From a bacterium (lineage in GTDB: Bacteria > UBA10199 > 2-02-FULL-44-16 > DYJF01), in the NCBI GenBank assembly GCA_041739675.1, contig JBGSNL010000074.1, positions 1 to 21,684 of the forward strand: a stretch of 21,684 nt of DNA. The letters run 5' to 3'. The translations under genes were made by a program, and so were the position numbers. This document shows positions 1 through 21,684 of the stretch, one piece after another (positions within the stretch are counted from its first letter, which is position 1; every line of letters begins with the position of its first letter). The notes under the pieces were generated by a model. The model did no database searches. It saw nothing but the letters and a program-made list of their open reading frames with translations, and was not told where the DNA came from.

Positions 1-135
1 GTGATGCCCGGCGATAACGTAACTATGGAAATCGAACTCATCATGCCGATCGCGATGGAGAAGGAGTTAAGGTTCGCTATCCGTGAAGGCGGCAGGACAG
101 TCGGCGCAGGCGTTGTGACCGAGGTCATTGAATAA
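1..135 (+). CDS. tuf: Elongation factor Tu, 3' end (partial, begins before window)
   Basis: Frame 1 reads [44 protein letters not shown], the conserved EF-Tu C-terminus; TAA at 133-135. Confidence 0.98.
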
Positions 136-161
136 AGAAGGTCGGCTCAAGGAGTTAATAT

Positions 162-488
162 ATGGTTGAGCAGTACGAAAAAGGTCAGAAGGTAAGAATC
201 AAGCTCAAGGCGTTTGACCACAAGCTTCTCGATCAGTCCACGACCGAAATCGTGGGCACGGTTCAGAGGACGGGCGGCAGGATAGCAGGGCCGATCCCGC
301 TTCCCACAAAGATCGAAAAGTATTGCGTCCTCCGTTCGCCGCACGTGGATAAGCGCTCGCAGGAGCAGTTCGAAATCAGAACCCACAAGAGGCTTTTGGA
401 TATACTGGAGCCGACGCAGCAGACAATCGATGCGTTGATGAAGTTAGAACTTTCGTCGGGAGTGGACGTCGAAATAAAAATGATCTGA
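162..488 (+). CDS. rpsJ: 30S ribosomal protein S10
   Basis: [15 protein letters not shown]...GPIPLPT...[28 protein letters not shown] upstream. Confidence 0.99.
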
Positions 489-496
489 GGAAAACT

Positions 497-1219
497 ATGT
501 TAGGTCTTTTGGGAAAAAAGTTGGGAATGACGCAAATCTTTTCGGACGACGGGAGCCAGGTTCCGGTCACGGTCGTCCACGCGGGGCCGTGCTCGGTCGT
601 CCAGAAAAAGACGAAGGAGACAGACGGCTACAACGCGCTTCAGCTTGGGTTCGAAAAGGCCAAGCCTTCAAGGCTCGCGAAGGCCTTTCGTATCCATCAG
701 GAGAAGAAGGGACTTGAGCCTTTTGTCCACCTTCGCGAGTTCAGGACCGAAGCCGCCGCCGAATTTGAAGTCGGCCAGGCGATCACGGTCGGCGCGTTCA
801 AGGTGGGGGATATGGTCAATGTCATCGGCGTCTCAAAGGGTAGAGGCTTCCAGGGCGTCATCAAGCGCCACCATAAACACGGCGGTCCGGCGTCGCACGG
901 TTCGGATTTCCACAGGCGCACGGGCTCCATCGGTATGCGCACGTGGCCCGCACGCGTCTTCAAGAACACAAGACTTCCCGGCCACATGGGAGTGGACCGC
1001 GTGACTATCAAGAATATTGAAGTCGCGGGCGTCCGCCCCGACGACAACGTCCTTCTTTTAAAGGGCGGGCTCCCCGGAGCTAATAACGGCATGCTAATAA
1101 TCGTCAATACGACAAAGGATTTTGAAAAACGTCCGGAATTGAAGGGCAAAAAAACGGAAAAACCCGCCGCGGAAGAGCCTAAACAGGCGCCGGTGGAAAC
1201 GAAAGAAGAACAAAAGTAA
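497..1219 (+). CDS. rplC: 50S ribosomal protein L3 (with charged C-terminal tail)
   Basis: [38 protein letters not shown] motifs; operon position. Confidence 0.99.
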
Positions 1220-1234
1220 TCAGAGGCAAATGCC

Positions 1235-1855
1235 ATGAAGGAAACAGTATATAATGTAGAGAAGAAAAAGGTCGGCGAGGTGGATCTTTCGGAAGATATT
1301 TTCGGCGGTTCCCCCAACAAGGCGCTCCTGTACGAAGCGGTCAAGATGCAGCTCACGAACCGCAGACAGGGCGACGCGGCTTCAAAAACCCGCGGGATGG
1401 TCTCCGGGTCCACGAAGAAAATATACCGCCAAAAAGGCACCGGCCGCGCACGCCACTCGGACAGCCGCGCTAACCTGTTCGTCGGCGGCGGCAAATCTTT
1501 CGGCCCGCATCCGCGCGACTATTCTTACGCGATGCCCGTTAAGGCCAAGCGCGCGGCGCTTCGATCCGCTTTGGCGGCAAAGCTCCAGGACGGAAAAATC
1601 ATCGTCCTCGACAGTCTGGTAGTGAAGGCGCCCAAGACCAAAGAGATGGTGAAGACGCTGCAAAATCTGGGCGTTGCCCGCGGCCTCATAGTCACCGACG
1701 TGGCGGACGTGAATCTCAGGCGCTCGGTCGCCAATATCCCGAATGTGAAACTTATACGCTGTGATGGACTCAATCTTTTTGACATTTTCAAGCATGAGCA
1801 CCTAGTGATCACGCAGTCCGCGCTCGCCAAGGTGCAGGAGACATTAAGGCCGTGA
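1235..1855 (+). CDS. rplD: 50S ribosomal protein L4
   Basis: KTRGMVSGSTKKIYRQKGTGRARH, GGGKSFGPHPRDY. Confidence 0.99.
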   Translation: MKETVYNVEKKKVGEVDLSEDIFGGSPNKALLYEAVKMQLTNRRQGDAASKTRGMVSGSTKKIYRQKGTGRARHSDSRANLFVGGGKSFGPHPRDYSYAMPVKAKRAALRSALAAKLQDGKIIVLDSLVVKAPKTKEMVKTLQNLGVARGLIVTDVADVNLRRSVANIPNVKLIRCDGLNLFDIFKHEHLVITQSALAKVQETLRP

Positions 1856-2139
1856 AGATACATCAAGTTTTAAGACGACCGCTCATCACCGAGAAGAGCA
1901 CAGCAAGGCAGGGCGAATCCAACCAGTATTTCTTCGAAGTGGATAAGAAAGCCACGAAGAACGACGTCCGGAACGCTGTGGAGACCGTCTTCAAGGTCAG
2001 CGTCACCGCCGTCAGGACGCTCAACCTTCCGGGCAAGAGAAAGCGCGTCGGTAAAAACGTCGGCATGACATCAAGCTGGAAAAAAGCGATCGTCACGCTC
2101 AAAGAGGGCGAGCGCATCGAAATAATGGAAGGTAAATAA
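1852..2139 (+). CDS. rplW: 50S ribosomal protein L23 (GTG start overlapping rplD stop)
   Basis: [26 protein letters not shown]. Confidence 0.98.
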
Positions 2140-2963
2140 TGGGACTCAAGAATTATAAACCGGCTACACCCGGAAGGCGAGGCATGAGCGCGTACGATTT
2201 CTCCGAGCTCACGACCGATAGGCCTGAGAAAAAACTGACGTGCCATCTGAAGAAGAGTTCCGGACGCAATGCCTACGGACGCATCACCCTGTGGCATCGC
2301 GGTGGCGGGTCGAAGAAAAAGTACCGCATCATTGATTTCAAGCGCGACAAAGTGGGAGTTCCCGCAACAGTCGCAACCATCGAGTACGATCCGAACCGTT
2401 CGGCGTATATCGCTCTTTTGAATTACGCGGACGGCGAGAAGCGCTACATACTGGCGCCGGTTGGCTTGAAGGTGGGCCAGAAGGTCATTTCTTCCGACGA
2501 CGCTGAAATCGCCCCGGGCAATTCAATGTCCTTGAAGGCGATTCCTCTGGGAACGCCGGTCCACAACATCGAGATTCTTCCCGGCGCAGGCGCAAGGATC
2601 GCGCGCGGCGCGGGTGCGATGGCGCAGCTCATGGCCCGCGAAGGTCTTTATGCGCAGCTGAAACTTCCGTCGGGCGAAGTGAGAATGGTCAACGTTGAGT
2701 GTCGTGCCACGATAGGACAGGTCGGCAACCTGGATCATGGCAACATAGAGATCGGTAAGGCCGGAAGGAACCGCTGGATGGGCTGGCGCCCGATAGTCCG
2801 CGGCACCGCCATGAATCCGGTCGACCATCCGCACGGCGGAGGAGAGGGACGCACGAAGGGCGGACGCCATCCGGTTTCACCGTGGGGATGGTGCACAAAG
2901 GGAAGAAAGACAAGAGACAACAGGCGCACGCAGCGCTTCATCATAACCAGACGCAGCAAATAA
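2139..2963 (+). CDS. rplB: 50S ribosomal protein L2
   Basis: [31 protein letters not shown]. Confidence 0.99.
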
Positions 2964-2975
2964 CGGGTTAAAAAT

Positions 2976-3269
2976 ATGGCAAGATCACTAAAAAAAGGTC
3001 CGTTCATTGATGGTCATCTCGCGAAGAAAGTGGAGTTCGCGCAGCAGTCCACGCAGAAGCAGATGATCAAAACATGGTCCAGGCGTTCAACCGTCATTCC
3101 GGATATGGTCGGTCTGACGATCGCGATTCACAACGGCAGAAAATTTGTGCCGGTGTTCGTGACGGAGAACATGGTCGGCCACAAGCTGGGCGAGTTCGCT
3201 CCGACGAGAACGTTCCGCGGCCATTCGGGCGAGAAAAAGACCGAAGTGAAGGAAGGCGGTGCGGCATGA
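2976..3269 (+). CDS. rpsS: 30S ribosomal protein S19
   Basis: [32 protein letters not shown]. Confidence 0.99.
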
Positions 3270-3595
3270 GTGAAGCAAGATTGAAACATCTACGCATGAC
3301 CCCGCGCAAGATGATGGCGGTCGCGACCTATATCAGGGGCAAGAACGTCCAGGCGGCGATCGACTATCTCACGTTCTGCAGGCGCCGTGCTGCAGGTCCG
3401 CTTTTGAAGCTTGTGAAGTCCGCAGTCGCAAACGCGTCCCACAAGGGGGGCGTCGACGTGGACAATTTATATATCAAGGAGCTTCTGATCGGTAAGGGAC
3501 CGACGATGCGCAGGTGGATGCCTCGCGCGCGCGGAATGGCGACGCCGATTCTCAAACGCACAAGCCATGTGAAGCTCACTTTGGCCGAGAAGTAG
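3266..3595 (+). CDS. rplV: 50S ribosomal protein L22 (true start ATG 3266, ATGA overlap with rpsS)
   Basis: [15 protein letters not shown]...[10 protein letters not shown]...[13 protein letters not shown]...KRTSH; the upstream part of the 3074 ORF lies inside rpsS. Confidence 0.97.
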
Positions 3596-3609
3596 GTAAT
3601 GGAGGTATC

Positions 3610-4236
3610 GTGGGACAGAAGACGCACCCAAAAGGTTTCAGGTTAGGGATCACAAAGACGTGGGACTCGCGCTGGTACGCGCAGGGAAGGCACTACTCCC
3701 AGATGATCCACGAAGACGAGGCGCTCAGAAAAGATCTGAAAAAGAAACTTTTCAGCTCCGGCGTTTCCAAGATTGAAATTGAGCGTCCGGCGGGAAAGGT
3801 CATCGTCAACGCGTTCGTGGCCCGGCCCGGACTTGCAATCGGAAAAAAGGGCGCCGGCATCGAGCAGCTGAGGCTCGATATGCAGGCCCATACCAAAGAC
3901 GAAGTTCAGGTTAATATAAAGGAAGTGAGAAAGGCCGAGATCGACGCGCAGCTGGTCGCCGAAAACGTCGCAAGTCAGCTGGAGAGAAGGGTGGCCTTCA
4001 GACGTGCGATGAAGAAAGCGGTTCAGTCGGCATTGAAGCTGGGCGCGGAGGGCATCAAGATACAGTGCTCGGGGCGTCTGGGCGGAGCGGAACTCGCACG
4101 CTGCGAGTGGTACCGCGAAGGCCGCGTGCCGCTGCACACATTGAGAGCCGATATCGACTACGGTTTTGCCGAGGCAATGACGACCTACGGCAAGATCGGC
4201 GTCAAGACATGGATCTATAACGGAGAGATTTTGTAA
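3610..4236 (+). CDS. rpsC: 30S ribosomal protein S3 (GTG start 3610)
   Basis: (M)[44 protein letters not shown] at 3601-3607. Confidence 0.98.
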
Positions 4237-4237
4237 T

Positions 4238-4663
4238 ATGTTACAGCCAGAGAAAACAAAATTCAGAAAGCAGCAAAAGGGCAGGGTCAGAGGGATGACC
4301 AACCGCGGCGTTAACCTCTCGTTCGGCGACTACGGCTTGCAGTCGATTGGCCACGGATGGATCACCGCGCGTCAGATCGAAGCGTGCCGCATGGCGATGA
4401 CCCACGCAACAAAACGCGGAGGAAAACTCTGGATCAGAATTTTCCCCGACAAGCCCTTGTCGAAGAAGCCCACCGAAACGCGTATGGGACGCGGAAAGGG
4501 CACGCCCGAACTGTGGGTCGCCTGCATCCGGAGAGGCAGAATGCTCTTTGAGGTGAAGGGAGTGGACAGGGCTGTAGCTTTGCAATCGCTTCGTCTTGCA
4601 TCCCACAAACTGGGAATGGCAACGCAGATAGTCGAACGGGGGGTGACGATTGAAGCCCGCTGA
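4238..4663 (+). CDS. rplP: 50S ribosomal protein L16
   Basis: [42 protein letters not shown]. Confidence 0.99.
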
Positions 4664-4847
4664 AGTTAGAGACAAAACCGTAGGTGAATTGAAGAAACTA
4701 GCCGTCCAGATAGACGACGAGCTTTTCCAGCTCAAGTTCCGTCTCGGATCGGGCCAGCTCAAAACCACGGCCGACATAAAAAAGAAGCGCAGGGATTTGG
4801 CCCGCGTGAAAACCGTTTTGAGGCAGAAGGAGCTTGCGGGCTCATAA
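4650..4847 (+). CDS. rpmC: 50S ribosomal protein L29 (TTG start, 14-nt overlap with rplP)
   Basis: [14 protein letters not shown]...[16 protein letters not shown]-rich SD upstream. Confidence 0.95.
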
Positions 4848-4857
4848 AGGAAAAGCA

Positions 4858-5133
4858 ATGGAAGCGAACAGAAAAACCAAAGTCGGAGTGATTGTTTCAA
4901 ACGCCATGCAGAAAACGGTGGTCGTCGAAGTGGAGCGCACCGTTTTGGAGCCCACGTTCAAGAAATACGTGCGGCGCAGAACAAAGTTCATGGCGCATGA
5001 CGAAAGCGGAAAATGCCAGAAGGGTGACACGGTGGAGATCATGGAGTGCCGCCCGCTGTCTTCAAGGAAGCACTGGTGCGTGATCCGCACGATAAAGCAT
5101 CAGAAAATGCCTGAGGCAGTCGAGGTTGCCTGA
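4858..5133 (+). CDS. rpsQ: 30S ribosomal protein S17 (ATG 4858)
   Basis: GVIVSNAMQKTVVVEV, KFMAHDE, GDTVEIMECRPLSSRK; AAAGGA SD. Confidence 0.97.
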   Translation: MEANRKTKVGVIVSNAMQKTVVVEVERTVLEPTFKKYVRRRTKFMAHDESGKCQKGDTVEIMECRPLSSRKHWCVIRTIKHQKMPEAVEVA

Positions 5134-5145
5134 AGGGGATAAAAA

Positions 5146-5514
5146 ATGATTCAACAGCAGACAATATTGGATGTGGCAGACAACTCCGGAGCGCGGCGCG
5201 TAATGTGCATCAAGGTCCTTGGCGGGACGAGGCGCCGCTACGCGACGATCGGAGACATAATCGTGGTTTCCATCAAGGAAGCCGCCCCTAACTCAAAAGT
5301 CAAGAAGGGCGAGATCAAGCGCGCCGTCATCGTGAGGACGAAAAAAGAGATCAAACGCGTTGACGGTTCCACGATACGTTTTGACGAAAACTCGGCCGTG
5401 CTCATCAACGAAGCGGGAGAGCCGATCGGAACGCGTATTTTCGGGCCGGTTGCGCGCGAGCTTAGGGCCAAGAAGTTCACAAAAATCATCTCGATGGCCA
5501 CGGAGGTTTTATAA
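5146..5514 (+). CDS. rplN: 50S ribosomal protein L14
   Basis: [30 protein letters not shown]. Confidence 0.99.
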
Positions 5515-5837
5515 TGAGTATACGTAAAGGCGACATGGTGATGTTGATTACCGGCAAAGAGAAAGGCAAGACCGGCAAAGTTCTGGTGGTCAACCGCGAA
5601 AAGAGCACCGTTCTCGTAGAGCGCGTGAATTTCGTGAAGCGCCATCAAAAACCGACGCAGAAAATGCGTCAGGGCGGTATCGTCGAGAAGGAAGCGCCGC
5701 TCAGGATATCGAACGTTATGTACTATGACGAAAAGCTCTCGAAACCGACGCGCCTTGGCCACAAAGTTTTAGACGACGGCAAAAAGGTCAGGTTCTCGAA
5801 GAGATCGGGCGAAATCATCGAAACAAAGGTAAAGTAG
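5514..5837 (+). CDS. rplX: 50S ribosomal protein L24
   Basis: KOW motif IRKGDMVMLITGKEKGKTGKV; GGIVEKEAPLRISNV. Confidence 0.98.
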   Translation: MSIRKGDMVMLITGKEKGKTGKVLVVNREKSTVLVERVNFVKRHQKPTQKMRQGGIVEKEAPLRISNVMYYDEKLSKPTRLGHKVLDDGKKVRFSKRSGEIIETKVK

Positions 5838-5845
5838 GATAAATT

Positions 5846-6562
5846 ATGGCAGAAGAGAAAAAACAAAAGCAGGCCGAAGGAAAAGCGGAAGGCAAACCGA
5901 AGAAGGATAAGCCGCAGCAGCCGAAGGGCGGAAAGCCGGAAAAGCACGCCAAGGGCGAAGAGAAGGCCGAGCCTAAAGAAAAGGTGAAGAAGGAAAAACG
6001 GCCCGTCGTTCCGAGACAGCCCTCTCCTTATGAGATGAGCTACGTGCAGAAATGCGTGCCGGCTCTCATAGAGAAGTTCGGCTACAAGAACCGCATGCAG
6101 GTGCCCAAGATCCAGAAGATCGTCATCAACACCTGCCTCAAAGAGGCGCTTCAGGATCACAAATTACTTGAGACCGCGGCCGAAGAGATCGCTACGATAG
6201 CGGGCCAGAGGCCGGTGCTCACAAGGTCGAAAAAATCGATCGCGAACTTCAAGCTCCGTGCCGGTGTCACCATCGGCGCGTGCATCACGCTCCGCGGCAG
6301 AAATATGTACGAATTTTTGAACCGCCTCGTGAACGTGGCGCTGCCCAGGGTGCGCGACTTCAAAGGCGTCTCTCCGAAATCGTTCGACGGAAGAGGCAAC
6401 TACACGCTGGGGCTGACAGAACAGATCATATTCCCCGAGATCAACTTTGACAAAGTTACGAAGGTCAACGGGATGAACATAACTTTTGTGACGACGGCGA
6501 CCACGGACGAAGAGGGCAAGACACTCTTGCAGCTCATGGGCATGCCCTTCAGGAGCGCATAA
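5846..6562 (+). CDS. rplE: 50S ribosomal protein L5 with ~55-aa Lys/Glu/Pro-rich N-terminal extension
   Basis: [51 protein letters not shown]. Confidence 0.98.
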
Positions 6563-6563
6563 G

Positions 6564-6749
6564 ATGGCAAAGACATCCCTAAGGATCAAGGCGACGAGGA
6601 AACCGAAATTCAAGGTCAGGGCCTATCACAGATGCCCGCGTTGCGGACGCTCACGCGGTTATTTCAGAAAATTCGATCTGTGCCGCCTGTGCTTCAGACA
6701 GATGGCCCTGAACGGAGAGCTTCCCGGTGTCGTGAAATCAAGCTGGTAG
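6564..6749 (+). CDS. rpsN: 30S ribosomal protein S14, short zinc-binding (type Z) form
   Basis: 61 aa; RCPRCGR and LCRLCFR CxxC pairs; LPGVVKSSW. Confidence 0.98.
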
Positions 6750-6765
6750 AAGGAGTATTTATATT

Positions 6766-7161
6766 ATGATGACAGATCCAATAGCTGACTTGCTCACAAG
6801 AATAAGAAACGGTCTCCATGCCAAACAGGCTGAGGTCGTCGTTCCGGCTTCCAAGCTCAAGGAGCGGATTGCAAAGATAATGTCGGAAGAGGGGTTCTTG
6901 AGGGAAGTCACAACCCTTGGAGAGGGTAAAAATAAATCGATAGTAATAAAGCTCCGCTACACGCAGGCGAAAAAGCCCGTGATCTCCGAGATCGCAAGGA
7001 TCAGCAAAATAGGCAGACGCGTCTACATCACGACAGGCGAGATCAGGTCGGTGAAGCGCGGTCGTGGAATTGCGATCCTGTCGACATCGAAGGGCGTAAT
7101 GAAGGATCAGGATGCGAAGAAGCACGGCGTTGGCGGCGAACTTTTGTGCCAGATTTGGTAG
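6766..7161 (+). CDS. rpsH: 30S ribosomal protein S8
   Basis: MTDPIADLLTRIRNG, GIAILSTSKGVM, GVGGELLCQIW; AAGGAG SD. Confidence 0.99.
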   Translation: MMTDPIADLLTRIRNGLHAKQAEVVVPASKLKERIAKIMSEEGFLREVTTLGEGKNKSIVIKLRYTQAKKPVISEIARISKIGRRVYITTGEIRSVKRGRGIAILSTSKGVMKDQDAKKHGVGGELLCQIW

Positions 7162-7162
7162 G

Positions 7163-7207
7163 CCCAGCCCGCCACGCGAGACGAGCTCGCGAGGCGAGGC
7201 GGGCGGG
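7163..7207. repeat. GC-rich intergenic hairpin (GCCCGCC...GGCGGGC family, copy 1)
   Basis: gcccgcc 7167-7173 pairs with ggcgggc 7198-7204; inner stem cgcgag 7175-7180 / ctcgcg 7186-7191; ccc 7163-65 / ggg 7205-07. Confidence 0.75.
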
Positions 7208-7214
7208 AGGATAA

Positions 7215-7787
7215 ATGTCGCGTATCGGAAAAAGACCGGTTGTTGCGCCCAGCGGCGTCAAGATGCACCTTGAGGGCAAACTTTTGAAAGTGGAAGGTCC
7301 CAAGGGCAAACTGGAAATGACAATTCCCGGCAGGGGAAACGTAGAGGTCTCCGTTTCGGGAAATGAGCTTAGCGTGAAGCGCAAGGACGACGGCCGCGAG
7401 GCGAGGATGGAGCAGGGTTTGGTCCGCGCGTTGGCCGCAAACATGGTGAACGGAGTTTCCAAGGCTTTCACAAAAGATTTGGATATCGTTGGCGTCGGCT
7501 ACAGGGCGGAAGTGAAGGGCCCCATTCTTCTTATGAGCTTGGGCTATTCGCACCCGATCGAGTTCACAATTCCCAAGGGAATCACGATCACGATGGAAAA
7601 GCTGACGCACATAACGGTTTCAGGCGCTGACAAGGCATTGGTCGGCGAGACGGCGGCGATCATCAGAAGGTTCAGGCCGCCGGAACCATATAAGGGAAAA
7701 GGGATCAAGTACACCCAGGAGCATATCAGGCGCAAGGTCGGTAAGGCAGCGGTTGGAACGGGCGCCGGTGCTGCAAAGGGAGGTTAA
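7215..7787 (+). CDS. rplF: 50S ribosomal protein L6
   Basis: MSRIGKRPV, VEGPKGKL, GVGYRA, RPPEPYKGKGIKY. Confidence 0.99.
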   Translation: MSRIGKRPVVAPSGVKMHLEGKLLKVEGPKGKLEMTIPGRGNVEVSVSGNELSVKRKDDGREARMEQGLVRALAANMVNGVSKAFTKDLDIVGVGYRAEVKGPILLMSLGYSHPIEFTIPKGITITMEKLTHITVSGADKALVGETAAIIRRFRPPEPYKGKGIKYTQEHIRRKVGKAAVGTGAGAAKGG

Positions 7788-7790
7788 GAG

Positions 7791-8150
7791 ATGAAGGGCG
7801 ACAGTGCATCAAGAAGAAGAGTGAGACATCTGCGCATCAGGCGAAAGATCGCCGGTACGGCGGAACGCCCGCGCATGAGCGTCTTCAGATCCGCAAAGCA
7901 TATCGGCGTTCAGCTGATCAACGACATGGATGGCAAGACTCTGGTCGCGGCATCCACGTATGAAAAGGATCTAAAGGGAATTAAAGAGCGCGCAACCTGC
8001 GAAGGTGCGAAACGCATAGGCGAGATCATCGCGGAGCGCGCCAAGGCGAAGGGAATTGAAAGCGTTGTTTTCGACAGGAGCGGTTATCTGTTTCACGGGC
8101 GCGTCAAAGCCCTGGCAGACAGCGCGCGTGGAAAAGGATTGAAATTCTAA
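7791..8150 (+). CDS. rplR: 50S ribosomal protein L18
   Basis: [32 protein letters not shown]. Confidence 0.99.
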
Positions 8151-8159
8151 GGTGGTGAT

Positions 8160-8648
8160 ATGGAGCCGACGAGAAGACGGGAAAGAGAATCATTTGATAA
8201 TCAGACGGAGCTTATTGAGCGCGTTGTTCATATAAGCCGCGTCGCCAAGGTGGTGAAGGGCGGAAAGAGATTTTCGTTCTCCGCGCTGGTAGTCACGGGC
8301 GACGGCAACGGCCGTGTTGGTTTTTCGCTGGGCAAGGCGCGCGAGGTTCCGGAAGCGATAAGAAAGGCCATCGAAGGCGCAAAGCGCTCGATGGTCCGCG
8401 TGCCCGTGAGCGAAGGAACAATTCCGCATGAGATACTGGGCATTTACGGCGCGGCGAAGGTTGTCATGAAGCCGGCGTCTCCAGGTACGGGAGTGATAGC
8501 GGGCGGTCCGGTGCGCGCGGTCGTTGAAGCGGCGGGCATTCACAATATTCTTACAAAATCTCTGGGCACGTCCAATCCGCACAACGTGGTGAAGGCGGTC
8601 ATGGACGGCCTTGAAAAACTATCCACGCAAAAGAGGATGGCTGACTGA
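8160..8648 (+). CDS. rpsE: 30S ribosomal protein S5
   Basis: [32 protein letters not shown]. Confidence 0.99.
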
Positions 8649-8656
8649 GGTCTCTC

Positions 8657-8851
8657 ATGGCAAAAGGCAAAAAAATAAGAGTGAAGATGGTTCACAGCGG
8701 GATATCGACTCCTCCGAAACATCGGGCGACTCTCAAGGGGCTGGGGCTCAGAAGGCTCTACGGCGAGAGGATACTCCCCGACACGCCTGAGGTCAGAGGA
8801 ATGGTCGCGAGCGTCTACCATCTCGTGAAAATCGTCGAAGAGGGTCTATGA
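8657..8851 (+). CDS. rpmD: 50S ribosomal protein L30
   Basis: [25 protein letters not shown]; position between rpsE and rplO. Confidence 0.96.
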
Positions 8852-9297
8852 AATTAAATGAAATCGGTCTTCCGCAAGGAAAACAGCAGCGCAAAGTGAA
8901 AAGGGTTGGCAGGGGCGACGGTTCGGGCCATGGCGGCACGTCATGCCGGGGTCACAAGGGCCAGAAGTCGCGCGCCGGCGGTTTTCACAAGGCGGGCTTC
9001 GAAGGCGGGCAGATGCCTCTCCAGAGAAGGCTCCCGAAGCGCGGGTTCAAAAACATCTTCAGGAATGACTATACGATCGTGAACCTTGATCAGCTGGATA
9101 AATTCCCCGTGGGCGCCGAAGTCACGGTCGAAAAATTGATTGAGCAGGGAGTTGTGAAACGCGCGCTTTCGGGTCTGGTCGTTTTGGGCCGGGGCGACGT
9201 TTCCCATGCTCTCACCGTCAAGGCAGTCAGGTTCTCCCCATCCGCGAAAGAGAAAATCGAAGCGAAGGGCGGCAAGGTCGAGGTAACAAGTGTCTGA
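8848..9297 (+). CDS. rplO: 50S ribosomal protein L15
   Basis: [41 protein letters not shown]. Confidence 0.99.
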
Positions 9298-10597
9298 CAA
9301 AATTGCGAACATTGCAAAAATACCGGAGCTCCGGCGCCGGATACTTTTTACAATATTAATGTTGGGGATATATCGCATAGGTGTCTTTGTCCCCACCCCT
9401 GGAGTCTCGGCGGACGTTGTCAAAAAGATCATCTCCCAGGGAACGGTCTTTGAAATCTTCAACATGTTTTCGGGCGGCGCGCTTTCGCAGTTTTCGGTCT
9501 TCGCTCTGGGCATCATGCCCTATATCAGCGCATCTATTATATTGCAGCTTCTCACGGTCTCCGTTCCCGCGATTGAAAGACTCTCCAAAGAAGGGGAGCA
9601 GGGCAGAAAAAAGATCACTAGATACACGCGCTATGGCACCGTGCTTCTGTCCCTGATCCAGGGTTTCGGAATCGGATACGGTTTGAAAGGGCAGGGCGCG
9701 ATGCTTCCCGGCGTTCCCGTGTGGCAGTTCTACGTTACGACGATGGTCACACTGGCTGCGGGAACGGCGTTCCTCATGTGGCTGGGCGAACTGATATCCG
9801 AGCGCGGAATCGGCAACGGAATCTCGCTCATCATCTTCGCCGGTATCGTGACGCGCATACCGGTCGGTTTCCGAGATGCATGGGCCATCAAGGACCAGTT
9901 TGCCGGCCTTTTCGGTTTTCTCGTTCTCATCGCGTTCATCGGCCTCCTCATCGGCATCATCATATTCATGGAGCGCTCCAGCAGGCGGCTGCCGGTTCAG
10001 TATGCGAAACGCGTTGTGGGAAGAAAGATATATGGTGGCCAGTCCTCGTTTTTGCCGCTGAAGGTCAACACCGCCGGCGTTATTCCGCCGATCTTCGCCT
10101 CCTCCATCATCATGTTCCCGGCGACGATCGCTCAGTTTGTGCAAAACGGCCCCATGCAGGCGATATCATCGGCGCTCGCAACAGGCTGGATACACACGGT
10201 GCTCTACGGCACGCTCATCATATTTTTCGCTTATTTTTACACGGCCGTCACCTTCAACCCGGTTGACGTGTCGGATAACATGAAAAAATTCGGTGGATTC
10301 ATCCCTGGCATCAGGCCGGGCAAGTCCACGTCGGATTATATAGACCGCGTTCTGACCAGGGTGACGTTAGGCGGCGCGCTTTACGTGACGTTTGTCTGTA
10401 TCGTTCCCGAACTTCTGATCCGCCAGTTCGGCATTCCGTCGTCTCTGGCCTACACGTTCGGCGGCACGTCGCTCATGATCGTCGTGGGTGTGGCGATGGA
10501 CACGCTGGCGCAGATCGAATCGCATCTTTTGACGCGCCATTATGAAGGATTTTTGGGCGCGAAGGCCGGCGGCCGGTTCCGCGGAAGAAGAGGATAG
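9290..10597 (+). CDS. secY: Preprotein translocase subunit SecY (GTG start)
   Basis: [48 protein letters not shown]; multiple TM segments. Confidence 0.99.
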
Positions 10598-10598
10598 G

Positions 10599-11249
10599 AT
10601 GGTTCTCATTTTAATGGGGCCGCCAGGATGCGGCAAGGGAACACAGGGCAAGAGGCTGGAGGAACGTTACAAGCTTCCGGAGCTGGCGACGGGCGACATG
10701 CTTCGTGAGGCGGTGAAAAACAAAACGCCCGTGGGTCTCAAGGCGAAGGATTTCATGGACCGCGGCGCGCTTGTCCCCGACGACGTCATAATCGGCGTAA
10801 TGCGCGAGAGGATGGGAAAACCCGATTGCGCGAACGGTTTCATTCTGGACGGTTTTCCAAGAACGGTTGTCCAGGCGGACGCTTTGAACGCTCTTTTAAA
10901 AACGCTCTCGAAGGACATCACGGCCGCCGTCAATCTTGACGTTGCCGACGAAGAGGTCGTTAAGAGGCTTTCAGGAAGAAGATCCTGCCTTTCGTGCGGC
11001 TCCACTTTTCACATCACCTTTTCTCCTTCGAAGAAGGAAGGGCGATGCGACAAGTGCGGAGCTGAGCTGGTCCAGAGATCAGACGACCATGAAGGCACCA
11101 TACGTTCAAGGCTTTCGGTCTACCGCGCGCAAACGGCGCCGCTGATAAATTTTTACGATCGCATGGGCCGTCTCAAAAACGTGGACGGCACAGGCTCGAT
11201 AGACGAAATTTTTAAGACGATCTGTTCTTTGATTGATAAAGAGTTATGA
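10599..11249 (+). CDS. adk: Adenylate kinase with Zn-type LID (ATG 10599)
   Basis: P-loop GPPGCGKGTQ, GFILDGFPRT, LID CLSCG...CDKCG. Confidence 0.98.
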   Translation: MVLILMGPPGCGKGTQGKRLEERYKLPELATGDMLREAVKNKTPVGLKAKDFMDRGALVPDDVIIGVMRERMGKPDCANGFILDGFPRTVVQADALNALLKTLSKDITAAVNLDVADEEVVKRLSGRRSCLSCGSTFHITFSPSKKEGRCDKCGAELVQRSDDHEGTIRSRLSVYRAQTAPLINFYDRMGRLKNVDGTGSIDEIFKTICSLIDKEL

Positions 11250-11992
11250 TCATTCTGAAATCCCGCGACGAGATTGAGTCGATGAGAAGATCGAATCGGA
11301 TCGCGGCTGAAGTGATGACGCATTTAACCGAGCTCGTTCGCCCGGGCGTCACCACCGCAGAGCTTGACCGCGTGGCGGAAGCTCTAATTTGCAACCGCGG
11401 CGCGAAGCCCGCGTTCAAAGGGTATCAGGGCTACCAGCACACGCTTTGCGTTTCGATAAACGAAGAGGTCGTGCACGGCATCCCTGGTTCACGCGAACTC
11501 AAGGCTGGCGACATCGTAGGGATAGATTGCGGGATCTTGCTGAATGATTTTTACGGCGACCATGCGTGGAGCTTTCCGGTGGGTGCGGTGAGCGAAGGAG
11601 CGAAAAAACTTCTCGCCGCAACGCAGGAAGCGCTCTCGAAAGGGATCGAGGCCGCAACCGCCAAGAACAGGCTCTACGATATTTCGGCGGCGATAGAGAA
11701 AGTTGCGGAGGGTGCGGGTTTTTCGGTCGTCAGAGATTATGTCGGCCACGGTATCGGAAGATCGCTCCACGAAGATCCCCAGATACCGAATTTCGGCGAG
11801 GCCGGAACGGGAATGAAGCTCAGGCCCGGTCTTGTGATAGCTCTGGAGCCGATGCTCAACGAGGGAACGTACGAGGTTGAGGTTCTGGCGGACGGTTGGA
11901 CGGTCGTCACGAAAGATAGAAAGCTTTCGGCTCACATGGAGCACACGATCGCAATAACGGAAAAGGGACCGGAGATTTTAAGCAGGTTATAA
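11246..11992 (+). CDS. map: Methionine aminopeptidase type I
   Basis: [35 protein letters not shown]. Confidence 0.98.
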
Positions 11993-11993
11993 G

Positions 11994-12212
11994 ATGCCCA
12001 AAGAAGAGGCGATACAGGTCGAAGGAAAGGTGCTGGAGACGCTCCCGAACGCAATGTTCAGGGTCGAGCTCCCGAACGGCCACAAAGTTCTGGCGCACGT
12101 CTCGGGCAAGATGAGGATGCACTTTATAAAGATACTGCCGGGCGACACTGTAACAATCGAGCTTTCGCCATACGATTTGACAAGAGGCCGTATCATTTAC
12201 AGGACGAAATAA
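11994..12212 (+). CDS. infA: Translation initiation factor IF-1
   Basis: [40 protein letters not shown]. Confidence 0.99.
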
Positions 12213-12238
12213 ATCAGGGCTGAGACAGAGGTGTTGTT

Positions 12239-12352
12239 ATGAAAGTGAGATCATCGGTAAGGAAAATTTGTGCTAAATGCAAAATCGTGAAGCGGAAAGG
12301 GGTCGTCAGAGTCATCTGCGAAAACCCGAAGCACCGCCAGAGGCAGGGATAA
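12239..12352 (+). CDS. rpmJ: 50S ribosomal protein L36 (zinc-ribbon form); missed by ORF track
   Basis: Manual translation [37 protein letters not shown] (37 aa); GAGGTG SD upstream. Confidence 0.98.
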
Positions 12353-12385
12353 TAACGGTTCACGATACACGTTAAGGAGTGAAGT

Positions 12386-12772
12386 ATGCCACGTATAGCA
12401 GGTGTTGATATTCCGGCAAAGAAGCGCATGGTCGTCGCGCTCACCTATGTCTATGGGATCGGCCGGAACACGTCCGAAAAGATCCTGAAAACGGCCGGTA
12501 TAGACGAAAGCCTCCGCGCGGAGAACTTGTCGGAGGGAGATCTTGCCAGGATCCGCGAGATCATCGACGCGCAGTATAAAGTGGAAGGCGATCTAAGGCG
12601 CGAGATCCAGGGAAACATCAAGAGGCTGAAGGATCTGGGAGCCTATCGCGGACTGCGCCACATAAGAAACCTTCCCTGCCGCGGGCAGCGCACGCACACG
12701 AACGCGCGCACGCGCAAGGGCCGCAAGCGCATAGCGATTGCAGGCAAGAAGGAAGCAAAGGCACCTACGTAA
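12386..12772 (+). CDS. rpsM: 30S ribosomal protein S13
   Basis: [48 protein letters not shown]. Confidence 0.99.
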
Positions 12773-12774
12773 TG

Positions 12775-12809
12775 GTGAAAAGTGCAAAGCAAAAAATTCA
12801 AAGTTAAGA
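12775..12809. repeat. Degenerate 7-nt-period A-rich tandem tract between rpsM and rpsK
   Basis: gtgaaaa gtgcaaa gcaaaaa attcaaa gttaaga. Confidence 0.55.
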
Positions 12810-12825
12810 AATTTTGGAGGAATTA

Positions 12826-13263
12826 ATGGCAACAGAAGTCGAGAAAAAAGAAGCGGGAGCGCCCGTTGAAAAAGCGGAAGCGAAACCAAAAAAAGCAAAA
12901 AAGCGCACGAAGAAAAGCGTGCCTGTAGGCATCGTGCACATTCAGTCTTCTTTCAACAACACGATCGTCACGGTCACCGATACGCAGGGCAATACGATCG
13001 CGTGGTCGACGGCCGGAACAAAGGGCTTCAAGGGCTCGCGCAAGGGCACTCCTTTCGCGGCGCAGCTGGCCACAGAAGACGCGGTGAAGAAGGCGATGGA
13101 TCACGGTATGCGCTCGGTCGCGGTCATCGTGAGAGGGCCCGGCGCCGGACGCGAATCGGCTCTTCGCTCGCTGCAGAAGACAGGCATCAGGGTTGCTTCA
13201 ATAAGGGACATGACGCCGATACCGCATAACGGCTGCCGTCCCCCGAAGAGGAGAAGAGTGTAA
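12826..13263 (+). CDS. rpsK: 30S ribosomal protein S11 (ATG 12826; extended charged N-terminus)
   Basis: [49 protein letters not shown] at 12816-12820. Confidence 0.98.
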
Positions 13264-13889
13264 TGGCAAGATATCATGAAGCAGTTTGCAGACAGTGCCG
13301 CAGGGAAGGTATGAAACTCTTTCTCAAAGGCGACAGATGTATGACCGACAAGTGCGCCGTTGAAAGACGCACCTACGCGCCGGGCCAGCACGGCCAGAGA
13401 AGGGGAAAACTTTCCGAGTACGGCTCCCAGCTGCGAGAAAAACAGCGCGCGAAGAGGATGTACGGTCTTCTCGAACGCCAATTCAGAAAGTCCTTCTTCG
13501 AGGCCGACCGCCAGAAGGGAATCACAGGCGACAACCTCATTCTCCTTCTCGAGCGCAGACTCGACAACATGGTCTACAGGCTGGGCTTTGCAAGCTCGCG
13601 TGCGCAGGCCAGACAGCTCATAGACCAGAATCACTTCACTGTGAACGGAAAGCGCGTCAATATCGCATCCTACCTCGTGAGGCAGGGCGACACGATCGCG
13701 GTCCAGGAAAAGAGCAAGAAGGTGAAGGCGATAGCGGAAGCGCTCGAAGGCGTCGACAGGCGCGGTGTTCCGGAATGGCTTCTTCTCGAAAAGGAAAAGT
13801 TCTCTGGAAAAATCATGGCGCTGCCGGCACGCGAACAGATCACAGTGCCGCTTCGCGAACATTTGATCGTCGAATTGTATTCAAAATAG
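13263..13889 (+). CDS. rpsD: 30S ribosomal protein S4 (Cys-containing zinc form)
   Basis: [45 protein letters not shown]. Confidence 0.99.
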
Positions 13890-13899
13890 TGGAGGTAAC

Positions 13900-14910
13900 A
13901 TGTATCGTAACTGGCAACGCCTTATACGTCCAAGGGTGCTCGAGTTTGACAAGTCCGAGCTTACGAATACTTACGGCAAATTCACGGCCCGCCCGCTCGA
14001 ACGCGGATTCGGCATCACGCTGGGCAATTCGCTCCGGCGCATCCTTCTGTCGTCGCTGCAGGGCGCAGCCGTCACGTCGGTGCGTTTCGAGGGCGTACCC
14101 CACGAATTCTCGACGATCCCGGGAGTCGTGGAAGACGTCACGGATCTCGTCCTCAACATCAAGCAGTTGAGGCTCAAACTCCACGAGGGAGACAGCGATG
14201 TCATGCATCTGGACGTCTCCGGCGAACGCGTCGTGACCGCGAAGGATCTCAAAACCTCCTCGCGCATCACGATTCTGAACCCTGATCTTCACCTGGCTAC
14301 GCTGACCGGCGAAGGCAAGATGAAGGCCGATCTGGTTGTCCGCCTCGGCAAGGGCTATGTTTCGGCCGAGCTCAACAAGCTGCCGGAAGATCCCATCGGC
14401 ACGATTGCCGTGGACTCCATATTCTCGCCCGTCACGCGCTGCAATTACAACGTCACGAATGCCCGCGTGGGCCAGCGCACGGACTATGACAGGCTGGCGA
14501 TGGAGATCTGGACCGACGGCTCCGTGAAGCCCGACGATGCCATCGCATACGCGGCAAAAATTTTAAAAGAGCAGCTCCAGATATTCATCAATTTCGAGGA
14601 GCTTCCCGAACCGGTGGCCATGGAAGTCGCGGCAGAGAAGCCCAAGCTCAACGAGAACCTCTACCGCCGCGTGGACGAGCTGGAGCTTTCTGTGCGCTCG
14701 GCCAACTGCCTGCAGAACGCCAATATCAAATACATCGGCGAGCTCTGCCAGAAGACCGAAGCGGAGATGCTCAAGACCAAAAATTTCGGACGCAAGTCCT
14801 TAAACGAGATCAAATCGATGCTCACTGAGATGGGCCTGGAGCTCGGGATGAAGTTAGACGGTTTCAACCCGACCGACGCCGAAAAATTCAGACCGAAGGA
14901 TATAGAATAG
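13900..14910 (+). CDS. rpoA: DNA-directed RNA polymerase subunit alpha
   Basis: [61 protein letters not shown]. Confidence 0.99.
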
Positions 14911-14925
14911 TTTGGAGGCTGTAAA

Positions 14926-15489
14926 ATGAGACACCATATGGCGGAAAGAAAACTCGGAATGAAAACGGCGCACAGGCTGGCAACGCTTGCCAATCTCGCC
15001 TGCTCGCTCATTCTTCATGACAAGATAGCGACAACGCTTCCCAAGGCGAAGGAGCTGAGACCCATAGCCGAGCGCATAGTCACCCTTTGCAAACGCGGAA
15101 CGGTACATGCGAGGCGCCGCGCGAGGCAGATTCTCCGCAACCGCGAGGCCGTGCAGAAGGCGTTCGGCGATTTCAAAGAACGCTTCGCGGACAGGCAGGG
15201 AGGCTACACGAGAATTTTGAAGCTTGGATATCGCCACGGCGATTCATCGCCCATGGCCATCATAGAATATATCCCCTCGCCCAAGATGATAGAGAAGGCT
15301 GAGGCCGAAGCGGCCAAGAAGACGAAGAAGGCGGAAAAGGGAGTCAAGAAGGCCGCCTCATCGCTCAAGGAAAAGTTCTTCAAGAAAGCGGCGCCGAAGA
15401 CACTCAAGGAAGGCCCGGCCGAGAAGTATTTCGGAAAGAAGGGCGCGCCGCGCAAAGCGCCGCAGCAGAGGGCCAAGAAAGAGGCGTGA
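14926..15489 (+). CDS. rplQ: 50S ribosomal protein L17 with ~65-aa Lys/Ala-rich C-terminal tail
   Basis: MRH...[38 protein letters not shown]. Confidence 0.98.
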
Positions 15490-15989
15490 AGAAAAGATAT
15501 CTGATTGCAATAGTGATCGCCGGCATCATTTTGATAGTGATGTCGGCGATCCATTTTTTTGAGCGTCCCAGAACTGGCGACGTTGCCCCCGCCTTCACGC
15601 TCAAGGACACGGCGGGCGGACAGGTGTCGCTCGACAGCGCGAAGGGAAAGCTTGTGCTATTGCACTTCTGGTCGACATGGTGCGGCGCCTGCCTCAGTGA
15701 AATTCCAACGATCGGGAAGCTCCACGATGAGTTCAAGGGCAAGGGAGTCGCCGTACTGACGGTTCTTGTGGACGACGACGGAAGAGATCTTGCGGACATA
15801 GCAAGGAGAACTCCGATCAACTATCCGGTCCTTCTCGATCCCAAAGGGGAAACGGCGGATTCATATCAGGTATGGGGAGTGCCTGAAACGTTCATTATCG
15901 ACAGGGCCGGCGTCATCCTCGATCGCACTGCCGCGACGTTGAACTACGCCGAAACGAAAAAATTCCTCGAAGCCCGACTCGCCCGCTAG
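15486..15989 (+). CDS. TlpA/ResA-like membrane-anchored thiol-disulfide oxidoreductase (redoxin)
   Basis: N-terminal hydrophobic anchor; APAFTL; VLLHFWSTWCGAC (WCxxC); GVPETFIIDR cis-Pro loop; GTGA overlap with rplQ stop. Confidence 0.9.
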   Translation: MKKRYLIAIVIAGIILIVMSAIHFFERPRTGDVAPAFTLKDTAGGQVSLDSAKGKLVLLHFWSTWCGACLSEIPTIGKLHDEFKGKGVAVLTVLVDDDGRDLADIARRTPINYPVLLDPKGETADSYQVWGVPETFIIDRAGVILDRTAATLNYAETKKFLEARLAR

Positions 15990-16642
15990 CTTGTCTCCAT
16001 CCTCACGTAGATCTCTTTTGCGATCTCGCGATCTACCGCGAACTGTGTCTCGCCCAGCTGGAAAAGATGGGAAGGGAAGCTTGAAAGTAGTCTTATCCGC
16101 GCGCCCGGGGCCAGCCCCATCGACAGCATCATCTGCGCGCGTTTGGGGTCGGCCGTGTTGAGATAGGCCACGTGGCCGCCCTGTCCCGGCTTCAATGCGG
16201 ATAGCGACGAGACCGCTTGTGCCGCAACTTTCAACTGCTCCTTGCAGCATTTTCCCGGCGGTATCGGGCGTCCGTGGGGGCAGGTCTTGGGATGGCCCAG
16301 AAGGGTGCAGACGTTCTGGTCGATCCCCTTGTGGAGATGGTGCTCGAACTGGCAGGCAGTTTCGTGGATCATCTCTTTCCTGACTTGCAAGACGTCGGTT
16401 AGAAGCCTCTCTGCCAGACGGTGTCTTCTCACGGCGTCGCTGGCCAGTTGCTCTCCCTTCTTTGTCATTTTCACTTCGCCTTCGCCGCAGCGTTCGACTA
16501 TCTTGCGGTCGAGGAGCGCTTTCAACATTGCGGTGTCGGGCATTTCCCGGAGCCATGAGAGTTTCAGACAGTCCGTGTTTTTCTCCTCGTACGCGACCCA
16601 GAGCGCTTCCAAAATTTCTTCCATCTGTTCTGAAATCTGCAT
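15986..16642 (-). CDS. DtxR/MntR-family metal-binding protein with C-terminal FeoA (SH3-like) domain
   Basis: RRHRLAERLL, IHETACQFEH, GHPKTCPHGRPIP; C-terminal LSALKPGQGG...LSMGLAPGARI FeoA pattern; AAAGGCGG SD. Confidence 0.9.
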   Translation of the reverse strand: MQISEQMEEILEALWVAYEEKNTDCLKLSWLREMPDTAMLKALLDRKIVERCGEGEVKMTKKGEQLASDAVRRHRLAERLLTDVLQVRKEMIHETACQFEHHLHKGIDQNVCTLLGHPKTCPHGRPIPPGKCCKEQLKVAAQAVSSLSALKPGQGGHVAYLNTADPKRAQMMLSMGLAPGARIRLLSSFPSHLFQLGETQFAVDREIAKEIYVRMETS

Positions 16643-16655
16643 GGAGCCGCCTTTC

Positions 16656-18425
16656 TTATAAATTTATGTCGAAGAGTCTCAATGCGCTATTCAGGACGAA
16701 ACCCGCCGCAAACGCGAAGACGAGTATGAACGTCGATATCGCCGCCGCGATTTTCCATCCGCGCTCCTTTATCGTGATGAGAAGCTGCGCTATGCACGGC
16801 AAAAAAAGAGTCAGTACCACGACCGATATCAGGATCTGATTGCCGCTCAAAACGTTCGTGCGGGCCAAATCGTAAAGGCCGGCCGCGCCGTAGTCGCGCC
16901 TGAAAAAACCGAAGAGAAAGACCGGGGCCGTGGGCTCGGGCAAACCCATGTATGAGAGTGGCTTTGCAAGGAACCCGACAACGGTCTCAAAGACTCCCGT
17001 CAGCCGGCCGAGCCATATGAGTATGCTGGCGATGATGAAAAGCGGAACGATCTCTTTGAAATACCACACCATGCGGACATACGTTTTAACGAGGATGTTT
17101 TTGAGCTTGGGCAGCCGCATAGGAGGTACTTCGATGATGAAGGTGGGGCGCGTGCCCGGCATTATCTTCGCCAACATCGTGCCCGTGAGACCGAAGATCG
17201 CGGCGATGATGATCGCCCACAGCGCGAGGATTTTGGGCCTTCCCGCAAGAAGACCCAGAATGACCCCCATCTGCGCGGAGCATGGGATGGTCAGCGAAAG
17301 GAGGAGGGTGGCGATGATCCTTTCGCGTTTCGTTGCGAGCGTCCGCACGACCATAGTTGCCATAGTGTCGCAGCCCAGCCCCAGGACCATGGGGATCACG
17401 GCGCGGCCGGAAAGTCCTATCCGCTTGAAGATTGAATCCAAAAGGTAGGCAAGCCGCGGCAGATAGCCCGAATCCTCGATGACCGCGAATACGAGGAAGA
17501 ACAGACCCACGATCGGGAGAATAATGCACAGGGCGTATCTGACGCCGAGGGTCAAAATTCCGTACTCTCCCGCGAAAAGATCCCTCAGCCACGGCCATTT
17601 AGCATATGTGTAGACGATCTCAGTGAGCCATGGGGTGATGCGGTGCTGGTAGGCGTTCTCCAGAAAACCCACAAATGTGCCCGCGCCCAAGGACCCCACG
17701 ATCTTGTAAAGGCCCACGTAGAGCACGGCTGCAAGGATCAAAAACCCGCTGACCGGAGAGGTGAGAAGTTTGTCCAGACGGGAGAGCCCCTTTTGCTTTT
17801 CCGTTTTCCGAGTTACGCCGATCGCAATCTCGGAGGCCTTCGTGTACCAGCTCTTCATCATGCGGTCGGTGTAGGGCGGGAACTCCTCAGCGGTCGGAGG
17901 CCAGGCGGTCGCGGCCCCGGTCAACGCTGTTTTTATTTGATCTACAAGACGGCCGGTCCCCTGATTATTCACTGCTACGGTGGCGGCAATGGGGAGATTC
18001 AGTTTTTCAGAGAGGGCGGAAATGTCAATTGCCGCGCCCATGAGGGTAAGCTCGTCGTACATGTTCAAGGCGAGGATCACCGGGCGGTTTGTCATTTGCA
18101 GCTGGAAGGTGAGGGGAAGGCTGCGCTCCAGATTTTTTGCGTCGATGACGTGAACAATGACGCTGTGGCTCTCCTTCTTTATGATCCCCAGCGTGACACG
18201 CTCCTCCTCCGTCACGGGGTAGATGCTGTATAGGCCGGGGGTGTCGATCACCTCGCAGCTTTTGCCCCCAATCTTCATGTGTCCGCGTGAAACCTCAACT
18301 GTCGTGCCGGGATAGTTGGAGACCGTTGCGTACCTTCCCGTCAGAAGGCCGAATATAACGCTCTTGCCGACATTTGGGCTACCTACGAGGATTATCTTTG
18401 GGTTTGCACTTCCTGCAGTATCCAT
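16656..18425 (-). CDS. feoB: Ferrous iron transporter FeoB (compact, ~589 aa; likely start ATG 18425)
   Basis: G1 GSPNVGKS, G2 VSNYPGTTV, G3 DTPG, G4 NMYD; EDSGYLPR, GLGC, IPCSAQ, LFLPC gate motifs. Confidence 0.95.
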   Translation of the reverse strand: MDTAGSANPKIILVGSPNVGKSVIFGLLTGRYATVSNYPGTTVEVSRGHMKIGGKSCEVIDTPGLYSIYPVTEEERVTLGIIKKESHSVIVHVIDAKNLERSLPLTFQLQMTNRPVILALNMYDELTLMGAAIDISALSEKLNLPIAATVAVNNQGTGRLVDQIKTALTGAATAWPPTAEEFPPYTDRMMKSWYTKASEIAIGVTRKTEKQKGLSRLDKLLTSPVSGFLILAAVLYVGLYKIVGSLGAGTFVGFLENAYQHRITPWLTEIVYTYAKWPWLRDLFAGEYGILTLGVRYALCIILPIVGLFFLVFAVIEDSGYLPRLAYLLDSIFKRIGLSGRAVIPMVLGLGCDTMATMVVRTLATKRERIIATLLLSLTIPCSAQMGVILGLLAGRPKILALWAIIIAAIFGLTGTMLAKIMPGTRPTFIIEVPPMRLPKLKNILVKTYVRMVWYFKEIVPLFIIASILIWLGRLTGVFETVVGFLAKPLSYMGLPEPTAPVFLFGFFRRDYGAAGLYDLARTNVLSGNQILISVVVLTLFLPCIAQLLITIKERGWKIAAAISTFILVFAFAAGFVLNSALRLFDINL

Positions 18426-18804
18426 AGATCTCAAGTTTATGTGACGTGATGGAAAAGTCGTGCAGCGCGGCCACATGCCTCTGCATCTCCTCAATTTTTG
18501 GATTCACGAATTCGAACAGCCCTCCGCACTTGACGCAAATGAGATGATCGTGATGCTTCTTCACGCCGATGTACTCGTATCTGGTGAATCCGTCGTGGAA
18601 CTTCTTTGATTCGGCGATGCCCGATTGCTCGAGGAGCTTCAGGGCCCTCCAGACCGTGGTGTAACCGATTTTGGGATCGATCTTTTTCACGCGCTCGTAG
18701 AGCTCATCCACGGTCATGTGCCCGGAGGCGGCGGTGAAAGCCTCCAGGACCGCATTCCTCCTCTTGCTGCTCTTTGAAGCGAGGCCTTTGAGATCTTCTT
18801 TCAT
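18379..18804 (-). CDS. fur: Fur-family transcriptional repressor
   Basis: IGYTTVWRALKLL, RYE, HHDHLICVKCG, HKLEIYGYCRKC. Confidence 0.93.
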   Translation of the reverse strand: MKEDLKGLASKSSKRRNAVLEAFTAASGHMTVDELYERVKKIDPKIGYTTVWRALKLLEQSGIAESKKFHDGFTRYEYIGVKKHHDHLICVKCGGLFEFVNPKIEEMQRHVAALHDFSITSHKLEIYGYCRKCKPKDNPRR

Positions 18805-18809
18805 ATAAG

Positions 18810-18834
18810 GAAAATGAAACCCATTTTCATTATC
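18810..18834. promoter_or_regulatory. Fur-box-like inverted repeat upstream of fur-feoB operon
   Basis: gaaaatgaaa-cccat-tttcattatc (arms 9/10 complementary); minus strand GATAATGAAAATGGGTTTC matches 14/19 of GATAATGATAATCATTATC. Confidence 0.75.
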
Positions 18835-18841
18835 TTGTCAA
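18814..18841 (-). promoter_or_regulatory. Putative sigma70 promoter of fur-feoB-dtxR operon
   Basis: Perfect TTGACA at 18841-18836, 16-nt spacer, weak -10 TTTCAT at 18819-18814; overlaps the Fur box. Confidence 0.55.
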
Positions 18842-18894
18842 GGGGCAATTGGTGCTTGCAGCTCTCAGGTCTCCTTTGTAAGTAAAAAGACTGG

Positions 18895-18919
18895 GCCCGC
18901 CACTGAAACGCCGGCGGGC
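18895..18919. repeat. GC-rich hairpin (GCCCGCC...GGCGGGC family, copy 2) directly before hutU SD
   Basis: gcccgcc 18895-18901 / ggcgggc 18913-18919, 11-nt loop, followed by AGGAGG 18921-18926. Confidence 0.7.
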
Positions 18920-18932
18920 GAGGAGGCAGATG

Positions 18933-20585
18933 ATGGAACCCATTCACGCCCCGCGGGGAACGAAACTCACATGCAAAGGCTGGGTGCAGGAAGCGGCGAT
19001 GAGGATGCTGATGAACAACCTCGATGCCGAGGTAGCGGAGCGCCCTGAAGAGCTGGTCGTCTACGGCGGGCGCGGCAAGGCGGCGCGTGACTGGAAATCA
19101 TATAATCTCATCATAGAAACGTTGAAGAAGCTCACCGATAACGAAACCCTTCTTGTCCAGTCTGGCAAGCCCGTGGGCGTTTTAGACAGCCATCCCGATG
19201 CCCCGCGCGTTATCATCGCCAACTCGAACCTTGTGGGCAAATGGGCCACGTGGGAGTACTTCTGGGAGCTGGAGAAAAAGGGGCTCATGATGTACGGCCA
19301 GATGACGGCCGGTTCGTGGATATATATAGGAACGCAAGGGATCCTTCAGGGGACATACGAGACCTTCGCCTCCGCAGGGAAGAAACACTACAAGGGCGAC
19401 TTGACTGGCAGATGGATCCTCTCCGCCGGACTTGGCGGAATGGGAGGGGCGCAACCCTTGGCGGCCACAATGAACGGGGCGGTTTTCTTAGGGATTGAGG
19501 TGGATCAGGAGAGAATCGATAAAAGGCTCAAAACCAAGTACTTAGACGTGCAAGCTAAAGATTTAGATGATGCTTTAAAGCTCATCGATAAGGCATTGAA
19601 AAATAAGCGGTCTTTGTCGATCGGCCTCTGCGCCAATGCGGCGGACATATATCCTGAACTTATAAAGCGCGGGATAAAGCCGGATCTGGTCACCGACCAG
19701 ACCTCGGCCCATGATCCTCTCAATGGTTATGTCCCGAACCGGATGACTCTTTCACAGGCGATAGAGCTCAGGAAGAAGGATCCGCAGGCATATCTGAAAG
19801 AGTCTTACCGTGCGATGGGAGAGCATGTAGAAGCCATGATCGCGATGTGCAAGGCGGGAATTCCGGTCTTCGATTACGGAAACAATATCCGTGCGCAGGC
19901 GATGGAGCATGCTGGCGTGAAAGACGCAATGATCTTCCCCGGTTTCGTGCCTGCCTATATCAGGCCGCTATTCTGCGAAGGGAAGGGCCCATTCCGTTGG
20001 GTGGCGCTGTCAGGGGAGCCCTCCGATATTTTGGAGACCGATCGGGCGATAATGAATCTCTTCCCCGACAACGAACCCTTGAAGCGCTGGCTCAAGATGG
20101 CGCAAGAGAAGGTAAAATTTCAGGGTCTGCCCGCGCGCATCTGCTGGCTGGGATATGGCGAGCGTGAAAAGGCGGGGCTTGCGTTCAACGAACTTGTGAG
20201 AAAGGGCAAAGTGAAGGCGCCGATTGTAATAGGGCGCGATCATTTAGACTGTGGCTCGGTCGCATCCCCAATGCGCGAAACGGAAGCGATGAAAGACGGA
20301 AGCGATGCGGTAGCGGACTGGCCGATCCTCAATGCGCTGATCAACGCGGTAAACGGGGCATCGTGGGTAAGTTTCCATCAGGGCGGAGGAGTGGGAATGG
20401 GATATTCGCTCCATGCGGGGCAAGTAATAGTAGCGGATGGAACCGATGAGGCGGCAAAACGGATCGAACGAGTCTTACGAAGCGATCCAGCAATGGGGAT
20501 CTTGCGCCACGCAGACGCCGGCTACGAAGAAGCGATCACGGTGGCAAAAGAGCGGCACGTCAAAATCCCGGGGCTGACGTACTAG
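18933..20585 (+). CDS. hutU: Urocanate hydratase (start ATG 18933 or 18930)
   Basis: [71 protein letters not shown] spacing favours 18933. Confidence 0.98.
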
Positions 20586-20590
20586 AACCG

Positions 20591-20706
20591 AATCTTAATC
20601 GTAATCCTAATCGCTCTTCGCAGTTATCAGAACATAGTTCCAGCTCTAGCTTAAGTTCCAGATCATAAGATGACGTGGAAGAGCGATTAAGATTAAGACA
20701 ATGATT
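20591..20706. repeat. Hexamer-periodic hairpin element, copy A
   Basis: (AATCNN)x4-tcttc left arm; inner (AGNTNN)x5; right arm gaagagcgattaagattaagacaatgatt (24/29 complementary to left arm, inner 12 perfect). Confidence 0.9.
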
Positions 20707-21228
20707 ATGAACAAAAACGCAATTCTCAGTGCATGCGCGGTTGGATTGATGATCGGGGTTGCAGGGCTGATAAACCTCATCGGGAGAGTGCGCAAGCTGA
20801 TCAAAGAGAGTATAGAATGCGTGCTGCCGGTGGTACCTAATCAAAAATTTGAATTCAGTTCGCCGGGAGAAAAATGTCTTCATCTCCAGGGCCCGCGGTT
20901 TACGACCGCATTTTTTGGGGTCAAATTCGCGATCAAAGATATTGCGACGGGAGAAGAGATCGCGCTAAGGCCGATAATATTCAGAATGGTAACAAGCGGG
21001 ATATCGAGAGCGCGGATATTTACGCATAGATGTATGGTCACGCATGCGGGACGGTATGAACTCGTGATATCGGGAATCAGAGAAGGAGCTGATTACGCGG
21101 ATTGCAATATTATTTTTACGAGGCCATATCGCGCAACGGCGATTCTTCTGATCCTTGGACTTGTATTCACGGGAATGCTGACGATAGCGAGCGTAGTATT
21201 CGGGATTATGGCAATTATCGAATCCTAA
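20701..21228 (+). CDS. Hypothetical membrane protein (N- and C-terminal TM helices, beta-rich middle); start 20701 or 20707
   Basis: 175-aa ORF with hydrophobic ILSACAVGLMIGVAGLINLI and AILLILGLVFTGMLTIASVVFGIMAII; exactly fills the space between the repeats; no clear SD. Confidence 0.7.
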   Translation: MIMNKNAILSACAVGLMIGVAGLINLIGRVRKLIKESIECVLPVVPNQKFEFSSPGEKCLHLQGPRFTTAFFGVKFAIKDIATGEEIALRPIIFRMVTSGISRARIFTHRCMVTHAGRYELVISGIREGADYADCNIIFTRPYRATAILLILGLVFTGMLTIASVVFGIMAIIES

Positions 21229-21327
21229 TCGTAATCTTAATCATAATCCTAATCGCTCTTCGCAGTTCTAAGATCAAAGTTCCAGATCTAGCTTAAGTTC
21301 CAGATCATAGATCAGAGATTAAGATTA
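21221..21327. repeat. Hexamer-periodic hairpin element, copy B
   Basis: (AATCNN)x6-tcttc...; 21233-21309 is 71/77 identical to 20591-20667; shortened right arm agagattaagatta. Confidence 0.9.
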
Positions 21328-21660
21328 TCTCCGGAGCCGCATGATCATGGCATATGATACGCGGAGCTCATCTTTGATTTCATCGATGAGCGTGGCCGTG
21401 ATATAGCCGTAAGCGCAGATGATATCTAATGCTGAAGCCGTTTCCGCGATGGAGGCAAGCGAGATATCAAAGAACCGGTTCCTCTCCTTTGTTGAGCGCC
21501 TGCCGTTGCCCTCCGATAGATTCAATATGGCGCTGCTGAATGCCCTATTGAGCTGATCTTCCAGATAATAAGTGCCCTTGGGCAGTTGCTCAATCAGCGC
21601 TGGCAACTTTCTTGCGACACCTAGCAACACTACATAGCATTTCAGTTTTTGGTGATTCAT
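21325..21660 (-). CDS. Four helix bundle protein (23S rRNA-IVP / TIGR02436-like, Avd structural relative)
   Basis: LEDQLNRAFSSAILNLSEGNGRRSTKERNRFFDISLASIAE matches the family pattern L.DQ..RA..S...N..EG.GR.S.KE..RF..I...S..E; AAGGAGG SD at 21672-21666. Confidence 0.88.
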   Translation of the reverse strand: MNHQKLKCYVVLLGVARKLPALIEQLPKGTYYLEDQLNRAFSSAILNLSEGNGRRSTKERNRFFDISLASIAETASALDIICAYGYITATLIDEIKDELRVSYAMIMRLRR

Positions 21661-21684
21661 GGAATCCTCCTTGTTGTTTTTGTG

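Follow-up and report, generated by a model that had tools for sequence, protein, structure and literature searches.

Repeats downstream of hutU as probable end junctions of a paired four-helix-bundle gene element

Two repeats that follow the urocanate hydratase gene hutU, in a window that is the entire contig C11 (21,684 nt) of the source genome (G000, 95% complete), are best explained as end-junction repeats of a paired four-helix-bundle element. On balance, this element likely spreads by way of a circle, with the help of a host or trans-acting enzyme, and the gene lying between the repeats is probably a resident. The protein family and its single-gene form are already known; the paired form with its junctions is a new variant, and our literature search, carried out mostly outside subscription papers, retrieved no description of paired four-helix-bundle elements or of junction repeats. 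PF05635 genes are common, and their transposase-free spread is unexplained.

The hutU locus, its two repeats and the gene between them

The host gene hutU (18930..20585, + strand) is followed by repeat A (20589..20710), the middle gene (20701..21228, + strand, 173-175 aa), repeat B (21219..21327) and the four-helix-bundle gene a (21325..21660, - strand). The positions of the open reading frames and of their stop codons agree with the preliminary description, and gene a matches PF05635 (E 2.7e-17) and TIGR02436 (E 2.7e-16); a structure search related it to XCC0516 (PDB 2gsc, E 4e-6). The final 24 nt (21661..21684) are a palindrome arm containing the ribosome-binding site of gene a, and the contig ends there. 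The preliminary description overlooked that the window stops inside a palindrome and that gene a belongs to a divergent pair. At the start of contig C60 are the complementary arm of this palindrome and the partner, gene b, with hutI further along at 5845-7125, and hutU and hutI share one contig in the congeneric genome G001 (83% complete); we therefore infer that C11 joins C60. The order would then be hutU, A, middle gene, B, gene a, palindrome, gene b, accessory genes and hutI. Beyond position 21684, where further repeat copies, an integrase or a reverse transcriptase were to be looked for, this presumed join supplies gene b, and a search of G000 for reverse transcriptases (PF00078) gave no match. 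Upstream of hutU, positions 15986-18804 (- strand) encode Fur, FeoB and a DtxR/FeoA-domain regulator, an ordinary iron-uptake cluster after the ribosomal protein operon.

As previously described, A and B share a 77-nt core (20591-20667 versus 21233-21309; 92% identity, 6 mismatches) at a spacing of 642 bp; they are the only pair of long repeats in the window, and the core of A starts 5 nt past the hutU stop. Their alignment spans the whole junction apart from a 10-nt insertion in the right part of A and changes that lengthen its pairing with the left arm. The result in A is a strong hairpin (RNA z -4.5/-4.4; DNA z -3.1/-3.1, both strands). Repeat B folds weakly on the + strand and as DNA (RNA z -1.2/-2.7; DNA z -0.4/-0.4), so that the hairpin character first ascribed to both repeats holds for A only. 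Repeat B is 88% identical to the flank of a sister element on contig C72 of G000. Among the 93 class genomes searched, repeat A found matches at E<=1e-4 in G000 and G001 only; a 27-nt repeat motif had 0 matches in metagenome contigs, the Rfam scan of 20400-21684 gave two sub-threshold matches and no fitting family, and the promoter/terminator scan stayed at chance level. A contig from a public run, possibly of the source sample, is identical to positions 19000-21300 (0 differences).

The middle gene is a single open reading frame tightly bounded by A and B, with its stop at 21226-28 and, in most homologues, a start corresponding to MNK at ATG 20707. It matched no Pfam or NCBIfam family, has eight relatives in databases and no confirmed match in metagenome contigs, and the branching of its tree is unresolved. 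The predicted model (pLDDT 78) has two terminal membrane-like helices around a beta-sandwich. CDC50A was considered and set aside, the best fold-search hits (E 1e-4, TM ~0.5, rmsd 7-8 A) indicating likeness of shape only, and the putative DUF3592-like cluster of the Atlas was dropped for want of Pfam support. The foreign appearance attributed to this gene turned out to be mild, with a GC3 of 0.506 versus 0.628 +/- 0.063, the 4.5th percentile of 1049 long open reading frames.

A homologue in G001 (67%) sits in the same hutU-hutI interval without A or B, preceded by a different promoter-like repeat; that of G009 lies elsewhere in the genome, unflanked by either; and contigs of a relative from two runs carry the middle gene at ~91% with no cover at A. 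Because these homologues stand without the repeats, the middle gene is probably a resident, a bystander caught between two repeat copies. The integron-like cassette proposed around it is accordingly not supported at this locus, there being also 0 attC cores on either strand of A or B, although the bracketed Fic genes of G005 (below) leave some room for such cassettes in general.

The same findings bear on another possibility, that the junction repeats are recombination sites which move accessory genes: a circle made of a junction and a passenger would integrate at a chromosomal junction to give repeat-gene-repeat, and the middle gene would be the passenger. Two of the three full repeat copies in the 1.9 Mb of G000 lie 642 bp apart and share derived bases, a local kinship that fits capture of the middle gene as well; the gene is patchily distributed (3/93 class genomes), and the accessory genes of the hutU-hutI interval differ between G000 and G001. 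In G005, moreover, two Fic genes each lie between direct repeats with junction arms, one of them within a near-perfect duplication of 148 columns (L205:1922-2069 and 3324-3472) that includes the 3' end of a host gene. Against this stand the repeat-free homologues of G001 and G009. No hutU site with one repeat and without the middle gene, the kind of empty site to be looked for, was found in the 19 genomes inspected, and no 642-nt skip, the trace of the suggested circular joint, occurred among the 15 joints listed of 24, all from contigs. G005 having 20 gene-less junction copies ("solos"), some close pairs should also arise there by chance. We consider a passenger role unlikely, though deserving of more weight than the other alternatives discussed below.

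The hutU spacer itself varies among relatives. In G001, a pair of the other family with an internal deletion directly follows the hutU stop, and in G009 a gene pair lies ~0.7 kb downstream of hutU; repeat A was seen at this position in 0 of 18 other genomes inspected, one of them uninformative. The hutU 3' spacers in L007, L008, L009, L013 and L014 contain unrelated palindromic repeats, and the place is therefore a recurrent insertion site.

Architecture and evolution of the paired element

The element measures ~0.9 kb and consists of two divergent PF05635 paralogues, a and b, around a palindrome with both ribosome-binding sites. Twenty PF05635 genes were found in G000, with intact divergent pairs on C72, C31 (two), C49, C85 and C34, six in all; the other forms are halves at contig starts or ends, a truncated pair on C53 and a single gene on C25. 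With 21 duplicate loci dropped before counting, our set comprised 52 intact pairs and another 6 truncated at the 5' end, drawn from no fewer than 15 related genomes. In the 52 intact pairs, the ATG-to-ATG spacer is 86-97 nt long (148 nt in one) with a folding energy of -33 to -114 kcal/mol, and an SD-like word, defined by a loose pattern, precedes both ATGs in 52/52. The arms of the palindrome are self-complementary (0.87) and unlike between elements (0.57). The hairpin tip is conserved and present in both orientations, and the loop flips between the sister copies C85/C34, L069/L070, L027/L028 and L116/L117, as read by eye; the automatic orientation score being crude (30/14/8), flips are claimed for these sister pairs only.

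The trees of gene a and gene b branch largely in parallel, and synonymous exceed non-synonymous codon changes in all seven sister comparisons, the weakest being 29 versus 27. Third-position likeness between a and b along the gene is 0.91/0.70/0.67/0.59 within an element versus 0.71/0.51/0.50/0.58 when lineages of the same genome are compared. Homogenised inverted-repeat arms and inverted spacers are known products of template switching (PMC8604942, in the part available), so that no special enzyme is needed for either. The two PF05635 genes are the sole content of the element, which encloses no transposase, and its flanks score as weak inverted repeats only in nearly all of 56 pairs. The pair proteins had no match in viral contigs. 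Database matches bearing pairs come from uncultured deltaproteobacteria-like MAGs; in Verrucomicrobia the matching genes occur singly, and the same hexamer arms form an inverted stem around them. Relatives have further PF05635 genes of the single kind, with inverted 6-7-mer arms of their own.

These features could be taken to mean that there is no dedicated mobility at all: the repeats would be passive products of slippage, template switching and host recombination acting on similar arms, the element would spread by duplication and horizontal transfer, and hairpins like A would be kept in the spacers of operons as RNA-processing or termination signals. Both effects described for template switching in the available text of PMC8604942, flipped loops and alike third positions of a and b, are seen here, six pairs lack their 5' parts, and no recombinase is encoded in the element. 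Such passive processes do not easily account for an arm-to-arm junction in two families with unrelated arms, or for sites cleanly occupied in one genome and vacant in another at many unrelated loci, and both reading frames are intact with an excess of synonymous changes. We regard this explanation as quite improbable.

Several further observations concern altered copies and neighbours of the pairs. In the truncated pairs of G000 (C53 10995-11115) and G007 (L064 and L066), the palindrome and the 5' parts of the genes are replaced by arm sequences, ordered as an inverted empty element. A promoter-like motif (TTGCAA-type hexamer, 17 nt, TAAAT-type) recurs in front of unrelated accessory genes, frequently right behind gene b; its sites are on C25, C31, C34, C60, C69 (two) and C85 of G000 (7 copies) and on L021, L022 and L100 of G001.

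Junction order, permuted layouts and a possible circular intermediate

The commonest layout of the element is reversed b-arm, gene b, palindrome, gene a and a-arm, examples being the second C31 pair and the C49 pair of G000. On the + strand, repeat B consists of the whole b-arm, as far as the outer end it usually has (ATCGCTTTT-like), and immediately after it the reversed a-arm from its outer end down to the stop codon of gene a, to which the repeat is still joined. Repeat A is the same junction free of genes, with b-arm hexamers and the reverse complement of the a-arm at ~20589-20695. Judged by their arm words, A and B are thus element arms joined outer end to outer end, A being a gene-less copy. 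This order cannot have come from gene deletion, which gives the opposite one, and closure of a circle yields the order of A and B.

The position of the b-arm varies in the 56 elements compared: it lies behind b only in 24, behind the a-arm only in 12, at both in 1, and 19, including the clearest both-ends case, were unclassified. The arm words were picked after viewing the flanks and the elements are related, so that p = 0.003 (background 24/5000 windows) overstates the contrast. Each family shows both positions, and sister copies within a genome differ in this respect (C72 versus the second C31 pair). Strict mutual exclusion of the two positions was discarded because of L074, which has both, and L080, which partly does. 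Direct repeats at both ends were found in 5/56 elements, with lengths of 24-105 bp and up to 105 bp at 98%, the shuffled maximum being far below. The 105-bp repeat of L069 is again a junction, of which G005 has 20 gene-less copies; these solos have one common linker, indicating a single junction event plus amplification. A solo in G001 ends in the last codons of gene a, solos also occur in G000, and none of the loci examined contained a tandem of two pairs from one family.

A repeat similar to A and B adjoins PF05635 genes at other loci, and insertion sites are filled in one congeneric genome and empty in the other. The G001 site orthologous to that of the second C31 pair of G000 lacks it, and C65 of G000 lacks both C31 pairs of G001; one site appears shared, and the orthologous flanks are just 71-77% identical, which makes target duplications unreadable. 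The preliminary description had raised a mobile repeat family associated with four-helix-bundle genes as one of its options, and this part of it is borne out: when repeat copies were sought across the genome and in relatives, they were not confined to the hutU locus and adjoined such genes elsewhere. Gene-less hairpins or tracts made of the same arm words were also noted in G000 at C34 10374-10510, C79 10091-10201 and C37 12181-12216, the first being absent at the orthologous G001 site. Two near-identical pairs have apparently swapped flanking genes between G000 (C49/C24) and G001 (C33/C62), by recombination between copies or by mis-assembly through the repeat.

Taken together, the permuted layouts, the direct repeats at both ends and the solos point to a circular intermediate, which is the simplest reading of these chromosomal arrangements in assembled contigs. 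The element would leave the chromosome as a circle, which would re-enter at varying points of the arms or recombine with a solo junction. If the two genes lying between a pair of junctions were lost, solos such as A would result, and solo junctions might then spread on their own. From these footprints one would expect a particular molecule, namely a ~0.9-kb circle closed at a defined junction; the assembled contigs showed neither such a circle nor a junction read or an excision. A class of intergenic hexamer hairpins would likewise be explained as debris of the element.

Y1/HUH enzymes of the IS200/IS605 type join right end to left end and make single-stranded DNA circles. Our best guess for the catalyst is accordingly a trans-acting Y1/HUH (RAYT-like) enzyme, with host recombination as the alternative, and the products of a and b may bind the arms or the conserved hairpin tip. 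Two Y1-family reading frames are present in G000, on C31 and C79, and others in G005; such frames occur in 23/25 genomes whether or not the element is there, and G001 (83% complete), which has the element, yielded none. Inspection by eye revealed no REP sequences flanking the Y1 reading frames of G000. This genome has only two PF00589 genes, XerD- and XerC-like by inspection, and IS110 had no match in G000, G001 or G040 and weak partial hits in G005 and G011.

A bolder form of the circular reading, which we hold doubtful, is that of a Rep-less ambisense mini-circle of ~0.9 kb that cycles between circle and chromosome with no nuclease, recombinase or reverse transcriptase of its own, its junctions carrying passengers such as Fic and the middle gene. 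Its genes would diverge from a stem-loop with a conserved tip, possibly a nicking origin, and converge on the junction. If true, this would amount to a novel way for genes to move, in which the widespread four-helix-bundle family would help to spread itself.

Movement through RNA and reverse transcription, with Avd-like proteins serving a reverse transcriptase as in diversity-generating retroelements, would be a different route, and a link to these retroelements had been suggested. PF05635 proteins and Avd are homologous in fold according to the accessible portion of PMC10053308, and the junction copies span stop codon to stop codon, which is an RNA-level landmark. However, PF00078 had no match in the high-copy genomes G000 (95% complete), G005 (99%) and G011 (96%). 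Variation among the repeats is not biased towards adenine either: across 22 junction copies the rate of change at A is 0.065, lower than the 0.13 at C and G, and the mismatches between repeats A and B have adenine in either copy rather than in one template. The suggested link is not upheld by these data, and we judge movement through RNA to be highly improbable. Avd was not hit in our structure searches, and the elements, unlike Avd systems, have neither a reverse transcriptase nor the behaviour of template and variable repeats.

Relation to known systems

The closest counterparts are the intervening sequences of 23S rRNA that contain a reading frame, as in Coxiella burnetii (S23p IVS) and Leptospira, which represent the single-gene PF05635 form (PMC4990558, available part), a form also described from 23S rRNA in the accessible text of bioRxiv 2024.02.27.582315. 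To the extent covered by PMC4990558, both kinds have a PF05635 gene, repeat arms at the borders, no transposase and a sporadic distribution. Unlike the rRNA sequences, the elements described here have two divergent paralogues around a palindrome, lie in mRNA spacers in many copies per genome, have arms that are mostly not mutually complementary, and occur as junction-order solos and permuted forms. The present copy lies not in an rRNA gene but between hutU and, by the presumed contig join, hutI; a terminal inverted-repeat stem is found in the single-gene relatives and not in the pairs.

ISPpu9, of the IS110 family, yields full and gene-less copies in one chromosome through modular minicircles, according to the available part of bioRxiv 10.1101/2025.01.17.633520. 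Within that description, the circle-based account of full and gene-less copies resembles ours; unlike ISPpu9, which encodes a transposase, our element has none, and G000 is without an IS110 match. For the same reason the element does not qualify as an autonomous insertion sequence, which encodes its transposase.

REPINs and BIMEs, which are associated with RAYT, are small hairpin-rich non-autonomous units in intergenic spacers. The dispersed gene-less copies with presence/absence polymorphism are REPIN- or MITE-like, whereas the element differs from REPINs, BIMEs and IS200/IS605 in carrying its own conserved gene pair. In integron cassettes, a reading frame is tightly bounded by attC repeats with RYYYAAC/GTTRRRY cores. 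The middle gene is similarly a single reading frame between two related repeats; unlike a cassette, it lacks such cores at its borders, B is a poor hairpin, there is no array, and a homologue stands unflanked elsewhere.

Finally, a PF05635 gene with inverted heptamer arms was observed in G008 (L048:1196-2008, - strand) inside an RNase P RNA gene. Rfam assigned the host RNA to RF00010 with 231.8 bits, which makes this copy an intervening sequence in rnpB.
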